Part shown: positions 1 to 64,000 of the stretch, one piece after another
Numbering within the stretch: the first letter of the stretch is position 1
Layout: every line of letters starts with the position of its first letter
Origin: a virus
Lineage: Duplodnaviria > Heunggongvirae > Uroviricota > Caudoviricetes
IMG/VR virus record: IMGVR_UViG_3300023202_000061
DNA: 64,000 bases
Strand: one strand, 5' to 3'
The notes under the pieces: generated by a model
What the model saw: the letters and a program-made list of their open reading frames with translations, nothing else
Database searches by the model: none
What the model was told of the DNA's origin: nothing
Made by a program: the position numbers and the translations under genes

Positions 1-699
1 GCGCTCATGATTATCCGTGGCAAACTTCTGAGCCATGGTGCTCTTGCCGGTGCCAGGAGGGCCGATGAACAGATAGCTTCTGGAAATCTTTTTGTTCCTG
101 AAGACTCGGTGTTCACCGATGAACTTTTGCATCACCCTTTCGGCCTTACCAAATTGTCTGTTAAGGATAGGTTCGAAAGCTGTGTATTTAAAGTAGTGTC
201 TCCACTGCTTGGAGAATGACTCTACTTGGATATGTTTCTTTGCTGTCTTCCAGGCTCGTTCGGCAATGATGTTGAAATCGAAATCAGGAGAATGATAGAA
301 CACTGGTTCGAACCCTATCTTAGACTCCTGATCTCTATCCAACTGTTCGAAAAGCACTATGGTCCCAACTGTCGGGTCATAGTACTCATGAATCAAAGCG
401 CCCCCAACCTTGAAGTGGTCGTGCTCTTCAAAATCCATCCCTATGTGAAGCCCGGTAAAAAACGACACAAACTGTTCAGAGTTTGTACTAACAAACCCTC
501 TGTTCTTTATCGAGAGCTGCTTCTTTTCAGGAATAACATTCTTGACGATAGTAACTATCTTAAGAGCTTTGCTTAGCTTGGTGTCCTGTCTTGTTGGGAC
601 AAGGTCCTTGATTTTCGCACACAGATCAAGGAAGTAATAGATTTGTCCACTAAAGTTAGTACGCTGGACACTAATCTTCTGCTTGGGGGTTTCTGTCAT
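1..699 (-). CDS. AAA+ ATPase, 3' end runs off the window
   Basis: Not in the ORF track; manual translation is open from ATG at 699 to base 1 and ends ...SRSYLFIGPPGTGKSTMAQKFATDNHER (Walker A GPPGTGKS). Confidence 0.8.
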   Translation of the reverse strand, partial: MTETPKQKISVQRTNFSGQIYYFLDLCAKIKDLVPTRQDTKLSKALKIVTIVKNVIPEKKQLSIKNRGFVSTNSEQFVSFFTGLHIGMDFEEHDHFKVGGALIHEYYDPTVGTIVLFEQLDRDQESKIGFEPVFYHSPDFDFNIIAERAWKTAKKHIQVESFSKQWRHYFKYTAFEPILNRQFGKAERVMQKFIGEHRVFRNKKISRSYLFIGPPGTGKSTMAQKFATDNHER

Positions 700-708
700 G
701 TTCTATAG

Positions 709-1539
709 TTAGAACCCAACAACCTCTTTAACTTCCTCATCGGAAAGATCAATACTACCAATGCACTTAAGCTCAGTATCTCCATTCATCATCTGAGCGG
801 CAGCGTATCGGTAAATACTAGCAGAAACCTTTTGGTTTCTTACTTTATGATCATATACGAGTTGTTTGATTCTCAGTAGCGCTTTCGATTTGTCTTGCTC
901 CCACTCCTGACGTAACTCAGGAATGACCTCGAAAGCTGGTCTCATTTTGATATTTGGATCGTAAGAGCGTTCTCTGTGTCTAAAGGTTGGCTCAGGTTTT
1001 GCAACCACAACCTCCTTGACCTCAGGCTCAGCCCCAGCTCTACCGTACCCTGCGCGCCGAAATGAGGCAAGCCCTTTGATCTCATTATTGGAAACAGCCA
1101 GACGAAAACCCTTAATGAATTCCTCTTCGGAAAGAGAACAATCATTTGTGCGAGAGAAAACGTTGTAGATTTCTTTCGCTGGCATTCGCTTGTTGCCCCT
1201 TAGATTCTTATCAAGGAAAGAGTTGAGAGGTTCAATCAGAGATGCAAAGGCATCTTCTTTATGCCCACCTCTGGTGACTGGCTCTCCAACCCTATGGTAT
1301 CCAACACCTCGGACACCTTCGACACCTTTGATTCTCTTGACCTTAATGGCCGCCTTCAATCCAAAGATGAAGTCTTTGGGAGTCTCTACGCACTCGTATT
1401 CCTCACAGAATTTGTCGTAGATATCTCTCGCAGTCATTGAGTTGGAACCCTTGATGTGTTCATCAAGAAACTCTTGGATGTACTCAAATTGGTACTCAAG
1501 GTTTGCAATCGCATCTTGTTCGTACTTAGTGAGAGTCAT
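709..1539 (-). CDS. hypothetical protein with an internal duplicated ~55-aa domain
   Basis: 276 aa; MTARDIYDKF...FIFGLKAAIK...GYHRVG resembles MPAKEIYNVF...FIKGFRLAVS...GYGRAG. Confidence 0.75.
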   Translation of the reverse strand: MTLTKYEQDAIANLEYQFEYIQEFLDEHIKGSNSMTARDIYDKFCEEYECVETPKDFIFGLKAAIKVKRIKGVEGVRGVGYHRVGEPVTRGGHKEDAFASLIEPLNSFLDKNLRGNKRMPAKEIYNVFSRTNDCSLSEEEFIKGFRLAVSNNEIKGLASFRRAGYGRAGAEPEVKEVVVAKPEPTFRHRERSYDPNIKMRPAFEVIPELRQEWEQDKSKALLRIKQLVYDHKVRNQKVSASIYRYAAAQMMNGDTELKCIGSIDLSDEEVKEVVGF

Positions 1540-1802
1540 TAGTTTGATTCCTCTTTCTTATAGTTGTCATCGTTGGGTACGCCTGCACCATCAAAGACAG
1601 TATCGCACAGCATAAGAAAATCTACCTTACTCATGTTGCTGTCTTTGAGGTGACCAGCAGCAATGATAAGCAGAGTAACCACACCTTCGGTAAGGGTTGG
1701 GTTGTGCTTGTTGATTGTTTCTACAATCTCTTTCTGTAGGTCCTTGGTCTTTTCAAGGTAGCCCATGATGCTGAGCACTGCTTCTGGAATCTGTGCGTTC
1801 AT
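1539..1802 (-). CDS. hypothetical protein
   Basis: 87-aa ORF abutting the downstream gene, co-oriented. Confidence 0.7.
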   Translation of the reverse strand: MNAQIPEAVLSIMGYLEKTKDLQKEIVETINKHNPTLTEGVVTLLIIAAGHLKDSNMSKVDFLMLCDTVFDGAGVPNDDNYKKEESN

Positions 1803-1836
1803 TATGTATCCCCTTCGTATCCTTCATGAAATATAA

Positions 1837-1860
1837 AGGGCCGGGAGTTACCCCGGCCCT
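1837..1860 (-). terminator. GC-rich hairpin, probable intrinsic terminator after Ku
   Basis: AGGGCCGGG-agttac-CCCGGCCCT, 9-bp stem just downstream of the Ku stop, followed by a short T-rich tract on the minus strand. Confidence 0.6.
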
Positions 1861-1874
1861 CATCGCAGTGCGAC

Positions 1875-2768
1875 TTAACTTGCTTTCTTCTTGACGCGAG
1901 CTGCCTTACGCTTCATGGCAGCCTCAACCAGAGCGTCTAGCTTATCCTCTGGCATACCAGCCTTGATGAAGCCAGCACGAATCTCTGCGCGCTCATCAGC
2001 CTTCGTCTTACGCTTGGCCTTAGCCTTCTTAGCGGGCTTGATTTCACCGCCAGCAAGCTTGGTCTTGACAGCCTCGGTTACCTTCTCATTGAAAGTGTCC
2101 GTGTAAGAGCTGACATCAAGCTTGTCCTTGGTGAACTGGTCGATGACAATTTCACAAGAGGCATACTCAAGGTCGTCAATTTCAACGTCAGCGCACTTGT
2201 TATCAAAGGCACGAACCTCAGAGTTGTAGTACATCTGATGAATCAGAAGACCTTGGGCAGAAGACTTGATCAAAACCAAATGTTCTTTACCTCGTGCACG
2301 CCAGGTACCAACAGCAGCCAAGTCTCGCTCCCCAAGAACCTCATGGAGAAGTTTGTATTGACGGTCACTCTTATCAGGAGCGGTGTAGAACGTCTTCTCG
2401 ATGTGAAGCGGATTGATCTCACCTACCGGAACGAACTCCTTGAGGTCTAGGGTGTCACGCTTTTCAGCCTGCATGTTCGCCACCTCTTCTTCGGTGAAGT
2501 GAACATACTTACCTTTCTCGTACTCATAACCTTTGACGGTACTGGTACGAGAAAGCATCTTTGCACCCTTCTTGACGTTGACCGTCTTGGAATCACCTGA
2601 CTCATCCACAGTCATGTCATCAGCATCGACAAGCAGTTGCTTCACAGGATTCCCCGTCTCGGGGTTGATCATCTTGAAGCTAACATGCTCTGACGAAGCA
2701 GAGAGATACATCTTGATGGGTACGTTGAGGATACCCAGTGAAATTGATACGGAACCTACTGCTCTCAT
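1875..2768 (-). CDS. ku: Ku DNA end-binding protein (prokaryotic NHEJ Ku family)
   Basis: MRAVGSVSISLGILNVPIKMY...VKGYEYEKGKYVHFTEEEV...LKEFVPVGEINPLHIEKTFY...GKEHLVLI...HQMYYNSEVR matches the bacterial Ku core; basic C-terminal tail; start moved to 2768. Confidence 0.92.
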   Translation of the reverse strand: MRAVGSVSISLGILNVPIKMYLSASSEHVSFKMINPETGNPVKQLLVDADDMTVDESGDSKTVNVKKGAKMLSRTSTVKGYEYEKGKYVHFTEEEVANMQAEKRDTLDLKEFVPVGEINPLHIEKTFYTAPDKSDRQYKLLHEVLGERDLAAVGTWRARGKEHLVLIKSSAQGLLIHQMYYNSEVRAFDNKCADVEIDDLEYASCEIVIDQFTKDKLDVSSYTDTFNEKVTEAVKTKLAGGEIKPAKKAKAKRKTKADERAEIRAGFIKAGMPEDKLDALVEAAMKRKAARVKKKAS

Positions 2769-2772
2769 TTTT

Positions 2773-3180
2773 TCATTCTCCTTTGAACGTTTCGTACATA
2801 CAGAACCCAGCGTTTTCTTCAACGATGGGCAGATTGAGTTTTACATGTCGCTGTGTGTCAGTGTTACCAATATCTCGGCGAACACTGATGAAAGCATGAC
2901 CTCCAGGCTTGAGCCTAGACTCGATGTCATGAATAATCCAAGCTTGAGTATCTTCGTCAACTACATTGAGCACGTAGTTGCAAATGATAGTGTCGAACTT
3001 TCCCTTGGGAATGTTCGGGAAAAAGTAAGGGTCGTAAGATTCAAAACCCAGCTCTCCAGCATCGAAACCTCGGCCACATCCGTAGTCCAAGACTCTTCCA
3101 CCCAGTTCGCCTCGCTCTTCTAGAAGTTTAGCAGGAGCAGAGAGTTTGCTCCGTGTAATCGCAGTGCGGTGTGGTTCATT
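2773..3180 (-). CDS. class I SAM-dependent methyltransferase domain, DNA-phosphorothioation-associated putative MTase type
   Basis: HRTAITRSKLSAP...VLDYGCGRGFD...YDPYFFP...FDTIICNYVLNVV, recalled as the MTase module of the TIGR04096-like family. Confidence 0.75.
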   Translation of the reverse strand, partial: NEPHRTAITRSKLSAPAKLLEERGELGGRVLDYGCGRGFDAGELGFESYDPYFFPNIPKGKFDTIICNYVLNVVDEDTQAWIIHDIESRLKPGGHAFISVRRDIGNTDTQRHVKLNLPIVEENAGFCMYETFKGE

Positions 3181-3352
3181 CATCAGCAAGATCAAATTCT
3201 TTCATGGGACAGTTTTCTGAATGGTCCCAGTGTTTTTGATTCCCACAGTAAGAACAGGAAGGACTGCCGTTGTGAGTGGGCTGAACCCACACAACATTCG
3301 AGAGCAAGTCTCGCAGCCTTTCGTTCTCCTTTCTCAGCTCTTTTTTCTTCAT
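3176..3352 (-). CDS. small putative Zn-binding protein (58 aa)
   Basis: Manual translation MKKKELRKENERLRDLL...CSYCGNQKHWDHSENCPMKEFDLADE; below the track length cutoff. Confidence 0.55.
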   Translation of the reverse strand: MKKKELRKENERLRDLLSNVVWVQPTHNGSPSCSYCGNQKHWDHSENCPMKEFDLADE

Positions 3353-3430
3353 TTCTGTCTCTTTCCGAAACAGCCTAGGCTGTTTTTAACACACCAGGCC
3401 AGAGTCTGTCAAGAACTTTTTTGTGGACAG

Positions 3431-3712
3431 CTACGCTGTCCGCTTCCAGGCCGGTACTTCTGGAGTAGGCAGCGCCCTGAACTCCACCTTCACGATCCTA
3501 GCGAACTGTGCGTGAGCGCGAAGGTAGTCAAGCATGATTACCCGCATCACTTTCTCATCCACATCATCTGTGATGGTACCAGAGAGAAGAACCTGACCAG
3601 AAAACTGTTTGCCGTTTTCGTACACAGGCTCAATCGTCATGTCCACAAGCTTATCCTTGACGCGGATAACTTCTGGAATTCTCGCAACAGCTAGTGTAAG
3701 AAACCTTTTCAT
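3431..3712 (-). CDS. hypothetical protein
   Basis: 93-aa co-oriented ORF. Confidence 0.65.
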   Translation of the reverse strand: MKRFLTLAVARIPEVIRVKDKLVDMTIEPVYENGKQFSGQVLLSGTITDDVDEKVMRVIMLDYLRAHAQFARIVKVEFRALPTPEVPAWKRTA

Positions 3713-3714
3713 GA

Positions 3715-4059
3715 TTACCTTAGGTATACATTGATTTTTGAAACCTTATCAAATGCAACATCCCTACCAAACTCATCTACAAAAACAGGCCACATCTTAC
3801 CAACCGTCTTCGCCACGCCCTCTGATAATGAATCTAGAAACTCTTTGTGAGGTTTGTAGTCATGTCCAAGTGCAGAAAGATCTACATCCATTCCGCCAGC
3901 AATTTTCTTAGCTTCGTCTATTGAAAAATGATGGTGCAAATGAAGCCTAGCACTAACCTTACTTGCAAAGTAAAAAGCAGGAGTTGACTTAAAGTCAATC
4001 TCTTTAAACTGCTCGAACATATCAAGCATTTGCTGTTTCATATCTTCAATTTGATTCAT
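3715..4059 (-). CDS. hypothetical protein
   Basis: 114-aa ORF, 4-nt overlap with the ligase stop. Confidence 0.7.
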   Translation of the reverse strand: MNQIEDMKQQMLDMFEQFKEIDFKSTPAFYFASKVSARLHLHHHFSIDEAKKIAGGMDVDLSALGHDYKPHKEFLDSLSEGVAKTVGKMWPVFVDEFGRDVAFDKVSKINVYLR

Positions 4060-4826
4060 GTAACATCCTTTCTAACTCGTAGAAATGAACCAGGCTTCGG
4101 CTTACCTTCTTTGGTAAGAGCCTTGTAGGTATACTCCACAACAGAACCAATCGGAGGAGGTTCCCTTGCCTCAATCTCTTTGAGACCGCCGATGTCAAAC
4201 ATCAATCCGTCTGTATTCATGACCATCAGTGAGCCTGTCAGTCCAGGGCGTGTGCCCTCGATGTGCTCAAGCACTACAGCCTCAGCTGTCATGGTCTTCT
4301 TCACTTTCAGACAGTAATTGCTTCGCCCACCAACATATGGTGAGCCAGGCATACGGAGAACCATCCCTTCGCCACCCTCATCAACAACCCTATCAAGCTC
4401 TTTGAGCAAATGTTGCCGACCCAGGCATCGTTCCTTACGTACAATAAAAGAAAGCGCTGCGGATTGGGTAATCTCAGCAGCGCTCTTAATCCTTTTCTCG
4501 TAAGGACCGGGAAGTGTTGGGGCATCGAAGATGCCATAGATGAGGTGGTCCCAGTCTCGTTCTCTTCCGCCCTTTACAGCGGACTGAACCTTTTCAAAAC
4601 CACCTCTCCCGGCCCAAAGCTCTCCATCGAGAGGTGTATCAGGCAGTCCGATGGTAAACCAATCGGGGCATCGATAGATGGTACCTAGCTTACCATCCTT
4701 TCCACGTCCGTGAAATTTCTCTCCATCCCAGTAAGCTCGATATCCATCAAGCTTCTCCATCATGAACCACCCCAGTGGATTCATGTCCTGCTTCCAAGTC
4801 TTCAGAAGCATCAAGTTCATCGTCAT
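4056..4826 (-). CDS. minimal ATP-dependent DNA ligase (adenylation + OB domains)
   Basis: Motif I EKLDGYRAYWDG, motif III LDGELW, motif IV GGEGMVLR, motif V CLKVKK, OB-fold C-terminus. Confidence 0.92.
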   Translation of the reverse strand: MTMNLMLLKTWKQDMNPLGWFMMEKLDGYRAYWDGEKFHGRGKDGKLGTIYRCPDWFTIGLPDTPLDGELWAGRGGFEKVQSAVKGGRERDWDHLIYGIFDAPTLPGPYEKRIKSAAEITQSAALSFIVRKERCLGRQHLLKELDRVVDEGGEGMVLRMPGSPYVGGRSNYCLKVKKTMTAEAVVLEHIEGTRPGLTGSLMVMNTDGLMFDIGGLKEIEAREPPPIGSVVEYTYKALTKEGKPKPGSFLRVRKDVT

Positions 4827-5691
4827 CGAACGGCTCCGGTTCAAGTTTCATCTCTAACAATTTTCTGTCAGAGTTGTAGGTTTTGATCATCCTCTTATCA
4901 AGGTCAATCCATCCACATAAATCAGGGAAGCGATAGACGGCCTTCCCGGTATACACAACAATGTTATCCCGATGCTGGTAAATACCAGGGCTGTGAGAGT
5001 GACCGCAAAGAACAACGAATTTCTTATCCTTGTTCTGTTTGGCTAGCTCTTGCAGCATCATTCCGGTACTCGCACTGGAGAACCAAGGAACCCATTCCCT
5101 ATCAGAAGGCTGTCCCTCGTGCCAAGATGACTCTTGATAGGGTGAAACATGAGTAGCGACAACAATTGTATCAGCTACTTTCATTGCTTCACGAATCTGT
5201 CCAGCCATGATGTTGGATTGCATCTGGGCTCGTGCTCTACACTTATCCAAAATGAGTCCGCGAGGATTGTGAGCAAGCTCCTTGATTACTACGAAGTCCA
5301 TTAACTCAATCTCTGTCATTGAGTTGCCGTAGTAAGCATCGTACCAACCGCCCGCACCGCAGAGAGCTACGCCATCTGCAATCATATGAAAGCCTTGGTC
5401 CAGCCAGTGAAGGTTATCAACTTTCTCAACCGTCTGTGCTGTAACCTTATCTACAACATCCCAAGATCGGTCATAGTAATCATGGTTACCAAGGACAAAG
5501 TACACAGGCTTTTCAAAACCCTTAGCCAGGTTCTCGATAGAGATACCAGCAGCGCTACCCGTAGTGATGTCCCCAGTAACTACTAGCCCAGTAGCATCAG
5601 GGTTCTCATCCTTGATGTATTGTCCGAACATGAAGCTCGGTCGTTTTCCTTTGACAAAATCAAAGTGAGTGTCTGTTGCCCAAAGTAACAT
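4747..5691 (-). CDS. calcineurin-like metallophosphoesterase
   Basis: Motifs WATDTHFD, VTGDIT, VLGNHDYY, ATHVSP, LCGHSH. Confidence 0.88.
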   Translation of the reverse strand: MLLWATDTHFDFVKGKRPSFMFGQYIKDENPDATGLVVTGDITTGSAAGISIENLAKGFEKPVYFVLGNHDYYDRSWDVVDKVTAQTVEKVDNLHWLDQGFHMIADGVALCGAGGWYDAYYGNSMTEIELMDFVVIKELAHNPRGLILDKCRARAQMQSNIMAGQIREAMKVADTIVVATHVSPYQESSWHEGQPSDREWVPWFSSASTGMMLQELAKQNKDKKFVVLCGHSHSPGIYQHRDNIVVYTGKAVYRFPDLCGWIDLDKRMIKTYNSDRKLLEMKLEPEPFDDDELDASEDLEAGHESTGVVHDGEA

Positions 5692-6305
5692 TACGGTAAT
5701 GGTGTCCTATGTACCAGCGTAATGGCTAGTACCTCAAGGGTTTCTTGTAGTTTCTCTTCTGGAATACCAGAGAACAGAGCAACAGTTGGCAAAGAATGAT
5801 CCTTCAGTGCTCTGATGAAACTTGAAACCTGTACCCTTGTACCCGATATAACACTTCCAAACTCTGGATGGTTATCAAATGTATTGTTTAGTCTGTCCTT
5901 GAACTCTTCGTCCCATTTCTTATCCCAGCCCTTCATGTCCTCCACGAGTTCTTCATAAGAAATTGTCTTGGCAGTTCCCTCATCAAGCTCTTTGATGCGA
6001 GCACTCAGCTCAGCATCGAGGGCTTCTTTGTTCTTTCTGTTCGCCTCTTTGATAGAAGCAGAGATTCCATCTACAGCATGTTCAAGGGTAAAGGTTTCTG
6101 ATACCTCTTTATCATGATACATGAAGGTAAAGTTTCTTTTACCGCCCTCAGCAATAGCAAAAGAATCTTCGTAACCGTACACCCATCCAACAAGGTCTCT
6201 TGAGTGACCGCCTTGAATCAGTAAAGGCTTTTCTCTCTCAATGTGACAGTCCCAGCCCGTCTCTTTGAGTTTCTCTACTGCCTCTTGTGGTGTGATGTCT
6301 TTCAT
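5691..6305 (-). CDS. hypothetical protein with antitoxin-like segments (addiction-module-like helix + DUF433-like C-terminus)
   Basis: DAELSARIKELDEGTAKTISYEEL and HPEFGSVISGTRVQVSSFIRAL. Confidence 0.55.
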   Translation of the reverse strand: MKDITPQEAVEKLKETGWDCHIEREKPLLIQGGHSRDLVGWVYGYEDSFAIAEGGKRNFTFMYHDKEVSETFTLEHAVDGISASIKEANRKNKEALDAELSARIKELDEGTAKTISYEELVEDMKGWDKKWDEEFKDRLNNTFDNHPEFGSVISGTRVQVSSFIRALKDHSLPTVALFSGIPEEKLQETLEVLAITLVHRTPLP

Positions 6306-6718
6306 CTCAACCTTCTATAGATTGCCTCAAGCTCTCGCTTGTACGTCTTGGGCCGTTGGGCTTTGGGCCATATGGACATCTCTCTTCGTGTCCAGTAATC
6401 GTTGTACTCTATCCTGTAGTGTGACTTGCTTTGTTTTTGAATCCACACAGGAGAAAGCCCAAACTGAGTGGCAGTGATATCCACCACTAAGTCTCCAACC
6501 ATTACGAATGCATGTTCGAAATTGAAGAACCAACCAGATACCAGCTGGGCATCGTAGCCGTGCGCTCTGAGTACTTTAGTGAGTAACCAAGAACACACCA
6601 AGCAAGAGCACTCCCAATCATCTCGGAACTTGTGTTTCTTGATAAAGGGAGCAAGCTCTTGCCTAGTTGCCTTGGCAAGCTTACGAATTTGGCTTCTCAC
6701 TGAGATACTTTTCGACAC
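6302..6718 (-). CDS. transglutaminase/papain-like fold protein
   Basis: CSCLVCSWLL...SGWF...EHAFVMVGDLVVDITATQFG: candidate Cys-His-Asp triad. Confidence 0.6.
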   Translation of the reverse strand: MSKSISVRSQIRKLAKATRQELAPFIKKHKFRDDWECSCLVCSWLLTKVLRAHGYDAQLVSGWFFNFEHAFVMVGDLVVDITATQFGLSPVWIQKQSKSHYRIEYNDYWTRREMSIWPKAQRPKTYKRELEAIYRRLR

Positions 6719-6875
6719 CGGCTAGGCTGTGGAATCTGTGAACTTTGCTGTCTGCGTAGTCTTCTACTTCAAACATGTCGTCCTCCGAGTCTGGAGAATA
6801 CAGTTCAGCATTCTTGTCTTCAGCCAATTGCTCAAGCATTCGGTACTTGAGAATGATGTCAATCTCACTCGCCAT
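6681..6875 (-). CDS. hypothetical protein
   Basis: 64-aa co-oriented ORF overlapping its neighbours. Confidence 0.6.
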   Translation of the reverse strand: MASEIDIILKYRMLEQLAEDKNAELYSPDSEDDMFEVEDYADSKVHRFHSLAGVEKYLSEKPNS

Positions 6876-7338
6876 ACTTATATCCCTTTTCTTTCAAAAG
6901 AGCTTGCCAGAATTTCTTCCGGCCAATCCGTTTTGTATCTTCGAATAACCCCAGTGACTCACAGTATGTTGTGATCTCTTTCATCTCGGATGTTCCATCT
7001 GCATTTAGCGGAAGAAACAATTCCTTTCGATGAAGGATTGGAGGATTGTCCGAACTGTATTTTCTATGTGATTCCTTTGCTGTCTTGAAGTTGTATGACC
7101 AACTCTCCGACAGCTCAGGCCATGTCTCGTTTGAGAATCCAGGGTAGTTCAGCAGGGAGATGGCGTCAACCCCTGATTTTGTGCGGACAACCTTGATGAC
7201 ATTCCATTTGGGACGGCCATGGCGCTCCTGGACACCCTTAATCAGTCTGTCCAGGAATATCTTTCCTACGCCAAGGTATGTTGGTAAGTTATCTATATCA
7301 CTTTCGTGAACGTAGTAAGCATTACCAACACGTTTCAA
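6865..7338 (-). CDS. stand-alone NPPILHRKE domain of the phosphorothioation-associated putative methyltransferase family
   Basis: KRVGNAYYVHES...ISLLNYPGF...YSSDNPPILHRKELFL...LGLFEDTKRIGRKKFWQALLKEKGY. Confidence 0.7.
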   Translation of the reverse strand: MKRVGNAYYVHESDIDNLPTYLGVGKIFLDRLIKGVQERHGRPKWNVIKVVRTKSGVDAISLLNYPGFSNETWPELSESWSYNFKTAKESHRKYSSDNPPILHRKELFLPLNADGTSEMKEITTYCESLGLFEDTKRIGRKKFWQALLKEKGYKYGE

Positions 7339-7886
7339 GAGACCTCCTCTTCATCCTCCCAGTCATCATCTTCGTCATCACACTCACAGTCGTAACCAAC
7401 GGTGTTACCACAGGTCCAGCACTCTTCACACTGGCACTGTGACTCTTCATTGCCGCAGACATTACATTCTGGCTCCGGCTCAAAGGCTGGGTCTGAGTTA
7501 AGCATGTCCAGACTCTCAGTGTTAGGGGTAAGCTCACCATTCTTCTCCTCAATCCAAGAGAAGACAACCTCAGCTGCTTTGTCGATAGCTTCCATGTAAG
7601 CATCTTCACTGCCGAACTCACACGCTTTGAAGATGGGCTCCAGCCTCTCAGCAATGGGACAGTCAGCAGTGAGGAAAGCATGAGCAGCACCAGCGGTCTC
7701 GATTCCATACCCGCAGTAGAAGAAGTCACCATCGTTAAAGTAACGGTACCCAACCTTACCAAGGGCTCGGAGAGTTTCTCCCTCTATCGTCTCACAGTTA
7801 CCACAACTAGGCACAAGGCCTTGCAGTTTCTGGTAACGCTTAGCAAGTGCACTCTCATTGTTCCAAATCTTGGATTCGTAACTCAT
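7335..7886 (-). CDS. hypothetical protein with Cys-rich, acidic C-terminus
   Basis: 183 aa; CNVCGNEESQCQCEECWTCG...CECDDEDDDWEDEEE. Confidence 0.75.
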   Translation of the reverse strand: MSYESKIWNNESALAKRYQKLQGLVPSCGNCETIEGETLRALGKVGYRYFNDGDFFYCGYGIETAGAAHAFLTADCPIAERLEPIFKACEFGSEDAYMEAIDKAAEVVFSWIEEKNGELTPNTESLDMLNSDPAFEPEPECNVCGNEESQCQCEECWTCGNTVGYDCECDDEDDDWEDEEEVS

Positions 7887-8068
7887 GGTCCGTGTTCCTT
7901 TCTTCGTTTTCTTTCGGCATCAGCTTGGTCAGCCATGCGGTCAGCTTTGTATTCCTCCCAGGAGTCGAAGGACATTGCGTACTGTTCGTCAGCATCCAGG
8001 TCATCAAAATCTACGGAACCGTCTTCAATTCCGTACTTAAGATCCTGCCAGTTATCCCACTCAATCAT
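7883..8068 (-). CDS. small acidic hypothetical protein
   Basis: Start moved to MIEWDNWQ at 8068 to remove the overlap with the upstream gene. Confidence 0.6.
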   Translation of the reverse strand: MIEWDNWQDLKYGIEDGSVDFDDLDADEQYAMSFDSWEEYKADRMADQADAERKRRKEHGP

Positions 8069-8396
8069 TAGGCTTCTCCACAAGTTCAGCTCTGCACTTC
8101 TTACAAGCTCGCATACACAAATTGCGTTGAGGGTGACGACCTCTGAACTCACGAATGCCTTCGACATCTCTTTCAGTGCACAGATTACAAGAGCCAGAAG
8201 CTTGCTTTACAACTACTTCGTTTCGTTTTGCCATCTCTTTTACCTTGGTAGATTTGACACTCACCAACCCGCCCATAGAGATGAGAGGCACCTCTTCAAG
8301 CTGGTCAGTGATGTCGTTAACTGCCTCATCAAGGTTGTCCGTATGCACTTCGAACTCTACCTCGATCTTCACAGTGTATGTTTTTTCTTTGCTCAC
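8061..8396 (-). CDS. hypothetical protein with C-terminal Zn ribbon
   Basis: CNLC...CKKC pairs. Confidence 0.7.
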   Translation of the reverse strand: MSKEKTYTVKIEVEFEVHTDNLDEAVNDITDQLEEVPLISMGGLVSVKSTKVKEMAKRNEVVVKQASGSCNLCTERDVEGIREFRGRHPQRNLCMRACKKCRAELVEKPND

Positions 8397-8629
8397 TTTA
8401 CTGTAATATCGTACAGATAATCATTACCAGAGGCTTGTGATGTTTCATACATGTCCATTTCATAACCTTTATTGACAAGCTGTTGCCTCATGGCTTCAGC
8501 TCTTTTTTCATAGACATAATCAGGACCAGGATCGGAATCATTTTCCTCGGTGATTGAAATCTCATCAATTTGTACAGGGGTTCTTTTACCAAACCTCTGC
8601 ATATATACTATAACTCTACAGTTTACCAT
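8393..8629 (-). CDS. hypothetical protein
   Basis: 78-aa ORF in a translationally coupled chain. Confidence 0.65.
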   Translation of the reverse strand: MVNCRVIVYMQRFGKRTPVQIDEISITEENDSDPGPDYVYEKRAEAMRQQLVNKGYEMDMYETSQASGNDYLYDITVK

Positions 8630-8632
8630 ATT

Positions 8633-11600
8633 TTACTCCCAGATTTCTCCAAACTCTTCACTCAATTGACGCCGGTATCTAACCAACATTCTCTCAAGCA
8701 ATCGGAATGGTTTCTCATCATCATCAAGCAGCCCTGTGTTTTCAATCCATCTGGACATTCCAACATCAGGCTTAGAAAACCCCATACCATCTTTGGTCTC
8801 CGCACCGTCACAGCGCCCAAGCATGTAGCTCAGAGCATTGCGAAGAAGAACCTTCCTTTCGGAAGTTAGCTTGGGCTCAGGAGTGTCACTGACCTTCGCG
8901 GACTCTCGTCCGAGAACACCATTGATACGACCCAAGGCCTCTGCTCTTTCAGCCTCTTCAGTAGCTGCACGGATGCGGGCTTCTAATTCCTCATCGGTTT
9001 CTTCAACCACATTTACAGCCTTACTCTTGGTAGGCTTCATGGGCTTGACCTTGAGGCTCTCATCAAGGGCACGCTGAGCAAGCTCAATCTTGTACTCGAT
9101 AAGTTTGTGCATGTGCTTATCAAGAGGATGGTCAGAAACCATACGCTTGATGATGATACCCTTAGCAAGCTGACCAATTCTTACAATCCGATCCTCAGCC
9201 TGTATGTTCATCGCAGGGGTCCAATCCAAGTCAATGAACAAAGCGTGTGAAGCGTGAGTCAATGTCAGACCAACACCACCAGCCTGGATGGTCAGGGCTA
9301 CGCCCTTCAGCTCTCCGTTTTGAAACCTGTGTTTGATAGCTTGACGCTTTTCTGCAGAGGTATCCCCGGTGATAGCTGCCCACCCATCACGCTGACCAAG
9401 CGTATCGATTGGAGCACGATGAGCAGAGAAAACCAACAGAGGTTCTTCGGATTCTTCATAGGATTCAACAATCTCCATCATGGGAGCAATGCGTCCTTCG
9501 GCCAGCTTGGCACGAATCGAAGAAAACTCGTAGAAGCTAGGCAGAGAAGCAAAAGCATCCTCAATTTCTTGCTCGGAAGGAGCGCGACCATCGGCGGTTA
9601 AGCCATCGATGATCCCTTCATACATTTCCTGCATTTCCTCGGCAAGTTCCTTACCAACATCAACCTTAACGGTCTGATAAGTTTTACCAGGAAGCTCAGG
9701 AAGCACATCTTTCTTGAGACGGCGAAGCATGACTCGCTTGAGTCGTTCTGGAACCTCCGGCTTAGGCATTCCGAATTCATACCCGCCGAAAGGATTCCTG
9801 CTACCATTGAACAAGTCAACAAACTTGTACCAAGAACCAAAGATGTGACCCATGGACCCAGCCTCAAGAACTCCGTAAAGATCAGTGGCTCGATTCATCA
9901 GAGGAGTACCAGTCAGACCCCAAGTAACAGCACATCGCTGAGTCATCTCCTTGAACTTCTGAGACCGTGCGGCTTTATAGTTCTTGGTAAGGTGACACTC
10001 ATCAGAGATGATATGACACTTAGCAAGCTCAGCTTCTTGTTTCTTGGTAAGCTTAGCCGTTAGAATTGGCTTACCCTTCTTGGTCTTTCCAATTTCCTCA
10101 GTTGGTTTGAGCCAGGCGGGAAGGATATCGTAATTGATGATGACAATCTCACCCTTCTTGGGAAAGACAAATGAGTCACGACCATTGCAGATGTGAACCT
10201 TGAACTCAGGTCGCCACATATCAATCTCATCTTGCCAATTGTACTTAACAGCAGCGGGACAAGCCAGAATAACTCGGGCACCAGCGGGCAAAGCAATCAG
10301 CGCTTGTACGGTGTTGTGTGTTATAATGTAATCCTTGGTAATAAACAAATTGTCTTCTGCGTCCACAGAGATGCAAGTACATTCCGTTTCACCAGCCTCT
10401 ATCACATCAGCAATAGAAAGAGCTGGCGGGTACTTTGAGTTGGCAACAAACCTTTCTTTTTTGAAAGGAATGGTTACCGGACACATATCACTTGGCAATT
10501 TGATACGAATACGATGATCTGTGCTGCCAATCTTAATTTCTCCTTTGTATGTGTACTTTGGTTTTCTAGTTGAAAACTTTACCACACCACCAAGAGAACG
10601 AACGAGGCGAATAACATCTTCTGCCAACTGTGATGACACCGTATTGTATTCAACAATCATTCCGTCTTTAGAAACGGTTCCATCGTTGTCAACAAGTCCT
10701 TGAAGAAGAAGCAGTCGCTGCTCAACAGAACCAAAGAAATAAATTTCTGGAATGTTTTTGTTGTATGATGTTTTATATTGAAGATTGAGCTTTTTAATTC
10801 CAGCTTTTAGTTCTTCTCCATTTTTTACCAGAAAGGTGTACTCTTTATCATATTCTTGATGCTCCAGCTCTACACCAAATTCGGCAAGCTTTTCTCTTTG
10901 CTCTGGGAGGCCATGGTGAAATACAGCCCTTGACAGCGTTCCATTAGCCAAAAGAGCACCAAGAACATAAGGATGTACTGGAAATTCTTTTTCAAAATGT
11001 TCAACAGGTTCGGTTACCGGAATAAACCACTTACGATTTCCGTTATGATCTTCTAAGCCAACATCAACAATCTCCTTAAGAGTATGGGTTCTGAACTTAT
11101 CAGGATTTCTTACGCGATCATTTGGAGTTTGCACACCCCATAGATGATCTTCGGAACACTGAACATTACGTCCGTCACTGAAAGTGACATTAAAGATTGG
11201 AAGCACACCCTGAGGATACACTCCCGTTACCTTTGTTGGCTTGCCGTTCTTTCCAATGACTTCATCGCCAACAGAAAGCTCCTCAATTGGAATCCAGCCA
11301 TCTGGCGTGAGAACAGGTGTTCCGTTGCTCAGACTTTTACCAAGACCCATGTCATCAGCAAGGATGGCGCGCTTGTGCAGGGCCAAAAACTCAACGCCTT
11401 CCTTTTGAAATGGGCGAAGCTTCTTATCACCGTAGGTCTTAGCAGCACGTTTCTTTGCAGCTCTAGACTCTGGAGTGCCTTCACGACCTTGCTTCTGCAA
11501 GACGGCGGGAATTTCAAACCCAACCTGCTTTGCTACCTCAAGAATACGAGGAGCGTCCTCAGGCTTCATTGAAATGGTCCAATGTTTATCATCAGGGTTC

Positions 11601-11857
11601 CAGCGAGCGCCGGGAAGAGACTTGACAAGAGACACAGTATCTCTGTCGTAGGGGAAGAAGACCTTACCATCTTCGGTGATCTTCTTTTCTTGTGGAGCCG
11701 AGGCCTTGGATGGTTCAACACCAAGCTTGCGATGACAAGCACTGGAGTTACACACAGTGTTCCAGCGTCCGTCATTGTAAGCGAAACCCTGTCCCACCTG
11801 AACCATAACATCACAGCTCTTACATTTTTTCGCAAACTTATTAGTGATAACTCTCAT
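8633..11857 (-). CDS. SNF2-family (HARP/SMARCAL1-like) helicase precursor containing an intein
   Basis: N-terminal CxxC and HARP-like FPYDRDTVSLVKSLPGARWNP; motif I ILADDMGLGK|TVQ split by the intein; DECH; GLTGTPLMN; QAEDRIVRIGQ. Confidence 0.92.
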   Translation of the reverse strand: MRVITNKFAKKCKSCDVMVQVGQGFAYNDGRWNTVCNSSACHRKLGVEPSKASAPQEKKITEDGKVFFPYDRDTVSLVKSLPGARWNPDDKHWTISMKPEDAPRILEVAKQVGFEIPAVLQKQGREGTPESRAAKKRAAKTYGDKKLRPFQKEGVEFLALHKRAILADDMGLGKSLSNGTPVLTPDGWIPIEELSVGDEVIGKNGKPTKVTGVYPQGVLPIFNVTFSDGRNVQCSEDHLWGVQTPNDRVRNPDKFRTHTLKEIVDVGLEDHNGNRKWFIPVTEPVEHFEKEFPVHPYVLGALLANGTLSRAVFHHGLPEQREKLAEFGVELEHQEYDKEYTFLVKNGEELKAGIKKLNLQYKTSYNKNIPEIYFFGSVEQRLLLLQGLVDNDGTVSKDGMIVEYNTVSSQLAEDVIRLVRSLGGVVKFSTRKPKYTYKGEIKIGSTDHRIRIKLPSDMCPVTIPFKKERFVANSKYPPALSIADVIEAGETECTCISVDAEDNLFITKDYIITHNTVQALIALPAGARVILACPAAVKYNWQDEIDMWRPEFKVHICNGRDSFVFPKKGEIVIINYDILPAWLKPTEEIGKTKKGKPILTAKLTKKQEAELAKCHIISDECHLTKNYKAARSQKFKEMTQRCAVTWGLTGTPLMNRATDLYGVLEAGSMGHIFGSWYKFVDLFNGSRNPFGGYEFGMPKPEVPERLKRVMLRRLKKDVLPELPGKTYQTVKVDVGKELAEEMQEMYEGIIDGLTADGRAPSEQEIEDAFASLPSFYEFSSIRAKLAEGRIAPMMEIVESYEESEEPLLVFSAHRAPIDTLGQRDGWAAITGDTSAEKRQAIKHRFQNGELKGVALTIQAGGVGLTLTHASHALFIDLDWTPAMNIQAEDRIVRIGQLAKGIIIKRMVSDHPLDKHMHKLIEYKIELAQRALDESLKVKPMKPTKSKAVNVVEETDEELEARIRAATEEAERAEALGRINGVLGRESAKVSDTPEPKLTSERKVLLRNALSYMLGRCDGAETKDGMGFSKPDVGMSRWIENTGLLDDDEKPFRLLERMLVRYRRQLSEEFGEIWE
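10313..11335 (-). mobile_element. intein with LAGLIDADG homing endonuclease (341 aa) in the helicase Walker A motif
   Basis: Starts SLSNGTPVLTPDGW after GLGK; block B CSEDHLW; LGALLANG and LQGLVDNDG LAGLIDADG motifs; ends CISVD...ITHN with +1 Thr; visibly more AT-rich than the exteins. Confidence 0.92.
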
Positions 11858-12318
11858 CTTCTAATTACCTTTGCATATCTTTCAAGCAGTCGAAGACCAC
11901 CGAAATGAGAACAGTCTGAGTTACAAGCGTCTGCTACAATAGTGACGTTACAACCTCTGTAAACCAGGTTCTCAGCCGTTTCGGCAACACAACAGTCTGT
12001 GTTGACTCCGAAAACTCTCACATTCTTTCCAGCACCAAGCTCTTTAAGCTTGACCACAACTTCCCGAGAACCATCATCATTCTCTTTCAAAACAAGATGA
12101 CGATTGTGGTATCCCCGAAGGGCATTTTGAATATACCAAAGAGTACGAGTTCGTTTCTTACCTATGTTTCTGTAGTAAGGATAATCGTACTCTACAATCA
12201 GAATGGGTCTGTCATTCTTGATAGCCTGAGCAATCTCACGAAGGACAGGACCCCTGATGTCATCAGAGTATGATGCATCAAAATCAGGCTGCATATCGAT
12301 GATTACCAAAGAGTACAT
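11854..12318 (-). CDS. isochorismatase-family cysteine hydrolase (nicotinamidase-like)
   Basis: LVIIDMQPDF...LKEND...FGVNTDCCVAETA: Asp/Lys/Cys triad pattern. Confidence 0.8.
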   Translation of the reverse strand: MYSLVIIDMQPDFDASYSDDIRGPVLREIAQAIKNDRPILIVEYDYPYYRNIGKKRTRTLWYIQNALRGYHNRHLVLKENDDGSREVVVKLKELGAGKNVRVFGVNTDCCVAETAENLVYRGCNVTIVADACNSDCSHFGGLRLLERYAKVIRR

Positions 12319-12400
12319 TACTTGCTTATTCTTTTAATCTCCCTTTCGAGAGAGTAAACCTCAGCCTTAAGTCTCGCAAGCCTTTGCGCTTTTGTTTCAG

Positions 12401-12649
12401 TCATGATTTTCTAACCATTGCTTCTTGACGAAGCCCCTCTGCGGTTTCGTAATCTCCATCACGTTCAGCGCGGATAGATTTCTTTACAAGAGGAATCATC
12501 CATTCATACTGCTTGACCTCTTCTTTCCAAGCAGCTTCACCAGAAGGACAATCACACCACTCACCATCATCGGAACCCTCGCCACCACAGAAGCAGCAAT
12601 CCTCAGGTTTCTCGTGGTCCTCATCACATTTGGTACATTCCCAACTCAT
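12401..12649 (-). CDS. small Cys-rich hypothetical protein
   Basis: CTKC...CCFCGG...CDCP. Confidence 0.65.
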   Translation of the reverse strand: MSWECTKCDEDHEKPEDCCFCGGEGSDDGEWCDCPSGEAAWKEEVKQYEWMIPLVKKSIRAERDGDYETAEGLRQEAMVRKS

Positions 12650-13371
12650 GTTAACCTTTCTACAATTTCATCGAAGGTATTCTTTTTACCCTCGATGGCG
12701 ATGAACCTTCGGTCCATCCTTTGAGCAGCCTTGCTAGCATTGCCTGAACCAGAGAAGAGATCAAGAATCAAATCTCCTGGCTCAGTGTGAGTCTCAATCA
12801 TGATCTCAGCTAGCCTTTCAGGCTTTTCACACTCGTGTTTCTTGTTCCTCATTACCTCAGTCACGTCCGTCCAAACATTGGTGCGGCGCTTCCTGTCATC
12901 CAAGGCTGGGTAATCTTTGTTGTAACCCCTGTAGCCCCGAAGCTCATTGAGGTAAGGCTTGTTGAATAGACCGGGTTTCTCGCCGTGCACAAGCCAGGCA
13001 ACCTCTTCTCTGGTAAACAGATAGTCATCCGCTTTGCCGTAGGCTCTTTTCTTTGACCATGTGATGACATTACGAAGAGTCAGGTCAGTTTCATCCTCAA
13101 CACACCCAAGGAAGTTGAAGAAGTGGCGCTGGTTTGGCTTACCAATCCCGCCCCAGATGTAGATGCTCCCACCTTCGGCGGTAACGTTTTGACATACCTG
13201 AGCCAGCCTTACATAGTCTAGGAAATCCCAGTCCTCATCCCAGTCTTCATCAACAATATCTCCATAAGGAGGATCAGCCATTACGAGCTGGGCAAGGACT
13301 TCGCCAAGGATTTTCTGAATGTCCATGACGTTACCAAGAATGACTTGGCCATTGGGAACATTTGCAATCAT
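12646..13371 (-). CDS. orphan DNA methyltransferase, N6-adenine/N4-cytosine, beta class
   Basis: Catalytic ADPPY precedes SAM-binding LDLFSGSG; HECEKP motif. Confidence 0.9.
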   Translation of the reverse strand: MIANVPNGQVILGNVMDIQKILGEVLAQLVMADPPYGDIVDEDWDEDWDFLDYVRLAQVCQNVTAEGGSIYIWGGIGKPNQRHFFNFLGCVEDETDLTLRNVITWSKKRAYGKADDYLFTREEVAWLVHGEKPGLFNKPYLNELRGYRGYNKDYPALDDRKRRTNVWTDVTEVMRNKKHECEKPERLAEIMIETHTEPGDLILDLFSGSGNASKAAQRMDRRFIAIEGKKNTFDEIVERLT

Positions 13372-13413
13372 GTTAACTTCCTATTGGTTCCTTGTGCCAT
13401 CTTTTCATTTCTT

Positions 13414-13761
13414 TCATATTGCTTTTTTGAAAACTAATTTGTTTAACGATTCGCTCCAAACCGTTTCCTTATATGCTGTGTAGTTTTGAGTTATCATTTT
13501 CTCTTCGCCAGACCAGATAATCTCATAACACTCACAGAACACAGCTACACAAGGAAAAGAAGTTTCGCAATAACCATTGTTTTCACCATCTTTTAGCTTA
13601 GGAGCAATCTCTCCATTGTATAGATGAGAGTCATAGTATCCGTATTCAAGAAAACAAAGAATTAGACTGTTCTCCGTAAGATACCTACCACAGTGCGGGC
13701 AGTATGCTGGAAGCTCTATCTCTTTCTTTCGAACAACAATATCCGCAACTTGAATTTTCAT
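13414..13761 (-). CDS. hypothetical protein with Zn ribbon
   Basis: CPHC...CEC. Confidence 0.65.
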   Translation of the reverse strand: MKIQVADIVVRKKEIELPAYCPHCGRYLTENSLILCFLEYGYYDSHLYNGEIAPKLKDGENNGYCETSFPCVAVFCECYEIIWSGEEKMITQNYTAYKETVWSESLNKLVFKKAI

Positions 13762-14495
13762 GCCGCAATCACTGTGAGGTGCCTCTTATTGATGTGCTTC
13801 TTGAAAACTCCGTGAGCCCTGAAAGCTACAATGGAATTGCGTTCCTTAGCACAAAGACCACACCGAGCACAGTTCATGTGCTCAGCATACTCAGCGGGAC
13901 ACACGATGACAGACCGACCTTCGGGAGTTTTCATGTGCTTTGGCGCATCAGATGGAGCAACCACTACCACAGGAGCGATACCAAGGCTGGCCTTTTCATC
14001 GGCTTCTTCCATGGTATCAGCGCTCAGGTTGATTTTGAACCCAGTGTGTTTGTTCACTGCGTTGATTGCTCTGGCGTTGACGAGTTCCTGACCCGTGAGA
14101 CCAACAGGTTTGTGGGTATAGGTGAACCCAGCAGCTTTTCGAGCATCATTCATTTCAACCAATTGAGCAAGCATTTGGTTGTCGATAGCATTGTCGATTC
14201 CCATCAAGTCACCGACAACATTGTGACGCCAGCGCTGACCTCGATAGAGATGAGCACTTGCTTTCAGCAGGAAACGCTCCCATGGCATACCCCAATCTTT
14301 AGCATCGAGCTTGCGCCAATGAAGAGCGGTGTTACCACCCTCAGCGTAACAGCCGTTTCCATTTCGCAACGAACATGCACTGGGACATGTTACAGATGGA
14401 GAATATGTAATCGGCATTGGGCCGGTCTTCTTGTTAGAAGACAATGGTGTGAACAAGTAATGAAGCGCTCGCAAATCTACAGGAGCTGACAGCAT
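13758..14495 (-). CDS. conserved phage Cys-rich protein (gp88/DUF7227-like, possible Fe-S protein)
   Basis: SNKKTGP...TCPSACSLRNGNGCYA...RHNVVGD...FTYTH...INLSAD...CP...CARCGLC. Confidence 0.65.
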   Translation of the reverse strand: MLSAPVDLRALHYLFTPLSSNKKTGPMPITYSPSVTCPSACSLRNGNGCYAEGGNTALHWRKLDAKDWGMPWERFLLKASAHLYRGQRWRHNVVGDLMGIDNAIDNQMLAQLVEMNDARKAAGFTYTHKPVGLTGQELVNARAINAVNKHTGFKINLSADTMEEADEKASLGIAPVVVVAPSDAPKHMKTPEGRSVIVCPAEYAEHMNCARCGLCAKERNSIVAFRAHGVFKKHINKRHLTVIAA

Positions 14496-14526
14496 AACTT
14501 ACCTTTCTTTTAAAGATTAGTACGGA

Positions 14527-14548
14527 ACCGGGGGCCTTGGCCCCCGGT
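14527..14548 (-). terminator. GC-rich hairpin, probable terminator
   Basis: Perfect inverted repeat ACCGGGGGCC-tt-GGCCCCCGGT between two genes. Confidence 0.55.
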
Positions 14549-14565
14549 CAAAACATCGCACTATA

Positions 14566-14811
14566 TTAAAGACCCGAGGTCTTTTTCGCAGCTTTATTCA
14601 GCGTATTGCGAGCTGCGTTTAAGGATGATTTGGCAGAAGCTCGAATCGGACCATTGAGTATCTTGATCTTATTCTCAGTATTGATAACGATGGTGCGATA
14701 AGATTTAGGTCCGAGTTTAACCCACCAAATTCTCATTGGTTGGTTTCCGAACTGTGACCTAGCAGCGTGAGCTACCTGCACGATAAGCTTTTGAAGCTGT
14801 GATTGTGACAA
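14566..14811 (-). CDS. small basic hypothetical protein
   Basis: 81-aa ORF flanked by hairpins. Confidence 0.6.
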   Translation of the reverse strand: MSQSQLQKLIVQVAHAARSQFGNQPMRIWWVKLGPKSYRTIVINTENKIKILNGPIRASAKSSLNAARNTLNKAAKKTSGL

Positions 14812-14921
14812 GAGATTCTCCCGGTATTACTTACCCTCCTAGAAAGATTCGGGTTAAGTAATAGATTATGCCCATAGTGGGTAAAGTTTTTACAACCCTA
14901 CCCACTATGGGCACATATATC

Positions 14922-14941
14922 GGGCCGTGAGACCACGGCCC
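14922..14941 (-). terminator. hairpin after the 14962-15738 gene
   Basis: GGGCCGTG-agac-CACGGCCC. Confidence 0.5.
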
Positions 14942-14961
14942 TTCGCTGGAGAATCAAGGAC

Positions 14962-15738
14962 TTACGAAGCCTTCTTGCCAGCAGGCTTTTTGGCCTTGTT
15001 AGCAGCGCGGGTCGCAGCAGCCTTCTTTCCGCGAGCCTGAGCTGCTTCCTTGGCAGCCTTCTGACGAACGTTCTTGCGAGTGTTGTGAACCGTGTGCTCC
15101 TTCATGCTGGTGAGACCAGCCTTATGGCCACGCTCAACAACTTCCTTGGCAGAGAGCTGCTCTTGACCCTTTGCCTCACGCTTCTCATCCAGGTCGCGGA
15201 CGAAAGCAGCAGCGGTCAAGCCGGACTTCGTCTTCTGACGAGGACCCTGACTTCCCTTACCCTGTGCAGCAGATTTCGTCTCTGCCTTTTCTGCCTTGGA
15301 CTTACGACCACGCTTGGCGGGAGCCTTACCCTCAGACTCCTGAACCCGACGACGGGTGTTGGAGACGAGAGCATGAGAGATCGTGAAGCCCTGCTCAGCG
15401 CCCAGCTCGATAACCTCGCGAGCCTTCATGTCCATGGGGAGAGACCGAATGAACTCGGAAGCCGAAGAGTACTGGTCGTTGGACTGGCGCGCACCACGTC
15501 CGGTACCCTGAGTTTCAACCGTGCCCGAGGGCTTGGCCTTAGCCTTGCGCCCTGGCTTGGGCTTCTTGGCAGTGGTCGTCTTCGCAGCACGAGCCGGTGC
15601 GGGAGCAGGCTCGGGAGTCGAAACAACCCCTCCTGCCAATTCTGCTGCAAGTTCTGCGCGAACTTCTGCGCGGACTGCTTCCTGTGCGGCGGGAGAGAGG
15701 TGGTCGAGAACGCTGTTGGTGGTGTTGGTGTTAGCCAT
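14962..15738 (-). CDS. Lys/Ala-rich basic DNA-binding (nucleoid/histone-like) protein with two repeated helical domains
   Basis: SASEFIRSLP...AREVIELG...LVSNTRRR and TAAAFVRDLD...AKEVVERG...TVHNTRKN separated by AKK-rich linkers; own promoter and terminator. Confidence 0.7.
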   Translation of the reverse strand: MANTNTTNSVLDHLSPAAQEAVRAEVRAELAAELAGGVVSTPEPAPAPARAAKTTTAKKPKPGRKAKAKPSGTVETQGTGRGARQSNDQYSSASEFIRSLPMDMKAREVIELGAEQGFTISHALVSNTRRRVQESEGKAPAKRGRKSKAEKAETKSAAQGKGSQGPRQKTKSGLTAAAFVRDLDEKREAKGQEQLSAKEVVERGHKAGLTSMKEHTVHNTRKNVRQKAAKEAAQARGKKAAATRAANKAKKPAGKKAS

Positions 15739-15808
15739 GTGGTTGTTTTCTTTCTTGTTTTGTTTTTAAGTTGGTTTAGGGAATCTTTTGTTCCCGTTTC
15801 TTGTCCTG

Positions 15809-15837
15809 AAGATAAAGCATCGACTCTTATCAGTCAA
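15809..15837 (-). promoter_or_regulatory. sigma70-type promoter
   Basis: Minus strand TTGACT-17 nt-TATCTT upstream of the 15738 start. Confidence 0.65.
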
Positions 15838-15930
15838 CACTTTTTTACACAGCTAGGCAGTTACACTGTGCAACTACCAAAGAGAAAGCAAAGAGTTTCA
15901 TCCACTTAGAAGAGTTATCGAAAAATGATT

Positions 15931-16311
15931 TTAAGCCACAGATTTTCGCTGAGCATGAAACTTACAGTACTTTTTGTAAGCCTCTTTTTTGGACTCTTCC
16001 CACACATCGTAGGAAGAAAGCCCGGTAATTTCGCAAATCTTGCCGTGAAAAGAACCAACACACTCTCTTACAGCTGTGTCGATTGCTTCCCGGTAAGATT
16101 TATAGTCGCTCATCCTTTCCCACTTGTACACGAAAGTCACGAGGGCTTTTCGTACAGCGGGGCGGGAAGGATCTTTCTCGACAGCCTTAATGAGGGCTTC
16201 GGCGAGTTTTTGAAGGCGGCGGTTACCTTGTGATGTGAACATGCCCCAGCGTTTAGGGGCGGCAATCTTCTCAGTTCTAAGAACAGTTGTTCTCGAAGTG
16301 TATGTAAGCAT
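15931..16311 (-). CDS. hypothetical protein
   Basis: 126 aa; contains GMFTSQGN...EAIDTAVRE. Confidence 0.7.
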   Translation of the reverse strand: MLTYTSRTTVLRTEKIAAPKRWGMFTSQGNRRLQKLAEALIKAVEKDPSRPAVRKALVTFVYKWERMSDYKSYREAIDTAVRECVGSFHGKICEITGLSSYDVWEESKKEAYKKYCKFHAQRKSVA

Positions 16312-16552
16312 CAGGTTTTCTTTCTAGTTTGTGGTGTTTGAGAGTGCCCAGGTACTCGGAGTATTCTTCCAGGGCTCGCTGCTCTCTTAGTGATTTCCCC
16401 ATCAACCTTTCGGGAAGGAGCACGGGATGACTCAAATACTTCAGCTCAGCTCCGTCTGGATACTTGAGGTGGTCGAGTTGGTATCATCGCATCTCCTAGA
16501 GTTTACTAAGAGATGCGGAATTATTCACAGGGATATGACTATGATGTCAGAG

Positions 16553-16843
16553 TTACCAATCGAAGGTTGGAAAACCCTCAAGAGCCTCAGCATCACGATC
16601 AAACTTGATGAAAGCAAAATCCTCTTCATGATTAGCAGCCCATGCACAGATTTCTCTTAGTGCAGAAGAGTATTCCTCAAGAGAACCCTCACCAAGAGAA
16701 GGTAGATGAATCATTACCCACCCTCGACCTTGGTAAACAACAACACGATCTTCGTTAGACTCAACATCCAGAAGCCGTTCATCGTCCTCTCGTGTCATGT
16801 GAGCTGTGCTCACCACCAGATTCTTTTCAACTTCGTACTTCAT
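16553..16843 (-). CDS. hypothetical protein
   Basis: 96 aa; VVSTAHMT...FIKFDRDA...FDW. Confidence 0.7.
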   Translation of the reverse strand: MKYEVEKNLVVSTAHMTREDDERLLDVESNEDRVVVYQGRGWVMIHLPSLGEGSLEEYSSALREICAWAANHEEDFAFIKFDRDAEALEGFPTFDW

Positions 16844-17079
16844 GCAACATACTCCTTAGGAACGTTGAGTCCGTAGTATTTCAAGTCGTGAAGCAAGCCA
16901 TGTTGGGGAATACCACTGTCATGTGGCTTAACCCAATCAAAACTATCCACAAAGTGATAGCTCTCATCTATTCCACACGCTGTCTGATGAGTGACGCGGG
17001 TTCCGGCTGGAACCGTCAACACTCCGTGGTCTGTATTGGCTACCTTGTAATGAATAGTGTAATCTTTACTGGTCTCCAT
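16840..17079 (-). CDS. hypothetical protein
   Basis: 79-aa ORF, 4-nt overlap with the next gene. Confidence 0.65.
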   Translation of the reverse strand: METSKDYTIHYKVANTDHGVLTVPAGTRVTHQTACGIDESYHFVDSFDWVKPHDSGIPQHGLLHDLKYYGLNVPKEYVA

Positions 17080-17504
17080 CTCTTTCGGCTCTCCTTTCTT
17101 TTTTAAGGTGTTTTCATCAATCTTTTCCAGATCCTCCTTGGTAAGAGTGTCAAGGAAAGATGCGTAGCGATCCCAGGACGGTCCCTCATTGGGGTGACCG
17201 TCCTTGATCTATTTATCAAGGGCTCGCAGGTATGATCGCTGTCTGTTGTTCATGCACATACTCCTAATAAGGTCCGCGCCTAGCGCTCGCCTTCTTTGTA
17301 AAGTTTTCGGACGTTTACGAGTCGTATGCCCCTTCGTCACGGGCCTCTAGACATTGCCGCAGCTCCTCTAGTTCGTCGGAGGTCAAGTCGCGACGTTCGG
17401 GCCTAGCACGTCTAAAGTGCAGCTGAACTCCTCGCTGCTCACGTACTCCTCGATTGAGCTGTACTGTCCCACTAGTCCTCCTGCAATGTTTCGTACGTTG
17501 ATAC

Positions 17505-17690
17505 TCACAGTACAGTACCATCCTCGTCAGCCCGAGCGCGTGCCTCAGCGATGACCCGAGCACACTCAGTGCGTGCATTGGAATCCCCTTCGAGGGCTCG
17601 GTTGCAGACTTCGATCATTTCCGAGTCACCAGCTTCGCCCGCCTCAGTGCGGAGGGCTTTGACTAGTGCGTTGTTTGCTTCGTTGTTCAT
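17505..17690 (-). CDS. hypothetical protein
   Basis: 61-aa ORF preceded by a purine-rich RBS. Confidence 0.6.
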   Translation of the reverse strand: MNNEANNALVKALRTEAGEAGDSEMIEVCNRALEGDSNARTECARVIAEARARADEDGTVL

Positions 17691-17752
17691 TTTCCTTTAT
17701 CCCTTCAAGCGCTTAGGCTTCGTCTTTGAGGTCTCTCGTTGTTTGGCGTCCA

Positions 17753-19084
17753 TCAGATTTGAACCAGATTGAGAACCTCTGCCATAATAGAACCAATGGC
17801 CCGCTCATGACCAATCATGCCATCATCAGCATGAGCATGAGCAACTTCGTGAACCAAAGTGTAGATGGTTTGACCTCTGTTACCAAGAATCTTCTTGGCA
17901 ATGTTAATCTCACCAGACTCAGTGTTGTATGTTCCTAACAGTTTGTCATCATTGAAGTCAACAGCCAGTACCTTACTAGTAACAAGCGGCGTCTCTCCCA
18001 ACTTCTCTTGAGCCCTTGCGATAAGATTACAAGCACTGCGGATATTGAAAGCTTCCTTATCATCTAGGTCTCCGAAGGAGTACTGTTTGGAAACAGATTT
18101 CCGAAGGGATTTCAGATGAGAAGCAGCGGTACCAAGTTCCTGCTCAATGATGCCTCGCATGTTCCATCCAACCTGGATGCCTCTTTTGCCAAACCTATCA
18201 AGCTCGTCAACTTCGTGAGCGTACTCAACAGCAATGGCCTCAGGATTGTCCTCCCTGAACTTGTTAGCAATCGCCTCCTTTCCAGCACTATCAAGTCTGT
18301 AATGTGATACCATTGAAGCCTCTTCAGCTCCCTCCATAAGGAGCTTGTAAACTCCGTCAGAGATGAATCCCTTATTAACAGCCTTAGCTAGCAAGTCAGA
18401 TGTCTTATCTGACATGTTAGAGATCATGCGGCGGTCACGGTCAATGTCAGCATGGTCAAAGTCGTAACCGAATTTGCAATCAGTCTTAGCTACGAACATA
18501 CCCTTGACGAAAACCTGACCGATGAAGTTATGGTCTGTAATAATACGACCACCATGAACATCGATGGATTCCAAATGTTCCTTGCGAAGGAAGAGCAACC
18601 GGGACTGAATCTTATTCCATTCAGATTTAGAAATTCCCATCAATTCAAACTGGACCCTGTTCACATCCTTGTTGTTCTTCGTGGTGTGGATGACGAGAAC
18701 GTCAGCATTGTAACGCTCAGAGCGTTCAATGGATGGAATCCAAACCTCGGAACCGTTCCGAATCTTGATGTCCAATCCCTGGCGAAGCAGAGCAAGGATA
18801 CCAAATTTCAAACCCTCACCGAACTGACCAATAGTGCGGGAGTCATCCAGCTTGGTAGTCCTACCGATGAGGAGCGCTTCCTTAGGAAGGATGGTACCAT
18901 CGTTGTTGATAACAACAGCGCCAACCTCTTCACCATTCACTCTGCGCTTAGCAAAGCTTACGGTCATTGGAGCATCGTTCTGAATCTCAGCGTCTCTGGA
19001 GTTCTGAACCAGCTCTCTAACACCCTCGTAAACTCCCCAGTTGGGAAGGTAGCTCGCATCAATCGTTAGTTCAAATTTTGCCAT
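17753..19084 (-). CDS. GHKL (HATPase_c) ATPase fused to a zincin HExxH domain
   Basis: VRELVQNSRDA, INNDG, TIGQFGEGLK GHKL boxes; C-terminal LVHEVAHAH. Confidence 0.8.
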   Translation of the reverse strand: MAKFELTIDASYLPNWGVYEGVRELVQNSRDAEIQNDAPMTVSFAKRRVNGEEVGAVVINNDGTILPKEALLIGRTTKLDDSRTIGQFGEGLKFGILALLRQGLDIKIRNGSEVWIPSIERSERYNADVLVIHTTKNNKDVNRVQFELMGISKSEWNKIQSRLLFLRKEHLESIDVHGGRIITDHNFIGQVFVKGMFVAKTDCKFGYDFDHADIDRDRRMISNMSDKTSDLLAKAVNKGFISDGVYKLLMEGAEEASMVSHYRLDSAGKEAIANKFREDNPEAIAVEYAHEVDELDRFGKRGIQVGWNMRGIIEQELGTAASHLKSLRKSVSKQYSFGDLDDKEAFNIRSACNLIARAQEKLGETPLVTSKVLAVDFNDDKLLGTYNTESGEINIAKKILGNRGQTIYTLVHEVAHAHADDGMIGHERAIGSIMAEVLNLVQI

Positions 19085-19571
19085 CTGGTAAATCTCCTAA
19101 AGTATTTACTGCGTTTTCAAACATCTTCTTGAGAGGCTGGCCATTCTTGATAAACATATCCAACCTATTCTCTACAGCGCAATCATCGGGAATCTCTTCC
19201 CCCTTGTCCTGCATGTGCTTTACAAACTCTTGCCACTTCTTTTCGATATCTTCCTTGGCAGACATTACTTCTTTGTAAAGCCCAGAGTCAGTGGGTAACC
19301 TGAATCTGATGTAAGCATACGTTGAATCGTACAAATCATCTTCGTCAGAGATGTACAAAGGGTGCTTTCGGAATTTCTCAAAAACACCCTCATGATCCTC
19401 GCGGTTATGCCCGCCGCATCTGGTTAAAACAACCATCTGTGGTTCAGGCTCAAGAGCTATCCAGGCATCCCTGGCTCTCTCAAATTCATCTTGATGCTTT
19501 ACACCAAGCTCCTGAAGAACAGGCCCCGCCACCGGAGTTGTTTGGAATAACATGTTATACAAACTCATCAC
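19071..19571 (-). CDS. conserved phage hypothetical protein
   Basis: 166 aa; LTRCGGHNR...DEDDLYDSTYAYIRF. Confidence 0.75.
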   Translation of the reverse strand: MMSLYNMLFQTTPVAGPVLQELGVKHQDEFERARDAWIALEPEPQMVVLTRCGGHNREDHEGVFEKFRKHPLYISDEDDLYDSTYAYIRFRLPTDSGLYKEVMSAKEDIEKKWQEFVKHMQDKGEEIPDDCAVENRLDMFIKNGQPLKKMFENAVNTLGDLPDGKI

Positions 19572-19577
19572 TTCTCC

Positions 19578-19946
19578 TTACAGGAATGCTTTACCAAGAC
19601 CAGAGACAGCCACCGCGCGATCATCGCGGAAGGAATCACCGGAATCAACTTCGTATTCATCTTCTACACCGACAGCTCCACCGCTGACGGCAAGAGCACC
19701 ATCACAGGCGCGCTCTTCTTCCTCTTCGGTAAGGGTGCCAAGGAACTCAGTCCTGTTACCTTCACCATCGACAACATAGACAATGCTGTCGATACTTGCT
19801 ACCGAAGGTAGACCATCAACGTAGTCCTCTTGAATCAGAAACTCTGCCTCAAGAGTAATCTCTTCATCGTCTCGCTCAATTACAAACTGGTGAATCATTC
19901 TAGACATATTACCTATACGTAAACAATTTCGCCAAAAACGCAACAT
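19578..19946 (-). CDS. acidic hypothetical protein
   Basis: Very D/E-rich; true start probably the later MSRMIHQ. Confidence 0.65.
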   Translation of the reverse strand: MLRFWRNCLRIGNMSRMIHQFVIERDDEEITLEAEFLIQEDYVDGLPSVASIDSIVYVVDGEGNRTEFLGTLTEEEEERACDGALAVSGGAVGVEDEYEVDSGDSFRDDRAVAVSGLGKAFL

Positions 19947-20674
19947 TGAAGAAATACATCGCCAGTAATAGCGTCTGCGTTATCATCAATAAAGGCATCA
20001 ACAAAATGGTCTTTGTATTTTTTGCCCATGATTTCGATGCCGACCTTAATCTTTTCCTCAGTTAACTCCCATTTGGTAGCCCTCTCATCGTCCCGGTCAT
20101 ACTCAAGATACTCTTCGACATCACAAAGGATAACCTTTCCATCTCCAAAGCACCAAGAGCTAGCCGGATAATCCTTCCAAGTAGAAGGAATCATAGACTC
20201 GTCAGATGGTTGAACATGTCGATCACCACATCGAGCCATCCAAGAACCCGAACCATAAGTCGTGCTTCCATAGGCCATGTCTAACAGCTCGCAAACGCGC
20301 TCAACGGTAACAGGAAAGATGCCGCCTACCTCGTGAACCACCCTTTCAGGATCTCCAGTTCCGGGCATCTCTTTGGGCTCGGCATTCTTTACCTCCTCCT
20401 CAGCCTTGCGTCGAGCAATCACCCGGTCCACAAGCTTCTGTGTTTTGCCTTCGGCAATCATTTGGTCTAGCTCTGCCAACATCTCTTCTTTGGAACCAGA
20501 GAGGCCGAGAAGTTCTCTTGCTTGGGGCCAAGGATCTTGAAAGAACTTCAAGCCGGTACGAACCTCAATAGCCATACCCTTGCGAAGACTCATGATACCA
20601 AAAAAGGTAGTTCCCTCTTCGCCGGTAAATGTTACACCGCCATCGTGAGGGTGAATGTTTTCTGCAACGCTCAT
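19913..20674 (-). CDS. hypothetical protein, two-module
   Basis: 253 aa; C-terminal DAITGDVFLQCCVFGEIVY motif seen in phage proteins. Confidence 0.75.
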   Translation of the reverse strand: MSVAENIHPHDGGVTFTGEEGTTFFGIMSLRKGMAIEVRTGLKFFQDPWPQARELLGLSGSKEEMLAELDQMIAEGKTQKLVDRVIARRKAEEEVKNAEPKEMPGTGDPERVVHEVGGIFPVTVERVCELLDMAYGSTTYGSGSWMARCGDRHVQPSDESMIPSTWKDYPASSWCFGDGKVILCDVEEYLEYDRDDERATKWELTEEKIKVGIEIMGKKYKDHFVDAFIDDNADAITGDVFLQCCVFGEIVYV

Positions 20675-20946
20675 TTCTCGTTTCCTTTCATGAGCCCAAG
20701 AATAATAGAAACCAAGGTTGGTTTCTCCTGGGCGGCAATCTGCTCCTTCACCTCTTTGGTAACGACAATCCTTGCAGAGTCAGCTACCTTTTGGGAAATC
20801 ACATCTGTAGTTTGATAGAGGATCTCAGAGACCCTCTGATCCACAAGCTCCTGAATCCTCTTCTCCTCCAGCCGTTCGGCCCGGACTTGACGGTACAGGT
20901 CTCTTGTGATCTTCTTTCTCAGTCTCTTGTTACGATCACTCTTCAT
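20671..20946 (-). CDS. hypothetical protein
   Basis: 91-aa ORF downstream of repeat box R1. Confidence 0.65.
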   Translation of the reverse strand: MKSDRNKRLRKKITRDLYRQVRAERLEEKRIQELVDQRVSEILYQTTDVISQKVADSARIVVTKEVKEQIAAQEKPTLVSIILGLMKGNEK

Positions 20947-21013
20947 AAGATCATAGTAGGGAGCGGTCAGTCCCTACCCTCTTTTCTGCTCAGAATCATC
21001 ACTTTTTGCCTCG
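20947..21013 (-). promoter_or_regulatory. dispersed repeat R1 (TGATGATTCTGAGCA box on the minus strand)
   Basis: Near-identical to 40821-40885; core also at 43929-43943 and 44072-44086. Confidence 0.7.
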
Positions 21014-21095
21014 GGTGTGTTCCGGGCGTGACGCGATACACATAGCGAGAGTAAGAAGCGCGAGAGTATTGCGCGAGCTTCTCATTGCTCGGCGG

Positions 21096-21764
21096 TCAAC
21101 GCTTAGCATTTTCACGTTCTTTCCTCCGTTTGTCGATAATCTTTTGAATACCACGATAGCGGGTAATGTTAGACTCCTTGATGTCTTCAAGTGAGCGCTC
21201 TTCAACCTCCCGTGTCACCCAAGATTCAATCGTGTGCTCTCCATTACCAAAATGGAGGAAGTGATGAGGAATGTCCTCAAGTTTCTTGAGTAAATATCGA
21301 GAGTGGGAGATGATAACCGCAGCCACCAAATGTTCAGGAGGATCTCTTAACCATTCAGCGAAAGCTGTACCAGCTCCCATCGAAGCTCCCTCACTCATCC
21401 CGAGGTCTGGTTCATCAAAGACAACAACATGTTTCGACCCTCTTCCCTTAGATGTTTTGATACCACCTAAGATAGTTCCCGCAGAATTACAGCCCGTTGA
21501 GTCATTAGTCTCGTCTCCGTAAACCAAAGAGTAAGAGATGTTGCGCCTACCTTCGACTGAGATATGAATGCACTCAATCTTTTTCTCGGAGCAGTATTGT
21601 TGCATCAGCCTGCGGTACAGGCTCTTGCCTGAAGCGTTCTCTCCAGCAGCGATGATAAGTTTTGATTTCCCAGGACCTTTGGTCCAGTTCACATCAATCA
21701 CAGGCCGAGTTCCTTCAAAGAACTCATATTTAAGTGTCTTCTTTACGATGCTGGAGATAGGCAT
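21096..21764 (-). CDS. stand-alone ABC/AAA_21-type ATPase
   Basis: Walker A GENASGKS, Walker B VVVFDEPDLGMS, H-loop IISHS; start moved to MPISS at 21764. Confidence 0.8.
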   Translation of the reverse strand: MPISSIVKKTLKYEFFEGTRPVIDVNWTKGPGKSKLIIAAGENASGKSLYRRLMQQYCSEKKIECIHISVEGRRNISYSLVYGDETNDSTGCNSAGTILGGIKTSKGRGSKHVVVFDEPDLGMSEGASMGAGTAFAEWLRDPPEHLVAAVIISHSRYLLKKLEDIPHHFLHFGNGEHTIESWVTREVEERSLEDIKESNITRYRGIQKIIDKRRKERENAKR

Positions 21765-21765
21765 T

Positions 21766-22050
21766 TTATTCTTCCTCTTCTTCTTCTTCTTCCTCTTCAC
21801 CATCTTCCTCTTCACCCTCAAGAATGAACCGAGTCACCTCATTGAGAATGTCTTCTTCACTCATGCTGCCTGGGTCAACTTGACCAGGTTCGTACTTTTC
21901 AATATGCTGCCTGTGAATGTGCTTAGCAACTGTTCGCAGAGAGCCGTTTGAAACGATGCCATCCATGATGACGCCATACTGGGGGCGGTAGTAAACTCCC
22001 TTGTCTTCCGCCTTAAACAAGAGAACCGGATCTAGATTGTACTTTGGCAT
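21766..22050 (-). CDS. hypothetical protein with poly-Glu tail
   Basis: Ends EGEEEDGEEEEEEEEE. Confidence 0.65.
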   Translation of the reverse strand: MPKYNLDPVLLFKAEDKGVYYRPQYGVIMDGIVSNGSLRTVAKHIHRQHIEKYEPGQVDPGSMSEEDILNEVTRFILEGEEEDGEEEEEEEEEE

Positions 22051-22071
22051 TTGATATTCCCCATGGGTTCG

Positions 22072-22356
22072 CTACTTGATTCTGTATGTGAATTTGTATG
22101 GGTAGCCCTCTACGAAATCATCGAGAGCCTGAAGCGCTTCATCTGTCTTATTTTCAAGCAAGAATTCTGATGCAACCCGAAGGTCAGCTTTTAGCTGGTT
22201 GAGGTCTCCCTTACCTGGCTCTAATCTCGCAACCTGGGTCATCATGACCGTGATGAGAGTTGCTATTCCGTCACTCTCTTCTGCAATCTCCTCTACATCG
22301 ATGGTAGAGTAATCGGCATTTTCATAGTAGTAAGTTACCATAGAAACTGGAGTCAT
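22072..22356 (-). CDS. hypothetical protein
   Basis: 94-aa co-oriented ORF. Confidence 0.65.
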   Translation of the reverse strand: MTPVSMVTYYYENADYSTIDVEEIAEESDGIATLITVMMTQVARLEPGKGDLNQLKADLRVASEFLLENKTDEALQALDDFVEGYPYKFTYRIK

Positions 22357-22730
22357 CGGTACGAACCACCCTTTCTGTAACCATCTTTATCACGCTCACC
22401 ATAATCATTGATGCCCTCTGGCTTTTCGTACAGAACATCAATCCCTTGCTTACCAGCCCAGCAGCAAGCTGCCTTGATGGTGTAAGGGTTCTGGTTAGGC
22501 ATCTTGCTTGCAAGGTAATCCTCAGAGAGAATCATGTCTCTTGGAACCAACGCAGAGACACCCTTACCAGAAAGCATTACCGTAAGAACTACTTCGTTTC
22601 GTTCTCCAGTATCGAGAAGCCCCATTTCGTATCGCGTTCCATCTCCAGGACAGAACACCTCAAAGACTCCGGCCGAATATGATGGTCTACTCATCGTTTC
22701 ATCTCCACCGGAGATAAGTTTCCTTACCAC
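22353..22730 (-). CDS. hypothetical protein
   Basis: 125-aa ORF; start possibly MSRPS. Confidence 0.65.
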   Translation of the reverse strand: MVRKLISGGDETMSRPSYSAGVFEVFCPGDGTRYEMGLLDTGERNEVVLTVMLSGKGVSALVPRDMILSEDYLASKMPNQNPYTIKAACCWAGKQGIDVLYEKPEGINDYGERDKDGYRKGGSYR

Positions 22731-23020
22731 TCTGTTTTAACCTTTCCGTCTGGAAACAGTTGCCACCCCGCTCCAGAGAGATAGAGATGCCGGTCCCATT
22801 CTGTGATGAAGTCAAACAACTCTTTACCCTTTCCCAATTCTTCAGGGTGGATGTTGTTATCATTCTTCATAGTGAAGAAGTAAGTGCCCATAGCAATGGT
22901 AAACATCACTAAGTTCTCATCCTCCCTCATCAATTCAAGTGCAAGCCTCTTTACTTCAGCATTTGCTACATCAAATGCCTTGTCATACAAGGCTTGCACT
23001 TTATCGTTGGCGCTTCCCAT
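22724..23020 (-). CDS. hypothetical protein
   Basis: 98-aa coupled ORF. Confidence 0.65.
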   Translation of the reverse strand: MGSANDKVQALYDKAFDVANAEVKRLALELMREDENLVMFTIAMGTYFFTMKNDNNIHPEELGKGKELFDFITEWDRHLYLSGAGWQLFPDGKVKTEW

Positions 23021-23964
23021 CAGAAAAAGTCCGACTTGAGCTTACCACCACAGTGAGGACAGTAACCGTTACCTTCCTCATCGATGCAGAGCACGCCAGA
23101 TTCCCAGACATTATCCTCTTCGGTAAGAAGCTTGATTTTGCATTTGCTTTCAATCTCAAACGTCTCATCCACAGGGTAGGTCTGGTCAGAGAAAGAGTAG
23201 CCACCATCATCCGTGTCCCAGATGTGCCGGCCATCCCAATCGATGTCATCCTCTACATCACTGACGCCCTTGAGCTTCAGCTGCTTCTCCTGAGCTTCTT
23301 TCAAAGCCTCGGCGGTAGGGTGCCGCTCATCATCGCAGTAGATTGCGGCTCTCTGGTAATCGAAAATTGCCAACTCACCGAAGGTGGACTCATCAACAGT
23401 GAAGACCTGAGCAGCAGTGTAACCCATGCGAACATCACAACCACCATGAACCTGAAGGACAATTACCGAACCGAAGCGTTCATTTTCAAAGTACTTGAAC
23501 TGAATGGTTTGATCTAAGCAGTTCTCTTCGTTGTAAGTGTTGATGGTAAATGGCTCACCATCACCATAGATACCCTTGCACTCGCCATACTCTTCGCCGT
23601 TCTCGTCCTTGGCAGAGCTGAGCCATTCAGGAAATACATCTGCAAGCTCGAACCATGAAGCTCTTCCATCCTCATCATGCTCCTTGCGGAAGGGAGAGTC
23701 TTCGTCCTGCATGAGCTTGTTAAGCTCTTCGTTCAGCTCCAGCCGCTCCTTGAGCCAGTGATAGGTGTTGTGGCTCAGCTCAACGCTGAGACGTTCTTCA
23801 TCACCACTCTTCCAAGCACTGAAGCGAAGGGTACTTCGCTCTTCAGCATCAAGGTCAAGCTTTTGGTTGCGTTCGTATTGACGACCGTAGTAATCTCCGC
23901 TATCAATGATAGAGTGCCCAACCCGCTCCTTGAACATTCCGCTAAGAATCTGTGCCGTTTCCAT
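23020..23964 (-). CDS. conserved phage hypothetical protein
   Basis: 314 aa; INTYN...LDQTIQF...LQVHGGCDVRMGYT; C-terminal CPHCG. Confidence 0.75.
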   Translation of the reverse strand: METAQILSGMFKERVGHSIIDSGDYYGRQYERNQKLDLDAEERSTLRFSAWKSGDEERLSVELSHNTYHWLKERLELNEELNKLMQDEDSPFRKEHDEDGRASWFELADVFPEWLSSAKDENGEEYGECKGIYGDGEPFTINTYNEENCLDQTIQFKYFENERFGSVIVLQVHGGCDVRMGYTAAQVFTVDESTFGELAIFDYQRAAIYCDDERHPTAEALKEAQEKQLKLKGVSDVEDDIDWDGRHIWDTDDGGYSFSDQTYPVDETFEIESKCKIKLLTEEDNVWESGVLCIDEEGNGYCPHCGGKLKSDFF

Positions 23965-24334
23965 TTTCTATTTCCTCTTCCTTCTTTTCCAGGTAATCAA
24001 ACAACTCATTAGAGTTATCATCGATCTCAAAATCATCGGGGAGCATTTCGATAAGCTCCAAAGGCTTCGCTGTTGCGAACTCCTCGTTGTCCCAGTGGAA
24101 TTCCATGAACAGGAACCGTGACCGGAACTTCAATCGGATTCCTAAGAATCCATTCCGCTTGGAATCATATACACCGCAGATAAGGTTCCTAGAAAAAATC
24201 TTGTAAACACCTCGGTGTTTCAGGTCAGGAACCTTGATGTAATCATCACTCTTATAGAGTTCTTGATACTCTTCATGGGAGCTGACGATGCTTTTTGGTT
24301 TGGGCCATGGCCCATCAACTTTTCTATGTGTCAT
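23942..24334 (-). CDS. hypothetical protein
   Basis: 130 aa; AAAGGAG RBS upstream. Confidence 0.7.
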   Translation of the reverse strand: MTHRKVDGPWPKPKSIVSSHEEYQELYKSDDYIKVPDLKHRGVYKIFSRNLICGVYDSKRNGFLGIRLKFRSRFLFMEFHWDNEEFATAKPLELIEMLPDDFEIDDNSNELFDYLEKKEEEIENGNGTDS

Positions 24335-24541
24335 ATCTCTCCTTTGGTAAAGAGAGAGGGAGGCTTGTCTTCTTGCCAGTTCGACAGAACCTCAACTTAA
24401 CGTCACCGAATATCCACACACAACTTGGGCTCTAGCTTCAAGACACCAAGCCGCTGACACGCATGGCTGTATTCAGTACTTAGTTAGCTAACATGATCAA
24501 TAATCCTTGTAACGGGAAGGCAATGAATTCATGTTCCTCAG

Positions 24542-24615
24542 CACTCCCGGCAGGACTCAAACCTGCGACATTCGGCTTAGAAGGCCGACGCTCTATTCAG
24601 CTGAGCTACGGGAGC
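24542..24615 (-). tRNA. tRNA-Arg(TCT), no encoded CCA
   Basis: GCTCCCG acceptor / CGGGAGT, D-arm GCTC...GAGC, anticodon arm TCGGC-CTTCTAA-GCCGA, T-arm GCAGG-TTTGAGT-CCTGC. Confidence 0.9.
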
Positions 24616-24746
24616 AAGCGGATCACTGAGATAAAGAAAGGCTATAACACTTTCACCTTCCAGCTCAGTGATCCTTGTTTTAAATACTAGGAAGTAATTA
24701 TGAAACCTAGTGAGGTTATCGAGTCAATGCTTTCTATACGAAAATA

Positions 24747-25109
24747 TCAGTAAGCCTCCATCCTTGCTTCGTAAGCCTCAATCTTGGCGTCCCAGTATTC
24801 ATCAGCGGCAGCCTCTCCGGCCTCACCAGCTAATTGACTCCAATCAACACCTTTCTCTTCTCCGAAGCTCAGGTTCCAGAGTTCATCAATTTCATCTTCG
24901 TCGAACTCATACCCATCATCATCAGTGATAGGTCCGTCAACATACCAGTGCTCAGGAACTCCTGTAGACCTATACTCATCAGGCTGGTATGAAAAAGGAA
25001 CCTCAAAGGTTACCTCAGTCCATGCATCATCATCATCAACATCTTTGGTAGGATCCCAAAGCGAGATGTAAATCTCAACCATTCTATCATGGTAGTGTTT
25101 TCTTTTCAT
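24747..25109 (-). CDS. highly acidic hypothetical protein
   Basis: About 35 D/E versus about 9 K/R in 120 aa. Confidence 0.7.
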   Translation of the reverse strand: MKRKHYHDRMVEIYISLWDPTKDVDDDDAWTEVTFEVPFSYQPDEYRSTGVPEHWYVDGPITDDDGYEFDEDEIDELWNLSFGEEKGVDWSQLAGEAGEAAADEYWDAKIEAYEARMEAY

Positions 25110-25145
25110 TGTTTTCTTTCTATTCTTTTACAAACCATATCCTCA

Positions 25146-25222
25146 GTGGTCAGCTGAAGATTCGAACTTCAGCAAGATAACCAGACCCTTAGATCCTGTA
25201 TCTTGTCCCTACGATCTGACCA
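25146..25222 (-). ncRNA. tRNA-like RNA lacking a D-stem
   Basis: Acceptor (T)GGTCAG/CTGACC(A), T-arm CTGAAG-TTCGAAT-CTTCAG, long central hairpin; immediately 3' of the tRNA-Lys CCA. Confidence 0.6.
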
Positions 25223-25223
25223 T

Positions 25224-25298
25224 TGGTGGGTCATCAGGGACTTGAACCCTGAACCTTGAGATTAAAAGTCTCCTGCTCTACCATTGAGCTAATGACCC
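25224..25298 (-). tRNA. tRNA-Lys(TTT) with encoded CCA
   Basis: GGGTCAT/ATGACCC acceptor, anticodon loop CTTTTAA, T-arm CAGGG-TTCAAGT-CCCTG, ACCA end. Confidence 0.95.
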
Positions 25299-25449
25299 AG
25301 ACCCGGTTTTGTTTTAGCAGACCGGGAACATCCAAAGATGCAACTGCTGGGCCGGGCTTGGGGAATGCCGAAGGGAAGGCAAAACCCGACCAACCATCAC
25401 GTCGTGAAAAGAAGGGAAAACGACGTGAGGAAAACGGTGGCGAGTGCTG

Positions 25450-25478
25450 ATTGCACCCGCTTCCAAGCGGATTGTCAA
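25450..25478 (-). promoter_or_regulatory. sigma70-type promoter for the tRNA cluster
   Basis: Minus strand TTGACA-17 nt-TGCAAT. Confidence 0.55.
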
Positions 25479-25762
25479 TGAGCTATAGGATAGTAAGTCC
25501 TTGATCTTCCTCATATTTTCGAGGAAGAAAATTCAGTATCCCAACCTAGTACCACAGAGACAATCCAGCAGTCAAGAAAAATCAACCCTAGTCTTTAAAC
25601 GATCTTGCAGAGACCAAACTTGAGCTTTCTTTGAAGAGATTCCCTTTCTGACTCCTTGAGAGGTCCAAGAAAGAACTCGCCATCAACCTCATGTATAAGG
25701 CCGACCAGAGTTAGACTCTAAAGTCTTGGTTACAGTTTTATCAGTGAAGTTCTTTCTTTCCA

Positions 25763-26479
25763 CTATGCAAGCCCTTTTTCTGGAGAGAACTTTCCATGCC
25801 TGAGAGTGTTAGCAACAATGGCGCGAAGCATCACCTCATCTTTATCTTTACCTTTATCTGAATTTACTTTTTTCAAAACCTTTCTTATGAAGTTGTAAGC
25901 ATCAATAGTCCTATCAGCTTCACCGGCCCAAGCATTCTCAAAAACATACTCCATGAGACGAAGCTCTTCTTCTGGAAACCACTTTTTCAAGTGATGAACC
26001 ATTGCTATGTCATTATCACCAGAAATTTTACTGGCCTTAAGTTTATCGTACACATCAACAGAGCCGATGAATAGAGAGCCGATAGCGCAGACATTACATT
26101 GAATGTTTGGTTTTTGAACAAACTCTTGAAGCTGACTATTTTTCTTTGCCCCAAGTTCACAAGCGAGTTTCGAGTGATCTTCATATAACCCCCATTCAGA
26201 TTCAAACTTATTGAATGTAAGGTACTCTCCGGCCCTGGCTTTGAACTTCCTTGCATCCAACTGCTGGATAACATCTGCAAGAATCTTTGTTCTCTGAAGA
26301 CGTTTTCCACTAATGCACTGCCTGAAATCCTCACGGAAAGCTCTCACCGTAGTGTATGTCCAAGCAGAGTTCTTCCATGTATGGTTGACTACAATCTCTC
26401 CGCGCTTCACGGAATAAACTTTGTAAACACCCCCTTTATTATTGATCCAAAACTGACCAGCTTTAATTTCCTTCGCCAT
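25763..26479 (-). CDS. hypothetical protein, paralog of 53001-53846
   Basis: Shared CxVCAIGS motif and IVxNTxxHGKFSP C-terminus. Confidence 0.8.
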   Translation of the reverse strand: MAKEIKAGQFWINNKGGVYKVYSVKRGEIVVNHTWKNSAWTYTTVRAFREDFRQCISGKRLQRTKILADVIQQLDARKFKARAGEYLTFNKFESEWGLYEDHSKLACELGAKKNSQLQEFVQKPNIQCNVCAIGSLFIGSVDVYDKLKASKISGDNDIAMVHHLKKWFPEEELRLMEYVFENAWAGEADRTIDAYNFIRKVLKKVNSDKGKDKDEVMLRAIVANTLRHGKFSPEKGLA

Positions 26480-26494
26480 ACTAATTCCTTTGGT

Positions 26495-26518
26495 AAAAAA
26501 GAGGGGCCGAAGCCCCTC
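26495..26518 (-). terminator. intrinsic terminator
   Basis: Minus strand GAGGGGC-TTCG-GCCCCTC followed by TTTTTT. Confidence 0.85.
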
Positions 26519-26532
26519 CTAATTCATTTCTC

Positions 26533-27492
26533 TTAGTTAGCCATCTCCTGAGCAACCTCAAGGGCACGTCCAACAATCTTCGATCCTGAACCGAACCAGA
26601 CTGACTTGGCACGACTCTCACCAGACCGACCACGATGATGAGTAAGGTACTCAGTGACAGCGTTGTAAGCACTCCACCAAGAGCCACGAATCGGAGCGTA
26701 GTCAGAGCCCTTACCGGTCTCAAACAGCTCAGCGATACGATTCTCGGTACGAGAAACCTTCATCACCTCAGTGCCATTGTCCATGACAACCTCAGGCTCA
26801 TCCAACTCAAAAACCTTACGAGTAAACTCGTTGAGTTGAAGAGAACCACGAACCTTCTTAGAAGAAAGATCCCGTGCTGACTTGACAACCTTCTCCAGGT
26901 TGTTCTGACCAGAGAGAATACCTTCACGAAGCACCGACACATCGACATTGCGGGTGTGACGGAGACTGATCAAAGAACCCTGACGTTGAGCCGCAGCCAT
27001 CTGGTTCATGCAGAACAATCGTACTGCGGTGAACCCTGCTCGGAGAGCAACGGAGCCATCGTGAGAGTTGGCCAAGATGACGTAAGGCTGAACCCTATCA
27101 TCTCCAATTACCTGCATCGGACCAGAGGTGACCTTTGCTTGGACCCAAACAATGCGTCCACCGTCAATGGAGCCGCAGACATCTGCCTCCAACAGACCTT
27201 CATCAAAGGCCATCTGAAACACATCGAAAGCGGTGTTGTTTTGGATGGGATGGTATCGAGAACCAACGGTGCCGACAACAGCGTTGTTATCACACCGAAC
27301 AATGGCTGAGGTTTCGGGAACCTCAGGACCAAGCTCTCCATCTTCCCTGCGAAGAAAGAGAGGACGCTTCTCAACGCTGAAGTCAAGGTTGGCCTGCTTG
27401 AGCGCTTCCGTAACCAGGAAACGACCGTCACCGGCAATCGTGGTTCCGCCAAAGGCATTGGTGTTCACTACGTTCTGAGTTTGTGCATTCAT
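26533..27492 (-). CDS. DUF932 (TIGR03299-like) phage/plasmid protein
   Basis: VGSRYHPIQN...GSIDGGRIVW...VILANSHDGS...VRLFCMN...RHTRN...WWSAYNAVTEYLTH. Confidence 0.88.
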   Translation of the reverse strand: MNAQTQNVVNTNAFGGTTIAGDGRFLVTEALKQANLDFSVEKRPLFLRREDGELGPEVPETSAIVRCDNNAVVGTVGSRYHPIQNNTAFDVFQMAFDEGLLEADVCGSIDGGRIVWVQAKVTSGPMQVIGDDRVQPYVILANSHDGSVALRAGFTAVRLFCMNQMAAAQRQGSLISLRHTRNVDVSVLREGILSGQNNLEKVVKSARDLSSKKVRGSLQLNEFTRKVFELDEPEVVMDNGTEVMKVSRTENRIAELFETGKGSDYAPIRGSWWSAYNAVTEYLTHHRGRSGESRAKSVWFGSGSKIVGRALEVAQEMAN

Positions 27493-27652
27493 ATGATACT
27501 TCCTTCTTCGTACTCGTCAATCTCGCCTTGCTTATTTTTTACAACAGCAAGTTTCACATCTTTGTGATTGCGCCGCCTAAGAAAGGCAGCCTCAATGGTA
27601 TATGGTCCGTGCTTATCAGAAATAAGTTGAACCGAAACTTTATCGCCCCGTT

Positions 27653-27973
27653 TCAATCGACTATCCACATCTCAACGTACTGTTGAACAGTACCTGTCCA
27701 AACACAAGGTTTAGCCTTTTCCCCATCAACTACATTCAGATTGTGAGAGCGAACGGTTACCTTGTTCTCTTTCTTATCAGCGCTTACCAAAATACCAGTG
27801 TACATTGGCCAGCCCTTTTTTGCTCGCTCCTTAGACTTGAGGCACACTCCGGGAACCATGATGATGTCATCAGGATGTTCTGCATCAGCAGCGATCCTAT
27901 GAAAATCTGGCCCCTGAAAGGGAGTGTCCATATAGGCTTCGACAAAAGCCTGAGGATCTTCATTCTTTTGCAT
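27653..27973 (-). CDS. hypothetical protein
   Basis: 106-aa co-oriented ORF. Confidence 0.65.
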   Translation of the reverse strand: MQKNEDPQAFVEAYMDTPFQGPDFHRIAADAEHPDDIIMVPGVCLKSKERAKKGWPMYTGILVSADKKENKVTVRSHNLNVVDGEKAKPCVWTGTVQQYVEMWIVD

Positions 27974-28259
27974 CAGTCTTTTTCAATTTGTTGTATGGAG
28001 GTTTGTTCATCCAGTTGGGGTCGTGCCCTGCCCTCGCCTCTCCAGGAGAGTCGAAGAGAATCTTGACGTTACATTCCCAGAGCCGACCTCGAATGCCTCT
28101 GAAAGTAACTGCCTTTTCAAAGTGAACCAAAACTACCCAGTAGTCTTCAGCAAGTTCTTTAGCTTCTTTACTAGTAATCACACCCCGAACATCAGGGTGA
28201 GCAACGTGGTGTACAACCTTACCGAATAGGTCTTCGTTTTTGAATGGTTGCTTGCTCAT
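27960..28259 (-). CDS. hypothetical protein
   Basis: 99-aa co-oriented ORF. Confidence 0.65.
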   Translation of the reverse strand: MSKQPFKNEDLFGKVVHHVAHPDVRGVITSKEAKELAEDYWVVLVHFEKAVTFRGIRGRLWECNVKILFDSPGEARAGHDPNWMNKPPYNKLKKTDAKE

Positions 28260-28265
28260 TTTACC

Positions 28266-28757
28266 TCAAGCATTTTTATATCTTTGCTCTAACCGATTCA
28301 TGAGATCCTTCACCTCAGTCTCCAAACCTTCTGGTAAAACCCTGCACAACCAATGCTTACCAAAAGGATACCCTCTGTCTTCGTACAGTCCGATTCGTGC
28401 AAGCTCAATACAAGCATTATCGTACCAGTTCTTGTTTCCAATGTTAGCGGCTTTCACCACCTCCATCTGAGCTTCGGTACCGGCAACGATGTTGTTCAGG
28501 TGCCACTTATCCCAGATGTCGTACAACCTCTTTGCATCCTCATCACCTGAAAACATCTCAAGGAACTCTTCCTTGTTCTGTCCAGCAGAGTGGCGAGTCT
28601 CACCAACCAGAGAGAAGGCAGTAATCTCCTTCATATCTTCCAAGTCTGTGGTTAGGTGAGGGAAGCATGTTTTCTTCTCTTCAAACTTAGCCTCAAGTTT
28701 GAAGAGAAGAGGCTTTTTGTTACTCCATAGCTTTACTTTGTGAAGTCTCTTGGTCAT
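28266..28757 (-). CDS. conserved phage hypothetical protein
   Basis: WDKWHLNNIVAGTEAQ...YPFGKHWL. Confidence 0.75.
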   Translation of the reverse strand: MTKRLHKVKLWSNKKPLLFKLEAKFEEKKTCFPHLTTDLEDMKEITAFSLVGETRHSAGQNKEEFLEMFSGDEDAKRLYDIWDKWHLNNIVAGTEAQMEVVKAANIGNKNWYDNACIELARIGLYEDRGYPFGKHWLCRVLPEGLETEVKDLMNRLEQRYKNA

Positions 28758-29260
28758 ACAATGAATCCCGCTGCCTTAGCAGCTCCAGTCTCTACAAAGA
28801 TGTTCATCTCTCGGATACCTTCAACATCACCATCAATTACAGTACCGCCAGTTACCAAGAGAAGTGTTTGGCTCAGGATGATGTGGTCACCCTCAGAGTT
28901 GCCATACCACATGTTGGAACAAGCATCAACAGCATTCAGAGCAATGAGCTGAATGAACTGCAAGTGGTTCATATCTTCATTCCAAAACCTCAGCTCACCA
29001 TTTTCGTCCCTGACAACTGAGGTCAAATTTTCCAAAATCTCAGAGACCGCTCTGTTAATCTCGTCTTCGTCAGGATCCTCACCAACCGTAGTGAAGTCCT
29101 CGCCGTATCCCGAACCTTCAGCGATAGCGTTGATAAGCACTCCGGTTTTCAGCTCCAGGACATGACGTTTGGCAGCCTCCCAATCAGGAGTGCGGAATGA
29201 ACCATCCTTATCTCTTTCCTTGGGAAACTCCAAGGTGTTAACTACGAAGTCTGCGCTCAT
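28754..29260 (-). CDS. hypothetical protein
   Basis: 168-aa coupled ORF. Confidence 0.7.
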   Translation of the reverse strand: MSADFVVNTLEFPKERDKDGSFRTPDWEAAKRHVLELKTGVLINAIAEGSGYGEDFTTVGEDPDEDEINRAVSEILENLTSVVRDENGELRFWNEDMNHLQFIQLIALNAVDACSNMWYGNSEGDHIILSQTLLLVTGGTVIDGDVEGIREMNIFVETGAAKAAGFIV

Positions 29261-29607
29261 TTTGTTTCCTCCAAGAAATTTTCCAAGTCATCCCCAAACG
29301 TTGGCATGTTTGGATCATCATTCTCAGTGTATTGCCGGGTCAGTGTCTTTCCGTTGTGGGATGAGACATGAACCTTGACAGAAAAGCTGTCATTTGTAAT
29401 CGAGGTGCGAGTGACCAAGCAATGATAGTAACCAGTTGTGTCACCATCATCATTTACTGTGAAAAGACGCCAATAGTCCGTAGCCTCCACAGAATTTACA
29501 AGGTTGGCATCTTCCTCATCTTCACCATCATATTCACACTCAAAGTTATGATGGGTAAGAGTATCGGAAATCCTCTTAGAGAGGGTTTTCTTCTCTTTTT
29601 CAGTCAT
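29257..29607 (-). CDS. hypothetical protein
   Basis: 116-aa coupled ORF. Confidence 0.65.
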   Translation of the reverse strand: MTEKEKKTLSKRISDTLTHHNFECEYDGEDEEDANLVNSVEATDYWRLFTVNDDGDTTGYYHCLVTRTSITNDSFSVKVHVSSHNGKTLTRQYTENDDPNMPTFGDDLENFLEETK

Positions 29608-30455
29608 TTTCGTTCTTCCGGGTCACCACAGACCAAGCAGTTATCGTGACAAGGGTCTTCATCATGATTGTAGATACAGTATCCTGTCGGAGACTCAGGG
29701 CACTCCCAATACTTTCCCAGAGTAATGGAAGAGATATTGAGCCGCATCTTCTGAGCAATCATTTTACTAAGCCTTGACTCAGCTGAATGAATCTCGTACT
29801 CAACATCCTCTTTCTTCTTCTCAAGCTCTTCAATTTCTTTGGTAAGAGCCTCAATGTCCGCATTGGGGTTGTGTTGTGCCTGCATCTTCAACAGCTCTGA
29901 CCTTCCAGCCAGCTCCTTCTTTACGCCCTGGGCCTCTTCAATCTCTTCCTGAATCTCAGGAACGTTGACAACCGTCTTTCGTTCAAAAACATGGTAGGTG
30001 TAAATCCCGTCCTCGAAACCCTCTTCATCGTATAGGTACTCGCATTGAGGCTCACCCTTTCCAATGTAAGAGCCCCACTTGTGCCATCGCCATCCACCAT
30101 CTGGTGGCTGATCAGCTTTGGCAACGTGAGTAAAGCTAACACAGAAAGGTCGGTCACTTTCTCGAATGAATTTACCAAGTTCCGTTTCCCAGAACTGTTC
30201 GGGACCATCACAGACTCCGTAAGGTCCAAACTCATACAACCCCATGCTAGGATTGAGCACTCCCTTGGCAATAATCTCTTTACCAAGCTCGGGATAGGTT
30301 TCCCAATCCCCAAGAATGACATGCTCAAAGCTGAAGTGATTGATAAGGTAGGACCCTACTTCAAGTTCTGTGAAAGGAGTATCACTGTCGCCAATCCCAG
30401 CTAGGATAGCTATGATAGGATCTTCAACTGGGTTTTGAACTGCTTTGACTAACAC
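29604..30455 (-). CDS. conserved phage hypothetical protein with coiled coil and Cys-rich tail
   Basis: YGVCD...GGWRWHKWGSYIG...CEYLYDE; C-terminal CPESPTGYC...CLVCGDPEERK. Confidence 0.75.
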   Translation of the reverse strand: MLVKAVQNPVEDPIIAILAGIGDSDTPFTELEVGSYLINHFSFEHVILGDWETYPELGKEIIAKGVLNPSMGLYEFGPYGVCDGPEQFWETELGKFIRESDRPFCVSFTHVAKADQPPDGGWRWHKWGSYIGKGEPQCEYLYDEEGFEDGIYTYHVFERKTVVNVPEIQEEIEEAQGVKKELAGRSELLKMQAQHNPNADIEALTKEIEELEKKKEDVEYEIHSAESRLSKMIAQKMRLNISSITLGKYWECPESPTGYCIYNHDEDPCHDNCLVCGDPEERK

Positions 30456-31027
30456 GCTACCTCTCCCTGAGCATCACAGCTAGGCCCCTCAGCTGCACAA
30501 CTCTCATAGATGGTGCAGTTATCGGCGGACTCCTTAGCAGCTTCCATCACAGCTTCGTAGCCGTAGAATCCCCAGCAAGAATCCTGCTCACCAACGCGGC
30601 CTTCAACACGGTATCCGTAAACAGCACCGCTAAGATAGTGAGTGAACACTTCAATCTCGGACTCAAAAACCTCTTTCACTTTCTCTCTTAGCTTGTTACC
30701 AGAAAGATTTGGAAAGTATTCCTTAGCCTTCTCTTTTTTGCAGTAGATGATACCACATTGGCCAGAGTCAAAAGGATCTGCGAAACCTTCCGTGCTCAGG
30801 GCTACACCAGAATGAATGTAAGCGTACACTGGAAGGAAGATGGTGTCCTTTTCTTTGGCGATAGCCTCAATTTCATCTTGTTTCATCACCCTGTCACCAA
30901 GTAGGTAACGACCAGAGATGTAAAGAATCTCTCCAAGATGATCAAACTCTTCCCTGGGGTTGTCGGGCCAATCATCTACCATGATGGTAACCTTAAACCC
31001 GTTGTGCTCAAACGTTTCTGCGTTCAT
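30449..31027 (-). CDS. conserved hypothetical protein of mobile elements
   Basis: NPREEFDHLG...LPVYAYIHSG...DSGQCG...YLSGAVYGY...DSCWGFYG; start moved to MNAETF. Confidence 0.75.
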   Translation of the reverse strand: MNAETFEHNGFKVTIMVDDWPDNPREEFDHLGEILYISGRYLLGDRVMKQDEIEAIAKEKDTIFLPVYAYIHSGVALSTEGFADPFDSGQCGIIYCKKEKAKEYFPNLSGNKLREKVKEVFESEIEVFTHYLSGAVYGYRVEGRVGEQDSCWGFYGYEAVMEAAKESADNCTIYESCAAEGPSCDAQGEVAC

Positions 31028-31324
31028 TGTATTGCCTTCTTCAAATAGATAATCCATTGGGGATGGGGTGTGGGTGGAATGATTTGCACAAGCTCCCAGC
31101 CTTCCTCATAAAACTCTTCCAGTTGCTTTGCTGTGGGAGGGCCATCGCCCTCCAATACTTTGTATTTCATTCTTCTTCTTCCACAACCTTGAAGTCCAAA
31201 GACTCATCATCGATGAGTTCCGAGAGATAGGAGTAAACTCCCTCCTGGATGGCCCGCTGTGTTTCGGGGTCCTCCCTCTCCTCTTTGGTGAAGTTTGTTT
31301 CCAGGTCTAGCTCAATCAGTATCC

Positions 31325-31681
31325 TCATAGTCTCTCCAACGTTACGGTGCCGATTCCTTCAATGTCAATGCTCTCGCCATTCTCTTTTAGTTCTCGGAAC
31401 TTAGAGCGAATCAGGAACACTGTCTTGAAGGCTTCTAGGACTTTCTTTTCAGCTTCCTCGTCCATGACATAACGCTCATGAACGTGGCATTGCTTTGCAG
31501 CCTCTTCGGCCATCTGCATTGAGGTCTTGCCCTCATTGAATTTCTCATTGCAGCGTTCAATCACATCCCTGGCCTCCTTGACCCGTTGATAATGATCTTC
31601 AGCAGTATCAATGAAAGGCCAGGGATATAACTCACACCAGCTTACAAACAACCTTTTCATGTTGGAATGTATCCGATCCAA
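31325..31681 (-). CDS. hypothetical protein
   Basis: 118-aa co-oriented ORF. Confidence 0.65.
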   Translation of the reverse strand: MDRIHSNMKRLFVSWCELYPWPFIDTAEDHYQRVKEARDVIERCNEKFNEGKTSMQMAEEAAKQCHVHERYVMDEEAEKKVLEAFKTVFLIRSKFRELKENGESIDIEGIGTVTLERL

Positions 31682-32193
31682 TCTCTTGGAAAGTCTTTCA
31701 AGGTGGGTTCGTCAAGGCTCTTCAGGTTCCTTGTAAAGCGGATCCGGCCCTGCTTCTTCAAATAGGCGACAGCCAGTTCGCAATCTCTCCCAGTTAGCTT
31801 GCCAACCTTACGAAAGGTATGCTTCGTGGTCTTGATTGGATGCTCACTCTTCAAAGAGTGTACGATGAAATCGTAAATGTCTTCGGCCATGGCCTCGGTT
31901 TTATCGAAGTCAGAATCCGCTTTGTGCCTATAACTTTCCGTTCGCCTGAACAAGGATGACGAAACCGTCACAGGAGCGCGGACCTTCTCTTTTTTGGCGG
32001 CAGCCTCCGCGCTCTTCTTTTCCAACGCGAGAGCGAAAAGCTCGTACCCCGTGCGGCCCGTCTTTTTACGCTCCTGATAACCACCAGGACCTACAGTATT
32101 GCGAAAGAGCTTGGAAAGCTCTGTCTTCTGCATTCCGAAGGCTACCGTAGCATCCTTGGGCTTCCCACAACAGGGACAAACTTCACTCTTCAT
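31657..32193 (-). CDS. basic hypothetical protein with N-terminal CPCC
   Basis: 178 aa; possible C-terminal winged-helix-like segment. Confidence 0.65.
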   Translation of the reverse strand: MKSEVCPCCGKPKDATVAFGMQKTELSKLFRNTVGPGGYQERKKTGRTGYELFALALEKKSAEAAAKKEKVRAPVTVSSSLFRRTESYRHKADSDFDKTEAMAEDIYDFIVHSLKSEHPIKTTKHTFRKVGKLTGRDCELAVAYLKKQGRIRFTRNLKSLDEPTLKDFPRDWIGYIPT

Positions 32194-32375
32194 TACATCT
32201 CCTTTACATGTATCTGAAACTCAGACACATCATCTTCAGATACAACGCTAAGAAGCACCATTTCCTTGGAATCTCCCTTGGCATGAGCGTGCGTTGCAAT
32301 AATCTCTGAACCATCCTCCAACTTGTTATGATCAAGGGCGTTCTCAATGAAATCAAGTAGCTCTTCTTTGGTCAT
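32193..32375 (-). CDS. hypothetical protein
   Basis: 60-aa coupled ORF. Confidence 0.6.
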   Translation of the reverse strand: MTKEELLDFIENALDHNKLEDGSEIIATHAHAKGDSKEMVLLSVVSEDDVSEFQIHVKEM

Positions 32376-32432
32376 GACTTTCCTACAATACCTTCAAGAT
32401 GCTTCATGCCGGCGAGCGCCTTCCATCTCAAT

Positions 32433-32942
32433 TCATCCTCTCTGCTCACGGTCCCTCTTTATCTTATCATTTCTTCCATAGGCATATCCAGTAATGAACC
32501 CGGAAATACTTTCAAGAGAATCGGTGGAAAGCAGATTTTTATATGTTCCTTCCCGCCTTATCTTGAACTTGCCATCGTCAGTATCAATGCGAAGCTCCAA
32601 CCCACTGGTATGGGCAGCGTCCTTGCAAGAATTGTATGTAAGTATCCGAAGCGCTAACCCATACTTATTGATGTCTGGATCTCTATTGGGGTGTCCATCC
32701 TCCTCACTGGAGCCTCCAGCAACGGCCTCATCCTCCGCATCCATCTCAATGTGATACTGAGAACCTTCGACGATGTAACAGTCGTTGCTTAAGAGGCCGC
32801 CTTCGAGGGCGTGATCGATGTTCTTCTCAAGCTGTTGCTCAAGCATAGTAGTCTTGTGCTGCTCCAGCTCGTCGTCAGTCCCACCAGGATGAATCATGCC
32901 GAAGTCAACATCGATAATGATTCTTACTTTGCCGTGCATCAT
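32433..32942 (-). CDS. hypothetical protein
   Basis: 169-aa co-oriented ORF. Confidence 0.65.
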   Translation of the reverse strand: MMHGKVRIIIDVDFGMIHPGGTDDELEQHKTTMLEQQLEKNIDHALEGGLLSNDCYIVEGSQYHIEMDAEDEAVAGGSSEEDGHPNRDPDINKYGLALRILTYNSCKDAAHTSGLELRIDTDDGKFKIRREGTYKNLLSTDSLESISGFITGYAYGRNDKIKRDREQRG

Positions 32943-33199
32943 TGACCAACCTCTTTTTGTTTATGATCTTCCTCGTGTAGAATGTCCTTGAATGACAACC
33001 TATCCGAAGTGTATTCGGCATCGGTATGCTTGATAATCATGCTGAACGCCAAGTCTGCAAGATCCTGTACCAAATCCTGAAGCGGAACACCCGGACAGAT
33101 AATATCATTGCCGGACTTTACACGGGTAAAGCCAACCATCTCAGGAGAGAGCCAACCTGATTGCTGCTCCCCATACTTTTGGTCACCTTCACGAATCAT
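32939..33199 (-). CDS. hypothetical protein
   Basis: Start moved to MIREGD at 33199. Confidence 0.5.
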   Translation of the reverse strand: MIREGDQKYGEQQSGWLSPEMVGFTRVKSGNDIICPGVPLQDLVQDLADLAFSMIIKHTDAEYTSDRLSFKDILHEEDHKQKEVGQ

Positions 33200-33509
33200 G
33201 CGGAAACCACCCATCTCTCTCTGCCCCAAAGCGCCAACCCTGATTGTCTTCATTGCGCTCATCCGGAATAATGCCAAGCTCAACAGACTCGTAGTCTGTA
33301 ATCTTGGGAAGGTTAGTCTTAGGATGGCAGTAGTGAGACCACGAAGCCTGAATGGATAGGCAGAACCTGTTACCGCTCGGGTGGACCAGTCGGAGAGACA
33401 TGAAATGCCACCGCTGCCTGGGAATGCACCCAAGCAATGCTTGGACCTTCTTGATATTCAAAGGAACATCAAGCTCCGTAGTTGTTGTCTTTACAATGTT
33501 GTCAGTCAT
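33189..33509 (-). CDS. hypothetical protein
   Basis: LSIQASWSHYCHPK...YESVELG motif seen in phage proteins. Confidence 0.6.
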   Translation of the reverse strand: MTDNIVKTTTTELDVPLNIKKVQALLGCIPRQRWHFMSLRLVHPSGNRFCLSIQASWSHYCHPKTNLPKITDYESVELGIIPDERNEDNQGWRFGAERDGWFPHDS

Positions 33510-33662
33510 TGTTTCCCTCGGAACGCCTTAGTCGTTACAGTACGAATCTCTTTGCCGTGCTTAGATACAGCGTATCTAATGATGCGCTCAAGAGTCTCCA
33601 ATCTCTCTTGGTAATAAGCAGAAGGAAGCTCTTTTTCTTTCATGTAATACCTTAAAGTAAGG

Positions 33663-33756
33663 GTAGTGGGGGCGGGGTAAAATGTGTGCCCTCGGCAGGT
33701 ACCCGATCTTAGTTTGGAGAAAACCCCGATGTATTCTTTTTGAATTAACTCACCCC
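33663..33756. repeat. dispersed intergenic element E1 (second copy at 42149-42242)
   Basis: GTGTGCCCT..GCAGG(G)TACC.GATCTTAGTT.GG..AAAA..CC...TTCTTT..GAATTA shared between the copies. Confidence 0.7.
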
Positions 33757-33935
33757 GTTTGAGAAAGACAACCCCTCTCAGAAGGAGAGTAATTATCCAT
33801 CTCCTGGATTTTCAGGGCAAGATGCTTATCCGCTTCGGAACAAGATCGTGCCCGCAACAAATGATACTCAACCTTACCATTTTGAAAGGTTAGCGTTGAC
33901 CAGTGTGGTGGGTTGATGTGCTTTTTCTGTTTCAT
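33750..33935 (-). CDS. hypothetical protein
   Basis: Start moved to MKQKKH at 33935. Confidence 0.5.
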   Translation of the reverse strand: MKQKKHINPPHWSTLTFQNGKVEYHLLRARSCSEADKHLALKIQEMDNYSPSERGCLSQTG

Positions 33936-33945
33936 ATCTTTACTC

Positions 33946-34218
33946 CTATGCTGCTTCGTTAGGTTGAAGTCGTACCGCGTTGGCGAGCTTGAGCTGTACC
34001 GCCCTGTACTCCTCCGTATTTGCAGTGTGATAGTTAATGCCCAACTTCTCCAGGTCAGAGGCCAAAGGATGAATCTCTCTTTTGATAACCCCTTCCAAAT
34101 AAGCAATGCCGTAGCAAAGCTCATCCTTGGAGAAAGTATTAGCCAGCACCGGAGCTGACCAATTCATCGTGGGCGGTAGTTCGTATTGAAGTCGTTTCGA
34201 GCGCTGAGGGCGGGACAT
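33946..34218 (-). CDS. hypothetical protein
   Basis: 90-aa coupled ORF. Confidence 0.55.
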   Translation of the reverse strand: MSRPQRSKRLQYELPPTMNWSAPVLANTFSKDELCYGIAYLEGVIKREIHPLASDLEKLGINYHTANTEEYRAVQLKLANAVRLQPNEAA

Positions 34219-34682
34219 CAGTTTTCCTCTTTCGATCCCGCTGAATTCACTGGGGTAGAGAGGTGCTCAAAAGCCGTATCTTCTTCAGGAACATCTTCTT
34301 CAGGAACATCTTCTTCAGGAACATCTTCATCATAACCCAACTTTGTAAAGACCTCATCGACGTACTTTGCAAAGACTTCGAGAAGTTCAACAGGATCGAA
34401 TGGTAACACCATCTTACGAGAATCCATAAGAAGCATAGGAATCATCTTAGCGTATGTTTCCATCATGTTCCTGCTCATCATCTCCGAATACTCTTCAAGC
34501 TCTTCAGGAGAGAGTTTCTCCTGAGCTTCTTTGGTAAGATCAAGGTAGCGCTGAGCAATCAATCCCAAAGCATCTCTTGCAATATCGATAGAAGGAGAGG
34601 CACACCCCTTGAATTTATCTCTGTGGGCTTTGTGAATCAAATCGCAATTGGCACAACTGTCTTTGTCGTTATCATTACTCAT
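34218..34682 (-). CDS. hypothetical protein with (VPEED)x3
   Basis: 154 aa. Confidence 0.7.
   Translation of the reverse strand: MSNDNDKDSCANCDLIHKAHRDKFKGCASPSIDIARDALGLIAQRYLDLTKEAQEKLSPEELEEYSEMMSRNMMETYAKMIPMLLMDSRKMVLPFDPVELLEVFAKYVDEVFTKLGYDEDVPEEDVPEEDVPEEDTAFEHLSTPVNSAGSKEEN
34278..34322. repeat. in-frame 15-bp tandem repeat x3
   Basis: (ATCTTCTTCAGGAAC)x3 encoding VPEED. Confidence 0.9.
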
Positions 34683-34921
34683 GCTGATTTTCTTTCTCCC
34701 TCTTCGTAAAGCCTGAGTTGCTTACTCAAGAAACTTTCCCTAGGCTGAGCCTGAAGAAGAGCGTAAGCCTTGGCGTTGCCAAGGGTAGAAACCACAGTCC
34801 CTCCTGCACAATCCTTTGCACAGAAGAAGACCATGTTTGGTGCCCAATGAACTGCGTAGTGTCCTTCGGACCTGGACCAGTCCAGAATCTTCTGGGCTTC
34901 GGTGGGTTCGGCCTGGGCCAT
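34679..34921 (-). CDS. hypothetical protein
   Basis: 80-aa coupled ORF. Confidence 0.6.
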   Translation of the reverse strand: MAQAEPTEAQKILDWSRSEGHYAVHWAPNMVFFCAKDCAGGTVVSTLGNAKAYALLQAQPRESFLSKQLRLYEEGERKSA

Positions 34922-35241
34922 CAGTTTGATCTTACTTCAGGTGGAAGCCTAGACTCGCCATCCTCAAAGTCATTGATAACACGAACTTCGTTCATGTCCC
35001 TGATGTCAGCGCTATTCCAGAACTTCTCTGGCAAAACACCAACCCTGGACTCGACCGAAAGTCGAACCTGAAGAAGAGTCGGAAACCCTCCCATACCATC
35101 AGCCTTGGGATCGTCCATGGTTGAATACCATGGAAAATCTTCGTCCTCTGGTGTTTCAATGTTGGCGAAGAAGTTATTGCAAGGCCGGTCGAAACCGGCA
35201 GTGATGAGAAATTTACCTCGTTGGATCTTTGTTTGTGACAA
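34921..35241 (-). CDS. hypothetical protein
   Basis: 106 aa; AGFDRP...FF motif. Confidence 0.65.
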   Translation of the reverse strand: MSQTKIQRGKFLITAGFDRPCNNFFANIETPEDEDFPWYSTMDDPKADGMGGFPTLLQVRLSVESRVGVLPEKFWNSADIRDMNEVRVINDFEDGESRLPPEVRSN

Positions 35242-35815
35242 CTACTGAAACCTCTTCTATCTTTCTAAACTCTGATGGAGTCATTGTGCAGGCACTGTAT
35301 AAACCATCCGCCAAAGCATTCTGCTTTCGGTACCACTCAGGAGGATCCTGAGGAATAACAGCCGCCTCAGGATAGTTTTCATGATACATATGACGAATGA
35401 CCTTACATGGTCCAATGTTATTCACAGTCATGAAAACCTCGGAACCCACAGGAGGAAGAGCGTCTGAATGAGTATGCTCATCCAAGTACGCTACGATGTA
35501 AACATACCCGTAAGAACCCTTGGTATCAGCCTTGACCACCAAGACGAGATCCTCAAAGAGAGTTACCTCTCCAGCCTCAGAGGGTAAGAGCTTGCCAGAG
35601 TTGTATGCCTCGGTGTATCGCTCCATGATGAGCTTCCTCATCCCAGGACGATCTAGCACCGCTGTCAGTGCCATGGTTGTCCCTTCGGACTTTGAGTAAA
35701 CACTCTGGCGGTTTGGAACAAAATCCAATGTGTCGTCAAGTTGAATGGCTCGGGCACCCCAGGCGGCTGGAGCACCCTCCGGGGGCTGAAGCCCCCAAGA
35801 GAGTCTTGCAGTCAT
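35213..35815 (-). CDS. hypothetical protein
   Basis: 200 aa; WGARAI...KADTKGSYGYVY. Confidence 0.7.
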   Translation of the reverse strand: MTARLSWGLQPPEGAPAAWGARAIQLDDTLDFVPNRQSVYSKSEGTTMALTAVLDRPGMRKLIMERYTEAYNSGKLLPSEAGEVTLFEDLVLVVKADTKGSYGYVYIVAYLDEHTHSDALPPVGSEVFMTVNNIGPCKVIRHMYHENYPEAAVIPQDPPEWYRKQNALADGLYSACTMTPSEFRKIEEVSVVVTNKDPTR

Positions 35816-35820
35816 CCCCT

Positions 35821-36393
35821 TTACTCCTTGAAGACGTAAATCTCTCGCTCGCCCTGTCGAGCAAGACCTTCCTGATTGAAAGCCTTTACATTCGTCTTCC
35901 CAGATGGAGAACGAACAATGTGCTCTCGTTGAGAGAGAGGGGAGAAAGGGGAGATAGGGTTATCTTCTTTTACTTCACTTACCTCAATTACCTCAACCTT
36001 CATTGAAGGTGGCATCTTTCGAGCAGCACCACCATGAGCACCCTTAGCCTTGGGCTGAACGTCTCCAATGATGGTCAGCTCTTCCAGTTCAATGACCTTC
36101 GGAGCTGCCTTGATAGGTGACGGAGCACTCAAACCAGAGAGATGCATCTCTTCAGGAGTTTCCGCCCTAATGGACGGTGTAGATTCGGCCAGTGCTATCA
36201 TCATGATGAAAGTTCCGAGGCCGAGTGCGAGGGAGAGGAGAGCGAAAGCGGGGTGAAGTTTCTTGGAGGTAGTTGAGGGCATAGATGTTCTTTCTTGCAA
36301 AGGTGAAAATGATGTTGTTAATACAGGAGATGAAAAGTTGTGTTCCGATGGAAACGATGACGGTGCCAAAGCAAATGGCAAGGATAAGTGCAA
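35821..36393 (-). CDS. single-pass membrane protein
   Basis: Hydrophobic AFALLSLALGLGTFIMMIALA; true start probably MPSTT. Confidence 0.6.
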   Translation of the reverse strand: MHLSLPFALAPSSFPSEHNFSSPVLTTSFSPLQERTSMPSTTSKKLHPAFALLSLALGLGTFIMMIALAESTPSIRAETPEEMHLSGLSAPSPIKAAPKVIELEELTIIGDVQPKAKGAHGGAARKMPPSMKVEVIEVSEVKEDNPISPFSPLSQREHIVRSPSGKTNVKAFNQEGLARQGEREIYVFKE

Positions 36394-36420
36394 GCACTTG
36401 TTCAGGGGAAGAGATGATTA

Positions 36421-36795
36421 TCAAGCCTCCTCCCAATAAAGCTCAGAGGTGATTCGACGCCCAAGCTCAAAAGGGTTATCCACCCAGTTTCCAAAATCCT
36501 TTTCATCAGATTCTGGATAATCATGATTCACAGCAATAAGAATAAAAGTATTCACATCCATTCCGTTTAGGAAAGCATAAAGAGCTTTCACATCTTTGTG
36601 AAAGTCTGGCTGCCACTTTGTATTCATCCAACGAAGAAGATGTGACTCTTCCGAATCATCTTCATTCACTACATCATGAACGCTTCTTTGCAAAAGATCC
36701 TGTAAAGGAGAATCTTCAACTAATGCTGAAACATGATTGAGTTTAAGATAAAGTGTTTTTGTTAACACTAACCCTACATCATAATATGATGACAT
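36421..36795 (-). CDS. hypothetical protein (AT-rich)
   Basis: 124 aa. Confidence 0.7.
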   Translation of the reverse strand: MSSYYDVGLVLTKTLYLKLNHVSALVEDSPLQDLLQRSVHDVVNEDDSEESHLLRWMNTKWQPDFHKDVKALYAFLNGMDVNTFILIAVNHDYPESDEKDFGNWVDNPFELGRRITSELYWEEA

Positions 36796-36860
36796 TTTTA
36801 CCTACTTTCTCGTTTCGCGGTGCTTGATTGCAGCACATGCAACACGACGAATTGTTCCGC

Positions 36861-37115
36861 TCATTCCTGTTCCTCTAGCTTACTCAAGATGTACTTTCCG
36901 TCGTCAGAATCCTTGGGATGACAGAAGTAAAGCCCAGAGCCGTAGCGCGGGATTTGAAAATCCCTGAAACGCATCGGGTCATTGTGAGTAATTTCCCGTA
37001 CTTGCTTCCCTCCGTACGTTCCAAGAACCCTGACCGTCTTCGTGTACCAGTAGTCGTAAGCCTCCGGCGCTGAGGTGATGTAATGTTCTTTGTTGTCCTG
37101 CACCTGAATACTCAT
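36861..37115 (-). CDS. hypothetical protein
   Basis: 84 aa. Confidence 0.65.
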   Translation of the reverse strand: MSIQVQDNKEHYITSAPEAYDYWYTKTVRVLGTYGGKQVREITHNDPMRFRDFQIPRYGSGLYFCHPKDSDDGKYILSKLEEQE

Positions 37116-37471
37116 ACTTCCTCCTTGATTAGATCGGGATACTTGCCAGCATCAAAATCCTTGACGAACTGTGAGGTGCTAGGTGTGTGTGCAGGATCCA
37201 TTGTTTGAGGATCGCTGTACGTCATAGTATTGCCACCAACCCGTAAACCAATTGTAGAGGGAAACTTTTCCCTAATAGCCAAAGCTAGTGGGCAGTGTCT
37301 TGGGTTTTTTTGCACTCCCTTGACACCTATTTTACGAATAGACTCGGCGACCTCCTCAGAGGTATTGCCCATGTCTTTCAAAAAATCACTTACAGCTCCC
37401 ATATCAAACCTATTCGTGTGCCCAACCAAGTAGAATCCGTACAACAGACTCTGCCCATTCATTTTCTCCAC
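37112..37471 (-). CDS. hypothetical protein
   Basis: 119 aa; HCPLA...FVKDFDAGKYPDL. Confidence 0.7.
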   Translation of the reverse strand: MEKMNGQSLLYGFYLVGHTNRFDMGAVSDFLKDMGNTSEEVAESIRKIGVKGVQKNPRHCPLALAIREKFPSTIGLRVGGNTMTYSDPQTMDPAHTPSTSQFVKDFDAGKYPDLIKEEV

Positions 37472-37631
37472 CCCTAGAACGAAGCCATGTGTTGAGGCTT
37501 TCCTTATCTAGGGCGAAGATGTCTACAGAATCCCATTTCCCTTCGGGAGTCTTTGCTCGGACAAAGATGCCTGTACTGACACCTTCGTTCTCACAAACCT
37601 TTAATCTTGCAGGATCAACTTTGAGTTCCAT
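37410..37631 (-). CDS. hypothetical protein
   Basis: 73 aa. Confidence 0.55.
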   Translation of the reverse strand: MELKVDPARLKVCENEGVSTGIFVRAKTPEGKWDSVDIFALDKESLNTWLRSRGGENEWAESVVRILLGWAHE

Positions 37632-37791
37632 TCTTTTTCCTTTCAGTAACTTCCTCGATCATCCTTGAGAAGTAATAATTAACTGACGTTAGTGTGAAGA
37701 TGTAAGGCTTAGTGTTGCTAAGACAGTACGAACAAGTAAGATTGCTCTCACACTTGCAGTGTACTGACTTAGCGTAACCTCGGAGTGCCAC

Positions 37792-38088
37792 CTATGACCT
37801 ATTCCTTGAGCAATCCATCTTATGACCATGATCTTCGTCACACTCAGGACACTCTCTGGCAGAGAGAAGGATGTCAGCAATGTTATTGTCAACATCCACA
37901 TTAGATCGTCCTTCGTTCTGAAGAACAACTCGGCAAGGTCCATCATTCTGCTCTCCAAAGAAGAACATCATTCCGGTAAAGTACCGAGTCCGAACGTAGC
38001 TTACTTGGCCCCAGTAATTGCCTCCGGCAGTACCTGCGCCAGGAAACTTATTCTGAAGAGCGTAAACCTTTTCATTGTTAATCATCAA
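37792..38088 (-). CDS. hypothetical protein with C-terminal CxxC-H-C
   Basis: CPECDEDHGHKMDCS. Confidence 0.6.
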   Translation of the reverse strand: MMINNEKVYALQNKFPGAGTAGGNYWGQVSYVRTRYFTGMMFFFGEQNDGPCRVVLQNEGRSNVDVDNNIADILLSARECPECDEDHGHKMDCSRNRS

Positions 38089-38339
38089 TCACCGCTCCCG
38101 TAAGCTGCGTAGAGTGAAAGACAGAAAGCACTGAACTGAAGAATGACAGACATGCTCAACCCAGCGATGGCGGGGTTGTAAACCCCGTGCATGAACCCAA
38201 CGTTACCCTGACCCCATGCAATGAGAAGCATGGTCAGACCAACGTTGAACGCGGTGGCGAAGCAAACCCCCACAAAGCCCAGAGCGAACTTTGCAGGGGA
38301 TACTGTCAACTTGAAAGGAAGTGACAGTGCTTTCATCAC
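38085..38339 (-). CDS. small membrane protein
   Basis: Two hydrophobic segments. Confidence 0.6.
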   Translation of the reverse strand: MMKALSLPFKLTVSPAKFALGFVGVCFATAFNVGLTMLLIAWGQGNVGFMHGVYNPAIAGLSMSVILQFSAFCLSLYAAYGSGD

Positions 38340-38914
38340 GCCGTCTTTGCCTCCACAGCCTCTTCGACCTCGATGCCCATGGCACCTTCGGTGGCAGCTT
38401 CAGCAGCCTTGGCCTTAGCAGCTGCATTAGCAGCTTCCTTATCCAATGCAGCCTCAATCTCGCCAGCGATTCGACCGTGAACCCCGGTGTACCATTCCAG
38501 GACCTTTTGCACCGTGCGATGCTGACCGTCCCGGCATTGTACTTTCATCTTGGCAACTCGTTCGTTGCGGCGGATTGAATACAATGAAGCTCCAGCAGAA
38601 GCTGCGGCATCTCGATGCCGATTCCTTGTGGAGTATTGCACTGCGGTCTGAAGACCAACAGCGGCAGCATGAGCGACCTGCAAAGCAGGTCCGTGAAGAC
38701 CTTCGTGCTCTGCATACTTCAGGCAGTTAGCAGCGTTGGTCATGTCGTCTGACCCAACCATGCGGCTCTTTCGCTTGAGGACTTCACTCTCTGAGAGCTT
38801 ACGGCCTCGGCGGTTGTTCCGTTTACCCTGACCCTTCGGCCCAGCCTTGCGGTTGTGGGAATGAACAGTCTTGGAGGCTTCTGACTTGTTAACTTCGATA
38901 ATGCGCTTGTTCAT
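38336..38914 (-). CDS. basic Ala-rich hypothetical protein
   Basis: 192 aa. Confidence 0.7.
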   Translation of the reverse strand: MNKRIIEVNKSEASKTVHSHNRKAGPKGQGKRNNRRGRKLSESEVLKRKSRMVGSDDMTNAANCLKYAEHEGLHGPALQVAHAAAVGLQTAVQYSTRNRHRDAAASAGASLYSIRRNERVAKMKVQCRDGQHRTVQKVLEWYTGVHGRIAGEIEAALDKEAANAAAKAKAAEAATEGAMGIEVEEAVEAKTA

Positions 38915-39111
38915 GATTTATCTTTCTTCTTTTGGTTGTGGTTTGGTTTGAAAAATACTTGGTAGCAACCACGATGTAAGAGCATAGCTCATGTAGTGGA
39001 ATGATTACGCCTTAGCCAAGTTTTACGGATAACTTACCTTGCCCAAGTAACAAGGAGCTTGCCTATCCAACCTTACAGCGCTAGGCATGTAAGGATTAGT
39101 AACCCTAGAAC

Positions 39112-39507
39112 TTACCAGTTTCCTGCTTGGATGTCCTCTTTGGTCCGCCAGGTCCCTTTGAAGAAAGAGCCGCCTTCGGATTCGGAGCAGTGGCAATCGA
39201 AAGTGAAAACCTCTCCTGGATTTGCAACCCCGAACCGCTCATCAGGTTCGCCTCGGTCGAAAGGACTGCGATCCTTGTTGTATCGAGCAATGCCGATGAT
39301 GGTCCGGTTATCAGTCTCGATGACGTAACCCCGATGATGCTGACCTACAGTTTCGTAAGCCTCTCGGTCATCTCTGGAGTAACGAGTCAGTTTGACTCGA
39401 CCATCAGAGAGGAAGTGTCCTCGAATGACCCAGACCGCATTGATTTTGCGGTCGATGGCAATGATGGGGTCCAGCTTGGTTTCTTTCATGGTGTTCCTTC
39501 CTTTCAT
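39112..39507 (-). CDS. hypothetical protein
   Basis: 131 aa; GAAAGGAAGG RBS before MKETK. Confidence 0.65.
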   Translation of the reverse strand: MKGRNTMKETKLDPIIAIDRKINAVWVIRGHFLSDGRVKLTRYSRDDREAYETVGQHHRGYVIETDNRTIIGIARYNKDRSPFDRGEPDERFGVANPGEVFTFDCHCSESEGGSFFKGTWRTKEDIQAGNW

Positions 39508-39603
39508 CCTAAAAGGATGATCTTGATGATGCCGATGGTTGCTCCGAAGCAGAATGCTACGGCCATGACGTAGATGATTCGGTTAAACATATTTCCTATG
39601 TCG

Positions 39604-39655
39604 TTGGTAAGTTGGTAAGTAAATTGGTAAATTGGTAAATTGGTAAATTGGTAAC
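39604..39655. repeat. tandem TTGGTAA(A/G/C) x6
   Basis: ttggtaag ttggtaag taaa ttggtaaa ttggtaaa ttggtaaa ttggtaac. Confidence 0.9.
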
Positions 39656-39659
39656 AAGT

Positions 39660-40270
39660 TAACCTACCCAGCAGAATTGCTAGATGGAGAAGAGTTGCGC
39701 TGCCCTGCTTAGCTTTCCACTCCAACCCTTGATAACTCATAAAGAATTTCCTAGGCGACTTTAGGTCGCCCGGCAACCTTTAAGGGTTGCTAGGTTGCAA
39801 AGGTACTCACTAATGCTAAGGGCTAGCGCCTTTTGGGGTATTCAGACTCCAGTTTGGAAGCACCCGTCCAATTCTGTATGTCTGTATTAGTCAGTTCACT
39901 GACTTTGGTTATTAAGGTAGCCAACCTATAGAAGCTCATCACAACTTTTGCTAAGTTTTTGCTTAGCCCCGAAAGCCGGGAGCGATATGTGGTACTGTGG
40001 CCTACTACGGCCCTGCTCGAATGGATTTCATCTTTTCACCTCCTTCGGGATGCCTTTGCGGCTGCTATCGGTGAATTTTAAGGTAGCTAACCTCTGTAGC
40101 GAAGCTAGCCGATTTTGGGGTTCTTGGAGTACCAAGGTCAGTGTCACAACCCCAACACTGACTAAGCCTTATCACTTCATGACGGGCTCCTTTTGACCAA
40201 AGTAGAGCTTCGCTCTACCAAGGGGTACAACGGCCTAAAGGCCGCCCCTCCGAAGAAAGGCGGCCTCCAT
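39660..40270 (-). ncRNA. candidate large structured non-coding RNA
   Basis: No credible long ORF; at least 10 short inverted repeats, several with UUCG or GNRA loops on the minus strand. Confidence 0.45.
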
Positions 40271-40287
40271 GTCCGGCAAGCCGATTG

Positions 40288-40740
40288 TTAAGCGGCAGCT
40301 ACGACGTAGCGCTCGCAACCAATCTCGGCCTTGAGTGCTTCATTGTAGACCTTCTTGAAGTCTGCACCGGACAAAGCACCAGCGTCCCGAGTTGCCTGGA
40401 AGGCAACCTTGAATGCTGCCTTGACCTCAGCTTCGGTCTTACCCGAAGCCTCGACACAGCGTGCCAGGTCATCCTGACCTCGCTTCTTGGCAGCGGCCTT
40501 TGCCGTTGCTGCGTTGCCCTTCTTGGAAACCTTCTTCTTGGTGGCCTTACGGCGTCCCTTCGGAGCTTCCTTCAGAGCGGCTACTGCTTCCTTGGCAGCG
40601 TTAGCTGCCGTCTCGGCTACGAGCTTCTTCAGCTCGTCTTCGGTCATACTAACCTTCTTAGCAGCAGGAGCACGCTTGGCTGCGGTCTTCTTGCCTGCGG
40701 GCTTGGTGGTGGTCTTGGTGGTCTTCTTTGCTGCGGCCAT
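40288..40740 (-). CDS. histone H1-like Lys/Ala-rich protein
   Basis: MAAAKKTTKTTTKPAGKKTAAKRAPAAKK...; strong AAAGGAGG RBS. Confidence 0.75.
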   Translation of the reverse strand: MAAAKKTTKTTTKPAGKKTAAKRAPAAKKVSMTEDELKKLVAETAANAAKEAVAALKEAPKGRRKATKKKVSKKGNAATAKAAAKKRGQDDLARCVEASGKTEAEVKAAFKVAFQATRDAGALSGADFKKVYNEALKAEIGCERYVVAAA

Positions 40741-40820
40741 GTTGGCCTCCTTTTCTTTTCGATTGGGGCGAAGCCCCGGTTTTGGTTTGTGGATGAAGAT
40801 AAGATAAAGTCTTAGTAAGT

Positions 40821-40885
40821 AAGATATAGTAGGGCGGCGGATGACTCACCCTCTTTTTTGCTCAGAATCATCAGGTTTTGCCTCG
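40821..40885 (-). promoter_or_regulatory. dispersed repeat R2 (TGATGATTCTGAGCA box)
   Basis: Near-identical to 20947-21013. Confidence 0.7.
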
Positions 40886-41010
40886 CGGGGAACGCGGTCA
40901 GGCGTAATCTCCACTCGTGCGCCTGTGCCCTGAAGTGCAAGCGTGAATGCTAGAAGAAAGTACATTTTCCTTTTCCTTCTTTTTGGTAAAAACACTAGGT
41001 AAAGAACGTT

Positions 41011-41092
41011 GCCCCAAGTCGAGGAGTCGAACCTCTACACCACCCGCCTTGAAAGGCAGTTACTACCCGTCTCTTTTTGGTGGTACCTGGGA
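41011..41092 (-). pseudogene. degenerate tRNA-Glu(TTC)-like element
   Basis: Acceptor TCCCAGG/CTTGGGG, CTGCC-TTTCAA-GGCGG anticodon arm with a 6-nt loop, T-arm GAGG-TTCGACT-CCTC, no clear D-stem. Confidence 0.55.
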
Positions 41093-41311
41093 AAGAAAAG
41101 CCCCGTCATAGACAGAGGCCAATGAAAAGAAAGATGAAAGGAATCATGCAACCAAGCGCTGCACTAAGAATCTCTTTGATGTCTTCAATACTCATCGTAA
41201 GTCATCCTCCCATGGAAAATCTCTCACAAGAGGTAAACCCTGAAGCATTGACCGAGGGTATTTTTGACTTTTCACGGAGCTGTATTAGTTCTTGTAAGGT
41301 CATAGGTTCCT

Positions 41312-41620
41312 TTAAGCGCTGAGAATGCCTTTGACAGATTCGTAAGCTCTTGCCTTTGAATCATCTCCCTTAATGCGGGCCAAGGATTCATTGACAGTGA
41401 TTGTGCTCTGGATTATGTCCTCTGTATTCTCTCCCTGGATGAGATTCAGGGTTTCCTCCAAGACCAAAACATGACCCTGTGCCCTGTGATAGATGTGAAA
41501 ATTCCGGTCTTTCAAAGCATCATGAAGTACACTCTCATAATACTTCAGCCAGAATTGAAGCGTTTGACGGAGTATTGATTGAGTCATGCTTCCCTCCTTT
41601 CTTTGCCTTTCAAACGCCAA
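41312..41620 (-). CDS. hypothetical protein
   Basis: 102 aa; start probably MTQSIL. Confidence 0.55.
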   Translation of the reverse strand: MAFERQRKEGSMTQSILRQTLQFWLKYYESVLHDALKDRNFHIYHRAQGHVLVLEETLNLIQGENTEDIIQSTITVNESLARIKGDDSKARAYESVKGILSA

Positions 41621-41776
41621 AAGCTCGCGACCCCGAAGGATGGCGAGCTTTGTGGTTTAGTTCTTTCGGAACCATTCCTCTTCTTGAGGAGTGAACGGTG
41701 AGTTTTCAATTCGATGCATGATGTTCCTTTGGCTGAAAGTTTGGGAGTTTGGGAGTTACCAGAAAAGGTAAGGGAC

Positions 41777-42010
41777 TTAACTTGCTTGGGCCTGAGCCTC
41801 TGCTCGGTCCTTTTCCCACTCAATGAGCCTCATGTAGTTGGGAAGCTCCAGGGCCGAAAGCCCATGCTTGAGAAGGTCTACGGCAATGTCAGAAAGATCC
41901 GCTCCGTAGCACGCCCTCTGGATGCATCCATCCAGAAGCTCTTGGTTGCGGCGAAGTGATGAACCGGAGCGAAGCTCCGTGATGATTGCTTGGTTGGTTG
42001 CTCTGGACAT
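41777..42010 (-). CDS. hypothetical protein
   Basis: 77 aa; AAAGGA RBS. Confidence 0.6.
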   Translation of the reverse strand: MSRATNQAIITELRSGSSLRRNQELLDGCIQRACYGADLSDIAVDLLKHGLSALELPNYMRLIEWEKDRAEAQAQAS

Positions 42011-42148
42011 GTGTGTGTACCCGTCCTTTCGATTTTTTGGGCTTTAGGAAAATTTTTCAGAAATTTTTTCTTAGATGAGTTTGGGAAGATTAAGGTTTGA
42101 AAACTTTTGACTAAACACTTGTTTGTGTTAAGTTACAGTGTGGGTAAA

Positions 42149-42242
42149 GTAGTGGATAGGGGGTATTAGAGGGAGTGTGCCCTAGCAGGGTACCTGATCT
42201 TAGTTGGGGCAAAAACCAAACATTTTCTTTCCGAATTACCCC
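42149..42242. repeat. dispersed intergenic element E2 (second copy of E1)
   Basis: See 33663-33756. Confidence 0.7.
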
Positions 42243-42346
42243 TCCCTAGCCATTCCGGCTAAACTTATCATGATAAGTTAACATTCACTAAACATGCCCC
42301 GATGATAACCTAACAACCTCAGTTGCTAAGATTGATAAGTTATCAT

Positions 42347-42368
42347 CGAGACACCTTTCGGTGTCTCG
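42347..42368 (-). terminator. hairpin after the 42372-42587 gene
   Basis: Minus strand CGAGACACC-GAAA-GGTGTCTCG. Confidence 0.6.
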
Positions 42369-42371
42369 GCT

Positions 42372-42587
42372 TTAGGAAGCCTTAGCTACCTGGAGAGCAA
42401 AGCTCTCCTTACCCTTGAACTCCTCTCGGATGCTCTCATGAACTTCCGGGCGGCAAGTTAACAAGTGATGACCAGCATCAGCAATGTTAACCTTCTCCTG
42501 ACAACAACGACACGTTACCTTCTTTACATTAGCCATGTGGCCTCCTTCTTTGAACTGGTTGATAAGATTGTTAAGATTGTTAAGCAA
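42372..42587 (-). CDS. small Zn-binding hypothetical protein
   Basis: CRCC...HLLTC; true start MANVKK after a GGAGG RBS. Confidence 0.6.
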   Translation of the reverse strand: MLNNLNNLINQFKEGGHMANVKKVTCRCCQEKVNIADAGHHLLTCRPEVHESIREEFKGKESFALQVAKAS

Positions 42588-42612
42588 TGGGGTTTGGAAG
42601 GAATCTCTTAAG

Positions 42613-42686
42613 CCCTAAGTGTAGGAGTCGAACCTACATGATGATAACTATTGTAAGTTATCAAACAAGCCGAGTAAACTCAGGGG
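42613..42686 (-). ncRNA. tRNA-like element
   Basis: CCCTGAG/CTTAGGG acceptor-like stem, TGTAGG-TTCGACT-CCTACA T-arm, GATAACT/AGTTATC central hairpin. Confidence 0.45.
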
Positions 42687-42735
42687 TGGCCCGAAGGGGC
42701 CAGAGTTAGGGGAATCACTCTGGCCCCTTCGGGGC

Positions 42736-43887
42736 TCAGCCAGCCTTAGCCAGCTCTCGGACGCCTCGGTCAACCTTCTTCCAATCAGTGACATTGAAGG
42801 TAAGAGAGGTGTTACCATCGGCATCTGCAAGGACAGCAATGAGCTTGTTACCATTCTGATGGAAGTCAATGGTGTACCCATACTTCTGGAGACGTGCCTC
42901 CGCATGAAGATGGGGAGTCAGCTTGTTAGCCTTGACACCGATGATCCATCCAGCCCAGTAGTGAGCAAACTTGCTCTGTTCTTTGCGGGCCTTCCAGAGC
43001 TTCATTCCAGTGGTCTTGGAGATAAACTCAGCCTCATCCTCAGAGAGTTGGTTGGCAAAGGTGTAGATGCTCTTGCGCTGCTCTTCGGAGCCAGAAGTGT
43101 AATCACCTTTCTTAGTCTTCTTAGCAACTTTCTGGCCATCCTTGACTTTCTGAGTCACAGGACCATGCTCAACAACTTCCTTGTTACCATTGATGTTCTT
43201 GGTAAGTTGTGTGCGTCCACGGCGCTTCGGAGCAGAGGCAGCCATATCTTTGGTGTTAGCAAAGCGGATGTACTTATCCCCAGAGGGATGGAGCCGGTAG
43301 GCTCCAGCGAAGCCCTGTGCTTCCATGAGTTTGTCAACACTCTCACAGAAACGCGTACGCCTGTTGTTATCCTGACCGAAATCCTCTTCCCGAGTTTCCG
43401 TGTAGTGAAGCTGGAGTGCATGGTTACATGCATCGGTGTAAGATTGTACCCAAGCATCCATGTCATTCCAAGGGAATGAGATACCAGAGTTGCGGCGGGG
43501 AGGGTCAGCAGCTACCGGAGCAGTTGCAGCGCCATCCAATTCTTCCAGGCCGAAGGAGTTTTCACACTCTGTGAAGTCTTCGGGGTTATCAAGGACCGGA
43601 GCTTCGTCCCGAGCATCGAAGGTCACAGGAGGCTGCTCCTTCGGAGCAGGGTTATGGGCCCTGTTATCCTTTCGGATGGTGTTCCACTTCTTGGGAAGTG
43701 GAATGTCCCGAGCTTTCAGCTCGGCAGTCAGGGAGCGAAGGGCTCCTGATTCAGAGTCAACGATCTTGGAGAGGATGCGCTCTCCACCGAAGGTGGTAGC
43801 GGCTCGGAACTTAGTTCCCTCAGCATTGGGCTGAACGAAACGAGGAGCGATTGCAATTGAAGTGGTTGAAGTGTTGTTCTTTTCCAT
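42736..43887 (-). CDS. hypothetical protein, first gene of the leftward arm
   Basis: 383 aa from MEKNNT (start moved to 43887, GGAAGGA RBS). Confidence 0.8.
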   Translation of the reverse strand: MEKNNTSTTSIAIAPRFVQPNAEGTKFRAATTFGGERILSKIVDSESGALRSLTAELKARDIPLPKKWNTIRKDNRAHNPAPKEQPPVTFDARDEAPVLDNPEDFTECENSFGLEELDGAATAPVAADPPRRNSGISFPWNDMDAWVQSYTDACNHALQLHYTETREEDFGQDNNRRTRFCESVDKLMEAQGFAGAYRLHPSGDKYIRFANTKDMAASAPKRRGRTQLTKNINGNKEVVEHGPVTQKVKDGQKVAKKTKKGDYTSGSEEQRKSIYTFANQLSEDEAEFISKTTGMKLWKARKEQSKFAHYWAGWIIGVKANKLTPHLHAEARLQKYGYTIDFHQNGNKLIAVLADADGNTSLTFNVTDWKKVDRGVRELAKAG

Positions 43888-43949
43888 GATTGATATTCCT
43901 TCCGGGTTCTCGACCCAAACAATGTTCCTGCTCAGAATCATCAGGGAAA

Positions 43950-44767
43950 CCCCTTTCCCTTTTAACTCTAGGACTCAACTCCTTCGGAGTTGAATCGGCA
44001 TCTTTTGATTATTTACTTCAGAACTTTAGAAGTAATAATATATAGTGGAGCGGAACTCTCACCACCTATAATGCTCAGAATAATCAGGTCATCAGGGTTA
44101 GGCAGATCATCAGGGTATAAGGGAGTTGACAGCTCCGGCGCTGTGCGCCACCTCCCAGAGGGGTTATGGCAGATATCATGTACTCCCTGTACTCCCTATA
44201 TTCCCTCTACTCCTTTGATAAGATATCCTGTACTTATGTTGTTATCTGTTCTATTACTTACTCTACCTGTATGTTCCCTACTCTCCTCTCTCCCTTAGTT
44301 CTATTCCTCCGTGTTCTATCTGACGATACATGGTGGTCCTGCCTTTGTTTTTACCAGAAAGGTAGGATATTTTTACTTGATTAGCGGAGGTATTGTTAGA
44401 AGGTTACACCTTTAAAAGTTTAAAATACCTTTGATTTGTTAGGATTTGTATGAGAATTCTTGGTTGGTTTAGATTTTTGAAAGGAATGTCGTATGTATAA
44501 TCTAGTGTACCATAACTCCCAATAGATAACTGTTAACGATAACTACGTTATGAGTAATATTTGTACAGACATATGGTAAGACAGAAAATAGAGTGATATT
44601 GAGGACTTAGGATTTACAGTACAAAGTGTTAGAATACGTGGTGTTAATGTTTGATGGATTTAATGAGTTAAAGTATTGATATTGTTTAGTTTATCTTGAC
44701 GAGAAAAGGGGATTGTTAAGATATGCGGGGGCAGTGAATTATGTAACTAATAAGTTGGGATAGGGGT
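43950..44767. other. non-coding divergent strand-switch region
   Basis: All credible genes to the left are minus strand and all to the right are plus strand; AT-rich with short repeats. Confidence 0.8.
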
Positions 44768-45037
44768 ATGGTTTCTGTGGAGAGGATCTTAAGGTACGCT
44801 GATATTTACGAGGGATTGAGTTCGAACAGGCTTTATCCTGAGGGAACATTTGATGTTGCCCCGATGGAGGGAGATGCATTTGCAGAGATGCTGGAGGATC
44901 TTGGGGTATCCGAGGGAGATGTAGAAGAGGCGTTAAGGCGTCGAGGGATATCTTTAGGGGAGCCTTATTCTGACGAAGAGATTGAGGACATGAAGGGACT
45001 AGTACTAGACAAGTACATGGAGAAGAGGGTAGTATGA
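44768..45037 (+). CDS. hypothetical protein
   Basis: 89 aa, first gene of the rightward arm. Confidence 0.65.
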   Translation: MVSVERILRYADIYEGLSSNRLYPEGTFDVAPMEGDAFAEMLEDLGVSEGDVEEALRRRGISLGEPYSDEEIEDMKGLVLDKYMEKRVV

Positions 45038-45390
45038 ATCTTGAGGAGTTACTGAGGAAGGCTGAGATATTTGGTACAGAGAGTGGGGTTGTTTCTGAGG
45101 CGTCTGATAAGTCCCAAGAGTTAGATCGTGGGACATTAGATTCTGTTGGTCTTTTAAAGGGTGCTGGTAAGCTGGTTCCTGGGCTTGGTGAGGACGGGCC
45201 GAAGCGTTGGGAGCCCCATGAGGCGATGCGAGAGGCAGAGTCTTACAAGAACATGAAGGGGATGAACAAGGCCCGAGATTCAGAGAAGAACAAGGGTGAC
45301 AAGGTAGATTCTAAGGGAGATAAATCTCTTAACAAATTGATGGATACATTACGCAAGGGTAAGAAGGAAAAGAAGAAGGATAAGAAGTGA
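45034..45390 (+). CDS. hypothetical protein with Lys-rich tail
   Basis: 118 aa, 4-nt overlaps. Confidence 0.65.
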   Translation: MNLEELLRKAEIFGTESGVVSEASDKSQELDRGTLDSVGLLKGAGKLVPGLGEDGPKRWEPHEAMREAESYKNMKGMNKARDSEKNKGDKVDSKGDKSLNKLMDTLRKGKKEKKKDKK

Positions 45391-45587
45391 TACTAAAGGT
45401 TCTGGGTCGAATTCTGGGCACACTTATTCTGGTTGGGGTTCTTGGTGTTGTAAGTATTGACAAGGTCTTGATATTGAAAGAAGACATTTCGTGGGCTATC
45501 ACGAGTATAAAGACTCGCGGGGTACGCGCATCTATTGGGAGTTACATCGGGTCCAAAGTTCTTGACATTTGCTCAGAAATGTGCTGA
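45387..45587 (+). CDS. small membrane protein
   Basis: N-terminal hydrophobic helix. Confidence 0.5.
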   Translation: MILKVLGRILGTLILVGVLGVVSIDKVLILKEDISWAITSIKTRGVRASIGSYIGSKVLDICSEMC

Positions 45588-45634
45588 GGTGGCACTCTTA
45601 GGGCCTGTACTGGTCTTAGAGGAAGTGGATTATA

Positions 45635-45994
45635 TTGGCACATGAATTTGCGGACTCAGTAATGTGGAGAAAAAGAGCTTCGAAAGCAAAAGATGCACTG
45701 AGGCTTGTGCTCAAAGACGAAGAGTGGTATAGAGGCATCGGCATCTCAAACGATGGAGATGAATATGCTCTTGAGGTGAAGGTTTCATCTGAAGAATACG
45801 CACATGAAGTTCCTCAATATGTGGGAGCTATACGAGTACGGGTTGATGTACTCGGAGAGGTACAGCTACAAAATGTCAGAACAGAAGCCTCCGGGGAGTC
45901 CTCCCCTCCCCCCAGCAGCCTGAGGAAGAGCCTGCATTTACATTCAGGTGGGACTACGAAGATATATGTTTCGCAATACATACATATGCGCTGA
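45635..45994 (+). CDS. hypothetical protein
   Basis: 119 aa; GIGIS...LEVKV...VP...GAIRVRVDVLG. Confidence 0.6.
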   Translation: MAHEFADSVMWRKRASKAKDALRLVLKDEEWYRGIGISNDGDEYALEVKVSSEEYAHEVPQYVGAIRVRVDVLGEVQLQNVRTEASGESSPPPSSLRKSLHLHSGGTTKIYVSQYIHMR

Positions 45995-46029
45995 TCAAGC
46001 TGGGTGTACTACGTCTGACGAACATCAAT

Positions 46030-46323
46030 ATGGTGGGTCGTGAGTACAACATGCGTGATGTAGATTCCTACAACCTTGAGTTTGAGGTATATCCTGAGGA
46101 TATAACTAAGCTTGTAGCAACACATAAATTGTTTTCTTCTCGGGACCTTAGTGGGGAGGAGGAGGAGAAAGATTACAAGGAGATGTACGAAGAGACGGCA
46201 TCTAAGGGACTGAAGCTTGTTGAGAGGATAGACAAGTTGAAAGTCAATGTTGTCATTTGGAAGACTCTATTCTTGGGGTTGATGGCATCTCTTGTATTAT
46301 TGGCATTCATATTCAAATGGTGA
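46030..46323 (+). CDS. C-terminally anchored membrane protein
   Basis: Hydrophobic C-terminus. Confidence 0.65.
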   Translation: MVGREYNMRDVDSYNLEFEVYPEDITKLVATHKLFSSRDLSGEEEEKDYKEMYEETASKGLKLVERIDKLKVNVVIWKTLFLGLMASLVLLAFIFKW

Positions 46324-46327
46324 GGAC

Positions 46328-46723
46328 ATGAAAGAACATACACCTGAGGACCTGAAAAACCCTGAGTTATTCAATCAGGACATCCATCAGCTATTGGAAT
46401 CTATTACAGAGGATTCATTGGGGTTTGAGGGATTAGCATGGACTGATGACACGAAAGGTTATTGGTTTAACAAACTAAATGATTGGTATTTGGACCAGCG
46501 GGCTAATCACGAGATGGTTGACATCCGTACATTTTTCCGTTCAACGGCATTTGGAGATGAGCCTTGTTCCATTGAAGAGTACTGCGAGACATTGTACAAA
46601 TGGGTAACAATGGAGGGGGCTGTGAAGCTTCCAGTGGAGTGCTTAGACGATGAGGACAAGTACCAGGCGTTCATGGCTAAGCATCGAGATGATGTTGTAG
46701 ATGTTTCGGGTAAGATATTCTGA
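46328..46723 (+). CDS. hypothetical protein
   Basis: Start moved to MKEHT after GAGGA. Confidence 0.7.
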   Translation: MKEHTPEDLKNPELFNQDIHQLLESITEDSLGFEGLAWTDDTKGYWFNKLNDWYLDQRANHEMVDIRTFFRSTAFGDEPCSIEEYCETLYKWVTMEGAVKLPVECLDDEDKYQAFMAKHRDDVVDVSGKIF

Positions 46724-46822
46724 TGTGAATGTGGGTACTCTGGATATTTTGATTATTGTCATCCGTGCCCTATTCATATTGATACCAAAGTGTTTGATAA
46801 CACAGTGATTCAGGTAGGGTAA

Positions 46823-47257
46823 ATGATGGGTATCCCTGGAGAAAAGCCGCCTACCATTCCGCCTGACATTGAGTGGTCCTGGGATGAGTTTCAGGAGGTG
46901 TGGTATTGTACTGTGCAGTGCTTACGCATTACATGGGAGAACTTCACTGACGGGACACACAGGATTTACTGCGGGGGATTTGAGCGGCATGGGAAGCTCC
47001 GGGGTCGGAGCCTTGGTTGGATTGAAGATCATCTCCTACAGCTCAGGCTGGCTTTGAATCGAAACAGCTCTATTATCATGTTCAAGGACCTGATCAAGAG
47101 TACGTTGGCCGAGGTAAGAGCTGAAGAATTGGCAGATGTTTTTGCTGTATCTGTTGATACGATTGAAAGATGGGCTTCTGGTAAAGTGACTCCATCTAAG
47201 TATGTACGTAACAATGCTGAATTTATGATTGAGCATTTAAGAAAGGAACAAAAATGA
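46823..47257 (+). CDS. protein with C-terminal XRE-type helix-turn-helix
   Basis: AEELADVFAVSVDTIERWASGKVTPS. Confidence 0.75.
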   Translation: MMGIPGEKPPTIPPDIEWSWDEFQEVWYCTVQCLRITWENFTDGTHRIYCGGFERHGKLRGRSLGWIEDHLLQLRLALNRNSSIIMFKDLIKSTLAEVRAEELADVFAVSVDTIERWASGKVTPSKYVRNNAEFMIEHLRKEQK

Positions 47258-47676
47258 AAAACAAACTATTAATCGCCCTCGTTCTTGCAATTTCTTGCAT
47301 TTGCACATTTGCCTATGCATTTGAGAAGATTGCTCCTGGTAGTTACACAATTGCAATCACCCCTAAGAACTGTGAGATCAGGACAGAACCTACCGTTACC
47401 AAGCGTGGTATTTGTGCTGCGACAATGGGGGCTGGGACCGTTACAGCTCCGCTTTCGGCTACAAACACATCGATTAGAATTGGTGGGGGTTGGACTCCGG
47501 CGACCATGTACTACTCTGATCCTGGGTATTCTGGTTCAGGAACGAGCATGGGGATTCGGTCTAAAACTGGGCTGTTGATATTTGGTGGTAATGGGATGAT
47601 TGAGGAAGAGATGTATCTTCCTGGTTCATCCGGTGCTGACATTCACATAGTATACTCCATTCACGTCTGGAAGTAA
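47254..47676 (+). CDS. secreted/periplasmic protein
   Basis: Signal peptide MKNKLLIALVLAISCICTFAYA. Confidence 0.7.
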   Translation: MKNKLLIALVLAISCICTFAYAFEKIAPGSYTIAITPKNCEIRTEPTVTKRGICAATMGAGTVTAPLSATNTSIRIGGGWTPATMYYSDPGYSGSGTSMGIRSKTGLLIFGGNGMIEEEMYLPGSSGADIHIVYSIHVWK

Positions 47677-47687
47677 GTTTCAGGGAT

Positions 47688-47975
47688 ATGGATAAACATC
47701 AAGATCTCATGCATGAACTTGCCCAAGGGTATCGCGGGTTGTACAGTGAACTTGCTCTTACCAGGACGTGGAGAGAGAACAGGCTATGGATCATTGTGAT
47801 TATTATCCTAGGTTTATGGGGCATCTTAAGTGGGCATTGGGCATTTACTATTGTAGAGTGGGGGTTTGCCTTGTTTTTGTTTAGTACCTGCTTTTACCGA
47901 GAATGTTTTTATATTGCTACAGAGGTAGAGGCGCGGGAAGAGGTTAAGCGCAGAGGAATTATCGATGAGACTTAA
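47688..47975 (+). CDS. membrane protein
   Basis: Two hydrophobic helices. Confidence 0.65.
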   Translation: MDKHQDLMHELAQGYRGLYSELALTRTWRENRLWIIVIIILGLWGILSGHWAFTIVEWGFALFLFSTCFYRECFYIATEVEAREEVKRRGIIDET

Positions 47976-48132
47976 TATTGTCTGGCCAGGAATAGCGTCA
48001 TTAATCATAATGCCTATTACCGGTATATTTATTTACTATGATAACATTTGGGGCACAGGGGTTTGTGCGGTGATTTCATTGAGTTTTTTGGTGTACGGGA
48101 ACTGGAAGCTCAATTGAGAAAGAGCTGGATAA

Positions 48133-48492
48133 GTGACTAATTTACAAATCCTTCAACACGCTCTTGGGCTTGATAAGTACGGGAGAGGAATGTCCAGCGG
48201 ATCTGACCGGAACCGATATGTATGCGGTCCTGGGTCTGATCTTGAGGTGTGCAAAGCCCTTGTTGAAGAGGGTCTCATGGAGGACTGCACTCATCAGGTT
48301 CATCCTGACCTCATCGGTGGGAAGGACCACAAACTGTTTATGGTGACCCGAGCGGGGAGAAGGCACATTATTGGATTTTCACCTAGTCCTCCTAAGAGGA
48401 CGCGGTCACAGCTCCGATATGATAGATGGCTGCACTCAGGTATGGGGGATATCATGGGTTTTGGGGAGTGGATTAAAGCGGGGTGTCCATGA
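48133..48492 (+). CDS. hypothetical protein
   Basis: ILQHALG...RNRYVCG...LVEEGLM...FMVTRAG (winged-helix-like). Confidence 0.65.
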   Translation: MTNLQILQHALGLDKYGRGMSSGSDRNRYVCGPGSDLEVCKALVEEGLMEDCTHQVHPDLIGGKDHKLFMVTRAGRRHIIGFSPSPPKRTRSQLRYDRWLHSGMGDIMGFGEWIKAGCP

Positions 48493-48995
48493 GCACTACT
48501 CAAGATGTAGAGGCAATACGAAGATACGTAGAAGCAGATGGATCGGAGCTGTTTCCCTACGATGCCTTGAAGCGTATTGAGGAGGAGGTTCCTGAGCTAG
48601 AGCGTCAGCGCAATGAGTACAAGAAAGGGATGCGGGCCTTCCGAGACGAGATGTTACGTCAGGCATCCATTGAGAGGTTCAAACAACAAGCTATTCGTAA
48701 GCTGAATGACGAAGAGGAGCAGCTCATTGACATGGTGGCCAAGGCTCAAAATGAAGCTTTGGGGCTGATGAAAGAGTTGAACACCGTGAAAGCTCAAAAG
48801 GCTGTAATTGGTAAGATCTTACCAAGTGCCATCAAAGAGCTGAAAGAAAAGTTAGATAAAGCCAGTGCAGCACTGCTTGATATCGGTACCAATTTTGACC
48901 ATGAGCACCACTCCAAGGGCCAGGTGCCAGAGGGTGAGTGTGATGGTCCGGGACGATGTAGAGCTTGTACCGCTATGGAAGCAATGAAAGATTAG
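48483..48995 (+). CDS. coiled-coil protein with C-terminal His/Cys cluster
   Basis: DHEHH...CDGPGRCRAC. Confidence 0.7.
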   Translation: MSMSTTQDVEAIRRYVEADGSELFPYDALKRIEEEVPELERQRNEYKKGMRAFRDEMLRQASIERFKQQAIRKLNDEEEQLIDMVAKAQNEALGLMKELNTVKAQKAVIGKILPSAIKELKEKLDKASAALLDIGTNFDHEHHSKGQVPEGECDGPGRCRACTAMEAMKD

Positions 48996-48999
48996 ATTA

Positions 49000-50256
49000 A
49001 TGTCAGACATCCCAAACGCCTCAGAAATATCAGAAGAAGACGAAAACGCCGTGGACGAAAATTTGAACGAGCCTGAAGAAGAGAACCCACTTCCCAAGCC
49101 TAAATTTGAGCTTCACTTTTCTGAGCGTGAAATCATCTCAGGGTCAATTCCTGTTCAGTGGTGTTTAAACAAAGAGTTGGTTGAGTGGTTCAACAACAAA
49201 AGGGTTACTCACCTTGCAATTATTATTCGGCCCGTGGAGTGTACTCACTCTCGCCAAGAGTCCAGGAAGATTGTACCAATCAATGATCTGATGACATTTA
49301 TTGATTTCAAATACTCTGGAAAGAACCATGTCATTGCATTTCCACTTAAGAAAAGTAAGTTTCCTAAAGTCATGAATAGAGGAGCTTCAGGATGGGAGAA
49401 TAATCTATTCTCTGACAGTGACTTGTATGATAAAGTCTGTGACAATTTGTGGTTTGATTACTCTAGTAAAAATGCGATTAGCTATGACTACAAGTACAAT
49501 TTGATTTTTGCTCATGAAATTGTAGAGATGCCTGATGGTGTATTTGCTCCCGAACCATCAGAGCTTGAGAAAGCCTGGGTAAACTTTTTCTTCAGGGAGC
49601 CCGCATGGGACCAGTGTGATTTTAGGCGTAGGCGTATGCTTGCCTATTCGGTACAGCCCTTTTTATTCGCTATTATAGTTGTGCTAAGGACTTGCCTTGC
49701 AATTTTCTATAACCTTTTGCTGCTGAAAAAGGTTAACTACAAACCAATTTATCAACCTATCATTCATGAAAGCAATGACATGATGGGCAGTGGGGCTCTT
49801 GATGATGTGAGGGTTTTTGGGGATGTTAACAACAATACTAATGACAGTAGGTGGTGGGCTTACAAAGTAGCTACCTGGATCTTTGCAAACCCTGTTACAC
49901 TTATTCTATTTGGGACGTTAGGTGTAGCACACACTATCAATTGGTTTTACATTCATGCAGCTCTTTTCACTTTAGTAACCCTAATTATCTTCTCCATCAA
50001 GTTAAAAGAATACCTTGAAGAAAGGGCTGAAAGGTTGGAAGAAAAAAGAAAGGTAGCAAGAGCAGAAGGCCCAAAACCAGAACCAACAAAAGAAAAACCC
50101 AAGAAAGTTAAGCCTCCACCCAATTATATTGATAAGTACACAGTGTGTACTGGTGTAGGGTTTATTTCTATGGAGAAACTCCCTCAGTCTAAGAAGACAG
50201 TTAGGCTGCGGTTCCTTGATCTCAAGAACAAGGTTTGTAAGCCCTATCAGGGTTAG
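49000..50256 (+). CDS. membrane-associated hypothetical protein
   Basis: 418 aa; several hydrophobic segments in the C-terminal half. Confidence 0.8.
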   Translation: MSDIPNASEISEEDENAVDENLNEPEEENPLPKPKFELHFSEREIISGSIPVQWCLNKELVEWFNNKRVTHLAIIIRPVECTHSRQESRKIVPINDLMTFIDFKYSGKNHVIAFPLKKSKFPKVMNRGASGWENNLFSDSDLYDKVCDNLWFDYSSKNAISYDYKYNLIFAHEIVEMPDGVFAPEPSELEKAWVNFFFREPAWDQCDFRRRRMLAYSVQPFLFAIIVVLRTCLAIFYNLLLLKKVNYKPIYQPIIHESNDMMGSGALDDVRVFGDVNNNTNDSRWWAYKVATWIFANPVTLILFGTLGVAHTINWFYIHAALFTLVTLIIFSIKLKEYLEERAERLEEKRKVARAEGPKPEPTKEKPKKVKPPPNYIDKYTVCTGVGFISMEKLPQSKKTVRLRFLDLKNKVCKPYQG

Positions 50257-50266
50257 GAGTACTGAA

Positions 50267-50491
50267 ATGAGCATTGGTAATAATGGGGAACTAACTCATC
50301 TAGAAAGGTTGATGCATGCTCCTTTTCAGTACCTCATGGGTAAGAAGGAATTGAACGAGCATGAGGTGAACCGAATGCGAGTTTTAGTGGATCGCGCCTT
50401 TACCGCCCTTATCCGTCAGGAAGTGGAGCGAGAGAAGAATGAGATTTGGGCCCTTGCCATTGATGTGTTTGGGTCTAGCGGCGCGGCCTGA
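50267..50491 (+). CDS. hypothetical protein
   Basis: Start moved to MSIGNN. Confidence 0.55.
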   Translation: MSIGNNGELTHLERLMHAPFQYLMGKKELNEHEVNRMRVLVDRAFTALIRQEVEREKNEIWALAIDVFGSSGAA

Positions 50492-50558
50492 ACAGCTCAG
50501 CACATGGGATTAAGAGAGTACAGAATGCTCTTGAAAAGATTCAGGAAGAAAGATACTC

Positions 50559-51113
50559 ATGATTGGCATTCCTCCATCAATACAGATGTTTGCTGAGCAC
50601 TTTGCGAAATACTTGACGCCGAATGCTCGCGCATCAGGGTGGCAAGAGCTGGAGACAGAGGTCCGTGGGAGTGGGGATTTTATGGACTTGGTTGGGTCTT
50701 TGATGATCTTCGACATGATCGCCGCAGAGGGTAGAGTTTGTCGAATGGATATTACCTGCGGAGATGGGGATAAGTCTGATATCGAGGTTCGTGTTGGTGG
50801 TAAATGGAGGAAGTTGAACATCAAGACATCTTCTTATCATCCTTACCGAAAGGGGTTGAACCTTTATGTTAAGGAGGAAGAGGCGGATAAAGACATTGAT
50901 GGGTACATCCAGGTGTTTGTACATACTAAGAGTGGAGCTGGGCCGCATGTTCATGTTTCGGGGTGGGTTTCTACTTCATCTGATGTTTGGAAGGAGGCTC
51001 GAAAGGATGTGATTGAGATCCCTCGCACTGGTGGACACAAGGGAGTGCGTGTTCCGGTAGAGAAGCTCCAGAGTATTGATAAAATGATTGAGTTAGTAGA
51101 TAGGAAGTTTTGA
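50559..51113 (+). CDS. PD-(D/E)xK restriction-endonuclease-like nuclease
   Basis: AAEG...GDGDKSDIEV...LNIKTS...DIDGYIQVFV...VSGWV. Confidence 0.6.
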   Translation: MIGIPPSIQMFAEHFAKYLTPNARASGWQELETEVRGSGDFMDLVGSLMIFDMIAAEGRVCRMDITCGDGDKSDIEVRVGGKWRKLNIKTSSYHPYRKGLNLYVKEEEADKDIDGYIQVFVHTKSGAGPHVHVSGWVSTSSDVWKEARKDVIEIPRTGGHKGVRVPVEKLQSIDKMIELVDRKF

Positions 51114-51373
51114 TGGCTCGCAAAATGTCTAATATGGGTTTGAAGATGAAAAATATCAGAGAGAACCTTGGGGATACCAAAAGAAGAAAACCAAGAGTAC
51201 AACCGCCAGTTCGGGGACCAAAGTTCTCTGTGACACTTGGAGAGATGATCGATGCCAAGAGAAGATCTTCTTGACAGAAGTGGTCTTGGTGTGGTACAGG
51301 GGAGGGGCTGTAGGCGGGGCCTGCGGCCTTTTCCATATTTCATTTGCGCTGTTGCGCTGGAGCAAAAACAAGC

Positions 51374-52288
51374 ATGACTAGAGAGAAGTGGCTGACCACT
51401 GACGGGCAGAATTTTACCTTGGGGTTTCGCCCCAAGACGGTGAAGGCGCTGCCTCCGAACTACTACTCCATTAGTTTCAACCCTAATACTTCTCACTGTA
51501 TATTTGAGGCAATTGAAGATGTGAGTGATGATATTTTTCGTTTCAAGTCTCAGAGTACAATTGATGAGGCAGTTCGGGAAATTCAGTCATTTTGGGAGAA
51601 GAGAGAGTTCTTTGCCAAGCATAAGTTTCCCTTTCGCAGAGGAATTCTTCTTCACGGTCCTCAGGGTGTTGGTAAGTCCTGCGCTATCAAGATGATCTGT
51701 GAAGACATCAAGAATCAAGGTGGCATTGCCCTTGAGGTGAGGGACACAAACCTCTTTGCAATGGCAATGTCAGAGATTCGGACAATGCATCCTCAAATGC
51801 CCGTAGTTGCGATCATCGAGGACATTGACCTTCACCTTCGTCACAACGAAGTCCAGATCACGAACATGATGGATGGACTTGGTGGGTTTGATAACGTGGT
51901 GTACTTAGCAACCACGAACTACATCTCTCAGATTTCTGAGCGCGTGCGTGACCGCCCATCCAGATTCGACAGGCGGTTTTTCATTGGGTACCCTGAACCG
52001 GATCTTCGGATTGAGTACTTCAAGAGGCTGGCCAAGAAATCTGGGATTGGGAAGAAGCATGTGCAGGTATTTGCAAAGGTCTCTGAGGGGTTCTCTTTTG
52101 CCCACATGAAAGAGTTGTTCATCTCCGTCATTGGGTTTGATACTCCTCTTGAGATAGCTGTTCAGCGCCTGAAAGGAATGGGTGACATTTCTGATGAGAA
52201 TGAGCACATCGATCATAGGCCTAATGAGAAGATGCCGGTGAAGAAGTTTATTGGCTCTCCTATTGACAGTCTTCAGATGATGGTTTGA
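51374..52288 (+). CDS. AAA+ ATPase (BCS1/Cdc48-like)
   Basis: RRGILLHGPQGVGKS, Walker B AIIEDID, LATTNY, DRPSRFDR; start moved to MTREKW. Confidence 0.9.
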   Translation: MTREKWLTTDGQNFTLGFRPKTVKALPPNYYSISFNPNTSHCIFEAIEDVSDDIFRFKSQSTIDEAVREIQSFWEKREFFAKHKFPFRRGILLHGPQGVGKSCAIKMICEDIKNQGGIALEVRDTNLFAMAMSEIRTMHPQMPVVAIIEDIDLHLRHNEVQITNMMDGLGGFDNVVYLATTNYISQISERVRDRPSRFDRRFFIGYPEPDLRIEYFKRLAKKSGIGKKHVQVFAKVSEGFSFAHMKELFISVIGFDTPLEIAVQRLKGMGDISDENEHIDHRPNEKMPVKKFIGSPIDSLQMMV

Positions 52289-52419
52289 TAGTTATTAACC
52301 CCAGCTGTTACCATATGGGCTTCAGCCGGATGATCTTCCTCATATCCCGTATCAACAGGAACAGGTTCACCCCGTGCAGCCAAGGTTTCACGGAATCAAG
52401 AGGCCATTTGAGAAGTAAC

Positions 52420-52749
52420 ATGAAGAAGGTTGTTAACAAAGAGAGCATGAGAGAGTTTTGCAACCATCTTCATGATGGTAAAACTTACACCCCTTTGTGT
52501 AAGAAAATCAATATAAAAGAAAGTGATGGCGGATATCTTTGCTGTGCTCTTGGAGAGATGCACCATTACTTTACTGGTAAGATCCCGTACAACCATGCTG
52601 TTATTAAGTTCTTGCCTAAAGATGAGCCATGGATGCGGGGATGTGAGTGTTGGTGGGGAGGAGAGGAAACCTCCCGCGAGAAGATCTCATCAATGGAGAT
52701 TATTGAAATCGATATTGATGATTCAAGAAAGGAAGCTAATGGCTCTTAA
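52420..52749 (+). CDS. hypothetical protein
   Basis: Start moved to MKKVVN; CCALGEM motif. Confidence 0.55.
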   Translation: MKKVVNKESMREFCNHLHDGKTYTPLCKKINIKESDGGYLCCALGEMHHYFTGKIPYNHAVIKFLPKDEPWMRGCECWWGGEETSREKISSMEIIEIDIDDSRKEANGS

Positions 52750-52978
52750 GATTATCAAATTTCCTTCATTGGACGAGTGGCGCTCTAGAATGCTTTTAGC
52801 AGCAAAAATCAACAACACGGATTCTGAGATGTTGAAAGGCGCTATCAAGGAGCACGATGATAAATTGCTTCGCCTTGCCAGGACTGTAACAAAGTTCCAT
52901 GAGGGAGCGCCTCTGACAGATGAGGATCGAACTGTCATTGAAGAGGCTGGCTCAATTGTTGAATATCACAAAAAGTAA
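52739..52978 (+). CDS. hypothetical protein
   Basis: Start moved to MALKII after AAAGGAAG. Confidence 0.6.
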   Translation: MALKIIKFPSLDEWRSRMLLAAKINNTDSEMLKGAIKEHDDKLLRLARTVTKFHEGAPLTDEDRTVIEEAGSIVEYHKK

Positions 52979-53000
52979 GCGATTTTAGGATTTACACACA

Positions 53001-53846
53001 ATGCAATTCCATCATCATTCAGAACTAGCCTGTAACCTTAGCGAAGGGGAAAGTTGGGTAGACGCAGACGGAGAGATCTACAAAGTCCATTCCATAAAGC
53101 CAGGCTCTGTCTTGATGAGCCATACCAAGAAGCCAAAGAAAAGGGCTTACCTGAACTTGCGTGACTTTGGGTATGACTTCAAAAAGAAACTGGAGTTCAT
53201 TGGAGACATCACCAAAGGTTCTATGTGGAGAAATCAAAATGGAGTTGTAGAGGTAACTCAAATAAGTGAAGATAGTGTTACCTTTTTCGATGTGACTGGT
53301 GGTGAAGAGTCAAGACTTTCAACAATAGATTTCTCTAACATGGGTTTTGAGGAGGTAACGGGGAAGGATTTTGACAGGGTAGAAATCCTTGTTGATGTTC
53401 TTAAACAGCTTGGGGATTACAAGTATAAACCAACTCAAGGAACCTACTTTTCACTTTACGGGAAATGGGAATCAGCAACTATCAAGAATGGCCTTGAACG
53501 AATTCAAGATTCTGAAAGTACATGTGAGGTTTGTGCTATCGGATCTGTATTCGTATCAACCTTTCTAAAGGGTCATCGGGTTTACGATGACTGGAACCAA
53601 GAAGATGCTAGACTTGATTGTGCTGGGAGAGCGTCGATTGGGGGTGGGCTTTTTGATGCCTACGAATTGAGTGAAATGGAAATTGCCTTTGAAGGGTGGG
53701 ACAAACCTGATAACTTCGATAAAGAATCCTATGATATGGCTTGTCGAATGAATGCAATGGATATGGATCCCTCTACAAGACTTCGCACTATCGTGAATAA
53801 CACCATTAAGCATGGAAAGTTTTCACCACTCAAAGAAAAGTTATGA
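53001..53846 (+). CDS. hypothetical protein, paralog of 25763-26479
   Basis: CEVCAIGS...IVNNTIKHGKFSP; N-terminal module duplicated. Confidence 0.8.
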   Translation: MQFHHHSELACNLSEGESWVDADGEIYKVHSIKPGSVLMSHTKKPKKRAYLNLRDFGYDFKKKLEFIGDITKGSMWRNQNGVVEVTQISEDSVTFFDVTGGEESRLSTIDFSNMGFEEVTGKDFDRVEILVDVLKQLGDYKYKPTQGTYFSLYGKWESATIKNGLERIQDSESTCEVCAIGSVFVSTFLKGHRVYDDWNQEDARLDCAGRASIGGGLFDAYELSEMEIAFEGWDKPDNFDKESYDMACRMNAMDMDPSTRLRTIVNNTIKHGKFSPLKEKL

Positions 53847-54252
53847 ACGAACGACAGATGTTTGAAAAATCCTTTGAGCGTCCAAAGGATTACTTTTACC
53901 TAAGTGAAGAGGAACAGTGGGCTATCGATAAGAATCTCGGTATCCTTGATTGGCAGGGCAGAGGGTTATCAGAAGATGATAAAAACGCTTCAAGGCTCAT
54001 TACACCACCAAAGAGGATGTTGAGGTTTTTAACTGGGGACATGCCAAGCCAGAAAAGGCCGAGGAGCTTGGTTTCAAGCGAACTGAGGAGTATGGACTCT
54101 CTCATGGAGTATACAAACTCTCTGAAGAGGAGAAGGTCGAGACAATGAAAAAACTCTTCAATGCTGGGTATAACGTTATGCTAATGCATAAGGGAAAATA
54201 CCGAAACACTGACATCATCATATTCAATGAGGGAAAGTTTCATCAACGATGA
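53843..54252 (+). CDS. frameshifted gene (-1 shift near the A5 run at 53981-53985)
   Basis: Frame 0 RPKDYFYLSEEEQWAIDKNLGILDWQG; the -1 frame is open 53983-54252 and ends in an ATGA overlap with the next gene. Confidence 0.65.
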
Positions 54253-54656
54253 TTTCATCAGACGCAGAGAAACTTTACCAAAAGGGCACTCCCTATTTCT
54301 TTGATGGCGAGTACATCCATCGAGTTATGAAGAGTGATGGTGCCTCTGCGCCCGTTGCTAAGGCTTGGGATAAAGCCTGGGGCGAAGCTTTAGTCAAGAA
54401 GCTCAATCGCGATTGTTTAGCTCAGCAAAAGAAGTTTCCCATTATGGGTGGAGCCTCTATCCCTGTGGGGCTGATTGCTCCATACGAAGATCAGGCTATG
54501 AATAATCACTCTCAGACATTGAGTCAGTTAGCCGAGCGTGGTGGGTTAGATCCTACCGAGGCTTTGTGTGTCGTCAAAGGCGTTCATTGGAAAGACAGGA
54601 AGCAATTCAAAGATCCAGAGTCTGAGTGGGAAGCCTGGGTAAAGGAACAAATGTAA
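54249..54656 (+). CDS. hypothetical protein
   Basis: 135 aa; NHSQTLSQLAERGGL motif. Confidence 0.7.
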   Translation: MISSDAEKLYQKGTPYFFDGEYIHRVMKSDGASAPVAKAWDKAWGEALVKKLNRDCLAQQKKFPIMGGASIPVGLIAPYEDQAMNNHSQTLSQLAERGGLDPTEALCVVKGVHWKDRKQFKDPESEWEAWVKEQM

Positions 54657-55324
54657 TGGCAGGAATTAACTATCCATCAACAGATATCAAAGTGCTTACT
54701 GCACTGGAATCGATTCGTAAGCGTCCAGGTCTGTACTTTGGTAAAAACAAAGAGATCATCCCTCTCGCTATTTTACGAGAAGCTCTGTGCATCCCTCGTG
54801 CTTACGCTCGTGAAGGAAAAGCAACAAGGATTTATATCCGACTAAAAGAAGATGGTTGGATAGATATTATATGGGATTGTTCTATCCCTGCATGTGTTAG
54901 GCTTGCAGACGACAAGTCTGTTGCGGAGGCTTGGTTTGAGGATGTCTTTGGATGCAGGGATAGCAAACCACCGGAACACAAAGACCTTTGCCAAATTGGT
55001 CTAGTTGGACTCACGGCAATGGCTGGAGACATGTTTTGGGAAACCATTATTGACGGAGAGCTGTATCGCAAGAGCTATTACAAAGGTGTTTCTGATAAAG
55101 GATTGATTGGTCCTGACAAACCACCAGTTCAAACAGAGGGAGATGTTACCTCCATTTCTTTCAGGTTGGAGCATGAATTCATCAATGAGTGCCCGCTGAC
55201 CTATGACCAGATCATGGGTATTGCATCAATGCTTACAGAATTCAAAGATGTGAAGATTTCACAAGAACGAAGTCTAGAAGTCTCTTGGGAGAATGCTCCG
55301 CTACTGCGAGGTCGTGATGAGTGA
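54656..55324 (+). CDS. truncated GyrB/ParE N-terminal ATPase-like domain, degenerate
   Basis: YPSTDIKVLTALESIRKRPGLYFG resembles the GyrB N-terminal signature; canonical GHKL ATP-binding boxes are not preserved. Confidence 0.7.
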   Translation: MAGINYPSTDIKVLTALESIRKRPGLYFGKNKEIIPLAILREALCIPRAYAREGKATRIYIRLKEDGWIDIIWDCSIPACVRLADDKSVAEAWFEDVFGCRDSKPPEHKDLCQIGLVGLTAMAGDMFWETIIDGELYRKSYYKGVSDKGLIGPDKPPVQTEGDVTSISFRLEHEFINECPLTYDQIMGIASMLTEFKDVKISQERSLEVSWENAPLLRGRDE

Positions 55325-55493
55325 TTGGACATTACATGACATCAGCGCTGTCACCATGGCTAACATGGGTGAAAAAGAGTGGAGAGAATACAGGAGAGCT
55401 GAGGCAAAACGCAAAGCCTATCAGAAAGAGCGGAGTGAAGAGTTTGAGCGCATGAAAAGAGCCGAAGAAAGAGCTAAAGAGAGTGAGAAGTGA
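55317..55493 (+). CDS. small charged hypothetical protein
   Basis: Start moved to MSDWT. Confidence 0.55.
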   Translation: MSDWTLHDISAVTMANMGEKEWREYRRAEAKRKAYQKERSEEFERMKRAEERAKESEK

Positions 55494-55783
55494 TCTCTTT
55501 GATTCTAGCTCTATCGGTAACACCAGCTCAAAGAATAGATTACGCTGAGCATTACCATGAACACTTTTTGCCTGACAGAAAAAAGAATGAGTTGGCAGGT
55601 ACATCAGGTTCAGAATCACGTACTCTTTGGATTACATCTCCTAGGTGTTCTCAACGATGGCTGGAAGAGATTGTTCAAAACCATGGTGATGACATGAGGG
55701 AGCTTGAATTCATTACAGTTGAATGTTGGGAGCGTAAGGCAAACACTCCACCATTTGAAGTAAAACTGTTTTCGGGAAAATGA
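55490..55783 (+). CDS. hypothetical, possibly exported protein
   Basis: Hydrophobic N-terminus. Confidence 0.55.
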   Translation: MISLILALSVTPAQRIDYAEHYHEHFLPDRKKNELAGTSGSESRTLWITSPRCSQRWLEEIVQNHGDDMRELEFITVECWERKANTPPFEVKLFSGK

Positions 55784-55946
55784 GTAATGGACGAAGAACA
55801 AGCAGAACATGCAATTGAAAAACTTGGACCTGGGTGGTGGGCTGAATCTGCTGACTTTGGTGATGGAGAGGTATTTAGAGTAACCAACGGAGAGGAAGAG
55901 TTGTTTGACTCTCTTGAAGTAGTTCATTTTTTAGAGGAACTCTCTA

Positions 55947-56135
55947 ATGAAAGTTAACAAATGTCCTTGGTGTGAGGGTAACGCAAAGATCCAAACAAGG
56001 AGGACTGATCGTTCTAATACTAGAAATGCAGTTCATCGCTCTCAAGTTGTTTGCAACCGCTGCAAGACTCGCGGCCCTCTCTGTGAGATGGAGGAAGAAG
56101 CCATTTCCAAGTGGAACTTTGGGGTAACTAAATGA
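55947..56135 (+). CDS. Lar-family restriction-alleviation-like Zn ribbon protein
   Basis: CPWCEG...VVCNRCKTRGP...EEAISKWN. Confidence 0.7.
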   Translation: MKVNKCPWCEGNAKIQTRRTDRSNTRNAVHRSQVVCNRCKTRGPLCEMEEEAISKWNFGVTK

Positions 56136-56317
56136 AATTATCCTGGAGTGTAAGGGTTCCTTTGGTCCTCACGTATGTCATGCCCCTTTACCCTATGTAT
56201 TTGGGTGTAACTATGGACAACTACAGGTTTATCGTCATGGGTTTTATTCTTTTGATCGTACCTGTTTCTTTTAACTTTGCCTTACGTCAGAGTAAGAGAA
56301 ACTCAGAAGAGAGATGA
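56132..56317 (+). CDS. small membrane protein
   Basis: Two hydrophobic segments. Confidence 0.55.
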   Translation: MKLSWSVRVPLVLTYVMPLYPMYLGVTMDNYRFIVMGFILLIVPVSFNFALRQSKRNSEER

Positions 56318-56568
56318 ATCAAGAAGAAACCATTAAATGGGTTCGTGCTGAGCTTGAAAAGGTTCAAGAGATACACCAAGACCCGACCATTGAAAAATCT
56401 ATTATTGTAAGCAAAAATCTTCTAGACCTTTTGGAAGCAACTACGCAAGAACTAAAGGAAGCAAACAAAAAGGTTGAAGCCCTAATGATAGCTATAAGAA
56501 TAGCAACCAAGTGCGTATGCGGAAAAGAGCTAAGTCCTAAATGTTCCGTTTGTGATAATGATGAATAG
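56314..56568 (+). CDS. hypothetical protein with C-terminal Zn finger
   Basis: CVCG...CSVC. Confidence 0.65.
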   Translation: MNQEETIKWVRAELEKVQEIHQDPTIEKSIIVSKNLLDLLEATTQELKEANKKVEALMIAIRIATKCVCGKELSPKCSVCDNDE

Positions 56569-56578
56569 GAGAAAGAAA

Positions 56579-56872
56579 ATGAGTGATATCGAAAGTCCCT
56601 TGAAGAAAATGCATGGCAACTACAGTGAGGTCCCAAAAGGGATGAACATCATGGCTGTTATGGGTGCTGATGGTGATACCAAGCATCTCTGGGATTCTGA
56701 CAAGCCAGAAGAAGTCCAGGCAGCCAAAGAGGTATTCAATACTCTTGTCAAAGAAAAGAAGTACACAGCATTCATGACAAACAAGAAGGGTGGCAAGGGA
56801 GATGGGCCGGTCAAGGAGTTTGATCCTTCTGCTGGCGCTTACCTGTTCATACCACAAATGCGAGGTGGCTGA
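56579..56872 (+). CDS. small protein ending in Arg-Gly-Gly (candidate ubiquitin-like modifier)
   Basis: 97 aa after an AGGAGA RBS; GDTKHLWD...EVQAAKEVFNTL...EFDPSAG...PQMRGG-stop. Confidence 0.75.
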   Translation: MSDIESPLKKMHGNYSEVPKGMNIMAVMGADGDTKHLWDSDKPEEVQAAKEVFNTLVKEKKYTAFMTNKKGGKGDGPVKEFDPSAGAYLFIPQMRGG

Positions 56873-57579
56873 TGAGCTATGTGATTACCACTCCGGTTCT
56901 TACCAAGAAGGATGAAAAGCGAATGCTTGAGTTCTTTGGTAAGGAACTTCGACACTACGATGAGATTATCGGAGAGCCCCAGGAAGTGCGGTATGTCTCT
57001 GACCTCATTTCTGAGCGCCCGTACATCAAGTCCAAGTCCGTTGGGTTTTGGTACAATGCTGGGTTTGGGTATGATACTTTTCAGCGTGAGTATTACTACA
57101 CAATACTCAAGTGGATTGCTATCCAGGTAGGAAGAGAACGATCTAGTTTTGATGGAGAGTTCACCGGAGTAGGTAAACACATCTACACAACGTATGATGA
57201 GTATGAGTTCTGGCCCGTTCTTCTGGAAAAGCCTAAGAAGAAAGAGGCTATCTGGCGCTGGGTCGATAAGTACGGAATCAAGAAGAACAAAGATTCCATT
57301 GCTGAACAGCACGTTTCTATCGCTTCAAAATTTGGTATGGTTAAAAACCCAGATCCAAAATCTAGAAAGGGATTCGTCTCTCCCCTTATGTGGTCTGATG
57401 AGGTTATGGATTATTTCAACTCCAAAGACGCTAATAAGAAATACACCCAAGAAGAGGTGGATGATCATCGCAATGTCATGAGGATTGTTGTGAGGGATTT
57501 GTACTGGGACAAAGTTCTTGAAGGACTCGCTCCTATAAAGAAAGAGATGAGAAGACTGGATAAAGCCTGGAGGAAATAG
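56872..57579 (+). CDS. hypothetical protein
   Basis: 235 aa, TGATG coupling to the GG protein gene. Confidence 0.75.
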   Translation: MSYVITTPVLTKKDEKRMLEFFGKELRHYDEIIGEPQEVRYVSDLISERPYIKSKSVGFWYNAGFGYDTFQREYYYTILKWIAIQVGRERSSFDGEFTGVGKHIYTTYDEYEFWPVLLEKPKKKEAIWRWVDKYGIKKNKDSIAEQHVSIASKFGMVKNPDPKSRKGFVSPLMWSDEVMDYFNSKDANKKYTQEEVDDHRNVMRIVVRDLYWDKVLEGLAPIKKEMRRLDKAWRK

Positions 57580-57722
57580 ACCTTCTAGATGCTACATCTG
57601 AAGAGAGGTTGAAAAACTAGAGGTAGAGGACAAGTACAAAGCTGCTCTGGAAAAAGTGCCGGAGAAGATTCGTGCTATCTTGCCTGAGCCTATTCTTCAG
57701 GTAATCTGGAGCACTTCCTAAT

Positions 57723-58751
57723 ATGATTTCTAACATCATTTACGACACCCTAGAGTATGGTGATATCCCCATTTACAACATTGGTCGTGTAAATGATGTT
57801 AGATCATTTTGGCATTTTAATCCGGGATATAGGGTTGGGGATCCGATCACTGACCCTATCAATGCCATCTTTCAAAGAGATATCATTACCCAGCGTCATG
57901 ATGAAAGAGCTGCTTTTTGGGAAGAGAGGAATGTACAAGGAACAGATGCCAGAAGGCTTGAGGTTGGCGCTCTTGTCAACACAGATATTGATGCCACATT
58001 AAAAAACATCAAAGATAAGATTCTACCTTGGTTGGAGCAAATTCATGACCGCGCTCCAGATGTCCCCGGCACGCTCATCATTCCTATAAGGATGAGAGAG
58101 TGTATGCCCGCTCTTGATGTTAGGACAGGAGAAGAGGGTAACACTTGGCTGATAAAATTCGGGATGGCCTGGGTTCCGTACATCCAAATGGGAGAGCCAA
58201 TTCCTTGGGATCGGGTGTGTCCTAAAGAAATTGTTAAACAGCTCATCCTACGTGGAACTCCATACCTGGAAGAGGATATTCATCCTGTTACCACGAACAT
58301 TCTAAATAACAATATTGCTCGGCTTGATATCACAACTCTTCGTTGTTGGAACATCCAGAAGATTCGACGTGAGGAGGAAGCCGCAGAACAGCGTGCAAGA
58401 ATGCTTCTGTATAGATTCTTAACAGAAGGGCAGATTGTTGATTTTGAGGAGTCTGATTTCTTTCTTGTTAAGGGCTCTGACTATCGAACATACCGTCTTG
58501 AGAACAAATCAATGCACAACGTCTTTCTCATGAGCGGGGAGCGCAAAATTAAAGAGTTCTGCATTGTAAGTACAAAGAAAGTTCCAATCTGTGACCTTCT
58601 TCTTGGTCAAAAAATGATGTTGGAGAATTGTCCAGAGCAACTGTATGAGCAGTCCAACATATGGGACATCAACAAGTTTGGAGAGAAGAAATTTGTACAT
58701 AAAGCAAAAATACAAATGGGTCTTTTTCCTCCTTTTTCTCCTTTTTCTTGA
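57723..58751 (+). CDS. hypothetical protein with conserved C-terminal Cys-containing domain
   Basis: EQRARMLLYRFLTEGQ...FFLVKGSDYRTYRL...EFCIV...VPICDLLLGQKMMLEN. Confidence 0.75.
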   Translation: MISNIIYDTLEYGDIPIYNIGRVNDVRSFWHFNPGYRVGDPITDPINAIFQRDIITQRHDERAAFWEERNVQGTDARRLEVGALVNTDIDATLKNIKDKILPWLEQIHDRAPDVPGTLIIPIRMRECMPALDVRTGEEGNTWLIKFGMAWVPYIQMGEPIPWDRVCPKEIVKQLILRGTPYLEEDIHPVTTNILNNNIARLDITTLRCWNIQKIRREEEAAEQRARMLLYRFLTEGQIVDFEESDFFLVKGSDYRTYRLENKSMHNVFLMSGERKIKEFCIVSTKKVPICDLLLGQKMMLENCPEQLYEQSNIWDINKFGEKKFVHKAKIQMGLFPPFSPFS

Positions 58752-58858
58752 CTGTTTTTTAGAGATCCAGTACTCTCGCACAGCCTAGAATTCTAGGAAA
58801 TATACATTGGTGGGAACACAGCCCACAACAGTGGGATTGCGTCCCACGAGGAGATTTT

Positions 58859-59167
58859 ATGGGGGACAAAATCACGCCCGCACATTGCCCGTACTGCCTT
58901 AGAAAGCTTGGTGCAGCTGGACCGGGCGCTCATATTGGAGAAGAGCCTGAGCCTCCTCCTGGGCCAGGCAGTATTGGTCTTTGCGTGTACTGTGCAAAGC
59001 TCAGTATGATTGGGCCCGATGGCAATATGGTAAAGGTCACAGATGAAGAGTTTGAACAACTCCCTTTACTTATTCAGGTTGGTATCAAAGCACATCAACG
59101 GATTCTCAACAACGGCTTGAAAGATGAGATGTGCAAAGAATATAACAAAAATACAACGCTGAATTGA
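58859..59167 (+). CDS. Zn-ribbon protein, paralog of 61762-62049
   Basis: CPYC...PGPGSIGLCVYCA. Confidence 0.7.
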   Translation: MGDKITPAHCPYCLRKLGAAGPGAHIGEEPEPPPGPGSIGLCVYCAKLSMIGPDGNMVKVTDEEFEQLPLLIQVGIKAHQRILNNGLKDEMCKEYNKNTTLN

Positions 59168-59170
59168 AGT

Positions 59171-59602
59171 ATGAGCAATAACTGGAGAGATCAAAAACCA
59201 CCGCCCTCTCAAGAAGAGCAAAGGGCAGAGGCTATCATTAACCTTCTCAATGCTTTGAAAAAGAAAGAGGAAGACGAAAAGCCAACTGTACTTGGATGTC
59301 TTACGATCATTGTTCTTTTTGTTCCAGCAATCATTTGGGGAGCGTGGGTTTGGACCGTTCTTTGGAAATGGTTTATTGTACCTCTAGGAGTTGTACCAGT
59401 TGGTATCGCTCACATGGTTGCACTAAAAATGATGTATGCTCTTCTTACTGTTGATACATCAGAAAATAAAAATAAGTACTCAAACAAAAAAATGAAGGAA
59501 ACAATCTTTATGTGGTTTGTTAAGCCGCTGTTTATGTTGAGTATTGGTTGGGTTCTTCATTACTTTATGGGATTCAATCCCAATAATCTCCCTATGATGT
59601 AA
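59171..59602 (+). CDS. membrane protein
   Basis: Several hydrophobic helices. Confidence 0.7.
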   Translation: MSNNWRDQKPPPSQEEQRAEAIINLLNALKKKEEDEKPTVLGCLTIIVLFVPAIIWGAWVWTVLWKWFIVPLGVVPVGIAHMVALKMMYALLTVDTSENKNKYSNKKMKETIFMWFVKPLFMLSIGWVLHYFMGFNPNNLPMM

Positions 59603-59603
59603 C

Positions 59604-59972
59604 ATGTCTACTCGTGCAAGTATTTGGTACACAGATGATATTCATCTGTTCTATGAACTCATCCCGGAAGAACCCGAAGACGGGGATAGAGATCAGGTTC
59701 AGCTAACTTTACCTATGAAGTTTGTTGAAGGCATCTCCAAGTACGGAGTTCATGTTGCTTTGCCTAACGGCGTTATCAACGCCATTCATGAAAATGGTGT
59801 TCGTAAGCCAAAATCCCCTGAAGCATACCTTTTGAGAATCCAAGAGCTAGAGTTTCAAAACGCTCAAATGCATTCTCTTCTTCAAGAAGCTATCGACAGC
59901 ATTGAAAACAAAGACAAGGCCAATGCCTTAGCGGCAAATTACAACGAAAGATTTGCACCAAAAGATGAGTGA
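59604..59972 (+). CDS. hypothetical protein
   Basis: 122 aa. Confidence 0.7.
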   Translation: MSTRASIWYTDDIHLFYELIPEEPEDGDRDQVQLTLPMKFVEGISKYGVHVALPNGVINAIHENGVRKPKSPEAYLLRIQELEFQNAQMHSLLQEAIDSIENKDKANALAANYNERFAPKDE

Positions 59973-60414
59973 AGAGAAACGAAAATGCATCTGCTGTGGT
60001 GAAGTGATAGATGGTGGGTTCGTGGCTTTACATAGTCAAGGTGGTAACTATGGAAGCACTGTCTATGATAACATGGAGGGTTGGGATCCGACAGGTGGCA
60101 GTGGTCCTACTTTCGTTGATGCTCACATCTGTGATGACTGTTTCGTTATCAAGCTTCAAGATGACACCATTCATGCTTTTGTTAGTAAGAGGCCAGAAGT
60201 TCGACCCAGGACTTACCGAGTCAGATGGAATCCAAAGAGCGATGACAATGATTTCCGAGACCCAGAAGAAGACTGTCACAATTGTGTTGGGTCTGGAAGG
60301 GTTATCCATAGCGAGGATGAAGAGCGTATTGTAGTCTGTGATTACTGCGATGGATCTGGTAAGCAAATAGACTATTGGAAAAAACTAGACGAGGAAAAAG
60401 ATGAAGACAGCTAA
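59953..60414 (+). CDS. protein with a DnaJ-type Zn-finger pair
   Basis: CICCG...CDDC; CHNCVGSG...CDYCDGSG. Confidence 0.7.
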   Translation: MHQKMSEEKRKCICCGEVIDGGFVALHSQGGNYGSTVYDNMEGWDPTGGSGPTFVDAHICDDCFVIKLQDDTIHAFVSKRPEVRPRTYRVRWNPKSDDNDFRDPEEDCHNCVGSGRVIHSEDEERIVVCDYCDGSGKQIDYWKKLDEEKDEDS

Positions 60415-60709
60415 TGAACTGAGAGAAATTACCAAAGAAGCAGATAGTGGTATTGTTGCTAAGATGGCTGAAACTCTCATCAACGAGTGGCAACGCCAAT
60501 GTGAAAATGCTGCAACCAAGGGTAAATCATACTGGGAAGAAAACATCTCCAATAAACCAATTGAAAAGCCTGTTCTCATGAAGGTTTTGGAGTCTTTCAG
60601 ATCCTTTGGGTATGATGCTGTCGTTATCAATAGAAATGATCCTGGGGATTCAAATAATCCTTGGAGTGGTGGTACAGAGCGTTTCGTTGTTATTCGTTGG
60701 GGTCTGTAA
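60401..60709 (+). CDS. hypothetical protein
   Basis: 102 aa. Confidence 0.65.
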   Translation: MKTANELREITKEADSGIVAKMAETLINEWQRQCENAATKGKSYWEENISNKPIEKPVLMKVLESFRSFGYDAVVINRNDPGDSNNPWSGGTERFVVIRWGL

Positions 60710-60714
60710 TAAAA

Positions 60715-61548
60715 GTGAAACGAATTATCCCCATAGCTTTATTTGGCATCGCTTGCTCTAGCTCGTCTTGTTCCAAAACGGTAGTCCCGGAGGACCCACA
60801 TGATGACAATCAATCTGATGCCGACCCAACCGAGGTGGTATCAGACGAAGAAGACGGAGAGGAAAGTTCAACAACCGGAGAAGATGTTGAAGATCAACCT
60901 TCTGCCCCGCCAGAAGTGGTGGTCCCGCCTGTTCGGCCTGTAAAATGGACATGGCCCCTAGGGCTCGATGAGGGCCTTCGTAATGACGCCGGAGGCCAAG
61001 GATGGTTCGGAGCCCCACGAGGGACCAGAAAGCACACAGGGCTCGATTTGAAGGCTCCCACAGGCACGCCTGTGCTTGCCGTCTGCCCTGGGGATTACAT
61101 CACAGGAGATCAGCGCCCATACGGTACTTTTGCACGCCTTGTGTGTAAGATTCCAGAACAGGAACTATGGGTTTCTGTGATGTATGCACACCTCTCTTTG
61201 GTAAAAGAAGTCTCAGAGTTTACCCCTGTGAGAATTGGGGATGAAATTGGGGAGGTAGGTAAGTCTGGAAATGCTTCGGGTGATAATATAGATCCACACC
61301 TCCACATTGAGATGAGAATATGGCCTGATGAGGATTCAGCTAAGGCTGACACTTACTCCTTAAGAGATAAAGGTCCTGAGTATGATTGGGCTGAATTTGA
61401 AAACACTCTTTCCGAATGCACCTCTCTCAATAGTTCAATCGGATCTCGGCAAGATCATATGTTTGATCCCTTCTACATTCTTTTGTGCTTTGGAAATCTT
61501 CCCCCGGCCGTGAGTGAATCATGGTCAGAAAACTATCAGGATCTATAA
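60715..61548 (+). CDS. M23 family metallopeptidase, exported (possible lipoprotein)
   Basis: GTG start MKRIIPIALFGIAC; HTGLDLKAP (HxxxD), YAHL, PHLHIE (HxH). Confidence 0.85.
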   Translation: MKRIIPIALFGIACSSSSCSKTVVPEDPHDDNQSDADPTEVVSDEEDGEESSTTGEDVEDQPSAPPEVVVPPVRPVKWTWPLGLDEGLRNDAGGQGWFGAPRGTRKHTGLDLKAPTGTPVLAVCPGDYITGDQRPYGTFARLVCKIPEQELWVSVMYAHLSLVKEVSEFTPVRIGDEIGEVGKSGNASGDNIDPHLHIEMRIWPDEDSAKADTYSLRDKGPEYDWAEFENTLSECTSLNSSIGSRQDHMFDPFYILLCFGNLPPAVSESWSENYQDL

Positions 61549-61772
61549 TGGAAAAACCAGAAATTCTACAGCACTTCGAATACTCTCACCTTCCCGATCA
61601 CCTAAAGAAGATTTCTCAACCCTTCTTTGATATGGCGCATTCTCACATTGCCATGTTACCAGAGTGTGAGGAAAGAGACGTTGCTCTTCGCAAGCTTTTG
61701 GAGGCTAAAGATTGTGCTGTACGTGCTGCTTTAGTAAGGCCCACTGAAAGAGGCGGACCAGATGACAGGTAA
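61548..61772 (+). CDS. conserved small helical phage protein (possible Acb2/Tad1-like hairpin)
   Basis: ILQHFEYSHLP...ISQPF...ERDVALRKLLEAKDCAVRA. Confidence 0.65.
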   Translation: MEKPEILQHFEYSHLPDHLKKISQPFFDMAHSHIAMLPECEERDVALRKLLEAKDCAVRAALVRPTERGGPDDR

Positions 61773-62049
61773 AACAGAATATCTTGCACATACCTATCAA
61801 GTTCAAGATACTCATAGGTGTCCTGATTGTGATAGGGTAATGGATGCTGCCACAGGGATAACAGAGGATGCAGTTCCGAGAGATGGGGACTTCTCTCTGT
61901 GTGCTTACTGTGGTTCGGTAAATAGATTCTTTCAAGGTAAGTTGCTTAAAGCAACAGAGGAAGAAGAGAAAATCATTGATCCTGAGCAATACAGGTTACT
62001 GAAAATTATTCAGGCAAAGATAAGGTCTGACAATTCTGCAAGAAATTGA
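61762..62049 (+). CDS. Zn-ribbon protein, paralog of 58859-59167
   Basis: CPDC...PRDGDFSLCAYCG. Confidence 0.7.
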   Translation: MTGKTEYLAHTYQVQDTHRCPDCDRVMDAATGITEDAVPRDGDFSLCAYCGSVNRFFQGKLLKATEEEEKIIDPEQYRLLKIIQAKIRSDNSARN

Positions 62050-62456
62050 TGTCCCAAAAATCCAAAGAGTTTCAAATAGACTGGCGGATGAAGGTCAGTA
62101 TTAACGAGGATAATCATTACCTCGTATCATTCGCTGTTGAGTCATTTACTCTAATCTTACACCCGCATGAATGGCGTAAATTCTACATGCAAGTTAAGGA
62201 TGCTTTTACTGAGGGCAAATCTGAAAGAGTTTTCTATTACGAAGCTGAAAAGAACATGCTTCCATGGGAAACAGCTCTCGTTACAATGGAACGTAATGAT
62301 GATTCAGATCCTCATGTGATATTCTCATTTCATGAAGCGTCACATGAGGAAAATATTAGTAATGGCAGTGAGGAAAATATTGTAAAGGGTGAGGTTCTCT
62401 GTGAAGACATTGAAGTATCTGAAGAAGATATCGCTATGCTTTTCTGGAGAATGTAA
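62046..62456 (+). CDS. hypothetical protein
   Basis: 136 aa. Confidence 0.65.
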   Translation: MMSQKSKEFQIDWRMKVSINEDNHYLVSFAVESFTLILHPHEWRKFYMQVKDAFTEGKSERVFYYEAEKNMLPWETALVTMERNDDSDPHVIFSFHEASHEENISNGSEENIVKGEVLCEDIEVSEEDIAMLFWRM

Positions 62457-62653
62457 TGGATGAATGGAACGAAGAAGATCCTATTGATCCGGGAAAGTAT
62501 AGGACACTTCACTCAGCAGGAATAGAAAACGAAAATGGAGTTGAGAAAACTTACACAGCACTCACATATTGGGATGGTAAAACCTGGGTAGATCTTTCCT
62601 ATCAGTGGTGGCCCATTGGGTGGGTGTACATATCAGAGGAAGAAAATGACTAA
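62456..62653 (+). CDS. hypothetical protein
   Basis: 65 aa, Trp-rich. Confidence 0.6.
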   Translation: MDEWNEEDPIDPGKYRTLHSAGIENENGVEKTYTALTYWDGKTWVDLSYQWWPIGWVYISEEEND

Positions 62654-63095
62654 TAAGAAAAACACCAAAACTATCAAGGGCGAATGCAACTGGACAGTAA
62701 CCAAGGTGGTCATTGAAAATGAAGAACTTTGGAAGGTTGAAGGTCCCAACTTTAATCAAAACTTGTATCCCTTAAATATGATTCATAACTCACCGATTTG
62801 TAGTATAGATCAAGCTATATGGGATCAAATCTATCGTTTCTATGAACAAACAAGAACTATTATCGATCATTGTGTTGTCCGCTCTGATACTGGACATCTG
62901 CTTGAGGTAGAATGGCATTGTGGTGCGACTCCTTATGCCTCTTTCACGAGAGGTAATGTTTGCTTTTGCATGAACTACGATGAGATTCGCAAATGCAAAT
63001 GGTTAGAAAAAGAATCTAAACTTCACCTTCTTGAAGTTATTGATGTTGAAGAGTTTTTTAAGGCCAATGGGCATCCAAAGGGTTTCAAAAAGTGA
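62646..63095 (+). CDS. hypothetical protein
   Basis: Start moved to MTNKK. Confidence 0.65.
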   Translation: MTNKKNTKTIKGECNWTVTKVVIENEELWKVEGPNFNQNLYPLNMIHNSPICSIDQAIWDQIYRFYEQTRTIIDHCVVRSDTGHLLEVEWHCGATPYASFTRGNVCFCMNYDEIRKCKWLEKESKLHLLEVIDVEEFFKANGHPKGFKK

Positions 63096-63451
63096 GATGC
63101 GCAGACAGCTACGTTCGACTATCGTCTGATGAGATGGCTGTCTTAGCGCGGGATGCTATTGCTGGAATTGAAAAGCGTAGAGAAGAAAGAAGGCAAGAAC
63201 TTATTCGTTGGAATGATGAGTGGAAGAAGAAGTACAGCAAAGCCAATTGGCTTATGCGTATCTTTATGAAGAAACCACTTGATCACCCAAAGGATGAAGA
63301 GCCATTCCTCGGTCTAAACGAATGGTATGGGGTTGACATTATTGCTAGAAAATGGGAAGAACTAGCCTCTACCCTTGCGGCCGAAAAGCGAGAAGTCTTT
63401 GTAAGCGCAAGTGATTTAAAAGCCCTTCGGGGTTGGACCGGAAGGTCATGA
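63092..63451 (+). CDS. hypothetical protein
   Basis: 119 aa coupled ORF. Confidence 0.65.
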   Translation: MRCADSYVRLSSDEMAVLARDAIAGIEKRREERRQELIRWNDEWKKKYSKANWLMRIFMKKPLDHPKDEEPFLGLNEWYGVDIIARKWEELASTLAAEKREVFVSASDLKALRGWTGRS

Positions 63452-64000
63452 AAAACCAAGGAAAATATGAACACCAAACTACTAGATGATTCACAAACTA
63501 AAGTTGATGCTCCCATGATTGGCCCTTACGAGATGAAGTGGGATGACATTCATCAGCATAGAGCGGTCTTTGAAATGAATGATATTGTATTCGTTCTATT
63601 CAAAGAAGGTGAAGAAGACAATGTTATTTGGTCAATGAATATTGAAAGCAATGCAAGATGGTTCGGAAGAAAACTGATTCGTACCAGAAAAAAAGAAGAT
63701 ACCCTATCTAAGACTTGGCATTGGATTAATTCCATGGCTAACAATACTTCAGATCCTTTTACAACAGGAATTACCTATCAAACACTTAGTCGTCTCATTG
63801 ATTTGATGGGTGATCGTTGTCCGGAGTGTGAAGTTTTTTGGGGCAGCTCACACAGATCAGATTGTGACTACAACTTCTTGGAGAAGAATGTGCGTGACCT
63901 GGCACGTCAGGTTGTCAGCGAGCGACTTGGTTCGGTCGATCTTCCTGTGGGCATTGAGCGCGAGCTGACGGCTCGCATCGCCAACGACAACCTCTCGCAG
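63448..64000 (+). CDS. hypothetical protein, runs off the window end
   Basis: Manual translation is open from ATG 63448 to 64000; contains CPEC...H...C. Confidence 0.65.

Follow-up and report, generated by a model that had tools for sequence, protein, structure and literature searches.

A Gly-Gly-terminated small protein and a cysteine-domain partner form a widespread two-gene, possibly ubiquitin-like module in phages

Does a small phage protein that ends in two glycines, encoded close to a protein with a candidate catalytic cysteine, belong to a ubiquitin-like tagging system, as an earlier note on this DNA proposed? Our analysis of the window, the whole 64,000-nt stretch considered here, confirmed the gene arrangement described in that note, in coordinates as well as in sequence. 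A strong ribosome-binding site (AGGAG, 56567..56571) lies 7 nt upstream of the ATG at 56579 of a 97-aa gene (56579..56872, + strand, like every feature of the locus), whose beta-grasp-like domain covers approximately residues 20-97 and whose product ends PQMRGG; the family alignment marks Gly96-Gly97, encoded at 56864..56869, as the terminal pair, with the stop codon directly after the last Gly. That stop (56870-56872) overlaps the ATG of a 235-aa ORF (56872..57579) in the sequence TGATG, and a 342-aa gene (57723..58751) follows, which carries the C-terminal motifs quoted in the note and whose product we call the partner. The locus sits in a dense run of small genes without known function in a large phage (contig of at least 138.6 kb), and a promoter and terminator scan of it gave chance-level signals only. 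None of the 97-aa, 235-aa and 342-aa proteins has a match in Pfam, PHROGs, NCBIfam or PADLOC. Searches of the fetched loci, the family libraries and phage records found nothing related to the 235-aa gene, so it appears not to be part of the module and is most likely an unrelated insertion. Elsewhere in the window, two small proteins with paired CxxC motifs (58859-59167 and 61762-62049; mutual E about 0.002) are probable Zn ribbons, a Pfam match identifies a peptidase M23 gene at 60661-61548, and inspection by eye of 1875-4844 and 8633-11857 picked out a Ku-like protein, an ATP-dependent DNA ligase-like gene and an SNF2-like helicase seemingly with an intein.

Understanding the small protein required a profile search, as word-index searches with single protein sequences returned only the query itself or a near copy. 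A profile built from seven sequences defines a family of 2,569 clusters at 50% identity, and 131 of the best 150 of these clusters end exactly in Gly-Gly. Since the tail was included in that profile, a DNA pattern limited to the N-terminal GDTK..WD motif was also used to fetch loci, and in these tail-blind samples the exact ending is found in 51 of 60 viral and 56 of 64 mostly metagenomic members. Pooling yields 174 distinct complete members, of which 150 (86%) end in Gly-Gly, 10 in x-Gly, 8 in Gly-Gly plus an extension and 6 otherwise; among aligned members the last Gly is present in 125/125 and the penultimate one in 121/125. The background rate is 2 in 298 window ORFs of at least 60 aa, and conservation of the ending, on which the earlier note had staked its case, is far beyond chance. 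Longer members in which part of the domain is duplicated, in some cases with a Pro-Gly end, occur at L003:3830-4261 (virus Rctr197k), L046:5539-6099 and L004:3845-4207.

The beta-grasp fold that the earlier note proposed to look for is suggested by the arrangement of the model, with weak scores. The AlphaFold model (pLDDT 86.6) has the order strand, strand, helix, strand, strand, Gly-Gly, and its structural matches are nearly all beta-grasp proteins, including protein L/G (Z up to 4.8), TtuB (Z 3.3), MoaD (Z 3.0), NEDD8, SUMO and Ufm1; these matches are weak (Z at most 4.8, rmsd 3.5, Foldseek E above 0.05), and the tool grades the Z range seen for this protein and for the partner as possibly mere common arrangement. 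Foldseek gave no significant PDB match for the model, and sequence searches of Pfam, NCBIfam and the PDB, which would have shown ThiS/MoaD membership, came back empty. The model thus weakly suggests a protein that is ubiquitin-like in layout, a fold match that does not imply membership of a family.

The small gene and the partner recur side by side, as the earlier note had stated: where enough downstream DNA is available, a partner gene lies within 2.5 kb downstream of the small gene, which holds for 45/46 of the viral loci and 28/32 of the metagenomic ones. Linkage in the reverse direction, from Cys-domain gene to small gene, is looser (16/28) because large phages carry additional orphan partner paralogues; in one 529-kb record two partners are present but no small gene was detected. 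At L126:1363-2526, L117 and L071, two to three Cys-domain genes stand in tandem, in some cases with no small gene nearby. Genes between the two members are common, unrelated and sometimes HNH-like, and no third neighbour recurs among the fetched loci. We therefore reject the suggestion that the tag marks host proteins for phage AAA+ ATPases, since no AAA+ or other third gene recurs beside the module; of the two window genes named for that role, 51374-52288 carries Pfam AAA and 1-699 is an ORF with a Walker A motif. In bacteria we found the module in 1 of 301 Planctomycetota genomes and on 10 Bradyrhizobium plasmids, in a poor sampling that relied on a narrow pattern for the genome-contig scan; one locus from that scan proved to be a false match. 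A divergent copy of the pair lies beside housekeeping genes on a Planctomycetota contig (L144:1507-2490), and Bradyrhizobium plasmids (L012, L013) have up to three small-gene matches each. We found no description of the module in the literature covered, from which subscription papers were mostly absent, and we conclude that it is a real, widespread and undescribed two-gene unit.

The last ~110 aa of the partner define a second unnamed family; neither the partner nor the small protein, nor their relatives, nor the long N-terminal regions have a match in family libraries. In the window the Cys domain comprises residues 212-328 (58356..58706), with His265, Asn266, Cys280, Pro288, Asp291 and Asn312. 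The cysteine proposed in the note as catalytic is present in 170/170 domains, a count that takes in domains fetched by a motif without the Cys, and it remains a candidate nucleophile accompanied by Asp (168/170), Pro (167/170) and a late Asn (146/170). A His at Cys+2 is found in 65%, and a second His site just before a conserved Asn-Val is often occupied where the first is missing, as in the window partner, which has Val at Cys+2 and His265 (58515..58517) at the alternative site of the alignment. Among 142 representatives, 84 have the Cys+2 His only, 30 the pre-Asn-Val His only, 7 both and 21 neither. Independent pairs favour a swap between the two sites by 12 to 2 (p 0.013), a value obtained with a fast tree for an interval that the data themselves suggested and that was the strongest of ~108. 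By the secondary structure of the model, the two positions lie on either side of the Cys across a hairpin, which suggests that His and Cys may act as a pair.

The Cys-domain model (pLDDT 96) placed RWD domains at the top of a wide structural search (Z 4.4-5.1), with true E2s at Z 2.7-3.4; the best matches are RWDD2 (Z 5.1, rmsd 3.5, 91 aligned) and 4y1l_C (Z 5.0, rmsd 3.1, 82 aligned), and no protease fold is in the list, although the domain could still have one. Kinship with E2 enzymes is a lead only, because Foldseek returned no significant PDB match for the model and hhalign against 29 Planctomycetota E2s gave a probability of 0.1, with 51/60 shuffles scoring as high. A likeness to the E2 HPN...Cys motif was rejected, the profile comparison being at noise level. 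A structural match (TM 0.69 to the Cys domain) to a 397-aa protein of Agrobacterium phage Atu_ph07 (BFVD A0A2L0UZL2) found no confirmation in sequence, as neither module profile matches that genome; if genuine, it would offer a model in culture.

The partner usually begins with a Thr/Trp-rich low-complexity segment followed by a long charged helix. The corresponding ~210 aa in the window (57723..58355) are not Thr/Trp-rich, and hhalign relates them weakly (probability 39.9, E 3e-4, no starred support) to the N-domain of a subfamily comprising L073, L017, L092 and L097, which stands beside a small gene in L073 and is orphan in L092 and L097. Because the window partner groups with orphan paralogues in the tree, its cognate pairing with the 97-aa protein rests on position and on the family-level model.

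How the two proteins might meet is suggested by a predicted complex, which scored 0.83, compared with 0.00 for the best of three controls, on a scale whose mark is reached by 58/80 solved complexes and 2/110 mismatched pairs. At least 98% of contacts are shared between runs, with pLDDT 86 given for the small protein and for the partner, and the interface has ~100 contacts. Residues 91-97 of the small protein are modelled along partner residues 280-288, where Cys280 (58560..58562) and Asn312 both touch Gly96, the placement of the Gly-Gly tail at the partner Cys that the earlier note had proposed to look for. Memory of a solved pair is a less likely source of this model, since a PDB sequence search found no relative of either chain. 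The prediction supports binding of the small protein in a partner groove with its tail at the Cys; this placement would fit a peptidase equally well as a transfer enzyme.

A free C-terminal carboxylate needs activation to form a thioester, and the source of that activation is the point at which the earlier proposal of an E1-independent system gives way. Its premise agrees with narrow phage profiles for E1-like and JAB proteins, which find neither in the window, the searched part of the 138.6-kb contig. Over a larger sample, 21/28 near-complete phages with the module lack a ThiF match in a search that was positive in 12/14 control genomes, and phage ThiF, where present, is mostly part of a separate cassette of JAB, a Ubl ending PFG and a short E1. 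Strict independence is nevertheless unlikely, because a free Gly-Gly needs activation and in 86% of members nothing follows the tail that could be transpeptidated; the partner, moreover, matches no nucleotide-binding family. Among ~150 loci, one has an E1 adjacent to a module gene: at L205:546-1585 (-), a MoeB-type adenylyltransferase that passes the NF004281 cut-off has its stop overlapped by the start of a small-family member (E 1.6e-20, ending SGG). That enzyme is without the Cys preceding EAG in E. coli MoeB, and L205 is a single 2.1-kb metagenome contig on which no partner is seen. The coupling at this one locus would be what activation by a borrowed E1 predicts. Sharing of an E1 has precedent in Thermus TtuC, a single enzyme that serves several carriers and conjugates TtuB to lysines (PMC3980101).

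We propose, at a probability of roughly 45%, that the pair is a phage ubiquitin-like module in which a borrowed E1 activates the small protein and a thioester then forms on the partner. A MoeB/ThiF-type adenylyltransferase, usually that of the host, would adenylate the terminal Gly; with the tail in the modelled partner groove, the invariant Cys could form the thioester, assisted by the neighbouring His and the conserved Asn and Asp in a manner comparable to an E2 or an RBR-type E3; and the tag might then be discharged onto a target picked by the variable N-terminal region of the partner, or onto the partner itself. We infer all of this chemistry from conservation, linkage, the lack of a linked E1, and predicted folds and binding. 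A further-reaching version, a widespread conjugation system of phages in which a ubiquitin-like family and a Cys-His acyl-transfer domain, both new, exploit a hijacked housekeeping MoeB/ThiF of the host and interchangeable N-terminal regions choose host or phage targets, seems slightly less probable than this proposal.

The main rival to thioester transfer casts the partner as a new type of Cys peptidase for the small protein, one that matures Gly-Gly-X precursors and removes the tag; attachment would then be the work of an E1 by itself, as with SAMP, TtuB and Urm1. We consider this rather unlikely, although an extended tail that ends at the Cys in the groove of the complex model, a His beside the Cys in 121/142 representatives at two nearly exclusive positions, and the lack of a JAB gene linked to the module would all suit such an enzyme. 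The reading is kept alive by the ~5% of small-family members that carry extensions or fusions after Gly-Gly, which under thioester transfer would depend on a protease not linked to the module. At L230:3475-4008 and L298:2501-3076 (11 contigs), ~100 aa follow the Gly-Gly and an intact partner comes next, and at L100:701-1780 (-) the small protein is fused in frame to the partner, a fusion present in two assemblies; an 803-aa ORF called in L100 is an over-extended frame, of which only the last ~370 aa, the fusion itself, are meaningful. These members look like precursors and, if functional, would need a cut after Gly-Gly, which either the partner or a host JAMM enzyme could make; the second option counts against the peptidase reading. 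So do the 21/142 representatives in which both His are missing, as a strict catalytic dyad would not allow, and the 86% of members for which no processing is required. For these, the sub-case of ATP-free transpeptidation from precursors would also be left without a substrate.

Two further explanations dispense with tagging, and both strike us as improbable, the second a little more so. The small protein could be a decoy that occupies a host E1 or the enzyme of Bil, Bub or CBASS Cap2, or the two proteins could act non-covalently, with Cys, His, Asp and the terminal carboxylate holding a metal or a stable complex. Near-confinement of the module to phages, apart from some Bradyrhizobium plasmids, and the large predicted interface would agree with this, as would the targeting of phage proteins by Bil (10.1101/2023.09.04.556158). 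A decoy, however, would not require an invariant Cys on a partner inherited along with it, and the anti-defence link raised in the earlier note found no counterpart in PADLOC matches or in the neighbourhoods of the fetched loci. Alternatively, the small protein could be a sulfur carrier, thiocarboxylated like ThiS/MoaD, with the partner Cys giving or accepting a persulfide as phage nucleic acids or cofactors are modified. The tail of the small protein is similar to the MoaD/ThiS type, MoaD and TtuB are among the protein's fold matches, and the enzyme at L205 is MoeB-type; yet no sulfur-using enzyme recurs near the module, the N-termini of the partner are variable, with low-complexity or unknown domains, and the partner matches no family.

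Bacterial ubiquitin-like conjugation is known mainly from host defence or sulfur metabolism. If tagging by thioester transfer is correct, the virus side uses the same chemistry in a two-gene version spread over thousands of protein clusters, through an enzyme family that is missing from Pfam, PHROGs, NCBIfam, PADLOC and the PDB, and a housekeeping E1 can be hijacked. The small size of the two proteins, together with predicted active residues that can be named, makes the question directly testable.

Among known systems, the small protein resembles ThiS, MoaD, TtuB, SAMP and Urm1 in its size, its strand-strand-helix-strand-strand order, a hydrophobic strand followed by Pro and Gly-Gly at the exact end, and probable MoeB-type activation. 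It differs from them in having no sequence match and only a weak fold match (Z about 3), and the module is phage-borne and travels with a Cys partner rather than with an E1 or sulfur enzymes. Bil, Bub (PMC10557695, PMC11601596) and Iyer types 6a-6e (PMC1779556) likewise combine a Ubl with a nucleophile partner of UBC/RWD-like shape, a shape that the module partner matches weakly, and type 6d E2-like proteins (PMC1779556) have a His after the Cys, as many module partners do. These are host systems that themselves encode an E1 together with JAB or another peptidase, whereas the module consists of two genes only; judged by gene content, with neither E1 nor JAB, it falls outside their operon types. 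The lambdoid TAPI/TAPK pair (PMC1779556) also sets a phage-encoded Ubl with a conserved Gly beside a peptidase-domain gene. TAPI, in contrast, continues past the Gly and resides in tail operons with JAB/NlpC domains, while the module lies among small non-structural genes without JAB or NlpC. A jumbo-phage cassette of JAB, a small protein ending RPKTPFG and a short E1 was seen at L131, L133, L134, L137 and L139-L141, and JAB profiles match this cassette only. At L134:3081-3533 (-), which is the same as L097, an orphan Cys-domain paralogue with the N-domain type of the window partner lies ~1 kb from the cassette on the opposite strand, possibly by chance. Although the cassette has a different Ubl, its own E1 and JAB, and a position mostly tens to hundreds of kb away, it is a ubiquitin-like system of phages, as the module may be, and the two are found together in some of the same genomes.
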